Of a stretch of DNA of 64,000 nt, positions 1 through 64,000 are shown in pieces. This DNA is from Chloropicon primus (lineage: Eukaryota). The stretch is taken from contig CP060754.1 in NCBI GenBank assembly GCA_023205875.1, positions 434,001 through 498,000 on the forward strand. The letters are read 5' to 3'. Below the pieces are notes generated by a model. That model worked only from the letters and a program-made list of their open reading frames with translations. It had not been told where the DNA came from and ran no database searches. The position numbers and the translations under genes are program-made. The first letter of the stretch is position 1, and every line of letters begins with the position of its first letter.

Positions 1-1237
1 CTTCAACGTGGAGGACAAGTTGTCCTTCTTGAGAGAGACGAGGCACGCGTTTGGCCGGACTGCCTTGGTTCTGAGTGGAGGCGGCTCGCTGGGCACTTTC
101 CACGTGGGGGTCGTCAAGGCCCTCCACGAGCAGAATCTGCTCCCGAGGGTTCTGTCAGGCAGTAGTGTGGGGGCGCTGATCTGCGCCATCGTCTGTACGA
201 GGACGGACCCCGAGCTGGTCGACCTCATGGAGAAGTTCTGCTACCTGGACTTGTCCTTCTTCAACAACTCCTCGCTGCCTCAGATTTTGAAGCACATCAT
301 TTCAAAGGGGTCCCTGCACGACATCGGGTTCCTGGCCTACAGGCTGCGGGTTCTCCTCGGGGACTACACCTTTCAGGAAGCTTACGAGAGGTCCGGGCGG
401 GTGCTCAACATCTGCGTCACTGCCGCCAATACGAACGAGCCGCCAAAGCTGCTGAACTATCTCACGGCTCCCAATGTGGTCATCTGGAGCGCCGTGGCAG
501 CATCGTCGGCTTTCCCTTTCCTCTTCATGCCTACGGATCTTCTGGCAAGGAACAGGCAGGGCGAGTTTGTAAAGTACTTGAACATCGACAAAACCCACTG
601 CAGCGACCGGCGGTGGAGGGACGGCTCCTTGGAGGAGGACTTGCCCACGAACGGCGTGAGTGAGATGTTCAATGTGAACTACTTTTTGGTGAGCCAGGTC
701 AACCCTCACATCGTCCCTTGGCTCGCCTTGAAGAACGTCTTCCCGAGGAAGCTGTCGTATCTGATCATCAGCGAGTGGAAGCACAGGTGTCAGCAGCTGG
801 CGGAGATACTGCCCAACTGGTTCCCGAAGCACATGTTCCTGGTCTTCTGCCAGAGGTGGGAGGGGGACGTAACCGTCTACAAGAACACCTCCATCATGAG
901 CTACATCGCCATGCTCGTGAAGGCCGCGATGAATCCAACCTCGTACTCTCTCAAGGTCGCCATCGCGGAGGGACAGAGAAACACGTGGCCAAAGCTCGCG
1001 GCAATCCAGGCCAACTGCGCGATAGAGCAGACGCTGGACGAGTGCATGTGGGAGCTCAAAAAGTCGGTCAACAACAGCATGCTGAAGCAAAGGGGAAGGA
1101 TTCCCAGCTGGCTCAACGTCGACACCATCTCCAGGGAAAATTCCGAGAACTCCCTGCTTTCTCCGAGCATCTCCGCGGAGGAGGAAACCCGGAACCGGAA
1201 GGGGAAGAAGAGGGACGAAATACACATCATGCAATAA
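1..1237 (+). CDS. SDP1: Patatin-domain triacylglycerol lipase (SDP1/TGL4 family), 5' end outside window
   Basis: RHAFGRTALVLSGGG glycine loop, GSSVG nucleophile motif, LLNYLTAPNVVIWSAVAASSA and RRWRDGSLEED motifs. Confidence 0.92.
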   Translation, partial: FNVEDKLSFLRETRHAFGRTALVLSGGGSLGTFHVGVVKALHEQNLLPRVLSGSSVGALICAIVCTRTDPELVDLMEKFCYLDLSFFNNSSLPQILKHIISKGSLHDIGFLAYRLRVLLGDYTFQEAYERSGRVLNICVTAANTNEPPKLLNYLTAPNVVIWSAVAASSAFPFLFMPTDLLARNRQGEFVKYLNIDKTHCSDRRWRDGSLEEDLPTNGVSEMFNVNYFLVSQVNPHIVPWLALKNVFPRKLSYLIISEWKHRCQQLAEILPNWFPKHMFLVFCQRWEGDVTVYKNTSIMSYIAMLVKAAMNPTSYSLKVAIAEGQRNTWPKLAAIQANCAIEQTLDECMWELKKSVNNSMLKQRGRIPSWLNVDTISRENSENSLLSPSISAEEETRNRKGKKRDEIHIMQ

Positions 1238-1375
1238 AGCTTGTAAAACACACTATTCACGATTCTTCTTGAATCCTGGTCGCTGCTGCTCTCTCGCTCT
1301 CGCTCTCGCTCTCGCTCTCCTCGAAGAGCGACAGCAAATTCGGAGAATCATTCAAATCCCATTCAGCTGGTAAAT

Positions 1376-2062
1376 ATGAAGGCGAACGCGAACCTGGTGA
1401 TCGAGGGCGTGCTGGTAAAGCTGGTGCCTTATCGCGAAGAGCACGTTCCCAAGTACCACGAATGGATGCAAGACCCACGACTGTTGGAGGCCACCGCCTC
1501 GGAGCCGCTCTCTCTGGAACAGGAGTACGACATGCAAAAGAGCTGGCGAGAAGACGAGGACAAGTGCACCTTCATCGTTCTGGACAAGGCCTTGCCGAGT
1601 GAACCGGGACTGCACCACGGAGCGGGCATGGCGGGAGACGTGAACTTGTTCTTCAACGAACCTGACGGGAAGGATGTGGCGGAGATCGAGGTAAGCGTCG
1701 GAGCAACGAGACGTGACGGCACCAAATCTCTCAAGACCGGAAACTGAGACTGCGCTGCCCACACGACCTGCAAGGTCATGATCGCCGAGGACAAGAGCAG
1801 AAGGAAGGGCCTGGCCTTGGAAGCAGTGCGGATGATGATTCGGTACGCCGCTACGGAGCTAAAGTGCACCAAATTCGTAGCCAAAATAGGGGAGAGCAAC
1901 TTGGCGTCTCTGAGCCTCTTCAACAAGCTCGGATTCCGCGAAGTCAAGAGGGTCGAAGTCTTCAACGAGGTACACAAGGAGCTGAAGGTGACGCCGGAGC
2001 TCTTGGACGGACTCCAGTCTGTAAAATACCAGCAGTACGACGAAAAGCGCTTATATATTTAA
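1376..2062 (+). CDS. NAT9: N-acetyltransferase 9-like GNAT protein; 2 exons, intron 1691-1774
   Basis: LVPYREEHVPKYHEWMQDP...TASEPLSLEQEYDMQKSWREDEDKCTFIV; splicing GTAAGC...CAAG restores EIEVMIAE...SRRKGLALEA. Confidence 0.9.
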
Positions 2063-2094
2063 AGAGCGAGGTCCCGTCCGCGTACTTCCCCAAC

Positions 2095-3194
2095 TCATTT
2101 CGTGCCCGAGCTGAACTTGACCTCGCCGTTGAGGATAGCTTGATCATCGGTCAGTGACAGAGAGACCAACTCCCTGATCGCGTATCTCGCCAGGGCTTGG
2201 CAATACCGCCTGTCCCCCTTCCCGCTGTATATGTTACGGTTGAGGACCTCCGCAAAGTCCTCTGTGTGGTTGTCTATGGCATCGTCGTAAGCCTTTGCTG
2301 CGCCGAAGAAGATGTCCTCCAGCTGCCGCAGCCACTTGCTCAGTCTGACGCGGACTCCTTCCCTGTGGACGCTCATCTCCACCTCGTGCTGGAAGTTGTC
2401 GTACAAGAATTGCGAGAACGACTTGCCATCGGCCCCGGCACCCCTGAGCCTCCTGAGGACCATCCAGACGTGGAGGCTCACGAACGCGTGCCTTGTCCTG
2501 AAGTCGTTCTCCAACCTCAAGGCTTCCCTAATGCCGGACTCCTCGCAGTGGTCCAGCAGCATCTTGAGAAGGGAGTTCGAGCCTGGCGAAAGGACGACCG
2601 AGTGCGCGCAAAGGAAACGATTGGTCAGCCACTACTGCAGGGTGCGCGAGAGGGTCCACGCCCACCCGCGTTCTCAACTACTCCTTACCTCGAACGAGCT
2701 GACTCTCCCTGGAATAGTATCCCCCAACCTTGAGGACAAACTTTCCTATGATGCCCTTGTCGTTCGCCTCGACTGCGAGGTACGGTCTCTCCGTCTGCAA
2801 GCTCCGCGGCTGCGAGTTCTGGAACAGGCTCTGCGAAGGGCAAAGAAGAACAAAGCAGCAGTAAAGCCACGGCTCGAGTCAGTCGGTCGGTCCCCCCGTC
2901 ATCTTGCGACCCGGGTGGAATGAGAGGCTTCGAACCCACCTGGACGTGCGCCCTCGAGCTCGGATTCGCTTCCTGAGTCGTGCAGTACAGCCTGCTGGTC
3001 CGCAAGGACGTTGATCGGGAGCAACTCTTGTGCAGAAGTGTCTGAAAGCTCCCGGATTCCTGGAAGGACAACGCTTGCGGTTCCACGGTCGAGACGGCCC
3101 CTTCCGCCGCCGCCCCGCTAACGATCCCCCACAGCCGTCCCACCCCCCTCGTCGTCGACAGACCCGCCCTCCTCGTCACCCCCCCCAGCATCAT
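2095..3194 (-). CDS. CBP3: Ubiquinol-cytochrome c reductase assembly chaperone (CBP3/UQCC1), 3 exons
   Basis: LRLENDFRTRHAFVSLHVWMVLRRL motif; middle exon encodes GGYYSRESQLVRG; two GT-AG introns at about 2583-2688 and 2831-2939; transit-peptide-like N-terminus. Confidence 0.82.
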
Positions 3195-3821
3195 ACAATA
3201 GCCTCCCCAAGACTCCACAACCCACACTTAGCAACACCAAAACACACGGAGAAGGAGGTCCACCACGTGAAAACTCCAAGCTTTGTCCAAGGTCTAGGCC
3301 CTCTTTCCCTCGAGTCTGGCGGCCCACGCGCAATGAAGCCTCGTCCCACCTCTCTCTCTGGTGCTGGTGCTGTTCAAGAGATGGAGGCCGAGAGATGGAG
3401 GCCGCTGCTCGGTCTTCTTCGGGAAATTTCCGGATCTCCGAGAGGTCCGTTGGGCATTTCCAATTCCCCCGTTGAGGACAAACGGGAGGCGGCGACAGCT
3501 GAGAGGAGTTTGAGAGAGGAGCGTGACGGCAACAGAGTTGTTGTTGTTGTTTGTTGTTTGTTGTGAGGAGTGAGTGAACTGACTGTGTGGTGGCGGGGGA
3601 CTTGGATTTGTATTGGGGAGACGGAGAGGACGGGACTGGCGCGTGCGGCGTGACAAGACGAGACCGACTTTGGATCAAAAGTTTTTTTTTTCTTTTCCAG
3701 TTGAGGAGAGTCGTCTGCCAGAGTTGCAGGCTGTTGCGCTGGGCCGCTCGAGGGACACGCCGTGTGGACTAAGAAGAGGAGCGGATAGATAGGTTCATTC
3801 TCACGTATTTAGTTAAGAAAG

Positions 3822-4609
3822 ATGGGTTGCATGTTTTCGACGAGTCGCAAGGTGAGTCCTCCGACGGAGAGGGAGGGAGGGAGCTCCCCCAAAGTGGCGC
3901 TCTGTCTCTGTCTCTCTCTCCGTTCCCCCGAGAGCGAGCGACCACGCTTCCGAGGGAGAGAGAGATAGAGAACGAGACGTGTACTGACGCCCTCGATTTG
4001 ATTCCGCTCGCAACCAACGACAAGAAGCCGGCTGACAAGTACAAGTCGGTCGACCCCGAATCCAAGGGGAACTCTCCCGCGGGTTCGAAGGACTATGGCA
4101 CGATGAACAAGAATGAGAAGGAGCCCCAGTACGCCCCCGCGACGCCGCCGGAGACCCCGACCAACGCCTTGAACAAGGCCCTGCTGAAGAAGGTCGCGGA
4201 CAGCGCGCCGAACTCCGGGAAGAAGGAGGCGACGCCCGCGAAGGCTGAGACCCCGAAGAAGGAGGAGCCGGCGAAGACGCCCGAACAGACGAAGACTGCG
4301 GAGAAGTCGCCACTCAAGAGCACGGGCAAGAGAAAGAGCGTCGATCTCCAGCTGGGAGACGAAATGAGGGAAAAACTAGAAAATAGCATACCTGGGAACG
4401 GAAACTCTGCGGACGAGCCAAAGCAAGAGAACGGCGACGCCGGCGCCGGCGCGGGAGAGGAGAAGACCGAGGACGACGACGCAGCCCTTGCCGCCGCCGA
4501 GAAGAAGAAGAGGCAGAACAAGAAGAGGAACGCCAAGAAGAGGGAGAGGGCGAAGAAGAAGAAGGCCGCCGCGAGGGCTGCAGCAGGAGAGGGCGCCCCC
4601 TCGGAGTAA
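3822..4609 (+). CDS. Orphan low-complexity Lys/Glu/Pro-rich protein with N-terminal MGCxxS dual-acylation motif; intron 3852-4024
   Basis: ATG at 3822 gives MGCMFSTSRK followed by a GTGAGT donor; TACTGAC branch site ~3982; CAAG acceptor at 4024 joins in frame to KPADKYK...; GC3-rich codons to stop at 4609. Confidence 0.7.
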
Positions 4610-4771
4610 AACCTACCTGAAGGAGTGAAGGAGTGAAGGAGGAAGATGCTCCACCTCCTCTTTTTGGTATTGCGCCCGCCCTGTTATATACACCGCTATC
4701 TATGAAGCACATACACGCACCGTCTCTCTCTCAATGTCTCTCTCCCTCTGAAGAATCTTCCAACAATCCTC

Positions 4772-6313
4772 ATGGCAGCCTGGCCACCACAAATTCTGCT
4801 TCGTGCATGTGATCAGGTGAACGCGGGGACTCAAGACGCGCTGTCGTCGTCCTGCAGCGGGGCCAAGATGTCGAGGCTGGCGGGGAAAACCATGGTTCTG
4901 AGGCGCAGCTGGATGCCCAAGCCTGGGGTGCCTCGTCAGATGATGCGAACCAGGAGAGCGTACGCCGTGGCGGTAGACAGGGATGAACGGGCAATAATCC
5001 CGGAAGCCCAGGAGAGGGATCTTCCCACCCCGCAGACGCCCGCCGAGTTCGACAGCCTGAACTTCGAGTGCGCGCCCAGTGTCACCTTCTGGAGGACCTG
5101 GGTCAGGCGGAGTCCCGTGGACGACTTGCAGGACTTCGTGGAGGGCGGAGGCAGCTTGGCCTCCCTCGACTTTAACAAGGTGAGGAGCCTGTCGCCCTTC
5201 TCCGCCCAAGAGTGGGGGCTCAATGAGGAGGGTGCGTTCACGTACTGGGCCTATCACCTGCTTCGCTCGGGATTCTTCGTGGCCCAAGGCACCGCTGGGA
5301 TCCTCGCCTCGAACCGAACGAGCAGCGAGGAGACCAACAGCAAGCTCCTGGCAAACATCACGACGAACTCGGGCTTGAGGCTGTACGTCGAGGCCCTCCA
5401 GATGTTCAGACAGGACTTCGCGAACATCAAGTCGGGCTACTACGCTCTCCCTTACGACATGCAGTTGTCTCACCGGCAGTGGAACCCCTTGTTCGTGATG
5501 CAAAGGGCGTTCAGGTTCCTGAGGGAAGCGCCCAGGACCCTGAAGAGGAGGAGCGACGGCGTTGCGGAGGACGTTTGGCTCAAGAGCCCTCTCTATCCGG
5601 AGTATTACCTGAACACCTGGCACTACCAGACGGATGGGTGGCTCTCGAGCGAGAGCTCCGGAGTGTACGAGACTTCGACGGAGACCCTGTTCTTGGGACA
5701 GCAAGACGCGATGCAGAGGACCACTCTCGTTCCTCTGGCGAAGCACTTCGAGGGGGAGGACCTCAGGGGAAAGAGAATTATGGAGCTCGCCTGCGGCACT
5801 GGTAGGTTCGCAACTTTTCTCAAGGACAACTACCCAAGCTCCCACGTCACCTGTTTGGACCTGTCACCTTTCTACCTCCAGGAGGCGAGGGAGAACATGG
5901 AGCACTGGGGGGAGCTCCAGGGAGGGGACCAGGCAGAGCTTGGTGTGGACTTCGTGCAGGCTCCCGCGGAGAAGATTCCTTTCCCGGACAAATCGTACGA
6001 CGCGATCACGTGCATCTACCTGTTTCATGAAGTGACTCAAGAGGTAAGGAAGGAGATCGTCACCGAGATGCACCGCATCTTGAAACCGGGGGGAATCGTC
6101 GTTTTCACGGACTCCATCCAACTCGGCGACAGACCTGAGCTTGACGCGAACATCGATGGCTTCACCGCCTTCAATGAACCCAACTACACGGACTACGTGA
6201 GAACGGACCTCGGTGCTTTGTTCAAGGAGGCCGGTTTCACTTGCTACATCAAAGAGGTTGCGTCGCGGTCCAAGGTCCTCTCCTTCGTGAAGAACGAGGA
6301 CTTTCTCCAGTAG
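4772..6313 (+). CDS. Class I SAM-dependent methyltransferase (cyanobacterial-like, probably plastid-targeted)
   Basis: IMELACGTGRF motif I, LDLSPFYL, YLFHEV, ILKPGG; upstream YPEYYLNTWHYQTDGWLS segment; true start may be Met at 4868. Confidence 0.85.
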   Translation: MAAWPPQILLRACDQVNAGTQDALSSSCSGAKMSRLAGKTMVLRRSWMPKPGVPRQMMRTRRAYAVAVDRDERAIIPEAQERDLPTPQTPAEFDSLNFECAPSVTFWRTWVRRSPVDDLQDFVEGGGSLASLDFNKVRSLSPFSAQEWGLNEEGAFTYWAYHLLRSGFFVAQGTAGILASNRTSSEETNSKLLANITTNSGLRLYVEALQMFRQDFANIKSGYYALPYDMQLSHRQWNPLFVMQRAFRFLREAPRTLKRRSDGVAEDVWLKSPLYPEYYLNTWHYQTDGWLSSESSGVYETSTETLFLGQQDAMQRTTLVPLAKHFEGEDLRGKRIMELACGTGRFATFLKDNYPSSHVTCLDLSPFYLQEARENMEHWGELQGGDQAELGVDFVQAPAEKIPFPDKSYDAITCIYLFHEVTQEVRKEIVTEMHRILKPGGIVVFTDSIQLGDRPELDANIDGFTAFNEPNYTDYVRTDLGALFKEAGFTCYIKEVASRSKVLSFVKNEDFLQ

Positions 6314-6406
6314 TTCCGCGCGAGGAAAAAGAAATTGTATTTGACGCTTGACTGTTTGGGTTGTAAACGAATTTAGAGTTGAAGTTTTTCTTTCAGAGCG
6401 CCTCTC

Positions 6407-8212
6407 CTAGCACCGCCTCCAGCCCGCTCCGCGGATCTCTCTGCTTGGGACGGCGATCGGGCAAGACTCCGGGTGCTTCACGTAGCAGATCCTTGCATTT
6501 GTGTTCTCGTTCGCATTGGCAGTTGTGGAGGCAACCCGGCCCCAGTATGAAGCCAGCCTGCTTGCAGTGCCCTCTTCTGCGCCCCACACGTTTTGGAAAT
6601 ACCCGCCGATCGATTGCCCAAACCTCTCGCCCAACCTCTCGGCTCCTCCGACGAGGTCGTCCCTGAAATCGTACGTGAAGCAGCCCCTTCTCCCCGTCTG
6701 CACGCGATTCTCGCTTGGCCCCGAGTATCCGTCCTCCGTGCACGCGCACGCCTCCTCGGGGGTCACTTCCGGCAGAGAGTCAACGTCCGGCATTCTTTTG
6801 CAGTTCAAACTGAAGAATGTAGACGGTATTGGGATCAGCTCGGCTCCGGAGGGCAGCTCCACCCCCACCTTGAGGTGCCCGGGCCCGTCCATTTGCTTCT
6901 GCATGGCCTCCAGAAAGTAGGATTTGCCTTTCTCCAAGAAAATGGCCCTGGTGGAGACGTAGTCCTCGGGGCCCCTGCTTCCGCTGACCTTTGCCAGACG
7001 CCTCTTGGGGTCCACTGGGCTGTCGGCCATGTACAACCTCCCCGAGTCGTCGCTGGTGAACGTGAAAATGTAGTCCCCGGTGATCGGGGCGCAGAAGAAC
7101 CCGCTCATTCTCGACACGCTGTTCCTTGCCCGGGCGTACACCGCGGGGGCCTCGAAGACGTCGTCGCGCGAATCGAAGACGGTCGTCACTGTTGGGCTCT
7201 CCAGCATTTTTGGATTGTTGGACAGATCGCTGATCCTCCACCCGGGGATGTCCGCCCAGTGCTGATACAGCAAGCCCTCGCGGGCGTAATCGGACAGAGG
7301 GTCCCCGGATCGCATCGGCAGGTTGTTCCCCTCCTCGTCCTCCTCGAACGCGATTTCGCTTGCCGACCGGTCTCCGGTCCCACCAGGAATGCAGAAGCCG
7401 CAAGACCTCCTGCAGTACTTGCCGATCTTGATCCAGTCCTCCTCGCACTTCCCCCACGCCACTTGCTCCTCGCACGTGAACTCGGGCGGCTCCAGGTCGC
7501 AGCACTCCCTGACCGGGTTGCAGTCCGGGGCCTTCGGGGCGGGGGGCGGGGATCTCGGCAGCAGGACGGAGTTCAACTTGACGACCTGCCCGTTACACGA
7601 ATCCCTCGTCTCCAGGACGGGTTCCTCGTTGACCCGGAAGCCGTACGACCGGCTCCCTGACACGGTGACTCGTTCTCCGGTGAGCGAGGCGAGGGTCTGG
7701 GAGCCCCCCGAGAATCCCACCCGCTCCGGCGAGATGTGGTACCTGATCACGTCCGCCAAGTCCATGGCCAGGGCGCTCCCGCTCCGCTCCCCGCTCCCGA
7801 GGTTGATGAAGGCGGTGTCCGTGGGAGCGAAGAGGGTGACGTGGCCCGGCCCCTCGAGGGTGTCCCCGAGACCGAGCTCCCGAATCGCTTTGAGCAAGAG
7901 GGACAGCTCCTCGTCCTCTTGGACGGTCCTGAGGACGGTGTCGACGCAGCCCCGGGCCGAGTCGACCGCGGAGGCCCTCGCAGTCCTCGAAGGGCTGCTC
8001 AAGAAGGCGTCCCACACCCCGGTGTCCGAGGGGGAGGCGGTCCCCCTCTCCCCCTCGCCGTCCACGAAGGCGGACCAGGTCAACGTCTCGTCCCCCCTCT
8101 CCCTCGGAGACGAAGGGGAGCCCCAATCCCACTCCTCGTGCTGAGCGGACGCCACCGCGGGCGAGAGAAGGGCGAGGGCCGCGAGGAAGGTCGTGAGGAT
8201 CGTGAAGCGCAT
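6407..8212 (-). CDS. Secreted multidomain protein: signal peptide, fasciclin (FAS1), ShK-like Cys-rich motif, PA14, C-terminal Cys-rich domain
   Basis: MRFTILTTFLAALALLSPAVASA signal; VTLFAPTDTAF and YHI FAS1 motifs; C..TCEEQVAWGKC...YCRRSCGFC; GFFCAPITGDYIFTFTSDDSGRLY PA14 motif. Confidence 0.82.
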   Translation of the reverse strand: MRFTILTTFLAALALLSPAVASAQHEEWDWGSPSSPRERGDETLTWSAFVDGEGERGTASPSDTGVWDAFLSSPSRTARASAVDSARGCVDTVLRTVQEDEELSLLLKAIRELGLGDTLEGPGHVTLFAPTDTAFINLGSGERSGSALAMDLADVIRYHISPERVGFSGGSQTLASLTGERVTVSGSRSYGFRVNEEPVLETRDSCNGQVVKLNSVLLPRSPPPAPKAPDCNPVRECCDLEPPEFTCEEQVAWGKCEEDWIKIGKYCRRSCGFCIPGGTGDRSASEIAFEEDEEGNNLPMRSGDPLSDYAREGLLYQHWADIPGWRISDLSNNPKMLESPTVTTVFDSRDDVFEAPAVYARARNSVSRMSGFFCAPITGDYIFTFTSDDSGRLYMADSPVDPKRRLAKVSGSRGPEDYVSTRAIFLEKGKSYFLEAMQKQMDGPGHLKVGVELPSGAELIPIPSTFFSLNCKRMPDVDSLPEVTPEEACACTEDGYSGPSENRVQTGRRGCFTYDFRDDLVGGAERLGERFGQSIGGYFQNVWGAEEGTASRLASYWGRVASTTANANENTNARICYVKHPESCPIAVPSREIRGAGWRRC

Positions 8213-8480
8213 GGTTTCTGGCTGGCGCGAGCGCGATCGACCCGAAAATGGCGAATGCCCTGGATCTTGCACACCGCCCGAGAATGAGGAGCAAGAATGA
8301 ACTTTCAAAACGCCTCCCAGTCGTCCAGGATGGCTCGGTCTTGTCCGTGGGATAAGTGGTGCGTTACACGCTCCAGAAAAAATCCCGAACGCTCTCCAGA
8401 AAAAAAAATCGCGGAACGACGAACGGACCTGACCTGAGAGAGCGAGCGACGGCGAAGCGGTGAGACGAGCGACTTGCGGG

Positions 8481-8926
8481 ATGGCAGGCCTGTCTTCGTT
8501 GCGTGGGGGGGTCGTCTGCGGGAGGTTTTTTTCCCTCTCGAGGGTTTTCCCAGGCCTCCTGGGGGGGGGAGCGAGGCGCGGGTACGTGGACGACTTGACG
8601 GACAAGTTGGGCAAGAGAGAGGCGGCGGAGGAGCGCATGTACTTCAATAAGGAGGACGAGAAGCTCTTGCGCGGCCTCTTGGGCAAGATGAAGGTGCGAG
8701 CTCGTGCGAAGCTGGGCTGCTTGGTCTCGCTAACGGAACCTGACACCCTTTCCTTCTTCGTTTCCTGTTCCCGCCCGAACGCGCGGAGCAGGCCCAGGCC
8801 GAGACCACGGACAGATCCCACCAAGAGAAGGAGAGGAGCGCGTTGATCGACATCGTGGGTGGCTACAACATGACGCCGAAGGACGTCGAGCGCCTCCTGG
8901 ACTGGAGGCACAGCTCGGAGTATTAA
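8481..8926 (+). CDS. Mitochondrial F1Fo-ATPase inhibitor (IF1)-like protein; intron 8694-8791
   Basis: Transit-like N-terminus, then LGKREAAEERMYFNKEDEKLLRGLL; second exon AQAETTDRSHQEKERSALIDIVGGYNMTPKDVERLLDWRHSSEY*. Confidence 0.75.
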
Positions 8927-9170
8927 GACCCTGGGCCCCTTCACACAAGTGAAAGTCCACACGAGGACGGACGGACGGATCTTCTTCTCGTTGTCCGATT
9001 CTTGATTCTGTCAATGTCACTCCACGCTTGTTTTGTCCGCCTCCCTCTCCCCCCCCCTCTTTTTCGCCAACCCCTTTCCGTTCCGTTCGTCTCCGTCTCC
9101 CCCCCTCGTGGTGGCCGTTGGAAGAGGCAGAGAGAGAAGAAGAGAGAAGAAGAACAGTGAAGAAAAGGTT

Positions 9171-9220
9171 TTGGTTTTGAGAGAAAGAAAAGGGTTTGGT
9201 TTTGAGAGAAAGAAAAGGGT
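9171..9220. repeat. 25-bp tandem duplication (TTGGTTTTGAGAGAAAGAAAAGGGT x2) just upstream of the FKBP start
   Basis: Two adjacent identical units read directly at 9171-9195 and 9196-9220. Confidence 0.85.
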
Positions 9221-9225
9221 TTGAG

Positions 9226-9965
9226 ATGATATCAACGAGACTATCGCGCGTGGGACAGCAGCTTATTGGTACGAGTGGACAGAAGGTTAGAGCCGCCGCG
9301 AAAGTGGGAAGCAAAGTCAGGGCAGCCGGAGCGAGAAGGAGCTTGGGCGTGAACGTGAACGGGAACTTGTTGTCGAGAAGGTGGGCCACGAACTTTGTTA
9401 TCGGAGTTTGTGCCTTGAATATCTGCTGCACCAGTGCATCGAACGCGAACGGAGAGACCTGCATGGGTAAGTGAAACGGGAAACACCCCCCCGCGCGCGC
9501 GCGCGCGCCGACCCCGACGCCGACGCCTCGCTCTCCCTCCTCTCGGCCCCCCTCGGTTCCGGTGGCTGACGATCTTGGCCTTTACCCTTGTTCCCTCCGC
9601 GGCTGGCAGATCTGCAAACGAGCGCTACCGGCCTCCAGTACTGCGACATCGTCGTGGGAGATGGAAAGGCACCCGTCAAGGGCCAGAAGATCGAGGCCCA
9701 CTACGAGGGCAAGCTCACGAACGGCAAGAAGTTCGACTCCAGCTACGACAGGGGCAGCCCTCTTGCCTTCAGTGTCGGCGCTGGGCAGGTGATCAAGGGC
9801 TGGGACCTTGGAATCCTCGGCGCGGATGACATCCCGCCCATGAAGGTCGGCGGAAAGAGAAAGCTTCTGATCCCTCCTCAGCTTGGATACGGCGACAGAG
9901 GGGCCGGCGGAGTCATCCCTGGAGGAGCCACTCTCGACTTCGAGGTGGAGCTCGTCAGTGCCTAG
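9226..9965 (+). CDS. FKBP-type peptidyl-prolyl isomerase, thylakoid-lumen type (FKBP13-like); intron 9467-9609
   Basis: [45 protein letters not shown]; bipartite transit peptide with twin-Arg (LSRRW). Confidence 0.9.
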
Positions 9966-10053
9966 GTGGCTCCTGAAGCCCGGGACCTCGCCTGAGATAA
10001 GAACTCGTTCTATTCGTTTGGAAAGAAATACATTTTACAGTCTTTTCAACCAC

Positions 10054-13000
10054 CTATTGGTTTTGGAGCACCTTGATCTGGATCCTGACGCAGTCCTCGT
10101 TGTTGTTGTCGACGTCGTTGATGAAGACCAGGGTCTCGTACATGCCTGGCTTGAGGTCCAGCGCCCTGAAGGAGATGCCGACCACGCCAAGGGCGCCGGC
10201 CTCGAGCTCCAGGAGGCCAGGGTTAACCTTGACGAGCCAAGGGTGGGCAGGCTTGAAGCTGAAGGTCTTCCTCGTGGACCACGCATTCTCGTATGATATT
10301 TTGCTCTCGTGGACCGTTCCGGCGATCACCTGAAGTTCGTACGTTTTCGAGACTGGAGGGTCTTCCCCGCGAGCGGCCAGCAACACGGACTGGGCGAGCC
10401 TTCCAGTCTCCACGTTAACGATGTTCAGCATCGCGTGGAGCCTCCCGGCGATGAGCGGGCAGAACGACACCTGGACCTCAGAAAGCGAGTCGGATATGAG
10501 AGTGAACTCCTTCGGCACCACCTGGATCTCATCTGGGTGAGAGGTGAAGCACATGACCTTCTGGGACGTCGCCGTGCCCTTCACGACAAGGTTTGAGATG
10601 GTCGTCTGTCCCGTGAGTCCCGATACGTCGACCTTCCTGACGGTCGTTACGGAAAACTTCCAAACCTGCAGCAGTACGGACTGGAACTTGTCCGCGTAAA
10701 AGAAAGTCAAAAACTCTCTGCTCTCCGGGGCAGTCCCACTCTTGCTGCACTTGATAACCATCTCTTTGCCTTGGTCACTCTGCTCGACCTTCACGATGAC
10801 GTTCTCGTCATTCGCTCGTAGGCTCTGCACCTCGGTGCTCGCTGTACTGTTGTTGTTGACGGACCTGAGGAGCCCCGCCTCCAGCGGGATGCTGTGCTTG
10901 AGGATCGAGAATTCGGACGTGTGCAGATTCATGGTCTGATCCACGACGCAGGGGTGAACCTCGATCAAGATCTCGATCTGGGACTCGACCACACCCGTTC
11001 TCTCGCACACGAGGGAGACGTGAATCACCTTCTCCGTGGCCACCTGAATGGAATCCAGGGGACAGTACTTGAAGGGCACGTAGCACTCGTCAAAGGAGCC
11101 AAGGAAGAGGCGGTTGCCGTCAAGAATGTCGCGCTCCGGCGCCGAAGCAGATTCAACTCTCTTCATGGACCTCAGGTGAGACCACTCGTCCGCCCGCAGG
11201 ACGAGGTTGAGCTCCAGGTCGCTCACATCTATCCGGAAGGTCCTGTTGCCCCCCCTCGGATTCACAAACTTCTCCTCGAAGAAAAGTACTTCCCCAACCC
11301 TCGCCTTCAGCATCTTCTTCCCCACGAGCTTCTGCCGGAGCTTGGATTTGATTATGTTTTCCCTCTTCATTAACTTCACGTGACAAACGTCCTCGTGCAG
11401 CTTCTGCCTGATCTTGTACCCCAACTCGTAGTTATCAGATATGTTGTGCCCCATGTACCTTTCCTTTCTCTTGTACCTGCGTTTCTCGACCTCGATCAGC
11501 TGGTGAATCAAGGACCCGGAGCTCTCGTTGGGATTGATATTCAGCTCCTGCATCACCACCTCGGGCCTCTTCAGGAGCGAACGTTTGGTGTCATCAAGAC
11601 CGACAGAATCTTTGGTGTTGCCCTCCACATCCTTCTCAGATCCTACGTTGATCAGACGAAGTATCAAGTGGGTTTTTCCCCCGCTCAAAGCAGCCTCGTC
11701 CTCGAGCCCAGTGAGCTTGAGGCTCTCTCTCCTGCCCTGATCCCTGCTGCTGTCTTCGGGGTGCAGGTCCCCAACTTTGCGGATTTCCACCTCTTGCAGC
11801 TGCTCCACCACGTCTTTACCTTGCCTCAACAAGGGCACCAAGTCCACGCTGGCGAAGCCGTACTGGAACATCGACTTGGCATCCCAAACATTCAGCTGCA
11901 ATTTCTTGTTCAGCAGGTACTCGCAAAGTCTCTCTTTTCTCTCCGCGAGTCCGTCCGGGTCCTCCTTGTCAACCTTGAACTTCAGCGTCAGTCCCTCTGG
12001 GCTCGCAATGTTTCCCCTTGAGGCGTTCTTGAACATGTAGACATCACTCTCTCCGCTCCTCTCTAGTGCCACCTTGCACGTCGTTGATTCCTTGAAGTCG
12101 AAGAAGTTCAAGGTGAAGTACAGGGACTCGAGCTTGGAAGGATTCTCTGATTTGTAAGCGAGCAGCTGCAACACGATTTCGTTCACCATCTTGGGATCAC
12201 TCCTTTCCTTCTCCAGATCAGGCATCCCCTTGCCGTTCTCCTGCTTGGCTGGGAAAGGTCGGCCCTGCTGTCCTCCAGCGGATTTGTTTGAAATTTTCAC
12301 CTCCTGCAACTGCATCTTTGCCATAGTGGCTCTGGAGACCCCGAGGTCCTTCTTCACTGCCTTTGCGCTGGCCGGCCTCCCTGAGGAGGTCTTCTTCACG
12401 GCGACCACAACCCTCCTCGGCGGCTCTTCCTTTGGAGCGGGCGCAGGCACGGCAGGTTGGGACGGCAGAGGAGCTCTCACCGGTCGTGGCCGTGGGCGGC
12501 CCTCCTTCTGCGAGCCCTCTTTCGCTGCCGTGGGAATGGGGTGCAACTTCGGCTTTCGTTGTTGAGCTGTCTGCGGCGGTGGAAGCTTTGGCGGCTCCTC
12601 CCTTGGTGGTTCTGGTTTGATGTCCTTCTCCTTGGGAGGCTCTGGCTCCTCTTCTTTGCTTGCAGCAGTTTCAACTTGCGTCGAAGCCCTCTCTGGTTCA
12701 TCCGTCTTCACTGGCGCTGAGGCCTGCGCCGGCTCCGAAGTCCTCTCCACTACCTGAACCCTGTCCGTGGATCTAGCAGCCGCAGAGGAACTGATCGCTC
12801 GGTCAAGAGAAACTGCCTTTGGAGTTTCCAGCACCGCTGGAACGCGCGGCTTCCTTTGACCGGTTATCACTTGGCAGTACACTGTTGGACTGAACACGGG
12901 ATTCTGTGGGTCCTCAGCTATCGTTGCTCTCCAGTTCAGGAGCGGTGAATTGTTTGCGAGGCGCCCAGGTCCGCACTCGAGAGAGCAGTTGATCTGCTTC

Positions 13001-14115
13001 CCTTCGCCATCGTCTGAAAACATGGAGATTGGGAGCCAACCCAGATGCAACCTATCTGGAGACAGATCCACGTAGAGCTCGATGACAAGGGCGATGAACT
13101 CGTCCTCTGGAACGTCCTTTACGGTGATGTCGGTGTCAAGCTGCAGGTGGGTGTCCTGATAAAGTTTCATGAACTTCAGCTTCTCCCTGCAAGCTGTTCC
13201 ACCGATCTCTCTGCGTCCGTTGTGGGCTGCTACGTTGACGTAAAAGTTGTCCTTGAGCCAACTCGACCAGCCCTCGACGTCCTTCAAGAGCTCGGCCAGA
13301 ACGGACTCGATGTAGTTCTTAGGCAGGCTGAAGTGCATGTTTTTCACCTTGATGTCAACCGCTGGCGTTTTCTGGGGCGCGGCAACTGGCGTGGAGCCGT
13401 CGAACACCAGGAATGTCTCCTTCCCCTTGCCGTCGAAGCGGGAGCACCCTGGAATGATCTCCCTCGAATCCACGATGCATGAGTCCCGTACGAGCCTGCT
13501 GCACGCGCCGAGGAAGTTGTCGTTGTACCTGACCGAGAATATCGCCTTGCACTCTCCGAGCGACTTTCCCTTCGAAGTCCCCGCGAACAAGAGCACCCTC
13601 GGAGTTCCCTCGAGAAGGGGAATCTCGAACAGTTTCCCTTGGTTCGCCTCTGCCTCGGTGCCGTACAGCACGTTCAGTGGGATGGGCACCCATCCAATCG
13701 ACTCCTCGAGGGTCTCGACGCTTTTTTCCAACTCCACCTTAACGAGCTCCACCACCACCACGGTCTTCTCGAGGTTGTGCCTGGACCAGAAGTGCACCGT
13801 CTTGTCCGCGTTGCACTTCCAGGAGCCCTCCTCGTGGCCCGGCTGGACTCTCTCAGAGACCAGCGTGTTGCCGAAGAAGGCCTTCCCTTCCAAGTCGAAC
13901 ATCGTGAAGCAGAGCTTTAGACACGTCCCCTCGACCACGCTGGGGATGTTCTTGACGGTGGCCAACGTGAGCTCCCATCCCTTGTCCTCCTGCGTCAAGG
14001 ATGTCGCCCCGTTCCCCACCTTTCGCGGAAAGTAGATGGAGCTCTGCTTTCTCTGGAACTTCCTCCAGTCTTCCACCGTCCTCGAGGCGCAGAACACGCC
14101 GCTCGCCTCCTCCAT
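10054..14115 (-). CDS. NPHP4: Nephrocystin-4 (ciliary transition-zone protein)
   Basis: 1353 aa; N-terminal C2 domains (FFGNT, VVVELV, IGWVPIPL), Pro-rich linker, EIVLQLLAY C2 with LQLNVWDAKSMFQYGFASVDLVPLLRQGK, GEVLFFEEKFVNP and C-terminal ASH/MSP-like beta domains. Confidence 0.85.
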   Translation of the reverse strand: MEEASGVFCASRTVEDWRKFQRKQSSIYFPRKVGNGATSLTQEDKGWELTLATVKNIPSVVEGTCLKLCFTMFDLEGKAFFGNTLVSERVQPGHEEGSWKCNADKTVHFWSRHNLEKTVVVVELVKVELEKSVETLEESIGWVPIPLNVLYGTEAEANQGKLFEIPLLEGTPRVLLFAGTSKGKSLGECKAIFSVRYNDNFLGACSRLVRDSCIVDSREIIPGCSRFDGKGKETFLVFDGSTPVAAPQKTPAVDIKVKNMHFSLPKNYIESVLAELLKDVEGWSSWLKDNFYVNVAAHNGRREIGGTACREKLKFMKLYQDTHLQLDTDITVKDVPEDEFIALVIELYVDLSPDRLHLGWLPISMFSDDGEGKQINCSLECGPGRLANNSPLLNWRATIAEDPQNPVFSPTVYCQVITGQRKPRVPAVLETPKAVSLDRAISSSAAARSTDRVQVVERTSEPAQASAPVKTDEPERASTQVETAASKEEEPEPPKEKDIKPEPPREEPPKLPPPQTAQQRKPKLHPIPTAAKEGSQKEGRPRPRPVRAPLPSQPAVPAPAPKEEPPRRVVVAVKKTSSGRPASAKAVKKDLGVSRATMAKMQLQEVKISNKSAGGQQGRPFPAKQENGKGMPDLEKERSDPKMVNEIVLQLLAYKSENPSKLESLYFTLNFFDFKESTTCKVALERSGESDVYMFKNASRGNIASPEGLTLKFKVDKEDPDGLAERKERLCEYLLNKKLQLNVWDAKSMFQYGFASVDLVPLLRQGKDVVEQLQEVEIRKVGDLHPEDSSRDQGRRESLKLTGLEDEAALSGGKTHLILRLINVGSEKDVEGNTKDSVGLDDTKRSLLKRPEVVMQELNINPNESSGSLIHQLIEVEKRRYKRKERYMGHNISDNYELGYKIRQKLHEDVCHVKLMKRENIIKSKLRQKLVGKKMLKARVGEVLFFEEKFVNPRGGNRTFRIDVSDLELNLVLRADEWSHLRSMKRVESASAPERDILDGNRLFLGSFDECYVPFKYCPLDSIQVATEKVIHVSLVCERTGVVESQIEILIEVHPCVVDQTMNLHTSEFSILKHSIPLEAGLLRSVNNNSTASTEVQSLRANDENVIVKVEQSDQGKEMVIKCSKSGTAPESREFLTFFYADKFQSVLLQVWKFSVTTVRKVDVSGLTGQTTISNLVVKGTATSQKVMCFTSHPDEIQVVPKEFTLISDSLSEVQVSFCPLIAGRLHAMLNIVNVETGRLAQSVLLAARGEDPPVSKTYELQVIAGTVHESKISYENAWSTRKTFSFKPAHPWLVKVNPGLLELEAGALGVVGISFRALDLKPGMYETLVFINDVDNNNEDCVRIQIKVLQNQ

Positions 14116-14568
14116 CGTTTGCCTTCCTTCTCCCGTGTGTCACTCACTAAGAAGTCTCTCCCGCCTTCGTGCTCTCCTCCTGTCTGCCAGGGCCCTGCAC
14201 GATATGTTCTCTCTCGTGTTCCTCGTCAAAACTCGGCAGCAAGTTTACTCCAAGATTCGATCTTGGGTACCATACCTGCGACGTCGTCCACGTCCCACGC
14301 TTCCTGTGCGTTCTCCTTCCCCTCCCAACCCAGCCTTGCAAAGGACTCCCCTTCCCTTCCCTTTCCCCTCCACCAAACCCGACCAACAATTTGAATCCCA
14401 GGCCCGACAGACAAGCTTCCTCTTCCTTTTTTCACACCCATTCCTAGACTCGTCCTCGAGATCCGTCCAGACCACAGCACTGTGCATTCTCATTCTTGTT
14501 CTCCTTCCCTCGAGGGAAAGGGAAAGGGAAAGAGTGTAGAGGAGGAATCCCAAGCCAAAGGGGACAAG

Positions 14569-15570
14569 ATGGCAGGGCGAGGGGAAGGGAGCTTAGGCTT
14601 AGGGCATGGTGGCAGGGCGGAAGGGGGAGGGGGGGTCAAGATGGGTCTGCATACGCCCAAGATACGAGTCAAGTACGGGGACTTGTCGCTCTTGAGGGAG
14701 ACGGGGGAATATCTTCCTCCACCTGCTTTGGCAACTTATACGGCGTCCTTGACGAGGCGGATTGTGCCCTCGCCGCCTCGTGGACGCCTTCGACTTGATG
14801 ACAACGGCGACGTTCCCTCGAGGAAGTCTTCTCATCGCGATGAAATGGGTAACCGTGTGGGGACGTCAGGTGCATCGACGTTGGACAACAGTGGCTTGGG
14901 GAAAAGCAAAACCCGAAGCGGTGCATCCAGGAGCTTGTTCGAAGAAGACCGTGAACTGTTCTCGGTGGCGGGCGAGGTCAGAGAGGAAGGGACGTCGAGC
15001 GAAAGGATCCAGCGAAAGGAGGGGAAACTGGGTGTTGGAGACGAGAGCGCTCGGACGGATGCGGTGGGGGGTCTCGAGAGCAAGAAAACGGAGTGGAACG
15101 GTGGTGGGCGCGCTTACGACAGGAGCTGCTCCCCCGTCGAACGAGGACCATCCGAGAGGGAAGGGGAAGGCGGCGAAGTCGTTGAGGGAGGTGCCTCGGA
15201 TCAATCACCCGCCGCCGAAGCCGGGTCTGATCAAACGCAAGCGCAAACGCAAACGAGGGGACCGTTTGGAGGTTTCGCTAGGTCAAGGAGAGACTGGTTC
15301 GATGAATCGGGATACAGCGGGTGCTTGGATCGACTGGAGGAACTCGAGGAGATCGTCGAGGCTCAGTTCAAGGACCTCTCCACAAAGGGGTACGCCGTGC
15401 CGCCCGTAGGGTCCACGACTCTGGACGGGGAGACCTTGAGCCTCAGACGCGGCTCACCACTCAAGTTGGAAACACTGGAGAAGCTAGAAAAAACTGTGGA
15501 GAAGCAACACAAAGATTTGATCCAGAAGGGCGTCCTTCCGGGCGACTCCCTCCGCATCTTCACCTCCTAA
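14569..15570 (+). CDS. Hypothetical protein, disordered, with two C-terminal ~23-aa helical repeats
   Basis: Long ORF; LDRLEELEEIVEAQFKDLSTKGY and LETLEKLEKTVEKQHKDLIQKGV. Confidence 0.55.
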   Translation: MAGRGEGSLGLGHGGRAEGGGGVKMGLHTPKIRVKYGDLSLLRETGEYLPPPALATYTASLTRRIVPSPPRGRLRLDDNGDVPSRKSSHRDEMGNRVGTSGASTLDNSGLGKSKTRSGASRSLFEEDRELFSVAGEVREEGTSSERIQRKEGKLGVGDESARTDAVGGLESKKTEWNGGGRAYDRSCSPVERGPSEREGEGGEVVEGGASDQSPAAEAGSDQTQAQTQTRGPFGGFARSRRDWFDESGYSGCLDRLEELEEIVEAQFKDLSTKGYAVPPVGSTTLDGETLSLRRGSPLKLETLEKLEKTVEKQHKDLIQKGVLPGDSLRIFTS

Positions 15571-15718
15571 CTTGCGTTTCCAGCTTGTAATTCACAGATC
15601 ACAAGTCTCCCCCCCTCACCGTCTGACCTCTCCCCACCGCCAGATCTGCAGCCAGCCAAAGCAAGGGGAATTGTCGAGCAGCCAAGGAGCAGCCAAGAAC
15701 AGAACGAACCCTGCAAGG

Positions 15719-17092
15719 ATGACGGCAACCGAAGTGGACAAGGGGACGACGGAGGAGAGGGCTGCGGAGGCAGCGGGACCAACACCGGCGGTTGAGGCGA
15801 CAAAGCCCGAGGCGACCGAGGCAGGAGCCGCTGCGACGGAAGCGGGAGCAGGGGCAGCGACGGAGCCCGTGGAGAAGGAAAAGGGGAAGAAGGAGGGTGC
15901 GATGCCTGCGGAGAAGCCAAGTCAAGACGGTGAGGTCGTCCTCGACGAGAACACCTCGCTTTATATCAGAAGGCAGGTGGAGTTTTACTTCAGCGATAGC
16001 AACCTGCCCAAGGACACCTTCCTGAGGGGGAAGGTGGAGGAGGACGAGGAGAAGAAGGTCGAGATCGCGGTTCTCGCCAGCTTCTCCAAGTTGCGGGCAA
16101 TTTACAAGAAGTTCTTCAGGGTGAGCCTGCCTGAAGCCAAGCCCGGGTCGCAGGGGAAGTACGAGGTTCCAGAGAAGATTCGTAAAGCTTTGACGGAGGC
16201 GTTGAGGTCATCTGAGTTCCTCGAATTGAGCGCGAACGGCACGAAGGTTGGCAGGAAGGACCGACTGGCCAAGGAGGACTACGCGAAGGTGTTGCGGGAA
16301 GTTGACCGAAGGACCCTTCACGTGAGTCCGATCTCATCCAGGGCAACCATAGGGACGATCAGAAAATTCTTTTCTTCCGAGAAGTTGGGTGGTCATGACA
16401 TCCTGAGTGTGAGACTTGACCCGTCTGAAGTGAAGAAAGCACACAGCAGGTTTGCTTACGTCGAGTTCAAGACACACGAGAAAGCACAAGAGTTTGCCAA
16501 GGAGCACAACGGCAAGGCAGAGATGGATGGAGCAAAATTATCGCTCGCACTCAAGGAGGATCACGTCAGGGAAGTGAAAGAAAGGAATGACGGGTTTGTG
16601 AGAGCAGAGAGTAAAGGATTGCTTGCCAAGCTCGTCTTCAAGGAGGAAGTCGGCACGTTGGACTACAGAGACATAGAAGAAGCTTTCCATTCCGCGACCA
16701 AGGGAACCCACAGAGACTACGTGGAGAAGACTGTTGCGAAAGATGTTCGCGAGGACACCGGAAGCAAGAGAGTATACTATGTGATGTTGAAGAAAAGGGA
16801 TGAGGCAACTGAAACCTTTCTCCAGTCCTTTGAGGATACTGCTCCTTTGAAGATCAAGGTCAAGTCGAGGGAAACAGATGTCGAAGCAACATTGCAATTC
16901 GTAAGCAAGAGCAAGGAAGAAGTTACAGAGGAGGAGATGAACTTTTGGATCTCCAACCACTTTTTCCTTGAGAACAGGAGGAAGAGGAAGGACAGAGACT
17001 TTTCTGCAGGAGGTCGTGGAGGAAGGTCCGTAAGAGGTCGTGGAAGAGGAAGAGGCGGTGGTAGGGGCCGTGGTGGAAGAGGAAGAAGGTAG
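15719..17092 (+). CDS. La/LARP RNA-binding protein (La motif + RRM + RGG tail)
   Basis: IRRQVEFYFSDSNLPKDTFL La motif; FAYVEFK RNP1; C-terminal RG/RGG repeats. Confidence 0.85.
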   Translation: MTATEVDKGTTEERAAEAAGPTPAVEATKPEATEAGAAATEAGAGAATEPVEKEKGKKEGAMPAEKPSQDGEVVLDENTSLYIRRQVEFYFSDSNLPKDTFLRGKVEEDEEKKVEIAVLASFSKLRAIYKKFFRVSLPEAKPGSQGKYEVPEKIRKALTEALRSSEFLELSANGTKVGRKDRLAKEDYAKVLREVDRRTLHVSPISSRATIGTIRKFFSSEKLGGHDILSVRLDPSEVKKAHSRFAYVEFKTHEKAQEFAKEHNGKAEMDGAKLSLALKEDHVREVKERNDGFVRAESKGLLAKLVFKEEVGTLDYRDIEEAFHSATKGTHRDYVEKTVAKDVREDTGSKRVYYVMLKKRDEATETFLQSFEDTAPLKIKVKSRETDVEATLQFVSKSKEEVTEEEMNFWISNHFFLENRRKRKDRDFSAGGRGGRSVRGRGRGRGGGRGRGGRGRR

Positions 17093-17196
17093 TCCAAGCA
17101 AACACAGCAGAACATCGGCGCAGGAGTGGATTCGATATTAGTCGATTCTTGAATAACTAAAGTTAAAAGGACGTAAGAGCACTTAGAGATCTAAGT

Positions 17197-20100
17197 TTAC
17201 CAGAATGGCATTGCTTGGTTTCCGTCGCTGGTCTTCTGATTTCCAGAACAAATTATTCTCGCACTGTTGAACAAGGAGAAGAGCAAATTCCACAATGCAA
17301 AGAGGCACAAAGCCTTCACAGAGAACGCAAAATAAGTGTGTGATATTCCCTGCAAGTCCGGATAACTCACCACAGAGAAGGGTAAAAATATCATCAGCTG
17401 AAGTACGAACGCCAGAGTCTGATTGAAAGTAGCCAAAACAATTTTCGTAGCTGCTGATCTGATGTTGTGATTGGCATACATAATCTGCTCAGAAGTGATC
17501 GCAACAAAGTTCAGAAAGCCCCAAAGGTACCACTGGGCATAAAAGCCATGGATGAATGAGGAAAATGCAAGTACCAGCAGCACCCCCTCCACGTTACCAC
17601 GGGCAAAGGAGTATATGTACCTTAGGAAAAAGTCACGCCAGGAGACGTGGAAGCTGTTCCAATGCTGTCTTACGGAGAGACTGCTCCTGAGATGACTAAC
17701 TGGTGTATCGTTTGGGGCATGCACACCATCCATCAAAGCAAGGGCCCTGGCTGATCCAAAGATAACGTGACTATGAAGAAAAACAAACATCAAGAACATC
17801 TGTCCGTACACAAAATATTCAGACCCTTGAAGATTCACAGGCTCTACAAGCATGGAAGGATTGTGAATCTTGAGGAAGAATATTGTTGGCATGTAGAAGG
17901 TCTGTAGAGCAACAAGGAGGGCAAGTACTGTTGCAAGCATCCCAATAAGTTGGTGAAGCCCGACAGATACACGGCCATACATCAAAGAGGCACGCTGAAC
18001 CACCTGGCTCATCACAGAACGCTCGGCCATCTTGTCCGCGTTACGCATGGTCGGCACATGGTTCACCTTCAAACTGGCAGCAGGACTGGCCCTGAAATGG
18101 CGGTACTGCATACAAGGACCGTGCATGTATAAGGGAGCGTATAACATGTAAGCCCAGTACTGCAAAGATGACTGTTTTTCTTCTCGTGGTCTGCTCTTTC
18201 TTCCTTTCCTCTCTCTGCTCACTTCGTCGAGTACATCCAAGCTGTAACTCAACTGTCGAAGAACCAGATATCTAAATGTCTTCAAAGGGCTGAAGGGGAC
18301 ACTCTGCTTACGACACCATCCATGAACTAACCACATAGGCCAACCTGAGGTACGCTGCGGTAAAATGTCGAAGTAATTATTCGCTGCAATGAGGAGTAGA
18401 TTTGTGCCCCATATCACCCACCTGCACCTTGACGCAGGGTGCTTCCTCTCTACCGCGGCACATACCATTCTGCACACCACGAGATTGACAAAAGCACTCA
18501 GAAAGGACCAGAACGCTGAGATTCCGTGCATTGAAAGGACTTGAAACAGAGAAACTCCTATTGTGACTGCAGCGGGACTCCAGCGTCTGGTAATCCAAGG
18601 TATGCGCCGGGCGAAAACCAGGAGCAATGTAGAAAACAATTCCATCGGTAGGAATTCAAAAGCCCAAACCAAGAAGAGATGGTGAAAGGGGTCAAGCTTT
18701 CTACCAAAGAAGCCATTCTCCAGATGCCTCATACCTGCCTTTAACGCAAATATGGAAAATTTTGAATCGCTGCCATTTTCAATTCCAACACGAATTGAAT
18801 TCTTGTCAAAGAGGTGAGCAGGCTCCTGCTTCCACAGAGACAGTGTGGTCCCATCCACAATCCTAGTGACACTCATCACAAGAAGGACAGCCACCAGAAA
18901 GTACATTACCATGCACAAAGATGGGACGTCCTTCATAATGGACTTCTGAGTCATCCGCCTCTTGAGTCCTGCTGCTGGCTTAGGTGCTTCACTTTTTGAT
19001 TCCATATTCACAATACGATCAGTGCTCAAACTCCAAGCTTCATGATTTGGCAAATCGCTGCGTTCACCTTGCCTTTTCGCTACATGAATCACGAGTTTTA
19101 CTCTGAACTTACTCACCAGCAGATAGCAATGGCAACTTTTGCATGGCTTCTTGGTAGCACTCTGGCGAGCAGAATCTTTCACGCAATCATCTTGGATGCA
19201 CAGGATATCTTTTGTGATGCAGTAAGCAACACCGTCCAGGGTACCGTGATCCAGCAGAACGGATGGAGGAAGGTCACAGCCAAACAAGTCCTCAAGGCTG
19301 TTGTGCAAAGCAACCATCAGAGAAGAGTCCATGCCACTATCCATGAGGTTGTCGCGAACGCTCACCTCAAGGCCCATTGCCCGCACTGTGACCAAGAGAT
19401 TATCAAGAATCTGAATCTTGGCATCAGAAAAACCCAAAGAGGGCAAAGCATCCAGATTGAGATTCTTCCCTTGAAGAGAATCAACAGGCATGGTGAATGT
19501 CGTCGACTGCACCACATCCAGGTTGTTGTCCAGATACTTCTTACGGCACTCTGACCTCCTCACTTTCCCACTTGTCGTTTTTGGAATAGTCCTTGGCTTG
19601 ATGAGTTGCAGAGAGTGGAGACTCATGTTGTGCTTCCTCGTGGAGCTCAGGACTTGGTTGGTGATCTCCCTGATTTCCTCATCGCTCAAGTCACCAGATC
19701 GAACCTCGGCAACAGCGCACATCACATCCTCCTCCGTCTGAAAGGCAGCGACGCAACCTGTGCGCACCATCCTGTGACTCTGAGATATCACAAACTCAAC
19801 ATCATCTGGAATGATATTTCTGCCGTGGACCACAATCAGATCCTTCATGCGACTCACAAAGTACAATTCATTCTGCCAAACAAAACCGAGATCACCCGTG
19901 CGAAGGTACTCCTTCCTTTCCGCGGCGGTGTTTTGCTTCTCACCCTTGATTCTTGCGTGGAACGTGTGCCACGTTTCCTCCTCTTTGTTCCAATACCCTC
20001 CTGTTTTCGACGGGCTGGAGATCCAGATCTCACCAATACACCCCGAGGCCACCCTGGTGCAGTCAGAGGGATCGACGATGCTCACATCAATGTCGCAATC

Positions 20101-21639
20101 TTTTCTGTTCACTTTGCCGCAACTGCAGAGGCTCACAGTTCTTCCAATATCACCGATCTTTGCGCACAAGTCATCTTCAGAAGCATGGTTGTGGAACCAA
20201 TAGTTCTTGATGATGACTTGTCCCTGACTCAGAGCATCTCTATCCACGAAAAGGACTGTCTCGCCGCCATGAGTGACGTACACACAGTGCTCCGCAAGAC
20301 CAAATCCGCCTCCGAACACGCTGTTTGGGAGGCCAGCATGCCTGAACAGGAAGTAGAAATCCCTCATCGTCTTGTATTTGATCATGCCCGCACCGTTCAA
20401 GGCCAACCGGAGGTGGGAGAAATCGTACTCAGCGACTTGGAAATTCCCCCTCTTTCCCTTGGCTACCGCGTACTTGACGAGCTGGCTGTACCCGAAGTCT
20501 GGCGCGGTGATGACGGTGGCCTGATATTTTGTGATCGCCTCTGCCCAGGCGAGTGGATTTTTGAGGAAGGTGAACGGGCTCATGATCACCTGCTGTCCGC
20601 CTGGGACATACATGGAACATAGGGTATTTCCGATGAGTCCCATGTCATGGTACTGTGGCAACCAGCTGACAATTGTGCCAGGAACATCCTCGATCCAGGA
20701 GACATTGGCTGGCGGGCGCTCATCTCGTGATACCTGTCGGCACTTGTCGAAGAGTACGGTGCTGTGCCCCGAGATTCGAATCATTGTCCAAATGTTGTGG
20801 GACAGCGCGGCGTACGTGATCATCACCCCCTTCGGTGCAGACGTGGAACCAGACGTGTACTGCAGAAAAGCAACGTCCGTGCCAGTGACCAGCTCGTCCT
20901 CGAATGTGTCGCAGCCCTTCACACCGCTCGTGGAGTACCACCGAACCCACACGGGCCAAGAACTGTACCCCATCTCATCGGCAGCACCGGGAGCGCGGGA
21001 GGTTGTCTGGCCACCCCACCGCAACCTGGAGGTCCTCATCCACTGCCTCGCGCTTCTGCCAAAGCTCGCCCCGGCGGTGTAAGTGGCGGCATACCTCGCC
21101 ACCCATATGAAGGACGAGTCCGTGAGTGCGATAGACGCCCCGGCATCCTTGGCGATGGACCCCAACACCTTCGCTTGCTGCTCGAGATTCTTCGGATTGG
21201 GAGGGTAGGCCGGGACGGCGGTGACCCCGAGCCTGAAGCAAGCGATGAGCGCCGCGACGAACTCGAGCCCGGGAGGGTAGACGAGGAGCACCGTGTCCCC
21301 CTTCTTGGCCCCCCACTTCCTGAGCTTCTCTGCGATCCCCCCCGAACGGGACCAGAGCTCCCAGTTTGTCGCCGTGACCTTGTCGGACCCGCCTGCCGTC
21401 GAGTTGAGGAACGTGAACGCGATTCTGTCCCTGAATCCTTCGGAATTCGCCCAAACGCTTAGAGCCCTTGCTGGACTGATCGGGTCAGGAGCCATCGAGG
21501 CTCCTCCACCCTGGTTGCCTTTTCGATCCACCAAGGGGAGGGTGCTGGTCGTCGACGTCTTCGCGAATGGATCTGCGTTCAAGTCCAAGGATGAAAGCGG
21601 CTGAACTTTCCCACGGTCTCTGTTTCTCTGGTTAATCAT
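17197..21639 (-). CDS. Fatty acyl-AMP ligase - ACP - MBOAT fusion protein, copy A
   Basis: AFLQYTSGSTSAPKG, WLPQYHDMGLIG, FGLAE, YLRTGDLG, IPKTTSGK (FAAL); DSGMDSSL (ACP); YAPLYMHGP, HWNSFHVSWRDFFLRYIY, SSFIHG (MBOAT). Start could be Met 21639 or 21495; a possible GTGAGT donor lies in the linker at 19116. Confidence 0.88.
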   Translation of the reverse strand: MINQRNRDRGKVQPLSSLDLNADPFAKTSTTSTLPLVDRKGNQGGGASMAPDPISPARALSVWANSEGFRDRIAFTFLNSTAGGSDKVTATNWELWSRSGGIAEKLRKWGAKKGDTVLLVYPPGLEFVAALIACFRLGVTAVPAYPPNPKNLEQQAKVLGSIAKDAGASIALTDSSFIWVARYAATYTAGASFGRSARQWMRTSRLRWGGQTTSRAPGAADEMGYSSWPVWVRWYSTSGVKGCDTFEDELVTGTDVAFLQYTSGSTSAPKGVMITYAALSHNIWTMIRISGHSTVLFDKCRQVSRDERPPANVSWIEDVPGTIVSWLPQYHDMGLIGNTLCSMYVPGGQQVIMSPFTFLKNPLAWAEAITKYQATVITAPDFGYSQLVKYAVAKGKRGNFQVAEYDFSHLRLALNGAGMIKYKTMRDFYFLFRHAGLPNSVFGGGFGLAEHCVYVTHGGETVLFVDRDALSQGQVIIKNYWFHNHASEDDLCAKIGDIGRTVSLCSCGKVNRKDCDIDVSIVDPSDCTRVASGCIGEIWISSPSKTGGYWNKEEETWHTFHARIKGEKQNTAAERKEYLRTGDLGFVWQNELYFVSRMKDLIVVHGRNIIPDDVEFVISQSHRMVRTGCVAAFQTEEDVMCAVAEVRSGDLSDEEIREITNQVLSSTRKHNMSLHSLQLIKPRTIPKTTSGKVRRSECRKKYLDNNLDVVQSTTFTMPVDSLQGKNLNLDALPSLGFSDAKIQILDNLLVTVRAMGLEVSVRDNLMDSGMDSSLMVALHNSLEDLFGCDLPPSVLLDHGTLDGVAYCITKDILCIQDDCVKDSARQSATKKPCKSCHCYLLVSKFRVKLVIHVAKRQGERSDLPNHEAWSLSTDRIVNMESKSEAPKPAAGLKRRMTQKSIMKDVPSLCMVMYFLVAVLLVMSVTRIVDGTTLSLWKQEPAHLFDKNSIRVGIENGSDSKFSIFALKAGMRHLENGFFGRKLDPFHHLFLVWAFEFLPMELFSTLLLVFARRIPWITRRWSPAAVTIGVSLFQVLSMHGISAFWSFLSAFVNLVVCRMVCAAVERKHPASRCRWVIWGTNLLLIAANNYFDILPQRTSGWPMWLVHGWCRKQSVPFSPLKTFRYLVLRQLSYSLDVLDEVSRERKGRKSRPREEKQSSLQYWAYMLYAPLYMHGPCMQYRHFRASPAASLKVNHVPTMRNADKMAERSVMSQVVQRASLMYGRVSVGLHQLIGMLATVLALLVALQTFYMPTIFFLKIHNPSMLVEPVNLQGSEYFVYGQMFLMFVFLHSHVIFGSARALALMDGVHAPNDTPVSHLRSSLSVRQHWNSFHVSWRDFFLRYIYSFARGNVEGVLLVLAFSSFIHGFYAQWYLWGFLNFVAITSEQIMYANHNIRSAATKIVLATFNQTLAFVLQLMIFLPFSVVSYPDLQGISHTYFAFSVKALCLFALWNLLFSLFNSARIICSGNQKTSDGNQAMPFW

Positions 21640-24600
21640 CCTGCCGAACCAAGTGAGGTAGCCAATAAGTTCCACTCCGTGTGCCTTCGCTCGCAGGTCG
21701 ATGTATTCGTACTAGCACGACCTCCAACTCGTCCCATCCACACCAGACGCAACCCTCGACTTTACGACAAGGTAGATGGTGAGGAACGCGAAAAGCGGAC
21801 ACGCGAGGCCTCTCCCCGTAAGCAACGCACCCGTTTGTCTCTCACCCGCGACCGCGTTCGCCGTTAGACGAAGTGAACTTTGCCTCCCCTCGTCCTCTTC
21901 TCCTCACTGGCTACAATCATTGGCGTTTCGAATCGGTCATGATGATAGAAAAGGCGGGCCAAAATCCGTAACGCTCGAGAGTGAGGAGGAAGGGAAGCCT
22001 TCTCGAGAGGAACGGTTGGAGAGGATGGAAGTCACGATGGACGGCGGTAAGGATGGCGGGTGCCACCTCGTTGCCCTCATGGGGTTTCTGGCGCGCCACG
22101 GGAGCAGGGAGGAGCAAGTTTTCGTCGACGAGGACGGAAGGGAAGCCCGGGTGACCTCACGAGAGGTCTGGTCCCGTTCGGGGGGGATCGCAGAGAAGCT
22201 CAGGAAGTGGGGGGCCAAGAAGGGGGACACGGTGCTCCTCGTCTACCCTCCCGGGCTCGAGTTCGTCGCGGCGCTCATCGCTTGCTTCAGGCTCGGGGTC
22301 ACCGCCGTCCCGGCCTACCCTCCCAATCCGAAGAATCTCGAGCAGCAAGCGAAGGTGTTGGGGTCCATCGCCAAGGATGCCGGGGCGTCTATCGCACTCA
22401 CGGACTCGTCCTTCATATGGGTGGCGAGGTATGCCGCCACTTACACCGCCGGGGCGAGCTTTGGCAGAAGCGCGAGGCAGTGGATGAGGACCTCCAGGTT
22501 GCGGTGGGGTGGCCAGACAACCTCCCGCGCTCCCGGTGCTGCCGATGAGATGGGGTACAGTTCTTGGCCCGTGTGGGTTCGGTGGTACTCCACGAGCGGT
22601 GTGAAGGGCTGCGACACATTCGAGGACGAGCTGGTCACTGGCACGGACGTTGCTTTTCTGCAGTACACGTCTGGTTCCACGTCTGCACCGAAGGGGGTGA
22701 TGATCACGTACGCCGCGCTGTCCCACAACATATGGACAATGATTCGAATCTCGGGGCACAGCACCGTACTCTTCGACAAGCTTCAAGAGGTTGGGGTGGA
22801 GTACTTCAGCAACTACCCCAAAGGCGAATCAATCGACCACTGGATCGAGGATGTTCCTGGCACAATCGTCAGCTGGTTGCCACAGTACCATGACATGGGA
22901 CTCATCGGCCATCTTTTGACGCCCTTGCTCATCCCCGGAATGAAGTCTGTGAGAATGAGCCCGTTCACCTTCCTCAAAAATCCACTCGCCTGGGCAGAGG
23001 CGATCACAAAATATCAGGCCACCGTCATCACCGCGCCAGACTTCGGGTACAGCCAGCTCGTCAAGTACGCGGTAGCCAAGGGAAAGAGGGGGAATTTCCA
23101 AGTCGCTGAGTACGATTTCTCCCACCTCCGGTTGGCCTTGAACGGTGCGGGCATGATCAAATACAAGACGATGAGGGATTTCTACTTCCTGTTCAGGCAT
23201 GCTGGCCTCCCAAACAGCGTGTTCGGAGGCGGATTTGGTCTTGCGGAGCACTGTGTGTACGTCACTCATGGCGGCGAGACAGTCCTTTTCGTGGATAGAG
23301 ATGCTCTGAGTCAGGGACAAGTCATCATCAAGAGTTCACTGAGCCACGAGTCCGAAACTAGCTCCTCCATCGACGATTTTCGGGAACAGGAGAATATTGT
23401 GAGCCTCTGCAGTTGCGGCAAAGTGAACAGAAAAGATTGCGACATTGATGTGAGCATCGTCGATCCCTCTGACTGCACCAGGGTGGCCTCGGGGTGTATT
23501 GGTGAGATCTGGATCTCCAGCCCGTCGAAAACAGGAGGGTATTGGAACAAAGAGGAGGAAACGTGGCACACGTTCCACGCAAGAATCAAGGGTGAGAAGC
23601 AAAACACCGCCGCGGAAAGGAAGGAGTACCTTCGCACGGGTGATCTCGGTTTTGTTTGGCAGAATGAATTGTACTTTGTGAGTCGCATGAAGGATCTGAT
23701 TGTGGTCCACGGCAGAAATATCATTCCAGATGATGTTGAGTTTGTGATATCTCAGAGTCACAGGATGGTGCGCACAGGTTGCGTCGCTGCCTTTCAGACG
23801 GAGGAGGATGTGATGTGCGCTGTTGCCGAGGTTCGATCTGGTGACTTGAGCGATGAGGAAATCAGGGAGATCACCAACCAAGTCCTGAGCTCCACGAGGA
23901 AGCACAACATGAGTCTCCACTCTCTGCAACTCATCAAGCCAAGGACTATTCCAAAAACGACAAGTGGGAAAGTGAGGAGGTCAGAGTGCCGTAAGAAGTA
24001 TCTGGACAACAACCTGGATGTGGTGCAGTCGACGACATTCACCATGCCTGTTGATTCTCTTCAAGGGAAGAATCTCAATCTGGATGCTTTGCCCTCTTTG
24101 GGTTTTTCTGATGCCAAGATTCAGATTCTTGATAATCTCTTGGTCACAGTGCGGGCAATGGGCCTTGAGGTGAGCGTTCGCGACAACCTCATGGATAGTG
24201 GCATGGACTCTTCTCTGATGGTTGCTTTGCACAACAGCCTTGAGGACTTGTTTGGCTGTGACCTTCCTCCATCCGTTCTGCTGGATCACGGTACCCTGGA
24301 CGGTGTTGCTCAATACGTTACGAGCGAGATCTTTGAGAAAGCAGGGGTAATGTCTGTGATTGATGTTCAGGCGGAAGGTGAATTAATGAATTCATCAAAC
24401 AAGGCAGCAGCAGGACTCAAGAGGCGGATGACTCAGAAGTCTGTTATGAAGGATGTCCCATCTTTGTGCATGGTAATGTACTTTCTGGTGGCTGTCCTTC
24501 TTGCGACGAGTGTCACTAGGATTGTGGATGGGACCACACTGTCTCTGTGGAAGCAGGAGCCTTCAAAGTTCTTTCAAAGGCCACTCCAGGTTGGGAAAGA

Positions 24601-25539
24601 TATGGTCAAGCTAAGGGATGGTTTGTTTGGTAGAAAGCTTGACCCCTTTCATACCCATTTTTTGGCTTGGACCTTTGAAGCGTTACCAGTGTATCTGATT
24701 TCTGCGCTGCTCTTGGTTTTCGCCCGGCGCATACCTTGGATTACCAGACGCTGGAGTCCCGCTGCAGTCACAATAGGAGTTTCTCTGTTTCAAGTCCTTT
24801 CAATGCACGGAATCTCAGCGTTCTGGTCCTTTCTGAGTGCTTTTGTCAATCTCGTGGTGTGCAGAATGGTATGTGCCGCGGTAGAGAGGAAGCACCCTGC
24901 GTCAAGGTGCAGGTGGGTGATATGGGGCACAAATCTACTCCTTATTATATTGAACAAAATGATAGAGCAGAAGTTCTCTCCTTTGCGTTCTGGTCTTCTG
25001 TCGGACTGGCCTATGTGGTTAGTTCATGGATGGTGTCGCAAAGATCTGAAAAAGTACTCACCAAATGTTTCTTACAAATACTTGGTTCTTCGACAGTTGA
25101 GTTACAGCTTGGATGTACTCGACGAAGTGAGCAGAGAGAGGAAAGGAAGAAAGAGCAGACCACGAGAAGAAAAACAGTCATCTTTGCAGTACTGGGCTTA
25201 CATGTTATACGCTCCCTTATACATGCACGGTCCTTGTATGCAGTACCGCCATTTCAGGGCCAGTCCTGCTGCCAGTTTGAAGGTGAACCATGTGCCGACC
25301 ATGCGTAACGCGGACAAGATGGCCGAGCGTTCTGTGATGAGCCAGGTGGTTCAGCGTGCCTCTTTGATGTATGGCCGTGTATCTGTCGGGCTTCACCAAC
25401 TTATTGGGATGCTTACCATTATTGGTCTGGCTTTTCTATCGATGCAGACCTTCTACATGCCAACAATATTCTTCCTCAAGCTTCACGATTCCCAGTCCAA
25501 GACTGAACCTATGAATCTTCAAGGGTCTGAATATTTTGT
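17810..25539. repeat. Large mosaic inverted repeat: arms ~17810-21356 and ~22167-25539 around an ~810-bp unique spacer
   Basis: Length-matched reverse-complement blocks: 22167-22780/20743-21356 (614 bp), 22955-23333/20205-20583 (379), 23398-24310/19225-20137 (913), 25083-25414/17935-18266 (332); off-frame ORFs in the track are identical between arms. Confidence 0.95.
21640..22024. promoter_or_regulatory. Putative bidirectional promoter between the divergent FAAL-ACP-MBOAT genes
   Basis: Position only: unique sequence between two divergent start codons; no motif identified. Confidence 0.4.
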
Positions 25540-26107
25540 CACCTACAGTCTTTTCACCTTGGCAATATTTCTGCAGAGCTTTGTTGTCTTTGGGCTCTGC
25601 AGAGCTCTTGCTTTAATGGATGGCGTAGAGCCCCCAAAGGACGTGCTCCTCTCCTTCTTGCGCAGCTCCGTGTCTGTCCAGACCCACTGGAACAACTTCC
25701 ATGTCTCGTGGAGGCAGTTCTTCTTCAGGTACATTGTGATGCAGCACAAGGAAACGTTTCAGAGGGGCTATGTGATCGATTTTGCTGTCTTCATGTTCTC
25801 TGCATTCTTGCATTCGGAGCCTATATGGGTTGCCTACTTCTTGTACAACTTCTTCATGTACCAGTTTGAAAAGGTGCTTCTCAAGTGGAAAAGGTTCAAG
25901 GATGGAGATGCTGTCGTGCGTGGGGTGTATCAGAGCATTTTGCTTGCTGCAAATCTCTCGTTCTTTCCACCACTTCTTCTCTACGAGGAACCAAGGGGGA
26001 GCATAAAGTATTCTTCGGTTGGACCAGCGTACTTCTTCCTCTTTTCTGTCTGCTTTTGCTACTTCAACTGCATCAGAATCAAAAACTACCCGGATCAATT
26101 TATTTAA
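22025..26107 (+). CDS. Fatty acyl-AMP ligase - ACP - MBOAT fusion protein, copy B
   Basis: Same FAAL motifs as copy A; ACP Ser codon at 24209 (GMDS); MBOAT HWNNFHVSWRQFFFRYI and SAFLHS (His codon 25811); uninterrupted ORF. Confidence 0.88.
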   Translation: MEVTMDGGKDGGCHLVALMGFLARHGSREEQVFVDEDGREARVTSREVWSRSGGIAEKLRKWGAKKGDTVLLVYPPGLEFVAALIACFRLGVTAVPAYPPNPKNLEQQAKVLGSIAKDAGASIALTDSSFIWVARYAATYTAGASFGRSARQWMRTSRLRWGGQTTSRAPGAADEMGYSSWPVWVRWYSTSGVKGCDTFEDELVTGTDVAFLQYTSGSTSAPKGVMITYAALSHNIWTMIRISGHSTVLFDKLQEVGVEYFSNYPKGESIDHWIEDVPGTIVSWLPQYHDMGLIGHLLTPLLIPGMKSVRMSPFTFLKNPLAWAEAITKYQATVITAPDFGYSQLVKYAVAKGKRGNFQVAEYDFSHLRLALNGAGMIKYKTMRDFYFLFRHAGLPNSVFGGGFGLAEHCVYVTHGGETVLFVDRDALSQGQVIIKSSLSHESETSSSIDDFREQENIVSLCSCGKVNRKDCDIDVSIVDPSDCTRVASGCIGEIWISSPSKTGGYWNKEEETWHTFHARIKGEKQNTAAERKEYLRTGDLGFVWQNELYFVSRMKDLIVVHGRNIIPDDVEFVISQSHRMVRTGCVAAFQTEEDVMCAVAEVRSGDLSDEEIREITNQVLSSTRKHNMSLHSLQLIKPRTIPKTTSGKVRRSECRKKYLDNNLDVVQSTTFTMPVDSLQGKNLNLDALPSLGFSDAKIQILDNLLVTVRAMGLEVSVRDNLMDSGMDSSLMVALHNSLEDLFGCDLPPSVLLDHGTLDGVAQYVTSEIFEKAGVMSVIDVQAEGELMNSSNKAAAGLKRRMTQKSVMKDVPSLCMVMYFLVAVLLATSVTRIVDGTTLSLWKQEPSKFFQRPLQVGKDMVKLRDGLFGRKLDPFHTHFLAWTFEALPVYLISALLLVFARRIPWITRRWSPAAVTIGVSLFQVLSMHGISAFWSFLSAFVNLVVCRMVCAAVERKHPASRCRWVIWGTNLLLIILNKMIEQKFSPLRSGLLSDWPMWLVHGWCRKDLKKYSPNVSYKYLVLRQLSYSLDVLDEVSRERKGRKSRPREEKQSSLQYWAYMLYAPLYMHGPCMQYRHFRASPAASLKVNHVPTMRNADKMAERSVMSQVVQRASLMYGRVSVGLHQLIGMLTIIGLAFLSMQTFYMPTIFFLKLHDSQSKTEPMNLQGSEYFVTYSLFTLAIFLQSFVVFGLCRALALMDGVEPPKDVLLSFLRSSVSVQTHWNNFHVSWRQFFFRYIVMQHKETFQRGYVIDFAVFMFSAFLHSEPIWVAYFLYNFFMYQFEKVLLKWKRFKDGDAVVRGVYQSILLAANLSFFPPLLLYEEPRGSIKYSSVGPAYFFLFSVCFCYFNCIRIKNYPDQFI

Positions 26108-26125
26108 GTGGAGTGTTTTACAGTC

Positions 26126-28228
26126 TCAGCGAGGAGGATCACAATCCAATGAATCTTCAATGTCATTTAAGAAGTACGTCTTCATATCTCCCTTCCCTTT
26201 CACTTTTACTGAGACGGGATCCTCCCACTCAAACTCCTTCTCGTCACGAACAAAACCATGTGTAGCCTCCGAGACTTGCAGTCGCCCCGCTCTCCCGGTG
26301 GACTCCATCCGATTTGCCGTATTCACGGTATCGCCGAACAAACAAAATCTCGGCATCTGACTACCGACGACACCAGAACACACGGCTCCAGTATGTGCAC
26401 CTGCCCTCACCTGACACCTTTTACCATTTGGCATTGTAAGATTGTGGGCTTCCTTCAGGGCAGCTACCGCAAATCGTATCGCAGCTTTGGCGGAGGAGGA
26501 CGCGTCCATGGATTCGCACGATATCATGCTAGTTGATCCTCCCACCGAAAAAGACCGAACGCTCTCTTGTGAGTTCACATTCAAGCCCGAAGCAATCATA
26601 AAGGCGTCACCAATCGTCTCCACCTTGAACAAGTGACCATCCATCTCGATGAGATCGTCAAAGGCGACGAACAAGCTGTGTAGGAAACGCATTACGTCTT
26701 TTGGTGAGCACTCTTGGGACATTGCTGTGAAGCCACAGATATCTGTGAATACGATTGTCACGTTTTGATGCAAGCGAGCCACAGTACGCCCGAGAGTCCC
26801 ACTGGACCCCAGGCTCCGCAAACTTCCTTCGGTGCTGCGAGAGGTACTTTCCTGCATCTGCTCAATGATCAGGTCCCTCGCGATGACTGGAGGAAAGATG
26901 CTGTTGATCAGCTTTTCTTGGTCCTCCTTCTGCTTTACGAGTGCCTGCTCCTTTTGCTTGTTCAGTGCTTGGATGATCTTTTTGTTGATGAAAGCTCGCC
27001 TGTTCGAGTAGTCCAATATGAAGCTCACAATAAGAATGCATACCACAATAATGCACACAATCAGCAGAGGACTCACTGCAATCACCTCAAAAAGCTTTTT
27101 ACAGTAAGTCGTGCTTACATAGCAAGTGAACTCGTCTGTCCTCTCATCATTTGCTTGTTGCAAGACATCCCAAAGATCGCCGTAGGGATTGACGAGTGGA
27201 ACAAGGACGATGAAAATGCTGTGACCAACAGGAAGGTTGACGTGTCAATGCGTCCGTGTCCACCAATTACCCTTCATAGAGCAAGCTTACCTGACAAACA
27301 GTGTCATGATCTCCAATGTGAGTGCAGGCGGAAGACCTGAAAGTGACCCGCGCACGGCGATGAGTTTCGACCAGTGGCAAAATAGTCAGTCCATGCATAT
27401 CGAAGGAGCAGAGATACGATGGACACTCACCCATGAAGAGAATGGATATCAGAGGAGCCACTTCGTAGAAAATGAGGAAGATCAACCATCCAGACGCCCG
27501 CCCAAAGAAGCCAAAATAACCCGAGTTGAAGGCCGTAAAGTTCCACGCACGCATGCCGAGGAAGACGACGTACGCTGGTGAGAAACGAATTCTTGTCAGT
27601 GCAAGCTCAGAGGGAGAGGGAGAGAGACACACGCACGCACGCATACACGCAGAGAGAGAGGTCCAGAGCTCTGGGGCACTTACCGGAACCAATCAGGTAC
27701 AGAATGACGCGCTTGCTCTCGAACATTTTCATGCGGTATATCAGGAAGCACGCGACCGCACACAAAATGAAGCTGAAAAATCCGATGCAGGACACCATGT
27801 AGTACGACAAGAGCGGGTCAGGACCCGTGATTGGCGCAAGGAACTCTTGTACCTCAGGCTCTCCGAACTGAGCGGCATTGAAAGGATAGAACATCCAGTC
27901 GGGTATGAATGTGCCGACGGTGTAGATGAGTCCGCTGGTGGCGAGGCCGAGCATGAATCTGCTCTTCGAGTTCAAAATCACATCCTCGATGTACTCGTCC
28001 TCGACGTTCCGGTCCTTGAAACCTAGGAACCAATACTCGGACGGAGGACCTCTGTCCTCCCGCTCCCTGCGACGACGTGCGAGAGAGAGCCGCAAAACCC
28101 CTGTGTCAGAAGAGCCGTTACTTTTGTGCGGGCACCAAACGTCGCAAAATCTCTTACTCGAAGTCGTAGTCCTCCCTGTGCAAGCATTTCCTGCACCCTT
28201 TGTCTATCAGCAAGTCCAGGAAGACCAT
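26126..28228 (-). CDS. Multi-pass membrane class III nucleotidyl cyclase, guanylyl-type; 4 exons
   Basis: VTIVFTDICGFT, FKVETIGDAFM, MPRFCLFGDTVNTANRMES (Glu/Cys pair typical of GTP specificity); upstream hydrophobic exons joined by three GT-AG introns. Confidence 0.85.
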
Positions 28229-28488
28229 TTCCCCGCGCCTCCGCCGAAACCCTCTCGCTCCCTCTCTCTCTGCTGCTGCTTTGCTCGTTTTTGTTTTCCT
28301 CGTACCCGCGTGCATTTGCTCGAAAACGAGAACACGAGATGATGAGCCGAGAGATAGGAGCACGCGAGAGAGGGCGCTGGAGGGCCGGGAAGGCGGAAGC
28401 AGCATCCCTTCTTGCAAGGAAAGGCAAAGGTTTTCCGGAAGACATGAAACTTACGAAGCAAAATTTACAATAATCCAATTATTCTCAA

Positions 28489-29937
28489 TCACGAGTAGCC
28501 CCTCAGATCTCTGGACTCGAGCACCTTTGAGAGCGCCAGCATGAATGCCGCGGTTCTCATGGTCACGTTCTTGGTCTGGTGAATATCCCAGATCTGCTCG
28601 AACGAGTCTCTCATCTTCTCCTCAAGCTTTTGGTTGACTTCGGCCTCCGACCACTTGAACTCCTGCATGTTCTGCACCCACTCCATGTAACTCACTGCCA
28701 CACCTCCTCCGTTGGCATAAATATCAGGAAGAATCTTGATTCCCCTTTCGTTCAGCACATTGTCTCCCTCTGGCCTGGTTGGCCCGTTCGCGGCCTCGAC
28801 GATGTACTTGCACTTCATTTTCTGCGCCACGGAGTCGTCGATGACGGCACCAAGAGCGGCGGGGATGAAGACGTCGCACTCCACCTCGAAGATGGTCTCG
28901 CCAGGAATGATCGAGTTTCCAGAGTGCGCGTACTCTAGAATGCTCTTCCCCTCGCCAACGTGCTTGACGAGGCCCTTGATGTCGATGCCGTCCTTGTTGT
29001 AGAGGCAGCCATCAATGTCGCTCACGCCCACCACCTTGCCCCCGTGCTCCTCAAGGAGCTTGACGGCGTGGCTTCCGACGTTTCCGAAACCTTGGATCGC
29101 GAAGGTCTTCCCCTCGATGCTGCCGTAGCCATCTGCCTCGAGGAGGTTCCTTATCGCGTAGAAGACTCCCCTTCCAGTGGCAGCCTCCCTTCCGAGACTT
29201 CCGTGGAGGTTCACGGGCTTTCCGGTCACCACGGCTGGGGAGAACCCCATGTACTTGGAGTACTCGTCGAAGAACCAGGCCATCTCCCGGGCTCCCGTGT
29301 TCATGTCGGGCGCGGGGATGTCGGAGTGAGGTCCGATGACCCCGCGGAAGCTGTGAACGAGCTTCCTGGTGAGCTTCTCCAACTCGTTCTCGCTCAACGT
29401 GGACGGGTCCACGGTGACTCCGCCCTTCGCCCCGCCGAACGGGATGTCCATCACGGCCGTTTTCCTGTTGTTGTTTCAGAATGGAGGCAGGGCAGAGAAA
29501 AACCTTGTCAGTCAGCCCGGAGAGAGACAGAGAGAGAGAGAGAGAGGAGTCGAAAGGAAGACCATGTCATCAGGGACTCACCATGTCATCAGGGACGCCA
29601 GGGACCTCACGTCGTCGAGGTCACATTGGGGGTGGTAGCGAATACCGCCCTTGTACGGCCCGCGGGCGTTGTCGTGCTGGACCCGATAGGCCTCGAACGT
29701 CTGGATCTCGTTGTTGTCATTGAGGATGGTCAACTGCACGCACAACTCCCTGCGCGGAGTCACCAGCGCCTTCTCGAACCGCTGCGGGAGGTTGAGCTCC
29801 TTCAGGGCCTGCTGAATGTAGGTGTTGGTGTCCTGGGCGTGCGAGGAGAGCGACCTCGCCCACGCCTGGCCCAAGCATGCCGCCACCGGGGCCGTGACCC
29901 CCCGAAAACCCGCCAAATGCAACGCAGATGTCAACAT
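28489..29937 (-). CDS. GDH: Glutamate dehydrogenase (mitochondrial); intron 29465-29581
   Basis: YRVQHDNARGPYKGGIRYHP, MTWKTAV after splicing, PFGGAKGG, DIPAPDM, IQGFGNVG, EAANGP. Confidence 0.95.
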
Positions 29938-30325
29938 GTCACTTTGCCTTTTTTTTTAAGACCCAAAACCCTTCGCCCAAGCGCGCTCAGCTCCCTTCCT
30001 GGCCCGAAACCCGTCCCCGCGGCTCCCTGCGTCTGACCCCCGTCGCCTCGGTCGAACCTCTCGTCGTCCAACCTCTGTCGCGTCAATCGTCGTCCCTTCT
30101 GCCTAAACCGGCTGACGAAGCGCAGATTCCGCTGCCTAGTCATCTTTTTAGGTCAATCTCCAGGTCAGGGAAGGGTGACTAAGACGACGCAGATCTTGAG
30201 ATCCCATACCCGTTTTTGGGTATACTTGATGCAGAAGGAAAAAGGGCCAAGTGAGGGGAACCAATGTTACAAAAAAGTCCAGTCAAGTTTCCTTTTTATT
30301 GCCCCGCCTTCCACCCCTCGCTCCC

Positions 30326-31921
30326 TCAGGGGTCGGCCCAGGCGGGGTGCTGGCTGTCGATGGTCCTCAGGGCCTGCCAGACCGCGGAGTTGCACTTGAA
30401 CCCGCTGCCAAAGGCGATCTGCCACACGCGGTCGCCGTAGCCGACCTGGCCCTCGTGCTCCGACCAGGCGAGCTCGTACCAGATCGACGCGGAGGAGGTG
30501 TTGCCGTAGTGGAAGAGGGCCTGCCTCGAGGGCCTCACGAGGTCATCGGTGAGCTTGAGGTTCTCCTGGAGGGCGTCGATCACCCCCCTGCCGCCCGCGT
30601 GGATACAAAAGTGGTCGAAAGCCTTCTTGAAGTCCGGGATGTAGGCCTTGATCTTCAGCTTGAGGACCTTCCTCTGCACGAGGTTGAGGAAGAACCTTGC
30701 CTGCTCCGTCAGGGGCAGCACGAGGGGCCCGAGGGTGGTAATATTAACTTTCAGGGACTCCCCCGCGATCGCCATCAGGCTCTTGTCCAGCTTGACCCCC
30801 ACGATGCCGTCGGGGTCCTCCTTCTGGAACACGCAGTTGTAGGACGCGTCGTCCGCGCCCTTGTGGGTGCGAACCACGTGAAGCAGCTGGTACTTGGCCC
30901 TCCAGTAGTCCCTCCTCTTGTTGGAGAGGAGCGAGGCCGCGCCGCCCACGCGGAACAGCATGTTGGGGATCAACATGCTCTTCTGGGTCCCGAGGTAAAA
31001 GTTCTGGGTGATGTTCTCCGTGCTCACCACGAGGGCGTTCGCGTTCTTGTGGTGCTGGAGCAGGTCCCTGGCCAGGTTGACCGCGATCACCCCCGCGCTG
31101 CAGCCCATTCCGGACAGGTTGTACGACTGGATGTTGCTCCTCATCTTGAACTTGTTCACGATCATCGCGGTCATGGACGGGGTCGGGTTGAACAGGCTGC
31201 AGTTGACGATGAGGATGTCGATGTCCTTGGGCTTGACCCCAGTCTTCCCCAGCAGGTCCTCCACCAGCGTGAAGAGCACGACCTCAGCCTCCTTCCTCGA
31301 GTTCTCCAGGGTCGCCTCCTGGGACAGGTCGGTGATCCCGGGCGGCAAGTAGGTCCCCTCCGCGGTCACCCCGGCGTTCTTCTGGATCTTGTGCAGCATG
31401 AAGTCCATCGAGCTCTGCACGACATCCTTCTTGTGGTTCTTCGACAGCCTGAACCTGGCCAAGTGCGTCAGCTCCTTGATGCTCACCTTCCAGTCCTTGG
31501 GCGGGTGGAGCACCGAGAAGTCGACGAGGTACACCGGGGTCCTCCTGGCGAACAGGTAGGCCGCGACCCCGAAGGCGAGGGCCACCGAGAGCGCGATCGT
31601 GTGGAGCATGCTGCCCTGGACCTGCGTCTTCACCGCGGTCTCCCACAGGTTGGAGATCTCGCCGGACTCGGTCATCCGAAGGAGCTGGACCCCCACCGCC
31701 GCGAGGCCCACGAGGGTCGCGAACACGAACAAGTTCCTCGACAGGAGCCGGTACCCGTGCCTCACGTACTTCATCGCGACTTCCGCCCGGAAGTCCGGCA
31801 GGCTCAGCAACAGCCTCCTGCGGGGGGACCCGGACCTCGACCACTCGCTCCCGCTCCCCTCGGAGTCCGAGGACGAGGAGGAGCCCCCGCTCCTCGCTGG
31901 ATACCCAGCGCGCAACGACAT
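30326..31921 (-). CDS. KCS: 3-ketoacyl-CoA synthase (FAE1/KCS very-long-chain fatty acid elongase)
   Basis: VNCSLFNPTPS, NLSGMGCSAG, FCIHAGGRGVID, GNTSSASIWYEL, WQIAFGSGFKCNSAVW. Confidence 0.95.
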   Translation of the reverse strand: MSLRAGYPARSGGSSSSSDSEGSGSEWSRSGSPRRRLLLSLPDFRAEVAMKYVRHGYRLLSRNLFVFATLVGLAAVGVQLLRMTESGEISNLWETAVKTQVQGSMLHTIALSVALAFGVAAYLFARRTPVYLVDFSVLHPPKDWKVSIKELTHLARFRLSKNHKKDVVQSSMDFMLHKIQKNAGVTAEGTYLPPGITDLSQEATLENSRKEAEVVLFTLVEDLLGKTGVKPKDIDILIVNCSLFNPTPSMTAMIVNKFKMRSNIQSYNLSGMGCSAGVIAVNLARDLLQHHKNANALVVSTENITQNFYLGTQKSMLIPNMLFRVGGAASLLSNKRRDYWRAKYQLLHVVRTHKGADDASYNCVFQKEDPDGIVGVKLDKSLMAIAGESLKVNITTLGPLVLPLTEQARFFLNLVQRKVLKLKIKAYIPDFKKAFDHFCIHAGGRGVIDALQENLKLTDDLVRPSRQALFHYGNTSSASIWYELAWSEHEGQVGYGDRVWQIAFGSGFKCNSAVWQALRTIDSQHPAWADP

Positions 31922-32434
31922 GACTGCTCTCTTTCACTCGCTCCGCTCCGACGACAACGACGACGCGATTCCGCGATGATTCCGTCTCCCGAAAGCCCCC
32001 GAAAGCCGCCCGCGCCGCCCGTGACCACCCGCTCGCTCGCTCTCCGACCCTCGATCTGGCTCCGCGAGCAGCGTTACAGTAGTGTGTGATCTGATGCGAC
32101 CCCCTGAGCCGTCCACTCCAGCCCAGGCCCTCCTCTTTCTGTGATCAAATTTTATCGGAAAGGTGGGATTTCCACTCGCGACGAGCCCGAAGGAGGAGGG
32201 AGGTCGTCCCAAGGGAAGGAAACAGAAAGCAGAAAGAGAAGCAGAAGCAGAAGCGAAGCAGTCACGATTATGGTTGGGATTGCCTTATTTACTTGGCGCG
32301 CCAAGCGCCCGCCCTCCTCTGCGTTGTCCCAAAGTTCAAGAAGCAGTCAGTTTGCCCCGGGCGTTACCCTCCTGTCCTGCCTGGCCATCCTCCGTCGTGG
32401 TCCAACGCGCGCAAAATAATGCTCCTCCCCGCGC

Positions 32435-34675
32435 TCAGTCCTCCCCAGGGTCCTCCATCACGTACCGCCCGGACCGCCTGTCGTAGTACAGGGTGCAGTC
32501 CCCGATGTGGCCCGCGGCCTTGTTCCTGACCTTCCTCACGAAAATCTGGGCCGCCCTCATGGAGGCCGGGTCGCTCGTGTCCCTGCTCCTGTGGATGACG
32601 AGGCCGTTGTCCGCCTTGTTGATGAAGTGGGCCGACCCGCTGATGTCGTACAGGTCGGGGGCCTCGCCCTTCCAGTTCTGCAGCTGCTTGGGGTGGGCCA
32701 CGAACCACACGTGGCAGTCGTAGTGCTGGGCGAAGCGCTTGATCTTCGTGAGCATCTGGCTCACGTACTCCGTCTCCGACCGGCTGTCCGGCCTCTGGTG
32801 GTCCAGCTCGTTGTACGGGTCGATCACCAGGCCCCTAATGCCGTACCTCATGACGGCCGCCTTGCCGATGTCCAGAATCCAGTCGATGTTGGGCAGCATC
32901 TCGTCCTCGTGCCTGATGAGGAAGAACCTCTCGCTGAGCCACTCCAGACCGGCCTCCACCTCCTCCTGCGACATCCTCTTCTCCCCGCGGGCGTAAGGGG
33001 CGTCGAAGAAGGGCTTGCCGACGTGCTTCTCCAGAAGCTGCCTGCCGTGCTCCCGCACCTTCTTCTCCATGCTGCACAGGGCGAAGCACCACCCGGAGTT
33101 GGTGGCGATGTTGTACAAGAGAGCGTCTATCCACTCGCTCTTTCCCGAGTTCGGCACGCCGGTGACGATGGTCAGCTCCCCCGGGACGACCCTGTAGCAC
33201 TCGTCGACGTTCGACCACCCCGTGGAGACCCCCCTCCTCTCGTCCGCGTCCTTGAGACCGTAGTAGCTCAAGATGTCGTCCTGGAACATCTTGAAGTCGA
33301 AGAGCCCCCTGATGGGGAAGGCCTCCGGGGCGTCGAGGACCGCCTGCATGCCCGCGACCCCGTGCCTCTGGAGCGTGTCGTTGGCGTCCTTGCAGCCCTC
33401 CGGCCACTTGAGCGACCAGCACCTCTCCTTGCCAAGCCTGCGGGCGAGCTCCTCCCCGAGTGCCTGCCCGGGCTCGTCCGAGTCCGTGCCGATCAAGATC
33501 CTCGACGCGTAGTCGAGCTGAGTCCTGCAGTTCCAGATGTACGAGAACTTCTTGTCCTCCTCGGCGGAGGCGGGCACCCCGTTCTCCGAGACCTTGCTCG
33601 GAGCCCCGTCCGGCACGGACACGCAGTTGCTGAACCCCGCCTGCTGCAGAGCCAGCTTGTCGCACTCCCCCTCCACGATGATGATCGTGCTCTCGTTGAC
33701 GATGTCGTCCAGGCCGAACAAGACTTTCTTGGCGCCCTTGACCTGCCAGAAGACCTTCTCGTCCGCCAGCCTGTACTTGATGTTCACGAGCTCCCCGTTC
33801 TCGTAGTACGGAAAGGCCACCGCCAGGGCGTTGTGGCCCTTCTGCGGGCACATCGTCCACTCGGCCTGCACCTTGCTCCTGTCCAGAGTCTCCTTGCTGA
33901 TCCCCCTCTTGGTGAAGAAGTGGAGAACCTGGGGCGGAAGCACGGGCAGGAACTTCGGGCGCGGCACGGCATAGCTGTCCTTCTTGCTCCCGCGCAGAGG
34001 CACCAGGTTCTGGTCGGGCAGGCCCCCCTGCTTCGACTTGGGGGAGCTCGACGAGCCCGCAAAGTTCCCGCTCCCCCCCCGGAAGCCGCAAGACCCCCGG
34101 AAGCAGTGGTACACGAACTCCCCGTCCTCCTTGATGGTGACGCTCAGGCTCTTCTCCTTGTCGGTCCCCCCGAGGCACTTGGGGCAGGACGTCCTCTGCG
34201 TGCCCGGGCCGTACTGGCTGAGGTTGATCCCGGCCTCCAGGAGCATGTCTCGCACCGGCACGGCCACCGGCCTGCCACCCCCCTGCTGCCGCCGATTCCC
34301 CGCGCCCCTCTGCTGAAAGTCCCCAACCAACTGCTGCGAGGCCCCGGACGGCTTCCTCGCGGACCCCCCGCCGTAGCTGCCTCCTCCCCTTCCTCCAGGC
34401 CCCCCCGCGCTCTGGGCGTTCTGGGCGTTCTGGTACTGGTTTCGATAAGGGCTCGGCTTGCTCGCCGCCCGCGGCCTGATCTGCTGCTGCTTCCAGCCCC
34501 CATTTCCCGATGGCGGCCTCGAGCCACTCCCGCCAGAGGACGCGGCGCACCTGAAGGGTACCCTCGCCATCCCAATTCTTCGCGGCAGGAGGCCGAGCGC
34601 AGAAGAATTCTTGCGTCTTCCGATCGTCGCAACGTTCTGCAGGCAGAGAAGCACCCCGAGAACACCTCTACTCAT
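32435..34675 (-). CDS. Twinkle-like organellar DNA primase-helicase
   Basis: Zn finger CPKC...YHCFRGSCG, TOPRIM IVEGECDKLA and KDAND, Walker A TGVPNSGKS, VIDPYNEL, ISGSAHF. Confidence 0.93.
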   Translation of the reverse strand: MSRGVLGVLLCLQNVATIGRRKNSSALGLLPRRIGMARVPFRCAASSGGSGSRPPSGNGGWKQQQIRPRAASKPSPYRNQYQNAQNAQSAGGPGGRGGGSYGGGSARKPSGASQQLVGDFQQRGAGNRRQQGGGRPVAVPVRDMLLEAGINLSQYGPGTQRTSCPKCLGGTDKEKSLSVTIKEDGEFVYHCFRGSCGFRGGSGNFAGSSSSPKSKQGGLPDQNLVPLRGSKKDSYAVPRPKFLPVLPPQVLHFFTKRGISKETLDRSKVQAEWTMCPQKGHNALAVAFPYYENGELVNIKYRLADEKVFWQVKGAKKVLFGLDDIVNESTIIIVEGECDKLALQQAGFSNCVSVPDGAPSKVSENGVPASAEEDKKFSYIWNCRTQLDYASRILIGTDSDEPGQALGEELARRLGKERCWSLKWPEGCKDANDTLQRHGVAGMQAVLDAPEAFPIRGLFDFKMFQDDILSYYGLKDADERRGVSTGWSNVDECYRVVPGELTIVTGVPNSGKSEWIDALLYNIATNSGWCFALCSMEKKVREHGRQLLEKHVGKPFFDAPYARGEKRMSQEEVEAGLEWLSERFFLIRHEDEMLPNIDWILDIGKAAVMRYGIRGLVIDPYNELDHQRPDSRSETEYVSQMLTKIKRFAQHYDCHVWFVAHPKQLQNWKGEAPDLYDISGSAHFINKADNGLVIHRSRDTSDPASMRAAQIFVRKVRNKAAGHIGDCTLYYDRRSGRYVMEDPGED

Positions 34676-34984
34676 TCCAACACCACGCGTGGCATGTGTT
34701 TTTTGTGCCCGTCGCGCGCGTGCGTCCCGAGTCAAGCCAAGCCAAGCAAGCTAAGCAACTCCTCTCCTCCTCCTCCTCCTCCTGGTCGGTCTCGGTCTTC
34801 TTCTTCCCCCCCCGGTCTCTCGGCTCTGTCCAGGCTCCCAGCCGGGGAAAATCCAAAATCCTTGGGCATAACGCTTCAGACGAGGGGACGGCGGTGATCG
34901 AGACAGAGTGAGAGTTTTTGCGCGTTCCGTTGGTTGCGACGAGTGGGTGGGGTGATTGATTGCGCAGGCGCAGGCACCGGCGGC

Positions 34985-35806
34985 ATGAGTTTCCTGAAGA
35001 AGAAGTATTCGTTGACGACCGCCCTCGCGGAGAAGCTCAGGCTCACGTCGTTGTCGTCTTCGGGCTCGAAGAAGGGTTCTGTGTACGCGGAGGAGTACGT
35101 GAGCGACGAGGAGGCGTCGGCCCGGGACTCTCTCTCGCCCTCGGCGGACGAGGACGCGAAGTTCAAGAGGGAGGCCAAGACGAAGGCGAGGTACCCCGTG
35201 GAGCTCGACCTCTCGGAGGTGGACGGGCGCCTGGGCACGCCGCTGTCCTTCGTGGGCGCGGGCCTGCGCTCGGAGACCTTCATGACGGTGGAGTTCTGGA
35301 TCTACACCATCGGCCTGTACGTGGAGCCCTCCAAGACCTTCTCCGCGCTGGGGAAGTACGCGGGCTGCGAGGCGGGGACCCTCCACGGGAACAGGGACTT
35401 CTGCGAGGACCTCATCGCCATGAAGGACGTCACGAGGGTGCTGAGGTTCGTGATCACCCTGCCGGGCCTCAAGGCCGGGATCGTCGTGTCTCAGTTCGAC
35501 AAGGTCCTGCTCCCCAAGATGAAGAAGAAGGGGAAGGAGGACAACTACAGGTTCATCATGGAGAACATGGGGAAGGCAAAGTTCAAGAAGGGCACCAAGA
35601 TGCTCCTGACCCTCGGCGGGGACGGCACGGTCACCTGCATCTGCGACGGGGAGGTCCTCGGCTCGGTGACCTGCCAGACTCTGTGCCGATCGATCATGGA
35701 GATCTATGTTGGCGACTCCCCGGTCTCGGAGGACATCAAGGAGAAGATCTGCAACGGTCTTCACGCAACCGTCTTGCAGGAGGAGAAGAAGGGGGAAGAG
35801 GAGTGA
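34985..35806 (+). CDS. Chalcone-isomerase-fold (fatty-acid-binding-like) protein
   Basis: LSFVGAGLRSE...IYTIGLYV and LCRSIMEIYVGDSPVSEDIK motifs of the CHI-like fold. Confidence 0.75.
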   Translation: MSFLKKKYSLTTALAEKLRLTSLSSSGSKKGSVYAEEYVSDEEASARDSLSPSADEDAKFKREAKTKARYPVELDLSEVDGRLGTPLSFVGAGLRSETFMTVEFWIYTIGLYVEPSKTFSALGKYAGCEAGTLHGNRDFCEDLIAMKDVTRVLRFVITLPGLKAGIVVSQFDKVLLPKMKKKGKEDNYRFIMENMGKAKFKKGTKMLLTLGGDGTVTCICDGEVLGSVTCQTLCRSIMEIYVGDSPVSEDIKEKICNGLHATVLQEEKKGEEE

Positions 35807-35906
35807 GAGGACTCGGCGACCCTTTCCAACGCCTCACGCACACAAACAAACAAACAAACAATGATTCTTTTTGTATTTGCGTCGCAGGACCTCTGGCACT
35901 CTTATT

Positions 35907-37230
35907 CTATCTCAGCTTCGGCTTCTTCGAACTTCCTCCCTCCTCGCTCTCCGCCATGCCGTCGAAATCATCCTCGAAGTCGATCTCCCCGTGGGCCTCC
36001 CTCTCGAGCATGATTTCGAGGGCCTCGTCCAGCATGTCGTCCTCGTCGCTCTCGGCGTCGTCGGCTTGGTCCGACTGCCCCGCCGCCGCGTCCTCGTGCT
36101 CCTGGACCGCCCTCGCGAACTCCTTCTTCGTGTTCACGAAATAGTCCTCGTCGAACAGAGCGCTGTCGCCCGAGAAGACTTTGTAGAACGAGTAGAACAG
36201 CTGCTTCTCCGTGGGAAACCTTTCAAAGTACGATATCATTTGGGCGCACACCAGGGCCAGCCTGACCCGGAAGCCCGGCAGCTTCGACCCAGCCTGCAAC
36301 TTCTCCTGGCCCCTGAGGTAAGGCTTCTCGTACGCGGGATCAGAGAAGCCGATGGATATGGACAGCCTCGGCGACTCGGGCGTCCCCCTCTCCGCCTCCT
36401 TGGCCGTCGCCCTTCTACCTTGGGAGCCCCCTGCGTTGCCAAAGTTCAAAGGACGAGCGAGCAGTCAGCAAAGTGCGTCAGTGTGATCATCGCAAGGATC
36501 AGCAGCAGACGCCACGCGCGCGAGAAAACTTACAGTGAATGATCCTGTGCGTGAACAGGAGAGCCCCGCCGGGGTCCGTTGGTAGGGCCCTGATGTGCTG
36601 GTACGCTTCCTTGTTCGGAAGGGCCACGGCCAAGGGGTCCTTCCCACCCTCGTCGTCCCCCTTCACGTACCCGGGGTCGTGCTGCCGAGGAATGACGTGG
36701 AGGCAGCTATTGTCAGGACTCGCCCTGGTGAGGGGCACCCAGCACGTCGTGTACATTGCCATGCCGCACTCGCGAAACGTCGCGCTCGCGTCGTCAGGTT
36801 GCCGGTCCCTGTGCGGCGAGAACCCGCCCTCCCCCGCCTCCTGGTTCACGTTCCAGGCAAGCATGTCGTACGAGATCTCGTTCTCCCCAACCGACCGCAT
36901 AAGAGTCGCCATCCTCGCAGCCAGGACCCAAGCGTCATCGTAGAGGAAGATAAAGGAGGCGGGCCAGCCGTGCTCCTTCAAAGTCTCGATCCCCTTTCTG
37001 ATCCTGCCGAAGGACTCGTCATTTAGAGGGCACAACTTCCCGGGCGCGAGCTGGCAGTACCCTTCATCGATAATGCGCTCCCGGGCGATCTGCACGTCGG
37101 TCTCGTCCACGGAGTCCAGGCTCAGCTCCTCCTCCGTGAAGCGTCTCTCGCCGTCCGGGCTTATTTTCAGACCCTCGGCGAGGTCCTGCCAGTACTCGCG
37201 GTCCTCCAGCCTCTTCGATTTGCTCTCCAT
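35907..37230 (-). CDS. Phytanoyl-CoA dioxygenase (PhyH)-family 2OG-Fe(II) oxygenase; intron 36431-36533
   Basis: GFSPHRD (HxD), TCWVPLT...NSCLHVIP, and after splicing IIHWGS...PRLSISIGF. Confidence 0.8.
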
Positions 37231-37471
37231 CTTGGCTCGGTTGCGCTCGCCTCGATTTTCTTCATCTTGCTCGTTCGTTCCCCCGACCGATCGAAATTTT
37301 CGAGAGAGAGGAATTTTGGAAATGGAAACAAACGCCAGCGTTACCAACGAGGTGCGTTGATCACCGAAGTTCTCCGATGGAGGGGCAGGGGCGATCGGAG
37401 GCAGCAGTTTTGGGCGGAGAGGGCGCCCGCCAACGACAAGGCGTGCCTACCGATCGCTCCAGTCGTGCGCG

Positions 37472-39385
37472 ATGACGGCGCGACAGAACATCCTGTTCGT
37501 GATCTCGGAGGCGATGATCAGGGACAATGCGACCTCCTCTCTCGCTCTTTGGCCGACCATGTACGTGGGCCTCGCGAAGAGCCTGGAGGAGAGGGGGCAC
37601 CAGTGCCACTTTGTGGTCTCGTCGTTCGACAGGGCCGGGGCGCTCGTGCAAAGGCAGCTCGAGGCGGCGTCCCTGAGCGTGACGGCGGTGCGGAGGAATT
37701 CCAGAGACGGCGTGGGCGATCTGGCCTCCGCCCTCGCGAGGGAGGCGCTCGCACGTGCCTCCCACGGCGACGGCGGCGATGACGGCGACCTGGAGACGGG
37801 GCTCTGGGTCGATCCCACGGCAGGCAAGAGGAGCGTCACGGTGTCCACCTACTTCGAGCAGCACTTCGTGAGCGAAGCGATTCGACTCCTGATGGTCTGC
37901 GCCGACTTCCGGCCCACGACGATCGTCGCGGGGGAGAACTCCCTGCACCTGGCTGCTCCGGCGGGGCTCAAGTACGATGCCCCCCTGCTCCTGGTCGAGA
38001 CGAGCGGCCCCCTCCTGTCCATGAGCTCCAAGTACAAGAGGGAGACGCCACAGCTGAGCAAGTGCCACCAGGCCGTCTACATTCACGGGGCGCTGAGGGA
38101 GAAGAAGCAGGTGGAACTGGCGAACCTCCTGGTCAAGTGCCTGGCCTTGGGCAAGCCCTTCACCGGCAACGAGTGGAAGAAGATGAAGCACTACCTCAAG
38201 AAGATGTACCTGACGAGCGAACTGAACTTCTGCCCCGAGACCGAGCTCTCGAGCCTGAGGGACCTGAAAGACCAATCCGAGTTTTGCTTTGATTTCCTCT
38301 TCGGCGCTTCCTTCTGCCGGAAGCGAGTCTTCAACACGTGCGCAAGCGCGGCCTCTGTCCTGGCGGAGGGGGAGGCAGTCGAGGCAGCCATCGTGCCCTC
38401 GGAGCTGGAATCGCCGGACAGCTCCCACGAGCTCTCCCGCAGCTCGTCCTCCCTGCCCTTGGAGCAGTTCCTTGCATTCGGTGCTCCCGTGATAGGAATA
38501 TGGATCGACGTTCAAGCTATCGCAAGCCAGCTTGGCGCCAAGACGCCTCGGCAGCTGAAGCAGTGCATCAAGGAGGTGAGCCAGCTCGTACTTGGCGCCC
38601 TCGCCGACTTGCAGTTCAAGGCCTTGGTGCTGCACTATTCCCAAGAGTCGGACAGGAACTCGTTTGAGACCGGCCTGGAGTTGCTGGACGATGATTCCCT
38701 CCTGTCGCACTCGGATGTGCTTGACTTTGCTGAAGAGCACGTCAAGGAGGTCACGGTTGGATCACCACGAGAGGCCATTAAAGTGCTCAGCAGGTGCAAG
38801 GCCATCGTGCACAACGGCAATTTGAGCAACATCACAGCGGTTTCCCACTTGGGAATTCCTTCCGTGATCATTCCCACTCCGTATTTTGCCAAGGGCCTTG
38901 AGGTCGACTACAAGACTGCCCAACTCGCTCTGCAGGAGCATCACTTGGCGAAGACTCTGGAGGCGCTGGGAACCGCAACGGTGACCTGTGCATTTGCGAG
39001 TCTGTCGAGACTTGTTCTGGCAACTCACCTGAGAAGGGCCGCCCAAGACGAGGGCATGAATCTCAAAGCACTTGACCTTGCACGAAAGCTCGGAGCGAAG
39101 GACTCCTTGGCGGATGCCGTCAGCCTGATTGAGGACACGATCAGGGAGTTCTGTGTCATCTCTGATCAAGCGAAAACGGCGGAAGAGGGCGTGGAAAGCG
39201 TGTCATCATCCTACTTGTACCTCAGTTGCGATGATTTGCAGCGGCAAGGGGTTACGACTGGGAGCATCAATTGCTCGAAGCACGTCTACAACATTCCCTA
39301 CTTTCTGCGGCTGGAATGGACTGTCAGGGAGGGTGAAGACAAGTTCAGGTTCAAGAGTCTCAAGGGTCACGGGCAGCTCGCGTAG
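37472..39385 (+). CDS. Divergent GT-B fold glycosyltransferase-like protein (GT1/sterol glucosyltransferase-like)
   Basis: GLAKSLEERGHQCHFV N-terminal motif; CKAIVHNGNLSNITAVSHLGIPSVIIP resembles the UDP-sugar-binding signature. Confidence 0.6.
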   Translation: MTARQNILFVISEAMIRDNATSSLALWPTMYVGLAKSLEERGHQCHFVVSSFDRAGALVQRQLEAASLSVTAVRRNSRDGVGDLASALAREALARASHGDGGDDGDLETGLWVDPTAGKRSVTVSTYFEQHFVSEAIRLLMVCADFRPTTIVAGENSLHLAAPAGLKYDAPLLLVETSGPLLSMSSKYKRETPQLSKCHQAVYIHGALREKKQVELANLLVKCLALGKPFTGNEWKKMKHYLKKMYLTSELNFCPETELSSLRDLKDQSEFCFDFLFGASFCRKRVFNTCASAASVLAEGEAVEAAIVPSELESPDSSHELSRSSSSLPLEQFLAFGAPVIGIWIDVQAIASQLGAKTPRQLKQCIKEVSQLVLGALADLQFKALVLHYSQESDRNSFETGLELLDDDSLLSHSDVLDFAEEHVKEVTVGSPREAIKVLSRCKAIVHNGNLSNITAVSHLGIPSVIIPTPYFAKGLEVDYKTAQLALQEHHLAKTLEALGTATVTCAFASLSRLVLATHLRRAAQDEGMNLKALDLARKLGAKDSLADAVSLIEDTIREFCVISDQAKTAEEGVESVSSSYLYLSCDDLQRQGVTTGSINCSKHVYNIPYFLRLEWTVREGEDKFRFKSLKGHGQLA

Positions 39386-39438
39386 TAATTTATATACGAT
39401 TCAATGTACACTTTTTCGTTTCCCCCCGTACCGTAGTC

Positions 39439-41379
39439 TTATCCATTCTCTCCCGCGTCTGCCCTCTCGTCCTTGCTCAGAACCTTGTAGCTGTAGCTCT
39501 TATGCTTTGGCACAAAGGAAAAAGTAGCTGGTGTTGGACCCAGTAGCATCTCGGAGATCTTTATCCAGTCACTCGAATTGCTGCTTGCCAAAAGGGTCTC
39601 GAGATCGCTCCTCCCATAATATGCGGGTGGCCTCATCCCCATGCTCTGAGGAAGAACCTCGAGCAATCCAACTGGAACGTACCTGTGGAGGAAGGACAGC
39701 CACTCCAGCAAGTACCGTCTTGTGGTTTCTACGCCACGGGAATCCGATCCCCAATGCTCCAGCCCATTCGTGCAGTACACTTTCATCATGTCCAACCTCT
39801 CCGTGGCCGAAATATCGATGTGCCTTTGCTCCTTGATCTCAGAAAATATCCACGGCTTGATCAGAGCGGCCCTCCCGATCATGACCGTGCTCACTTTCCC
39901 GGAGCGGACATGGTCGTTGTACTCCTCGAAGTTGAAGATGTCCCCGTTTCCAATCACCGGCAGGTCTCCAGCCAAGCCCGCTACCTTTTCGATGTAGTCC
40001 CAATCCGCAGTACGGGTGTACCGCTGCTCTCGCGTTCTCCCGTGCAGCGTCAGTGCCCTCACGTTCCAGGAAGAAACCTTGGGCACGAACTCGTGGACAA
40101 TGTCCTTCCCGTCGTAATACCCCTTTCTCATTTTCAGAGTGAGGGGGATGTCTATCACGGGGCTGACGCACTTCGCAAGCGTCTCGATCTTGTTGGGCCT
40201 TTGAAGCAAGGCGGCTCCCGCGCCCTTGTTGCAAAGCAAGTCGATAGGGCAACCCATGTTGATGTCGATGAAGTCCACGTCCAGCTCCCTGCTGACGAGC
40301 TCGCTCGCCCTTGCCACCGAGTCCGGGTAGGCCCCCGCAAGCTGCACTCCAAAGAAATCTTCCGAGGGGTGGCGCTTGAGCAGGGCCCACTCGGATCTCT
40401 TCCCCTGGAGAAGGTTCGTCGCCATTGCCATCTCTCCGCAAGTTATGTCCGCCCCGTACGTCTTGCATATCCTCCGGTAAGGCAGGTTCCCCACCGTGGT
40501 CAGCGGGGACAGGTAGAGCTTGTTCCTGAAGTCGAGCTTCTTCCTCTCCCGCGGGGTGCTCTTCGCGACTTCCGTGTCGCCCTTCTCGATAAAGAAATCG
40601 CTGGCGTTGTCTTTGCCCTTCTTCTTGCCCTTCCTCGCGTAGTGCTTGTTCGACTTGACGTTCATTTTCTTCAAGATGTCCTCGGACTTCGGGTACTCCT
40701 CCTCCTTCCGCCTCAGTCGGATCTTGAGGTCGTCTGTGAGCACATTGGCTTCCCCTTCGATCGACCCTGGCACGGGCAGGGGGACCCTTTGCTCAAGCAA
40801 AGCCTCCCGTCCGAGTGTCTTGAGGTCCGCCGCCCCTTGTGGGGCTTCGTCGCCCTCCGACCTCTTCGCCGCCCTCTCGTGGCTGCCGTAGTACCGGCAG
40901 GACAGGCCGTAGGGGCAGCTTCCGGTGAGGGCCACGAACAAGCAGTCCCCAGGGAGATCCGCCGGTTTCTGCGCGAGGAAGCCCTCCACGTCGTGGTTGA
41001 ACTTGCAAGAGTCCCCATACCTGCAGGTCCCGGTTCTCGCCAAGGCGTTGCAGATGCTCGCATTGTTTCTCCTCATCTCCGCCTGCTCCCTCTTGACCTG
41101 TTTTTTTGACTTTCCACTCCTTGCGAAACCCGCGGGGGCCTTGGGCTCCTTCTCTGACTTCTCCGAGTTCTCGGACAACGGAACCAGGAAGCTCCCCTTG
41201 ATGGGCACGTATCCGAGCGACAGCAACTTGATCCCCGGCGCCCCAGGCCCTTTCGCTTCCTTCCCATTGCGCTCCTCCTCAACACCCGCCACCCTGGCCT
41301 TCTTCTCCTCCACCCCCAGACGACTCCCCCCCTCCCCTCCCCTCTTCTCCCCCACGCCCCCCTCCCCCGTCGTCCCCAT
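39439..41379 (-). CDS. DUS3: tRNA-dihydrouridine(47) synthase
   Basis: Two CCCH zinc fingers; LYLSPLTTVGNLPYRR, DINMGCPID, LHGRTREQRY, WGSDSRGVETTRRYLLEWLSF. Confidence 0.95.
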   Translation of the reverse strand: MGTTGEGGVGEKRGGEGGSRLGVEEKKARVAGVEEERNGKEAKGPGAPGIKLLSLGYVPIKGSFLVPLSENSEKSEKEPKAPAGFARSGKSKKQVKREQAEMRRNNASICNALARTGTCRYGDSCKFNHDVEGFLAQKPADLPGDCLFVALTGSCPYGLSCRYYGSHERAAKRSEGDEAPQGAADLKTLGREALLEQRVPLPVPGSIEGEANVLTDDLKIRLRRKEEEYPKSEDILKKMNVKSNKHYARKGKKKGKDNASDFFIEKGDTEVAKSTPRERKKLDFRNKLYLSPLTTVGNLPYRRICKTYGADITCGEMAMATNLLQGKRSEWALLKRHPSEDFFGVQLAGAYPDSVARASELVSRELDVDFIDINMGCPIDLLCNKGAGAALLQRPNKIETLAKCVSPVIDIPLTLKMRKGYYDGKDIVHEFVPKVSSWNVRALTLHGRTREQRYTRTADWDYIEKVAGLAGDLPVIGNGDIFNFEEYNDHVRSGKVSTVMIGRAALIKPWIFSEIKEQRHIDISATERLDMMKVYCTNGLEHWGSDSRGVETTRRYLLEWLSFLHRYVPVGLLEVLPQSMGMRPPAYYGRSDLETLLASSNSSDWIKISEMLLGPTPATFSFVPKHKSYSYKVLSKDERADAGENG

Positions 41380-41958
41380 CGTTGAGGGCGAAACAAGTGC
41401 AGCAAACAAGCGCAGCGATGCCTACGACACGCAACGCACGCGATCAAACAAACACCACCGCCGTCACGCACCCTGCCTGCCTGGTCGACCCCGTGGGATC
41501 TCCGTCAGCCACCCCACCTCGAGCCAGCAAAACCAGAGTTCGATTCGATGAGAGAAGGAAAAAAAAGATTTTGAGAGCGAGCTTTTTCTTCTTTTCTCCT
41601 CTCCTTCTCCTCCTCTTCTCCTTTTCTCCTCCTTGAGGGTCCAAGACTCGAAGGAAATAGAAGAAGAATAGAAGAGCAATCCATCCATCGATCCACGTAG
41701 TAGTTTCGTGTCCTCCACGAAGGGTGTCCAGGTCAGGGTGCACCTGCTAACAAGCTTGATGACCCTTGTGTTGTGACCCTTGGTGGGATCAGGAGGACTT
41801 GATCAGGGGTTGCGAGCGCGACTTTGGACAGAGACCAGGGACCGCGAAAGGCGATGACTTGCGGCTGAGAAGGGGGAATTCATCGCGAAGAGTGCGGCCT
41901 TCCTTGACATCTCCTCTCAAAGAGGTCCAAGGACGAAGCGCAAGCCTGAAAATCAAAG

Positions 41959-43098
41959 ATGGAGGAGGAGCCGGAGTCTGCACCGGAGGTCACCGAACCT
42001 GAAGCCGATGTGGTGGACGAACAGAAATCGCCGCCGCGACAGCACACGCCCGAGAAGTCGAACTACCTGAGCAAGACCGTGGTACAGCCCAAGCCCGTGA
42101 CGGACGCCCAGACCCACCAAGGCACGGAGTGCTCGTCCGTAATCAAGGCCTTCAGCCCCGGGAGCTTTGCGGGGATCCGAGCCCTGCCGACTAACATCCA
42201 CCCTGACTTTCGCCAGGAGAGCTTGATGCAGACGCTGGAGAACACCAAGGAGGAGAAGTCCGGCAAGACTTCCCCCACTCGAGCCTCGCCTGTGAGTCGG
42301 TTGGCAAGAGACAAGGGCTCGAACAGCACCAGAGTTCCCAAGGGGCAGAGGAGGAGGCAAAAGTATGGAGGGATGCCTCAAACCTTCACGTCGTACGAGT
42401 ACATGTCAGATCCTGTGCAGGACAAGCTTGCGAAGAGGAGGGAGGAGATCAACAAAGGGAAGGAGAAGTGGCTCTCCCCAGACGATTTCAAGACCCACAA
42501 GTCCAGGGGCCTTCTGAACAGGCACACGTATTCGATGAGCCCTTACGAGCTGCTTCAGGAGGCAGCGAAGCGGGAGAGCGTCGATACGAAGCAGAAAATC
42601 CTCCATGGTCCGGTGCGAGCGGGGGGCTGCGTGAATCAAGCGCAGCAGGCAAAGATCAGACTGAAGGAGCTCCTGAAATCTTTGATCCGCTTGCTGAAGA
42701 GGGACTGGCCGCAGGCCACCATAGACGCTTTTGTTGATGACACCGGGTACGTCGTTGTGTCCTACCTCAAGGAGGGCATGTCCCTCAAACACGTAAATGC
42801 GTACATGAACAGGTTTGCCAAGCTGAACGCCACCGTGTACGAGTTCAAGCTGAAAAAAGACGCCACCCGGTGGGGCGTGACCAACGAGGAGATGGAGAAC
42901 ACCTTTTTCGTCTTCTGCCCGCCGTGGATCCATTCCAAGCCCCAGCTAAGCAAGAGGCTTCACGGGGTAAAGGCCAAGCACGACACCAGTCACGAGCTCG
43001 CCCTCGACTCGGGGAGAATTCCCTTTGGGCCCCAGAGCGCGAGCGGAAACTCCATACAGATTCACGTGCGCAACTTGGCCTATGCCTTCAAGACTTGA
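41959..43098 (+). CDS. Hypothetical protein
   Basis: 379-aa ATG-started ORF with host-like GC3 bias; no family recognised. Confidence 0.65.
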   Translation: MEEEPESAPEVTEPEADVVDEQKSPPRQHTPEKSNYLSKTVVQPKPVTDAQTHQGTECSSVIKAFSPGSFAGIRALPTNIHPDFRQESLMQTLENTKEEKSGKTSPTRASPVSRLARDKGSNSTRVPKGQRRRQKYGGMPQTFTSYEYMSDPVQDKLAKRREEINKGKEKWLSPDDFKTHKSRGLLNRHTYSMSPYELLQEAAKRESVDTKQKILHGPVRAGGCVNQAQQAKIRLKELLKSLIRLLKRDWPQATIDAFVDDTGYVVVSYLKEGMSLKHVNAYMNRFAKLNATVYEFKLKKDATRWGVTNEEMENTFFVFCPPWIHSKPQLSKRLHGVKAKHDTSHELALDSGRIPFGPQSASGNSIQIHVRNLAYAFKT

Positions 43099-43362
43099 TC
43101 AGAGACTGAGACTCTTCGAAGTCTGTTTTTTTCTTCTATATTATAAGCCCCGATACTACCCTATATATATATATACATGTATGAACTCTAAGGATGTCAT
43201 AATTACCATTGCCTCCAAGCCACAACCTCTGCTGCCTCTCCTCTCCAACAACCTGGGGCTCGCGCCTTGCCTGCCAAAGGCAAAATCACCAGAGCCAGGG
43301 CAACTAGGCGGAGAGAGACAGAGGGAGAGGGAGAGAGAGGGAGAGGAGGAGGAAGGGGAAGA

Positions 43363-44275
43363 ATGTCTCAGCGAGGAAGCGTGCTTCCGTCCCTTGTAGA
43401 CAGGCACATACTAACCTCCAAGACGAGGAACGACGTGAGTGGGCGAAGATCGAGCAAGGAAACCTTCCTAGGCGATCCCTTCTGGAAATAGATTGGCAAC
43501 TGACTTGTTCCCTCTGCGTTTGGCGGGCGTCTTACCGCGCTCGCAGGTCGGTGTCGGGGCCTTCGCTTTCCTCTTCAGCGAGATCGTCCAATACTCTCAG
43601 ACGAGGGTGTCGAACGTGAGCGAGTTGGAGCGGAAGCTGGCGGACGTGGGGTTCGACGTCGGGGTTCGCATGCTGGAGCTCCTTGTGCACCGGGAGAAAG
43701 CGGGGAAAAGGGAGAACAGAATTCTCGGCATACTGTCGTTCCTTCACACGAACGTCTGGAAGAACCTTTTCGGCAAGACAGCAGATTCCCTGGAGAAGGG
43801 AACGAGCGTAAGTCTTGTCTTCCCCCCAAGAGTGTGAAAACTCAGTTGGACTCACGCGACTCCTTCATTCGTTTGTTCGCTCCGATCACGCGCGACAGGC
43901 CGACGACGAATACATGATCAGCGACCACGACTTGCTTGTGAACAGGTACATCTCGGTGCCGAGGGATATGGGGCACTTGAACTGCGGTGCTTTCGCTGCT
44001 GGCATCGTGGAAGGCGTCCTCAAGTCCGCTGGCTTTCCCGCGAGGTAAGGTTTTGACATGCGCTTGGGGAAGAGCTTTGACACGGGCCTCTGGCTCGGGC
44101 GCACCGTTTTGACTGCCTTGCTGACGACGACCTGGACTGTTTCTCTCGTCCTTGGCGCATTTGAAGGGTCACGGCCCACTCCGTGGCGTCCGAGGGCCTG
44201 TCGAGGCCGAAGACGACCATATTGATTAAGTTTGCCCCAGAAGTGATCGAGAGGGACGAGAAGCTCGGGTCTTGA
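43363..44275 (+). CDS. TRAPPC5: TRAPP complex subunit 5 (Trs31), 4 exons
   Basis: [63 protein letters not shown]; three GT-AG introns. Confidence 0.93.
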
Positions 44276-44483
44276 GAGGGGCCAACCGTTTTCTTTTTCT
44301 TTCTAATCATCTTGTAATCTGTACACAACATCAGTTTGCCTTAAGCATGCTGTAAGTCTACAAAGAAAATGTGCAAGTGACAGTGCGTCATCATCCCTGC
44401 GCCGCGTGTGAAAGGCGAGAGCTCTTCTCTCTCCCGTGGACTGCCCGCCCTCCTCCCTCGGTAGCTTGGCACCAGCCAAAGAG

Positions 44484-45212
44484 TTAGTCGAAGGCCCACT
44501 GGTGCTCCCTTCTGACCTCCTCCTCCTCCTCTGGCGTGAAATCGTTCTTGATGTTGAAGGCCTTTCTGATCTCCTCGGGGCTCTTGCCCCTGATCATGCT
44601 CGCCACCGTGAAGCAGGTGTGGTCCAGAAGCTCCTTGATGTTCAAGTAGTTTGCGGCCAAGATGAGCTGGAACAGGGTTCCCTGGTCGACCTTGACAAAG
44701 TCAGCCTCCCAGGACTTGACCTCGTCTTCGGTCTTCGCGGGCTGCCCATCGGCGTTCTTCTTCTTGGCCTCGACCTTGAACTTGCAGTACTCGATCACCT
44801 TGGCCAGATCCTTCCCGCCGACGTTGGGCAGGGGGATGGCAACCTCCGCTCCGGTGTCTGTCCGCCCGTCGATCGGGCGAGGTCGAGGAGAGACAAAGAA
44901 AGCAACGCACGTCGTCGTCGTCAGACCCCGGGAACGAAAGAAACGCACGCACGAAAAAGCAAAAACGACGCGATGAACTTACCCTCTATCATGTTCTTGA
45001 TAGTTTCGGACATGTTCGCGACCTCCTGGTCCACGACGAATGTCTCATCGTCCGAGGACTTGAGAGTCACCTGACCACCGCGATCGAGCGGGCAAAAAAC
45101 CACACGAGACGGGTTAGTTCCCGTGACACAAGACGTACGCGGCGAAAAAAAAACCCGCCCCTCCGTCGCCGCCCTAAACCTCACTCACCTTCATAGGCTC
45201 ATCCTCATCCAT
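44484..45212 (-). CDS. SKP1: SCF complex subunit SKP1, 3 exons
   Basis: [59 protein letters not shown]. Confidence 0.95.
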
Positions 45213-45475
45213 GTTGTCGCGGTCTCTTCTTGTTCTCTCCCGTGCGTCTGCGGCGAACGCTCCCGACCCTCCTCTCTCCCTTCGTCGTCCCGTCTCGTCC
45301 GCTTCCGTTTCTAGAACTAAAACCTAAACCAGGACCCGAGAGATTGGGCCTGGGCCGTCGCCAGAGAGAGAGAGAGAGAGGAGACCACACCTTGGTTTGG
45401 TTTGGTGGGTACGGCGAGAGAGAGAGAGAGAAAGGGAGAGGGGGAGAGAGCAGGGCTTGGTGGGTTTTCGTCGTG

Positions 45476-45801
45476 ATGAGTAATCAAGGGGTTTCGCCGC
45501 AGATGATGTCCTTCTTGGAGCAGGAGAAGAAGAAGGCGGCCGTGAACGAGATCATTGGCCAGTTGACCAATATCTGCTGGGACAAGTGCATGTCGACGCC
45601 CGGAAGGTAAGCCTTTGCCCGCGAACGCACCGTCTCGTGTTGTCGCATTTCAAGCAACTGAACGCCCTCGCGTCTCTCTCTCGCAGGAAGCTGTCGTACG
45701 GGGAGGAGCAGTGCCTCAGCAACTGCGCCCAGAGGTTCTTCGAGTCGAGTCAGATTCTTCTGCAGAAAATTGGGGAGAAGTCCGGGTCGGGGGGAATGTA
45801 A
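45476..45801 (+). CDS. TIM8: Small Tim chaperone (Tim8-like), 2 exons
   Basis: Twin CX3C: LTNICWDKC...EEQCLSNCAQRF; intron about 45607-45686. Confidence 0.85.
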
Positions 45802-45908
45802 CAACAATCGGTAGAGTGAATAAAAGGGCGAGCTTTTGTTCGTCTGCCTTACAAACCACGAATCTCTCACCACGACCACCACCACCACAGACACAACGCC
45901 CGCTGGGG

Positions 45909-47197
45909 TCACCTAGCGGGCGGAGGGAGCTCCAACGCAAACTTCCCCAGGTTCCCTTTGCCGTAATCCCGCAGAATTCGCGCACCAGCAGTCTCGATGT
46001 GCCCGTTGAACAGCCTGTCCGCGAGGGCGTAGACGTACTCCTCCCCCGTCACGTCCTCCGGGGAGATCTTGTACCTCCTCTCCATCTCGCGCAGGATCTC
46101 GCCGGCCTTCGGCAGTCCCTTCACCCTCTCTACCAGGACGCCCGCGATGGCCGACTCCAGGTAGGAGGCCTTCCCTATATCGTTGCAGATGGCGAGGTTC
46201 TGGGCCGCCGTCTGGTTCTCCAAGCTGGACGGTAGAACCCCCGGGGCGTCCAACACGTAGAGCTCGTCCCCGGCCTTGATCCACCTGAGCTGCCTTGTTA
46301 CCCCAGGAACGTTCGCGCTCTCGCAGGCCTTCCTCTTCATCAGGCGATTGATGATGGCGGACTTGCCGACGTTCGGAAACCCCACCACCGCAGCCCTGAC
46401 CTCCCTCGGAAGGAGGCCCTTGGCCGCCCTCTTCTCGTTCACCTCGGAGCTCACGGCTACCGCCCTCCTCACCAGCTTGGGGACCCCCTGCCCCGTCTTG
46501 CCGTTCGTTCCGACGACCTCGATCCCCCGGGACGAGTACCAGCCCTCCAGCTGCCTCAGCTCGTACTTGGAGATCATGTCCACCCTGTTGAGCACCAAAA
46601 TCTTCGGCTTGTTCCCTATCCAGGACTCGAGCTGACGTGACACGAGAAACCAATTTGAGGAAAGAGGAGTCAGACCGGCGAGCTCTTCTTCAGGTCGCGA
46701 GCGCGAGACTTACGTCGGGGTGCTCCGTGGAGAACGGAATCCTCGCGTCGCGAAGCTCGAGGATCACGTCCACGGCCTTCAGTCTCTCCTTCAGCAGCCT
46801 CTCCGCCTTCGCGATGTGTCCAGGGTACCTGCACCGGGGAGGGGTGGAACAGAGGAGAGGGAAACACGCGTCAGAACTCGCGGCACCGCGGCCTCTCGCG
46901 GTCTCGAACCTTGGTCACCGCGCCCGCGCCTCGCACTTACCACTGCACGCGCTGCACCTTGATCGAGTCATCCCCTTTCCGGCCCGTGTACACCTTCTCC
47001 CTCTTCTTCCTCTGGAAGTCCCGCTCGTACTTTTCCTCGTACCACGTCTTGGAGGTGGACGAGTTCGACGCGAAAGTTCTCACGGCGGGAGGTCGAGTCG
47101 GGCACTGCCTCTCCCTCCCCGCCACCTGCCTCCACACCGCCGCCTCTTGCGCCCTGGGCGTCCTCCCTGCAGGCCACCGGCTCCCCCAACGCCACAT
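45909..47197 (-). CDS. Ribosome biogenesis GTPase RbgA/YlqF, organellar, spliced
   Basis: [59 protein letters not shown]. Confidence 0.9.
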
Positions 47198-47349
47198 GAT
47201 TGATTGTCTGGAAGAGCAGAGCTTTTTTCCCTCTTCATCTGGATAAGGCCGTCGATCGAGAAGAGACGAGAGAGAGACGTAGACGTTGTATTGTGCCGGC
47301 AGGACGCGAGCGAGCGAAAGGGAGGAGGGGCTGGACCGGAGCAGCAATA

Positions 47350-48483
47350 ATGTCGACGCTGGCAACGAAGGCCGCGTGCAGGCTCAGGGGGAAACCGCGT
47401 CGTGGAGACCGTCAGCAGGCCATCTCGGTGAGTGTCCCTGGTTTGCTCCCTCACACTACCAAAAGGCACTCGCACTGACAGTTGTTGTCGCTGCGTTCGA
47501 CGGCGTTTGGCGTTGCAGGTGCTTGGTGGGAGAAGTGGGTCTCCTCACCTCGTGGGCGATTGGAGCAATGCCGTGAGAGTCAGGTCGAGCGCGACCGAAG
47601 CGGACGCCGAAGCTGGAACTCCCGCCATCGAGAAGTGTACGTTTCTCCCTCTCCCTCCCCCACAGGTACTGCCCCGTTTCCAAGGGCCCGGCAAGCAGCG
47701 TTCAACTCTTACTAACGCCGCCGTGCTCTTCGTTATCGTGCAGCCTCCACCGCATTCGAACCGGTTATGGACATTGACGCCATCATGAAGATATTGCCTC
47801 ACAGGTGAGTGCGCACAGTTGAGTTTGTGCGGGCCCCGGTCTGATTATCGCTTTTCCTTGCACTTGCGCACTTGTTCTCCCCTTCTCTCCCAGGTATCCG
47901 TTCCTCTTGGTGGATAGGGTGGTTCAGTACGAGCAGGGAAAGCAAGCAGGTAAGTCGGCGTGTTCCCTCCACAGTCCACTCGCGGTGCCAAGCTCCGTTT
48001 GCTAATACACGACGGTTCCTCGTGTCCCTTCTTTCGCTCCCCAAAGTTGGCATGAAGAACGTCACGATCAACGACAACTTCTTCACGGGGCACTTCCCGA
48101 CGAGACCCATCATGCCTGGCGTGCTGATCGTGGAGGCCTTGGCTCAAGTCGGAGGGATCGCCATGATGGACCCGGATGATCCCAAAGAGAACTTCTTTTT
48201 TGGCGGCATCGACGGGTGCAAGTTCAGGAAGCCGGTGGTTCCTGGGGACACTCTGATGTTGAAGGTGGCGCTCAAAAAGATGAACAAGAGGGTAAGTGTC
48301 GCAACTGGGTTGGAGCGAGCTTCCGCCCTTTCCCGGTTTGTAGCCGTTTTCTCCTGACGCTTGCCATTCTTTTCTCTTTTCACTTGCCCCTACTAGTTTG
48401 GTGTCGCAAAGATGGAGGCCAAAGCTTTCGTTGGGGAGGATTTGGTTTGCGAAGCGGAGTTGACTCTGTACATGGGAAACTAA
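47350..48483 (+). CDS. fabZ: 3-hydroxyacyl-ACP dehydratase, plastid; 6 exons
   Basis: Spliced [51 protein letters not shown]. Confidence 0.93.
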
Positions 48484-48555
48484 AGGCCTTTAAGTTCAGA
48501 TTAGGGCATTTAACTCGCGCAAAAAACTTCCCTTCTGTGTGTCACCCGAACTCCA

Positions 48556-49056
48556 TCACTTTTCCTTCTTCTCCTCTATGAGGTACCCGATGAAGTACTC
48601 CTCTATGTCGCTCAGGAGGATGGACTTGTGCGCAGGGATCTCCCCTCCGGCGTTTTCCAGAATCTTTGCGCGTGCCGGGCTTTTCTTGATGTACTTTGTG
48701 AGGTTGTACACCTTGTTGTCCAAGGTCCCCCAGCAGTCGCTCGCAGTGTTGTGTCTCGCGACGACTTCCGAGCTGAACCACTTGTGCTTCTTCTTTTCCT
48801 TCTTCTTCTCGTTCTCCTCGAGCTCGGGCACCAACTTTTTTTGCTCCGGCAGCTTTAGGATGTCCAGCCAGACCAAGATGCACCCCAAAATTACAAGTAC
48901 TCCGATAACAGCATAGATGCCCAAGACGTAAAGGAGGAGCTCTTCGGCGTACACGTTCCTCTCCCCGTTCTTCGCGTGGTTCTTCATCGCCATCGACCAC
49001 TTCCAGACGAAGAGGTCGAAGGTATCCTTCGCTCGTTCATAAAGACCCGCTAACAT
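48556..49056 (-). CDS. Membrane-anchored cytochrome b5-like domain protein, degenerate heme site
   Basis: Hydrophobic helix, then FSSEVVARHNTASDCWGTLDNKVYNLTKY...NAGG...YFIGYL; HPGG replaced by SPAR. Confidence 0.75.
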   Translation of the reverse strand: MLAGLYERAKDTFDLFVWKWSMAMKNHAKNGERNVYAEELLLYVLGIYAVIGVLVILGCILVWLDILKLPEQKKLVPELEENEKKKEKKKHKWFSSEVVARHNTASDCWGTLDNKVYNLTKYIKKSPARAKILENAGGEIPAHKSILLSDIEEYFIGYLIEEKKEK

Positions 49057-49395
49057 CGTGGTATTTTCCCAAAGGTTCGCTCGCCGCTCTCAACCCTCGG
49101 ACGCAACAGAGCGCGGTACCTCCGTCTCTCTCTCCGTCTCTCTCCCTCACGCACACGCACACGCACACGCACGCGACGCCCTCGTCCGTGGCCCTTTCAG
49201 CTTCTGTCTCCTCGTTTGAAAAAAATCTTGGCACTTTACGATCGTTTCATTTGTGTGTGGGGTGGGGGACTGAAAAGGAAGGCTTGGGAACCAGCGACCG
49301 ACGTGACGCAAACTCCCAGATGGATGGTAAGCTAATGTGATAGGACTGCTACTACCAAAAGGGGTTGGTTTAAAAATACAAGAGTCAACATAGAG

Positions 49396-50823
49396 TTACT
49401 CCACGTCCCTGCGATCCGAGACAAAGAGGTACTTATCACCCGTGTCGGTCGGGAAAGGCTTGACCGCGACGCACTTCTCTCCCACCCTCAGCATGGCCTT
49501 GGTGATTGGAGTTGGGTCGTACAAGTAGAGGTCTGGGAAAGCCTTCTTCAAGGCATCCGTTGCTTTCCTTGCGTTGTAGTGGGGGATCTGGTGAGCCACG
49601 TGGTGAGCCACATGAGTGGTTCCAATCCTGTGGTGCAAGAAATCAATGACCTTTGGGTAAGGCCTGTCGATGGTCATGAACGTTCCCTTCACCCAGTCCC
49701 AGTCCTTGTCCGTGAAGTGAGGCACGTCGACGTCGGTGTGCTGGAGCCAAGTGTACAGGACAAGCCAGAAGTTGGTCACGAGGTAAGGGCCCATGTAAAC
49801 GGCCGCCACCGGCAAGAAGGACTTTGCCTTCACCCCCCAGTAGATCAGCGCAGCCACGGTGGTCGCGACTCCAACGTCCGAGAGCCAGACCCTGTCCTTG
49901 AGGAACTTGGTGGGGAACAACAGATCAGAGAAAGGCTTGGTTGGAATGAAGTGGTTGGTGACTCCGTACTTGGATCCGCCCGTGGCCCCAGTCAGCAAGT
50001 ACGCAGGCCACCCGACCACGAGGTGGATGAAGAGGTTCACAACCTTCCAGAGCCCCTTTCCCAACTTCTCCTTCAGCACGTAGTTCGCCTTCCCCTTGAC
50101 CGAATCTATCGTGAAGGGCACGTGGGTCTCCCCCTCCTCCATGTGGTTGGTCCTCGAGTGGTGCACGGCGTGCGACCTCTGCCAAGAAAAGTAAGGCACG
50201 AGGAGGGCAGAGTGCAGAACGTAGCCCACCGCATCCTGCAGCTTCTTGTTGTCCGAGAACGCGTCGTGGCCGCACTCGTGGGCGACGACCCAGGCGCCGG
50301 TCGCGACGGTTCCGTTCACCGCCGCGTACAGGGCCCAGACTGGCAGGTACGCCAGCTTGAGCGGGATGAACGCGTACGCGAACAGGCCCAGGGCCACGGT
50401 CAAGCTCGCGGAGAACACGCCGTAGCACATGGACTTGAAGGTGTCCTTCTTCCAGCACTCCTGCGGGAGCGCGGCGAGCACCTCGCGCTTCGTCGGGTAC
50501 TTGGTCACCTTGCGGAGGGCCTTGCCCTCGAGGCCGCTGTACCCCGCAGGGGGCACGATGATCTCCTCGCCCTCGGAGACGCTCGCAACGTTGTCTTCCT
50601 CCGTCGCAGTCGTCCTGTCCATCACCGCCTTGCGGGCCACGGGAGACCTCTCTCGCTTCGTCCCCGCATTCCTTCCAACCTTGCTGGAGCACACGGTCAC
50701 CTTCCTCGCCCTCGTGGATGCGTGGAGACCAAGGCCCCTTGGCACCGCGCGGCTCGCCGCCTTCCCAGCAACTCCCCTCGCCCTAGACGCCGCCTTCGTC
50801 GCAATCCTCATGCTCCCTTCCAT
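49396..50823 (-). CDS. Membrane fatty acid desaturase (omega-6/omega-3, FAD2-like) with transit-peptide-like N-terminus
   Basis: His boxes HECGH, HAVHH, HVAHH; LLVPYFSWQRSH, WLQHTD, IPHYNA. Confidence 0.92.
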   Translation of the reverse strand: MEGSMRIATKAASRARGVAGKAASRAVPRGLGLHASTRARKVTVCSSKVGRNAGTKRERSPVARKAVMDRTTATEEDNVASVSEGEEIIVPPAGYSGLEGKALRKVTKYPTKREVLAALPQECWKKDTFKSMCYGVFSASLTVALGLFAYAFIPLKLAYLPVWALYAAVNGTVATGAWVVAHECGHDAFSDNKKLQDAVGYVLHSALLVPYFSWQRSHAVHHSRTNHMEEGETHVPFTIDSVKGKANYVLKEKLGKGLWKVVNLFIHLVVGWPAYLLTGATGGSKYGVTNHFIPTKPFSDLLFPTKFLKDRVWLSDVGVATTVAALIYWGVKAKSFLPVAAVYMGPYLVTNFWLVLYTWLQHTDVDVPHFTDKDWDWVKGTFMTIDRPYPKVIDFLHHRIGTTHVAHHVAHQIPHYNARKATDALKKAFPDLYLYDPTPITKAMLRVGEKCVAVKPFPTDTGDKYLFVSDRRDVE

Positions 50824-51565
50824 CTCTCTCCCCTCGCCCCTTCCTTCGCGCGCCTCGATTCCCGCAGTCGCACCACCACCAGCAGCCACGTCCCCTCTGA
50901 GCCTCTCTCTCACAATCTCCTTGTCGTCTCCTCTCAGCCGTTCAACATTTTCAGCGGAAATTTCGAAGGGGAATCCCTTCTGCAATGGAGGTCTGCTCGG
51001 CGCAGGACCGGGGGGCCAGGGGGATTGCGTTATCACTGAGGAAGGCGGCGTCAAGATTTTGCGTGGTGGTCGCGTGCCCATGATTCCCTCGCCCGCTCTC
51101 CGCTGCGGTCCGGGGGTTGGCTTCGGCAGAGACGTGCGTGCCTGACGCCGAGGCCGAGAAGATATTGAGGGTCCGGTGGGAGGGGGATCGACGCATCGAT
51201 CGGGCTGCGATTGCTCGCACGATTTGATGTAGGTTCTCGCTCCGTCCGCGGACTCTGAATCATCGAAACGACGTACATACGCGTGGATTGACTTTATTGA
51301 TGGATTTTATTGATGGATTTCTCGGTTAGCCCGCACTATCGGTCGGTGTCCCGGGCAGCGTTTCCCCCCTCGTCTAATTCTTCACAGCCAGACGCTTCGC
51401 GCCTTCACCGGCCCCAGCCAAGTGTGCGGCGGGACGACACCCTCCATCGAACCCAGCTTCACGGCGCAAATTTTGTATTGGTGTGCGACGACCGCCCCGA
51501 AACTCTCGCTGCGGTCTCTTTTGCCCTCTCGAGGCCCAAAGGCCCGACACCACCACGTCGACCTA

Positions 51566-52218
51566 CTACAGGCCATCATCGCTCTCGAACAGGCTTATCA
51601 TGTGCCCATCGGGAGCCCGCACCGCAGCAACCTGCAAAGCGAGGCCGAAGCACCCACAGAAAAAGGAAGGCTGAGTGAGTTCACACACGCGAACAAACAC
51701 GCACACGCACGCCCACAACCGTCCCTCGAAGTCTTCTTTCGACCCGTGTCCTCTTCGCCTGGCTGGCGCCTACCTTCCCGAAAGTCGGGTACCTTATCGG
51801 CCCATCCATGTGAGCCCCCAGCGAGAGGAGTCTGGTGAGCGTTCCCTGAAGGTCCTCGACGTTGAACGAAAGCATGGGCGAGTATCCCGTCGAGCGGAGT
51901 GCTTCCCTGCGCCGCCCGCCCACGAGGTGTAGAGAGCGACGCGTGGTCACAGGGTCAGAAGGGAGTTAGAGAGTGGGGGGGCGAGGTCGAGCGAAGAGGC
52001 GCTGCCAGCCCCCAGCGCCTTCGAGTTCGCCTTCGGAAAATCCCAACTCACCCTTCCACCTGCTTCAACGCTATCGTGTTTCCAGCGCTGCAAGTGAGCT
52101 CCGCATACTTGGGGCTCTCCGACGCCAGGTGCAGCCCGAGCCCCTTGGAGTAAAACTTGATGGCGTGTTGCACGTCCCGCTGCAGAAGCAGCACGTTCGC
52201 CAACCGGGCGCCGGCCAT
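51566..52218 (-). CDS. Glyoxalase/VOC-family small protein, 3 exons
   Basis: Spliced product MAGARLANVLLLQRDVQHAIKFYSKGLGL...STGYSPMLSFNVEDL...LGAHMDGPIRYPTFGK-VAAVRAPDGHMISLFE. Confidence 0.85.
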
Positions 52219-52676
52219 GGCTGTCTGTCGTTTTCTGGTGCGCTCCTCGTTTTTCGATGCAGATTTTCGACGGACAGATCTTGGAAAGGAAGGCGAAGGA
52301 GGGAGGGGGTTGGCCTGCAGGCCTGCTCTTTGGGGACCACAAGACCTTGCGGGCTTGCCTGAAGGCCGACGACTTCACTCTGTCCTTGTGGGCGGAGAGG
52401 CACGCCTTCCCCGTTATGGAGATCCCGAACGCGGAGATCAAGAAGCTCAAGGGGGCGATGGGCGACGAGGCCTGCCTCCTCATCGGGATGATGCCTCATG
52501 TGTCATTACTCAAAAACTTATTAATAATCTCCTTCGCTGCCCGGGGATGGTGCTGTGGGCACGGGCAAGCTCAACCGATCACGCTGGTCCCTCGGGCTGG
52601 ACTGCGCTGGGGTCCACTGATCAAAGAGGATACCCCCGCGCGTTGGTTGGTTGCGATGGGTTCCTTCGCCGAGAAC

Positions 52677-53472
52677 TCAAATGACCCCGGCCTCCTTGAG
52701 CCTTTCCTCGAGCTTGCCTTGCTGGTGCATTCGGGTAATGTCTGTTTCAGTGCCATCAGGGGCGGGCGGGGAGGCAAGAGCGCAGTTCGGTGTCAGGACA
52801 AGAGGAAATCCTGGGCAGAAAAGAGATCGAGAGCGTCGTCGTACCGTCACAGCCTCCTATGCTTTTGCCCTTGATGAAAATGTTGGGAACCTGGGAGAGG
52901 CAACGGCGCGGAGTTAGTTTCGCAAGCTTCGGCAAGTTCCAAGGAAATGCAATTTCACCGAAAAAAAGGTGACCCACCGTTCTCTGCCCAGTAATCTCCT
53001 TGAGAGCGTTCTGCACCTCTGCCCCATTCTCTGTTTTCATTTTTTTGGGGGGGAAGCAAGGGAAAGGGGAGTCGAAAGCCGTGGTCAGCGAGCCGAAACA
53101 CACAAACGGACATACACAGAGAGAGAGAGAGAGAGACACAGAGAGACACACAGAGAGAGAACACGCGTACCTATCTGATTGAGCTCAACGGCGTTGAAAG
53201 TTACTTTCATCGAATCCAGCAGACTTTTGGCTACAACGTGGAAAGGCGAGTCAAAATCCTTGTCAGTTGGTCCCTTCGCGCCGACGAGCGTCAGGATTGG
53301 AAGCCCACGGGAGTCCATACCGCAGGCCTCGGGCCACCCCCGCTTTGCCCCTCCCCCTCGCTCCCCTAAACCCCTCACCTCTTGCGCAGTATCCACAAGT
53401 CGTCTTGGAGAAAATAACGAGCGGAGAACCTGTCACGATTTGTTCCACTTGCTTCACGAACTTGGACGCCAT
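52677..53472 (-). CDS. Dithiol glutaredoxin (CGYC), 5 exons
   Basis: FSKTTCGYCAR, TGQRT-VPNIFIKGKSIGGCD, DITRMHQQGKLEERL*; four GT-AG introns. Confidence 0.9.
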
Positions 53473-53698
53473 CCTGGAGTACCAATAACAAACAATCAAA
53501 CTCCTCCACGAATTGAATTGAATCCTCTCCCGTCGTCCCAGCGTTCCGTGTCTCTATCCCTCTATCCACTAGCACCGCGCGCGCCCCTCAAAAAAATAAG
53601 TTTTTTTCCGTCCCCGTCTCCCCCTTCTCTTCAAGAAGAGAGCTCGAGACGAGAGGTGAGCTCGAGAGAGTGCAGTTGGTTTGCTTGGTTTGGACGAG

Positions 53699-54631
53699 AT
53701 GGCGACGAGTGGTGGGGTGCCAGGACACCCGACGTTCGATTTGGATCGGCTGATTCGGTCGTGCCTCGCGGAGGACCTGGGGGACCGGGGCGATATCACG
53801 TCCCACGCGACAGTGGGCGAAAACGTAACGGCACAGGGCGTGTTCATAGCCAAGGAGGGTGGTGTGGTCGCGGGCGTTGAAGTTGCGGAGCGCGTGTTCG
53901 CACTCGTGGACGACGGCGTGGAGCGCAGGTGGTCGGTGAGCGACGGTGAGGTCGTCCGAGAGGGCGACGTGTTGGGAAGGATAGAAGGGAAGGCCTCCTC
54001 TCTCTTGGCGGCTGAGAGGCTGGCCCTGAACTTCATGCAGAGGATGAGCGGGGTGGCGACTCTGACGTCGAGAATGAAGGAGAGACTCGGGGAGAGCCCG
54101 ACGAAGATTCTGGACACGAGGAAGACGGTCCCGGGCTTGCGCGTTCTGGACAAGTGGGCGGTCCTTCTAGGCGGGGGAACCGGGCACAGGATGGGGTTGT
54201 ACGACATGATGATGATCAAGGACAACCACATCGCCGCGGCCGGGGGCATCGAGAAGGCCTTGGAGAGGGCAGACGCGTACCTCGGGAGGGAGAACTTCGT
54301 GGTGCCGGTTGAGATCGAGGTGGAGACGCTTGAGCAGGTGGACAGAGTGATGGCTTACTTTGAGAAAACGCCAAAGACGTTTTTGACGCGAGTGATGCTG
54401 GACAATATGGTGAAGAAAACGGGGGACGGGCAATACGACACGACGCTGCTCAATACGAGCGTGGAAAGAATTGGCGGGAAGCTGGAAACCGAAGCCTCCG
54501 GCAACATCAACCTGCGGAGTGTGGAGGCTGTCGGGAAAACAGGTGTGCAGTTCATCTCGTCTGGGGCGTTGACGCACTCTGTCCAAGCACTCGATATTTC
54601 CCTGAAGTTGAAGACGAATGGGGCGGCCTAA
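53699..54631 (+). CDS. nadC: Quinolinate phosphoribosyltransferase
   Basis: LAEDLGDRGDITS, AERLALNFMQRMSGVAT, DTRKTVPGLR, HRMGLYD, IKDNH, MLDNM, EASGNI. Confidence 0.96.
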   Translation: MATSGGVPGHPTFDLDRLIRSCLAEDLGDRGDITSHATVGENVTAQGVFIAKEGGVVAGVEVAERVFALVDDGVERRWSVSDGEVVREGDVLGRIEGKASSLLAAERLALNFMQRMSGVATLTSRMKERLGESPTKILDTRKTVPGLRVLDKWAVLLGGGTGHRMGLYDMMMIKDNHIAAAGGIEKALERADAYLGRENFVVPVEIEVETLEQVDRVMAYFEKTPKTFLTRVMLDNMVKKTGDGQYDTTLLNTSVERIGGKLETEASGNINLRSVEAVGKTGVQFISSGALTHSVQALDISLKLKTNGAA

Positions 54632-54714
54632 GTCGAAACAAGTCCTCGGCGGTTCCAATTTTGACACCTTGTTGCTAAATTATTACTTTTGTCTAGGTTT
54701 TAGGTTCAATCGTC

Positions 54715-56157
54715 TCAAGACCACCTCGACGACCTCCCTTGCCTCTGCCTCTTTCTGTCTTGATCGTGGGATCTCTCCATTGGTCTCTTGTGATGCCCCC
54801 CGCCTTGGTGGTGGAAGTTGCCTGGGCCCCTGCTCGAGAACCCCCCCGGAGAGCCCATGGACCCCCCGAGGCCTGGAATAACGTTGCTCCTGGCGCCTGC
54901 GTGACTGAGGGACTGAGGGACGTTCAGACCAGCAGTGGGCATGAAGCTGTCCTCCATCTTCACCTTCTCCTTGTGGGTGTCACCTGGCCTGGTCCTCCCC
55001 CAAAATTTCGTCGAGTTGTCGTGACTGCAGCTCGCGAGGACGTGCCCCATTGGGTGCCACGCCAGCCCGCGAACGGCGGTCTCATGCCCGTTTCTCACGT
55101 CTGCCTGCGGCACCGCGTTTGGAACCAACCAGTAAAGTATCGAGCCGTCGTACCCACCGCTGACAAAGAGGTCCTCGTGAACGGGGTGCCAGCAGATGCT
55201 TGTGATGTCCCGGTTCTGTCCCTTGTACGTCTGGAGCTGCTTCATCATCCTGATGTCGAAGATCTTCAGGACCTGGTCCCTGCCCCCGCTGAGAATCCAG
55301 TTCCCGTTCCTGTTCCACTCACAGCACATCACGGTGCTCTTGTGCCCGTGCAAGTTGGTCAAACACTTGCCCGACTTCGGATCCCACAGTTTGATCATGC
55401 TATCCTTGCTGCAGGACGCAACGAGGGCCTTCCGGGGGTGCCAACTCACGCCCTTTACGTCTCCTCCGTGGCCAGAGAGCTGGTGCTCGACCTTACCCTC
55501 GGCAAAGTCCCAGATCTTCACGGTGGTGTCATCGGACGCCGAGGCAAACTTGGCGTCAGACGGAGAGAAGGACAAGTCCCAAACGGACTCGCGGTGGGCG
55601 TCCGGGATTTGCCTGGCCTTGTTCAGCGTCGTCGTCCAGTACTGGATCCCGCCCCCGTCGTCCCCCGAAATAAGCCAGTTCTCGCTGTGACTGTACTTCA
55701 TGCTCCGAACAGCATTCTGGTTCGCCTGGATGATCGTCTCGAAGTTGAAGCACATGCCGTTCCACAGCGTGAACTCGCCACTCTGGCAGCCGGTCAGGAG
55801 GCGCCTTCCTCCCGGGGTCCACACCAGAGCGTTCACCGGGCACTTGATTTTGTTGGTGCTCACGTGCACAAACTTGGTGTTGAAATTGCTTGCGGGCGTC
55901 TCGCCGTAGGACTTGGCCGGAAGCATGTCCAGGGTGCCCGCGGGCACTGGTTTCAGCAGCGGGCTCTCCTCCTCGAACTGGCAACGCTCGTACTCGAGCA
56001 TTTGCTTGATCACAGTTCCCGTGTAGTCCAAAATCCTCCGGTTCACTGCCCTGTGCAGACTGTCGTCCAACCCTTTCGGCTGCCTCGCCACATGCGGCCT
56101 CGCCACCATCTGGTACGGGTTGTTGTGGCGGTACTGCATGAAGGGACTCTCCTGCAT
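54715..56157 (-). CDS. WDR33: WD40 3'-end processing factor WDR33/PFS2/FY
   Basis: [45 protein letters not shown], seven WD repeats, [10 protein letters not shown]. Confidence 0.92.
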
Positions 56158-56607
56158 CGTGGCTCCTCTTCCTAAAACAAACACACGCTCTCCTCCTCCT
56201 CTCAATACCCCGCTGTTGCCCAGCACACCACCAGATCCTCGTCAACCTCTTCGATCGAAAGCTCAGCAAAGAACAGCCAGCCTTTCTCGTGGCCTGCCCC
56301 TCGTACCACCTCTCGCGTCCTTGATCCACCTCTGGCTGTGGTCTCCCTCTCTCCCGGCACCGAGGAGCTGGGGGAAAGGAAAATCATCAATCTCAACCCT
56401 GTGAACTGTGAACTGTGAACTGTGTGGAGGGAGGGAGGGCAACACCAAGGCCTGGGCTTGAGAGTAGCGGTGTGCGACGGAGCGAAGAAGAGGGGGGTTC
56501 CCTCACCTCGTAGAAAGCAGTTTCTTCTCCTTTTTCGAGTCCTTGAAACCTTCCGCAGGCCAGGGAAACCAAGGCTTGTTTGGATAAGGACAAACTGGGA
56601 GCGAGAG

Positions 56608-57976
56608 ATGAACTGCAGCAAGGTGGCGATGAGGGTTTGCGGCCCGGTTCTCGGTCGCAGGATGATGGCATCCACCAGGGCGAAGGTCGCGGTCACGTCG
56701 CAGCGAGCTTTGGTGAAGGAGATGAACGAGTTGACGCTTCTGGGGAAGAGCGTGAACGAGCTGGAGAAAATTGCGGAGGACGTTCTGGGGGAGAAGAAGT
56801 TCCGCGGAAAGCAGATTTACCAGGTAAGCTTCCTTTCCTCTGGCCCGGCGGCATGAGCACTGACGTGTGCCCGCCTTTTCCATCTTCCTCTCTGTCAGCA
56901 TCTGGTCCGAGGTGTAGAGCACATCGACGATATGACATCTCTGAGCAAAGATTTTCGTTCCAGGCTGAAGGACGAAGGCTACGTGGTAGGGCGCTCCCGG
57001 GTTCATTCGAAGAAGGTCTCCAAGGATGGGACGACCAAGCTCCTTCTCGAGCTATCGGACGGCCAGATTGTTGAGTGCGTTGGAATTCCAGTCGATGACG
57101 CGAACAAGGATAGACTGACGGTGTGCGTGTCAAGCCAGGTTGGCTGCGCGATGGCTTGCACCTTCTGCGCGACGGGTAAAATGGGGTTCTCCCGGGACCT
57201 GACGGCTGGCGAGATCGTGGACCAAGTCTTTCACATCCAGGAGTGCTTTGAAGGGCAGCGGGTGTCGAACATCGTGTACATGGGCATGGGTGAGCCAATG
57301 ATGAACCTGAGCAACGTGGTGGCGAGTGAGCAGTTTCTTAACAAGGGCCTGGCGGTCGGAGCTAGACACATCACCATCTCCACGGTTGGCGTGCCCAACA
57401 CCATCAGGAGGCTCGCGGAGCACAAGCTGCAAATCATCCTCGCCATTTCGCTCCACGCGCCGAACCAAAAGCTGAGAGAGGAGCTCATCCCGACCGCAAA
57501 GGCGTATCCTCTCCATGAGATCATGAAGGACTGTGTGCACTACTTCAACGAAACCGGGAGAAGGATTTCGTTCGAGTACATACTGATAGCGGACAAGAAT
57601 GACTCTCTCGATGACGCAAAGGAGTTGGCTGAGCTCCTGCAGTCTCACGGGAACGAGATGATGCAGTCTCACGTCAATCTGATTCCGTGGAATGCCATCG
57701 ACGACAGCGGTGAGTTTTTCTTTTCCTCTCGATTCTTTTGAGTGATTGCAATTCTGTTTCCCTGTACTGAAAGCGACAACTCTTTTCCTTCCCGTTCTAG
57801 ACTTCAAGAGGCCGAGCAGAAACCGAGTGATGGCCTTCATGCGTGCGCTGAAGAGGGCCGGGGTGAACAGCGTGAGCGTGAGGAGAGCCAGGGGCTCCGA
57901 GGAGGGGGCTGCGTGCGGCCAACTCAGGAATAACTTGAAGAAGACAGAGTTGCAGAAAAAATTAAGTGTTTCCTGA
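56608..57976 (+). CDS. rlmN: Dual-specificity RNA methyltransferase RlmN (radical SAM), organellar, 3 exons
   Basis: CVSSQVGCAMACTFCATG, MGMGEP, ISTVG, SLHAP, VNLIPWN, AACGQL. Confidence 0.93.
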
Positions 57977-58101
57977 ACTGTAATCAATCGGGGGTTTTGG
58001 TCGAAGGCACGAAGCGTGCAAAGAGAGAAATTTTATGTTACAAGGATGCCGATACGAGAGCACGCGCCCTGGAAAGGCTCACTGCTTTGCGCTCTTCTTC
58101 T

Positions 58102-58521
58102 TCACTCCAACTCCAAAAAGTCAAGCCTCTTCAGCATGGTGCCTCTTATGCGCTGCTCCTCTTTCTCCGCCTCCTGCGCTTTCCTGATCTCTGCCGGGGA
58201 CACGCGCTGGAGGGTGAGCGGGTACTCCTTCCCGTCGTCGATTCTGCCCATCAAAACGACGTTCTCCCCCCTGAGTAAATAAATACTGCCCAAAGGAATG
58301 TCACAATACTGTTTACCGACTATGATCCGCTCGTAAGGGTCTTGGAAGACGAGGTTGGCGAACTGGTCGCACGATCGGAAGAGTCCCACTATTTTCCGGC
58401 CATCCCGCAGCACGACGAGCTGCTTGTGATCTAGCTCCTCAATCAAGGCCTTCGCGTGGAGCGGAGTTCGGACTTGATGTCTGTTCGCAAGCCTATCCTG
58501 CCCCTGTCCCCCCTGGTCCAT
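58102..58521 (-). CDS. LSM1: Sm-like protein LSM1
   Basis: LVVLRDGRKIVGLFRSCDQFANLV...ERIIVG...IPLG.IYLLRGENVVLMG. Confidence 0.9.
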   Translation of the reverse strand: MDQGGQGQDRLANRHQVRTPLHAKALIEELDHKQLVVLRDGRKIVGLFRSCDQFANLVFQDPYERIIVGKQYCDIPLGSIYLLRGENVVLMGRIDDGKEYPLTLQRVSPAEIRKAQEAEKEEQRIRGTMLKRLDFLELE

Positions 58522-58560
58522 CTCGCCTCTTTCGACCAAAAAACAAGACACACTCACTGA

Positions 58561-58605
58561 CTCTCTCTCTCTCTCTCTGTCACACACACACACACACACA
58601 CACAC

Positions 58606-58636
<31 letters not shown>
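58561..58636. repeat. Compound microsatellite (CT)n-(CA)n-(CGA)n
   Basis: Directly visible simple repeats upstream of LSM1. Confidence 0.9.
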
Positions 58637-59059
58637 CCAACTCTCCCGTCCACTCTCTCCCGTCCAACTTGCTTCCATCGACGACGACCCAACCAGGGTG
58701 TACCCGATATTACACCTGTTCTTCCGACCTTTGAAAGCTCCGTGGGTTCTGCTGTGTAGTCGGGCCTTGCTGTACGGAGGAAGGAACGTTGGAGGACAGA
58801 AAACGAGAGTGGCATAATAGTAAATCACTTGCTGCTGCTGGGAGCTCTTCCCACGATTCCTTCCGGCTTTCGTGTCCTTTCTCTCTGGCTGTTCTTTTAA
58901 GGTTATAGTAATGAATTTCAGCCATTTCACAGGAGGAAGAAAAAAGAACCAGGAGCAGCATATTGTAGAAATGGTCTTGTTCCACTTCCATCCCTTCCCA
59001 ACGTGATGGTGGCGACTTTCCCTGGCGATACTATGGCGTCTACAACGTAAAACCAATCA

Positions 59060-59736
59060 CGCTCACCATGTAGCACCCCATCTAAGCGTCATCATGATGT
59101 ATTTGACATCATCGTATGTACGGTGCCCTACTAAGGATGATCACCTCAGAGGTGGTGGACATACATGAATGCATGGCCATGGGCATGGTCAATGCTACGA
59201 CTGTACTACCATCATTCTAGTGTCCATGTTATGCTGTCTCTTGGGCCCATGCTATGGTAATGCAGTGCATGTCGTGCATGGACCACATTGAAGCTCACAA
59301 GCCCATGTATGGTTGACATGCCCATGAAGTGGTGACATATTCATGTAGTGACGCCTTGCTGCACGTGGGACGATGTCAATGAAGTATAGTGATGTTTCAG
59401 TCGTCTAGTACTGGTATTGATGTTGTTGTGGCCCATGTACTGCCCATGGTATCCCCAGTGGTCGAGACCGGCCCATGTGCATATGTAGAGTTCATTGCAG
59501 GCAGTATACTCGTGTAGAAGTTGGCTTTGTACGGTGAGTTGAGGCACCATTGTTGTTGCATTGTGCTCGTTGTTGTACTTGCACTTGACAGGTTGTACGG
59601 GGTGTGGTGCCGGATATAGGGCCCCAAGTCCATTGAGCCCGTGCTGTAATGCTTGCCACGCATTGGACGGTGCGCGCTTTGAACGTGCAGTGAACTGCTC
59701 CCCGGCGGCATCAGGAGTCTTAAGGTCAGTGCCCAT
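59060..59736 (-). pseudogene. CpG-decayed relic of a coding sequence (possible transposon or viral remnant)
   Basis: 17 CATG in ~59065-59480 and only 2 CpG in 59161-59340 by hand count; 131-codon minus-strand frame continues 42 codons past a TGA to another TGA. Confidence 0.55.
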
Positions 59737-59811
59737 TACGCGTACGATCGTCCCTTAGGTGCTGAGGGCTCGGTCCTTGCGAAGTTCTCCAAGATACGAG
59801 GTGTACGAACA

Positions 59812-60999
59812 ATGAGCGGCAGATTGCGTCCGAGCATGCAGACAGGGAGGTCTGAGAGGCAGAACAAGCGAGAAACGGGGGGAAGTGGGAAATATTTGCA
59901 CTGGGACGGAAAGGTAACTGCACTCGAGGACTCCAACTACTTCTTCTCCTACAGCTACCTCATAAGTCAGATGGATATGCTGTACGACCCCGTCCGTATG
60001 GACGCCTACCGGACAGCAATAGATGAGAACAAGGACAACTTTTCGGGTAAAGTGGTCCTGGACGTTGGCTGCGGGACCGGGGTTCTCTCCATCTTGGCTG
60101 CCAGAGCCGGGGCCAGAAAGGTGTATGCCGTGGAGGCCACGAATGCGGCCAAGTACGCCAGGAAGCTGGTGGGAGGTCACGGCCTGGAAGACGTCGTGAC
60201 CGTGCTCGAGTGCTGCGTGGAGGAGGCGGACCTGCCAGAGAAGGTGGATATCATCGTATCCGAGTTCATGGGCCACTTCCTCCTGCGGGAGTCCATGATA
60301 GACAGCGTGATCCTTGCGAGGGACAAGTTCCTGAAGAGCACCGGAGCCATCTACCCTTCCCACTGCAAGATGTTCCTCGCCGCAGCTACTTCGTCGAGGC
60401 ACGTTGAGGACAGAATGGAAGCCCACGACGAATCTCTCGAGGAGTTCGACGAGGTGAAAGATTACATGTTCAACGAATGCGAGATCGACTTGACGTGCCT
60501 GTCGCACATGTACAAGGACGAGGTGCGAGAGCTCGCCCTGCACTCGAGCTGCAGCGTGCACCTCGAGGCGAACGAGTTACTCGGACCTCCCGTGGCGGTA
60601 AAGGAAATTGATCTTCTCACCGCAACTCATGATGACGTGAAGGGCGTGAGCCAGAGCTTCTGCATCGATTTGGATCCCAGCATGGACAAGGAGAAGAGAA
60701 GGAACTTCGATCTTTGGGTCGGCTGGTTCGCGGTTCAATTCAATGGGTCGCCGGACAACCCCTCTCTAGTCCAAGTGGAGTGTGACACGGGGCCGTACAA
60801 CGACGAGACTCACTGGAGCCACGAAGGGTTCATCGTGCACCCTCCCATCGATCTGACCGGCGCCAGCAAGGTCCAGGGCCAAATAGAGATGACCAGGAAG
60901 GAAGCGAACTGGCGTCTGTACGACGTGAAGATCTCGCACAGAGCTTGCTCGGGGGAGCAGAGCGGAGAAGAGGTCTCCAAGACGTACTACCTGAAGTGA
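59812..60999 (+). CDS. Protein arginine N-methyltransferase (PRMT10-like)
   Basis: VVLDVGCGTGVLS, VYAVEA, VDIIVSEFMGHFLLRESMIDSV double-E loop, THW loop. Confidence 0.92.
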   Translation: MSGRLRPSMQTGRSERQNKRETGGSGKYLHWDGKVTALEDSNYFFSYSYLISQMDMLYDPVRMDAYRTAIDENKDNFSGKVVLDVGCGTGVLSILAARAGARKVYAVEATNAAKYARKLVGGHGLEDVVTVLECCVEEADLPEKVDIIVSEFMGHFLLRESMIDSVILARDKFLKSTGAIYPSHCKMFLAAATSSRHVEDRMEAHDESLEEFDEVKDYMFNECEIDLTCLSHMYKDEVRELALHSSCSVHLEANELLGPPVAVKEIDLLTATHDDVKGVSQSFCIDLDPSMDKEKRRNFDLWVGWFAVQFNGSPDNPSLVQVECDTGPYNDETHWSHEGFIVHPPIDLTGASKVQGQIEMTRKEANWRLYDVKISHRACSGEQSGEEVSKTYYLK

Positions 61000-61205
61000 C
61001 TTGGTGGACTGTGGACACGCGCGGCGTTTAACATGAAGAGTGTTTGTTGCTTTCAGAATCTTTGTGAATCGATAGGATCTTTCTGTAGCAGTATTAAACT
61101 ATAAATAAATCTTTTGAGAAATCGAACAACAACAACAATCGAACCTTTGCTCCTGCCTCCTGGGTTTGCTCCTCGCCCTCCTTAGAAATTGAGGCCAGCA
61201 GCAGG

Positions 61206-62011
61206 ATGGTGGGGGGGGCGGTCGGGCAGGGCACCCGAAGCTGCTTGGCTCCGACTTCAAGGTCAGCGGCGGTGAGCGCGAAGTCGTTCCAGGGAAGGCG
61301 GACGGTGCTGCTCGCGCTCTCCTTCGTTCCGTCGCAGCTCCTTGCGAACCGGAATCCGGCTCGTGCGAGCATCCCACTGAAGAATAATAATCTGGCGGGA
61401 GTACGGAACAGGGATCTACCAGTACCAAGTCGAGAGAAAGGTCTTCCCGGATCGACGAGCTCGGAGGGTGCGCTGGAGTCTTTTCTTGAGGCCAGAGCTC
61501 TGGTGGCGAGTGGAGATTACGCGGCAGCGTTCGAGAAATATGATGCCGTTGTCAATACTGCCCCCGGGAGCTCAGGGATAGCGGAGTACTCCAGGCTGGG
61601 TAGAGCGATTACGAGATATGAGGTACGCCTTCCATGTTTTCTTCCCCTCCGAGTCGGGCAGGGGCGACTTGAAACTTTTCGAGCTCCGTGCGCACTCTTC
61701 TCCTCTTCGCCGCTGACCTCTATGTCTGCTTCGTCGTCGTCAACGGCTTGGCATGGAATTAGGTTGGGGACAAGAGGAGGGCAGTCATCGAGATCGAGTA
61801 TGAGGTGCTGAATACAGTCGGGATCCCGGAGGCGCACGCTGCCCTGGCCAGTGCCAGCTGGGCCTCGGGGAAGGCGAGTCTCGCTGAAACGCAGTGGGAG
61901 GTCGCGATGGAGTTCGACAAGAGGTTCTCGGACGTCGCGTGGGTCAAGAAGAACTACCATTGGGGGCCAGAGCTCATGGGGGCTCTGGAGAGCTTCTTGA
62001 ATCTGAGCTGA
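61206..62011 (+). CDS. TPR-repeat protein, probably plastid-targeted; intron about 61623-61762
   Basis: Transit-like N-terminus; helical repeats ARALVASGDYAAAFEKYD and PEAHAALASASWASGKASLAETQW...DKRFSDVAWVKKNYHW. Confidence 0.7.
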
Positions 62012-62114
62012 ATTGGACCGAATAAATAATGAGCTGACGCGCTCAATCAACTCGAAACAATAACTATGTTACACTACGTTTTTCATCCGACCGAAAGATA
62101 GCCTCCTCTCCTCC

Positions 62115-62526
62115 TCAGTTCTTGAAAAAAGGCTTGAAGTTCCGGGCTACGTACGGCTTCAGCTGGTGTGTTTGTGCGGAAAGAGGCAAAGCGATAGCAG
62201 ACAGACAAGGGTGGAAGCAGAGCCCGTAAAAAACGTCAGTTTTCTTTTCCCACTCCGTGTCCGCCAAATTCCACGAAGGAGCCTAGAAACCTTCTCTTTC
62301 GTCTTACCTCAAAGCTATTTAGGTCTGGCACGATGTACCTCGGTATCTTGTGCGCGAGTATCGTGTAACCCCCATACTTTGTGTGCTTTCCCACGGACTT
62401 GACGCCCTTCCCTTTGACGTAGCCTTTCTTCGCCCGCTTCGCGTCCAGAGTTTTCCACCCTTTTCGAGGGACGATCCTCCTTCCCCTCGCGAACGCATTC
62501 AGGATTCCACTCACCACACCACTCAT
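62115..62526 (-). CDS. MRPL41: Mitochondrial ribosomal protein mL41 (MRP-L27 family), 2 exons
   Basis: KRAKKGYVKGKGVKSVGKHTKYGGY...PRYIVPDLNSFE spliced to LKPYVA. Confidence 0.88.
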
Positions 62527-62706
62527 AGTCCCTCCCTCCCTCCCTCTCTCCCACAACCCAACGCCAACACGCGCCCGCCCGCCAACCTTCTTCTTCGTCG
62601 TCCTCCTCTCCTCCCCCAGTCCGGTTCGTGGTGGCAGCTCCGTCTCTCTCTCTCTCCAAGCGCAGCAGCACGAACGCGAACCTGGCTTGGGTCGAGAGGG
62701 ACGGGG

Positions 62707-63369
62707 ATGTCGAGCGCGCCAGAGTACGCGCTGCCGCAGAGGCAGAACGTGAGGCGGCGGCGGCGGCGGCTGGAAGATCCAGGGCCTCGCAAGAGGAACC
62801 TTGAAGAGGCGGAGCTTGAAGGCGGAGGGGAGGGGGCCGAGGAGGCTGTGGGGTTGGCGGCCAAGTCTGCGAAGGGCGAGGACTCCGCCAGTGGCCAGGG
62901 CGAGAGCGCCCTCCCAGAGCACAAGAGTCAAGCGGTCAGTGGCCAGAAGTTCGAGTACCTGGATCACACCGCGGACGTGCAGTGCCATGCGTGGGGCGTC
63001 GACCTCAAGGAGGCCTTCGCGAACGCTGGGCTTGCAATGTACAACTATATGACTCCGATAAGTGGGATCGAGGTGGACGCGTCCCTGGCGAGGAAGTTCG
63101 AAGCCCAGGGGCACGACATGGAGTCCCTCCTCTTCAACTTCATGGACGAGCTGCTCTTCGACTTCCACACGGAGTTCTTCGTTTGCAAGCGGCTCGAGGT
63201 GACCAGACTGGACAGGCAGAACTGGTGCATTGAGGCCAGGGGGGAGGGTGGCAAGTTCAGCAGGGAGAAGCACGAGTGCGGTACGGAGGTCAAAGCGATC
63301 ACTTACAGCGCGATGCAGATCCTGGAGGGCCCCGAGGAAGCGGAAGTGTTCGTCATCGTCGACATATGA
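62707..63369 (+). CDS. Archease (RtcB cofactor)
   Basis: FEYLDHTADVQCHAWG, LLFNFMDELLF, GTEVKAITYSAMQI, VFVIVDI. Confidence 0.94.
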   Translation: MSSAPEYALPQRQNVRRRRRRLEDPGPRKRNLEEAELEGGGEGAEEAVGLAAKSAKGEDSASGQGESALPEHKSQAVSGQKFEYLDHTADVQCHAWGVDLKEAFANAGLAMYNYMTPISGIEVDASLARKFEAQGHDMESLLFNFMDELLFDFHTEFFVCKRLEVTRLDRQNWCIEARGEGGKFSREKHECGTEVKAITYSAMQILEGPEEAEVFVIVDI

Positions 63370-63535
63370 GGAGGAAGAGCAGGAGGAGGAGCTTGGGGGC
63401 TTGTACCAAAGGCGAGTAGTCGCAGCGGAGGGCACTGCACTGTAACTCACCTTAATCTGTTGACACTTATCAGTACTGAGACGACTTATATAAAATAAAA
63501 ACCGATTCTTTTTTGCGACCTTTTTCAGAGTGCGA

Positions 63536-64000
63536 CTACGGTTGGAGCTCGCGCCTCACGCGCTCGACCAGCTCTGAGACGGGCCTCGTCGCGTCCAGAC
63601 GGATGCAGTTCTCCGCCTCCGGCGGCTCCAGCGTCTCGATCTGACTCTCCAGGAGGGAAGGGGGCATGAAGTGGGAGCGCTCTCTCATGCGACGGGCGAG
63701 AGTCGCCTCGTCGCACGCCAGGTGGACCCACCTCAGCTCGCCCCGGGAGAACCCCCTCTCGATCTCTTTCCGATACGAGTCCTTCAACGCCGAGCACGCC
63801 AGCACCACCACTCTCTTCCCCCCACCCCCCGGTTCCGTCATGGAGTGCAACTGGGCGTTGATGTCTCGCAGCCAGGGAAGCCGGTCCTCGTCCGTCAACG
63901 GAGTGCCGGAGGACATCTTGCCCAGGTTCTCCGCGCCGTGGAAGTCGTCCCCTTCTAGCCTTGCCGCGCCGAAGGCTTCCTCCAGCCCTCGGCACAGGGT
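63536..64000 (-). CDS. gntK: Gluconokinase, 5' end outside window
   Basis: EGDDFHG.EN..KMSSGTPLTDEDRLPWL, VLACSALKDSYR, HFMPPSLLESQIETLEPP. Confidence 0.92.
   Translation of the reverse strand, partial: TLCRGLEEAFGAARLEGDDFHGAENLGKMSSGTPLTDEDRLPWLRDINAQLHSMTEPGGGGKRVVVLACSALKDSYRKEIERGFSRGELRWVHLACDEATLARRMRERSHFMPPSLLESQIETLEPPEAENCIRLDATRPVSELVERVRRELQP

Follow-up and report, generated by a model that had tools for sequence, protein, structure and literature searches.

In the tiny marine green alga Chloropicon primus, two genes that lie head to head on opposite strands were found to be a patchwork, in which blocks of near-identical DNA alternate with islands of strongly diverged sequence. 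Their products, A and B, are predicted three-domain lipid acyltransferases of the order FAAL-carrier-MBOAT, where FAAL stands for fatty acyl-AMP ligase and MBOAT for membrane-bound O-acyltransferase. The shared blocks are almost certainly kept alike by gene conversion that continues between the inverted arms, and selection probably keeps two substrate specificities apart in the islands, as judged from sequence comparison. An old head-to-head duplication, together with ongoing conversion and selection against converting those islands that are trans-specific, is in our view the likely history of the locus as a whole. The window analyzed here is a stretch of 64,000 nucleotides (contig CP060754.1, positions 434,001 to 498,000), and all positions refer to it. 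The features of the pair are as follows:

17197-21639, minus strand: paralogue A, one stop-free open frame with the likely start MINQRN at 21639
22025-26107, plus strand: paralogue B, with the same three predicted domains as A and the likely start MEVTMD at 22025
21357-22166: unique spacer of 810 bp between the innermost blocks, made of two unrelated N-terminal segments and a shared upstream region (21640-22024)
22167-22780, plus strand (A: 20743-21356): block 1, 614 bp with 1 difference, P-loop YTSGST inside
22781-22839, plus strand (A: 20699-20742): island 2, loop preceding the SWLP-HDMG motif
22840-22908, plus strand (A: 20630-20698): block 2, 69 bp with 1 difference, SWLPQYHDMG motif
22909-22954, plus strand (A: 20584-20629): pocket island, trans-specific, aligned to the acyl-chain-pocket helix of solved FAALs
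22955-23333, plus strand (A: 20205-20583): block 3, 379 bp, identical
23334-23397, plus strand (A: 20138-20204): island 4, putatively within the FAAL-specific insertion, homogenised in C. roscoffensis
23398-24310, plus strand (A: 19225-20137): block 4, 913 bp, identical, C-terminal part of the FAAL and the entire carrier domain
24200-24217 in B, 19318-19335 in A: DSS serine motif of the carrier domain, inside block 4
24311-24404, plus strand (A: 18978-19224, 247 bp): carrier-to-MBOAT linker island
24405-25539, plus strand (A: 17810-18977): N-terminal two thirds of the MBOAT, seven blocks alternating with six islands
24405-24562, 24626-24651, 24714-24942, 25007-25038, 25083-25414, 25445-25480 and 25512-25539, in B: the blocks of the MBOAT region
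25540-26107, plus strand (A: 17197-17809): paralogue-specific C-terminus of the MBOAT, including FHVSW and the predicted catalytic His
25805-25816 in B, 17545-17556 in A: FHVSW, site of the predicted catalytic His

By self-blastn (E<1e-5), the inverted pair is the sole repeat in the 64-kb window. Eleven colinear blocks, amounting to 2816 bp per arm, carry 7 differences (22732, 22867 and five within 24405-24562), and when split at each mismatch they give 15 exact matches with a sum of 2797 bp. Ten internal islands of 30-247 bp are about 56% divergent and differ in length in-frame or not at all; three of them, 30-46 bp long, are without indels. The initial annotation had reported the block coordinates, which proved exact on re-check, as well as two pairs of identical off-frame ORFs, both of which are exact reverse complements; its observation of only isolated substitutions in the blocks (22732 among them) and its estimate of about ten islands with in-frame length differences also held. 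The range it had given, 17810-25539, describes the patchwork correctly, but the paralogy reaches further: over the terminal 200 codons (17197-17809 and 25540-26107) 62/184 residues align alike, and this part behaves as one large terminal island. Both termini of the pair are unrelated or strongly diverged. At positions with a degenerate amino acid common to A and B, one and the same codon is used in 864 of 874 cases in the blocks versus 54 of 135 in islands and termini. Block identity therefore goes far past protein constraint, which bears out the earlier argument that purifying selection alone is insufficient.

The start of A agrees with the transcript proteins P0001 and P0121 and aligns with the N-terminus of its C. 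roscoffensis counterpart, and P0003, a protein labelled Chloropicon primus, matches B without a difference in its first 815 residues. In both public C. primus annotations B (P0003, P0124; 1035 aa) lacks about 320 MBOAT residues that were omitted as if an intron (window 24450-25450), and one of them splits A in two (P0125 and P0122). That both genes are continuous is indicated by the open frame, by proteins derived from transcripts and by the orthologues in C. roscoffensis. GC content is 48-50% at 16000-20000 and 24000-28000 versus 55-63% elsewhere, and GC3 drops along both genes from 0.8 to about 0.5.

Identical arms might be produced by assembly or polishing, if reads from one arm were confused with those from the other and a single consensus was imposed on both. 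Short-read polishing is indeed mentioned for published Chloropicon assemblies in the accessible text of PMC12301720, and our read evidence consists of read-derived contigs, which can drop variants, with one run possibly being the window's own source. However, one contig with the exact limits 19225-20137 on arm A and no alternative letter was given by each of three out of four runs (three studies), and in the fourth run the same segment was covered partly and in pieces, again with no alternative letter. Over the coding region of A only two sites had an alternative letter in any run, namely position 20791, where A and B are known to differ, and a site corresponding to a K-to-R change that is present in B alone of the second C. 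primus annotation. That annotation contains the same pair with this single private change, and C. roscoffensis has a like pattern with block sequence of its own and scattered single differences. With the pair found in two C. primus annotations and in C. roscoffensis, we regard an artefact as extremely improbable. At window position 21646, just upstream of the likely start of A, the window has G and three runs read A, which is either a strain difference or a base error of the window. An uncovered 5' end of B in run X2 was given no weight.

Subsequently, the pair was compared with that of C. roscoffensis (P0294 and P0274, here R1 and R2), which have consecutive accessions and lie on one contig; the comparison was made on proteins. 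The same patchwork was found. The initial annotation had predicted that blocks should group by genome and islands by paralogue, and this was borne out: among informative sites of the blocks 214 group by species, 0 by paralogue and 0 otherwise, among those of the internal islands the numbers are 2, 17 and 0, and in the C-terminus 0, 41 and 3. Islands and C-terminus combined, 58 of 63 informative sites follow the paralogue, and trees on blocks and on the C-terminus agree with the site patterns. The duplication is thus older than the speciation, and non-island sequence groups by species, silent sites included. The positions of the islands are shared as well. Of the differences between R1 and R2, 162/210 fall in the 258/1221 columns that are islands in C. 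primus, and the observed overlap of 143 was reached by 0 of 1220 circular shifts. In a third lineage (P0005, P0128, P0313), whose proteins come from short metagenomic contigs and may not be from one genome, 110/141 variable columns lie in 266/1186 island columns, an overlap matched by 0 of 1185 shifts. P0007 and P0133, a pair further removed, also diverge from each other in the pocket island and at MBOAT sites. The arrangement of blocks and islands is therefore shared, position for position, by at least three lineages. A second protein search gave one close relative among the 120 matches listed.

A recent duplication followed by fast replacement of the islands, or a dedicated cassette-swapping system, would account for the near-perfect identity of the arms and for the sharp island edges. 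Yet the islands group by paralogue and so predate the split of C. primus and C. roscoffensis, no common motif was seen by eye at the block edges, no second repeat was found in the 64-kb window, and among the 19 other long ORFs scanned 0 matched a recombinase family. We therefore give hardly any credence to such an origin, and an old duplication with continuing conversion is retained.

The individual islands behave differently. Against a block background identity of 74% between C. primus and C. roscoffensis orthologues, the pocket island is identical at 12/15 positions in A-R1 and at 14/15 in B-R2, with 4-5/15 across types. For the C-terminus the values are 128/201 (A-R1), 129/187 (B-R2) and 62/184 (A-B). 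Island 2 diverges between copies in both species (A-B 2/15, R1-R2 0/15) and is not conserved among orthologues (A-R1 2/15, B-R2 5/20), the linker is identical at 18/61 and 7/27 positions between orthologues, and islands M2 and M5 give a weak paralogue signal (11/20 vs 12/20; 2/10 vs 3/10). Island 4, with 2/19 identities in A-B and 18/19 in R1-R2, was homogenised in C. roscoffensis, so that islands can be erased or arise anew.

The age of the homogenisation was assessed with L081, a wild orthologue syntenic with A and the one useful locus among the best 80 of a genome-contig scan; all of the 80 loci listed from a scan of metagenome contigs were distant (29-34% identity, generic FAAL motifs) and none was used. 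L081 runs from A into the neighbouring La gene with 92% identity. At 2803 block sites it has 159 differences to A and 156 to B, compared to 5 between A and B, that is about 5.7% from both arms versus 0.2% between the arms. Since L081 is equidistant from two near-identical arms, their homogenisation postdates that split; this holds even if L081 is a collapsed sequence, because both island types would then have existed in its population. The proposal of an old duplication under recent or ongoing conversion is thereby supported, with homogenisation younger than the split from a close relative. The islands of L081 are A-like (3-14% apart) except for island 2, which is B-like, so that the contig may be chimeric. 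Four mini-blocks of 26-36 bp between islands differ at 0 of 122 bp between A and B and at 8 sites from L081, a contrast that is inflated by picking mini-blocks for identity and is only suggestive. Together with the homogenised island 4, the mini-blocks suggest that conversion may extend into diverged sequence. GC-biased conversion was not adopted as a candidate cause, since the GC excess of the blocks versus L081 (98:43) exceeded the one seen for islands and flank combined (101:73) only marginally (p 0.046; the flank by itself gave 58:33). L081:1-5653, comprising gene A and part of the La gene, is Chloropicon-like and was deposited in a bacterial bin titled Planctomycetaceae, likely by mis-binning.

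Pfam predicted AMP-binding and PP-binding domains in both A and B, with PF00550 above cut-off in both and a GMDSSL motif present. For the adenylation domain the top PDB matches were 3KXW, 7R7E/F/G, 8HD4, FadD32 and 3PBK, and NCBIfam FAAL models matched with E 1e-60 to 1e-88 versus 1e-32 or weaker for most CoA ligases, PRK07768 being an exception among the CoA ligase models (E about 1e-65); all NCBIfam matches of this domain lay below curated cut-offs. Its closest family by sequence is the FAAL, rather than acyl-CoA ligases or NRPS A domains. As CoA-blocking features of FAALs the accessible text of PMC8460268 gives W224, M231 and F279 of EcFAAL and the FAAL-specific helix, with the pocket proline P226. 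When aligned to 3PBK by sequence, SWLP-YHDMG, a segment matching the helix and the Phe of APDFGY are all present, so that the features of a blocked CoA pocket appear to be retained. A segment of similar length after the GLAE motif, a candidate for the FAAL-specific insertion, aligns with gaps to 3KXW and 7R7E on the sequence level.

The MBOAT was recognised in A by Pfam (PF03062, E 1e-12), and B was without a Pfam MBOAT match at 0.001. When the MBOAT part was searched by sequence against solved structures, nothing fell below E 0.1. The membrane part of B was modelled (pLDDT 73): 12/12 Foldseek matches at E<0.001 and 30/30 Atlas matches were MBOATs, and Z was 11-23 against MBOATs. HHAT had the top Foldseek rank and the longest alignment (Z 22.7, rmsd 4.3, 436 aligned, identity 13-14%), tied in Z with MBOAT7, PORCN and DltB, and the HHAT/Gup1 subfamily is at most a tentative placement. 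An MBOAT core fold is thus predicted for A from Pfam and for B from the model. The predicted catalytic His, assigned by motif, is kept in both proteins, and another His lies 33 residues upstream of it in A and 37 in B; MBOATs are described in the accessible part of PMC10213974 as having a polar residue 31-40 positions upstream of the catalytic His. Among 16 further proteins, chosen for scanning mainly by length from the 150 matches listed, at least 8 clusters combine AMP-binding and MBOAT domains. Distant fusions of AMP-binding (with or without carrier) and MBOAT are P0321, P0323-P0326, P0331, P0335 and P0366, which are 970-1680 aa long and in some cases lie on contigs >100 kb. P0036, P0047, P0018 and P0066 are FAAL-carrier fusions with DAGAT or ketoacyl-synthase output domains, some from eukaryotic transcriptomes.

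When the islands were placed on this architecture, the best-conserved one mapped by alignment onto the predicted acyl-chain pocket of the FAAL. Anchored on the HDMG histidine, Ala231 and Val235 of FadD23, which form the end of the acyl pocket according to the available passages of PMC9989471, fall inside the pocket island, and Val226/Leu227 lie at its edge. One column of this island is Gly in A-type and Met in B-type proteins in three lineages, and Ala vs Met in a fourth. At the aligned column the PDB sequences 7R7E/F and 7R7G have Ala and Ile, respectively, and 7R7G may be a mutant engineered for chain length at this position. The C-terminal third of the MBOAT, which bears the predicted catalytic motifs, likewise occurs as two conserved types. 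Between A and L081 pN/pS was 0.12 in the blocks, 0.17 in pocket and MBOAT islands, 0.17 in the C-terminus and 0.45 in the linker, and the pocket island had 4 synonymous and 0 replacement changes. Constraint at functional sites is suggested for the pocket island and the C-terminus; for island 2, the linker, M2 and M5 its signs are weak or missing. Purifying selection inside an island speaks for its function, yet it says nothing about harm from conversion.

The islands might also have escaped passively, by drifting early past the similarity needed for recombination and being frozen since then, with no selection against conversion. Their divergence of about 56% with in-frame indels fits such an escape, frozen neutral patches would likewise be trans-specific and conserved in position, and island 2 and the linker persist though their sequence is not conserved. 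Against it, the three indel-free islands of 30-46 bp survive between converted flanks, mini-blocks of only 26-36 bp were homogenised between islands, and island 4 was homogenised in one species, C. roscoffensis. Moreover, the best-conserved island lies on the predicted substrate pocket, with a dimorphism of small versus bulky residues in four lineages. Passive escape is consequently an unlikely explanation of the pattern in general, although the loop islands (island 2, island 4 and the linker) may be partly passive. Of the two options named by the initial annotation, escape from conversion or selection against it, the second is the better supported one for the pocket island and for the C-terminus of the MBOAT. 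The trans-specific patches likely mark the substrate-choosing parts of each enzyme.

Taken together, we propose that a gene for a three-domain lipid acyltransferase was duplicated head to head long ago and that ongoing conversion between the inverted arms would homogenise the blocks, through recombinational repair between arms 0.8-7.7 kb apart. The tracts would be short, down to 26-69 bp, and usually without crossover. Since a crossover would flip the inner segment and create hybrids, the in-phase island types of both annotated species speak for mostly non-crossover events. Selection would remove those conversions that erase the two specificities. Judged by homology, a fatty acid would be activated by the FAAL domain as an adenylate and passed, independently of CoA, to the fused carrier, and the MBOAT would move the acyl group to a membrane acceptor. 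Chain preference could be set by the pocket island, where one aligned column has Gly in A and Met in B, and the acceptor by the MBOAT islands, such that A and B would differ in both chain and acceptor.

A natural combinatorial switch, in which crossovers in the blocks flip the inner segment and hybrid FAAL-ACP-MBOAT enzymes occur in wild Chloropicon populations, would join the pocket of one copy to the membrane transferase of the other and might thereby yield different surface lipids. Two metagenomic proteins have this appearance: on a contig of 44 kb, P0004 is of B-type except for its C-terminus, which is A-type, and on one of 10 kb, P0286 is of B-type except for its pocket, which is A-type. 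Island types were assigned by a classifier that misplaced some reference islands through gap placement, for which reason only clear calls were kept. However, such mosaics were not counted as support because collapsed assembly paths yield the same mosaics. Metagenomic mosaics and the transcript proteins P0001/P0121 were rejected as proof of recombinants, as letters of A and B are likewise intermixed in the contigs of culture runs, and the metagenomic runs X7, X9 and X11, with 9-13 of 30 bins covered, were uninformative on wild haplotypes. The switch is accordingly rated as quite improbable. Chimeric assemblies of the A/B locus from metagenomes and transcriptomes call for caution in their use.

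Other lipid genes in the surroundings of the pair encode a FAE1-type ketoacyl-CoA synthase (30326-31921, at a distance of 4 kb from B) and, where the window starts, a patatin-type lipase (2-1234). An ORF of 1353 codons at 10054-14115 was without a Pfam match and may resemble nephrocystin-4.

The significance of the locus is threefold. As conversion wipes out tolerated differences, those that survive across species form a short list of candidate specificity determinants, and this list spans two enzyme classes with substrate choice that is hard to foresee from sequence, chain length for FAALs and acceptor for MBOATs. The pair is also a ready-made swap experiment on a near-identical backbone. Finally, a FAAL-carrier-MBOAT family that seems not to have been described before comes into view in an alga abundant in the ocean.

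In the Dlt pathway, DltA, DltC and DltB form a relay of adenylation, carrier and MBOAT proteins. The predicted order in A and B is the same, but on one polypeptide. FAAL-ACP didomains, as far as they are described in the accessible text of PMC8460268, PMC11837247 and PMC12820801, resemble A and B in that FAALs are the best matches, a carrier is fused and the CoA-blocking features align; the output domain is an MBOAT in A and B versus PKS/NRPS in those systems. FAAL fusions with lysophospholipid acyltransferases are reported (PMC8460268 / PMC12820801, available passages), and the term 'MBOAT' is absent from the main text of both papers and from five supplements of PMC12820801. With HHAT, DltB, PORCN and LPCAT3 (PMC10213974, accessible part) the proteins share the MBOAT fold over the whole domain, but identity to known MBOATs is 11-16% and the upstream polar residue is His, not Asn/Asp. 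Among the papers listed, our literature search found none on the A/B locus or on a FAAL-carrier-MBOAT fusion, an architecture that subscription papers, the supplements of PMC8460268, PMC6731263 or bioRxiv may list, and in two Chloropicon genome papers term look-up gave no passage on the locus in the text available.

Selection opposing gene conversion is an already known process. It corresponds to the Teshima-Innan model, in which selection keeps paralogues distinct despite conversion. For the R/S pair of ATP1A1 in Leptodactylus it was described (10.1101/2020.08.04.234435, accessible text), and like A and B this pair is a trans-specific duplication in which grouping by species prevails, with a minority of sites grouping by paralogue, and selection against conversion was invoked. 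The ATP1A1 copies are a tandem pair pointing the same way, with 12 substitutions and a tested function, whereas A and B are inverted, with 10 saturated, indel-bearing patches plus both termini and a predicted function. Islands of divergence were likewise reported for GOT1p1/p2 of Tigriopus (PMC3728101, available passages), where exonic islands lie amid converted sequence, an island is occasionally lost in a lineage, and selection versus reduced conversion is debated. There the comparison is on the population level and the islands are without indels, whereas the A/B patchwork stands between species that are 74% identical in protein. The A/B locus is an unusually clear case of a known process, in a protein family that seems uncharacterised.
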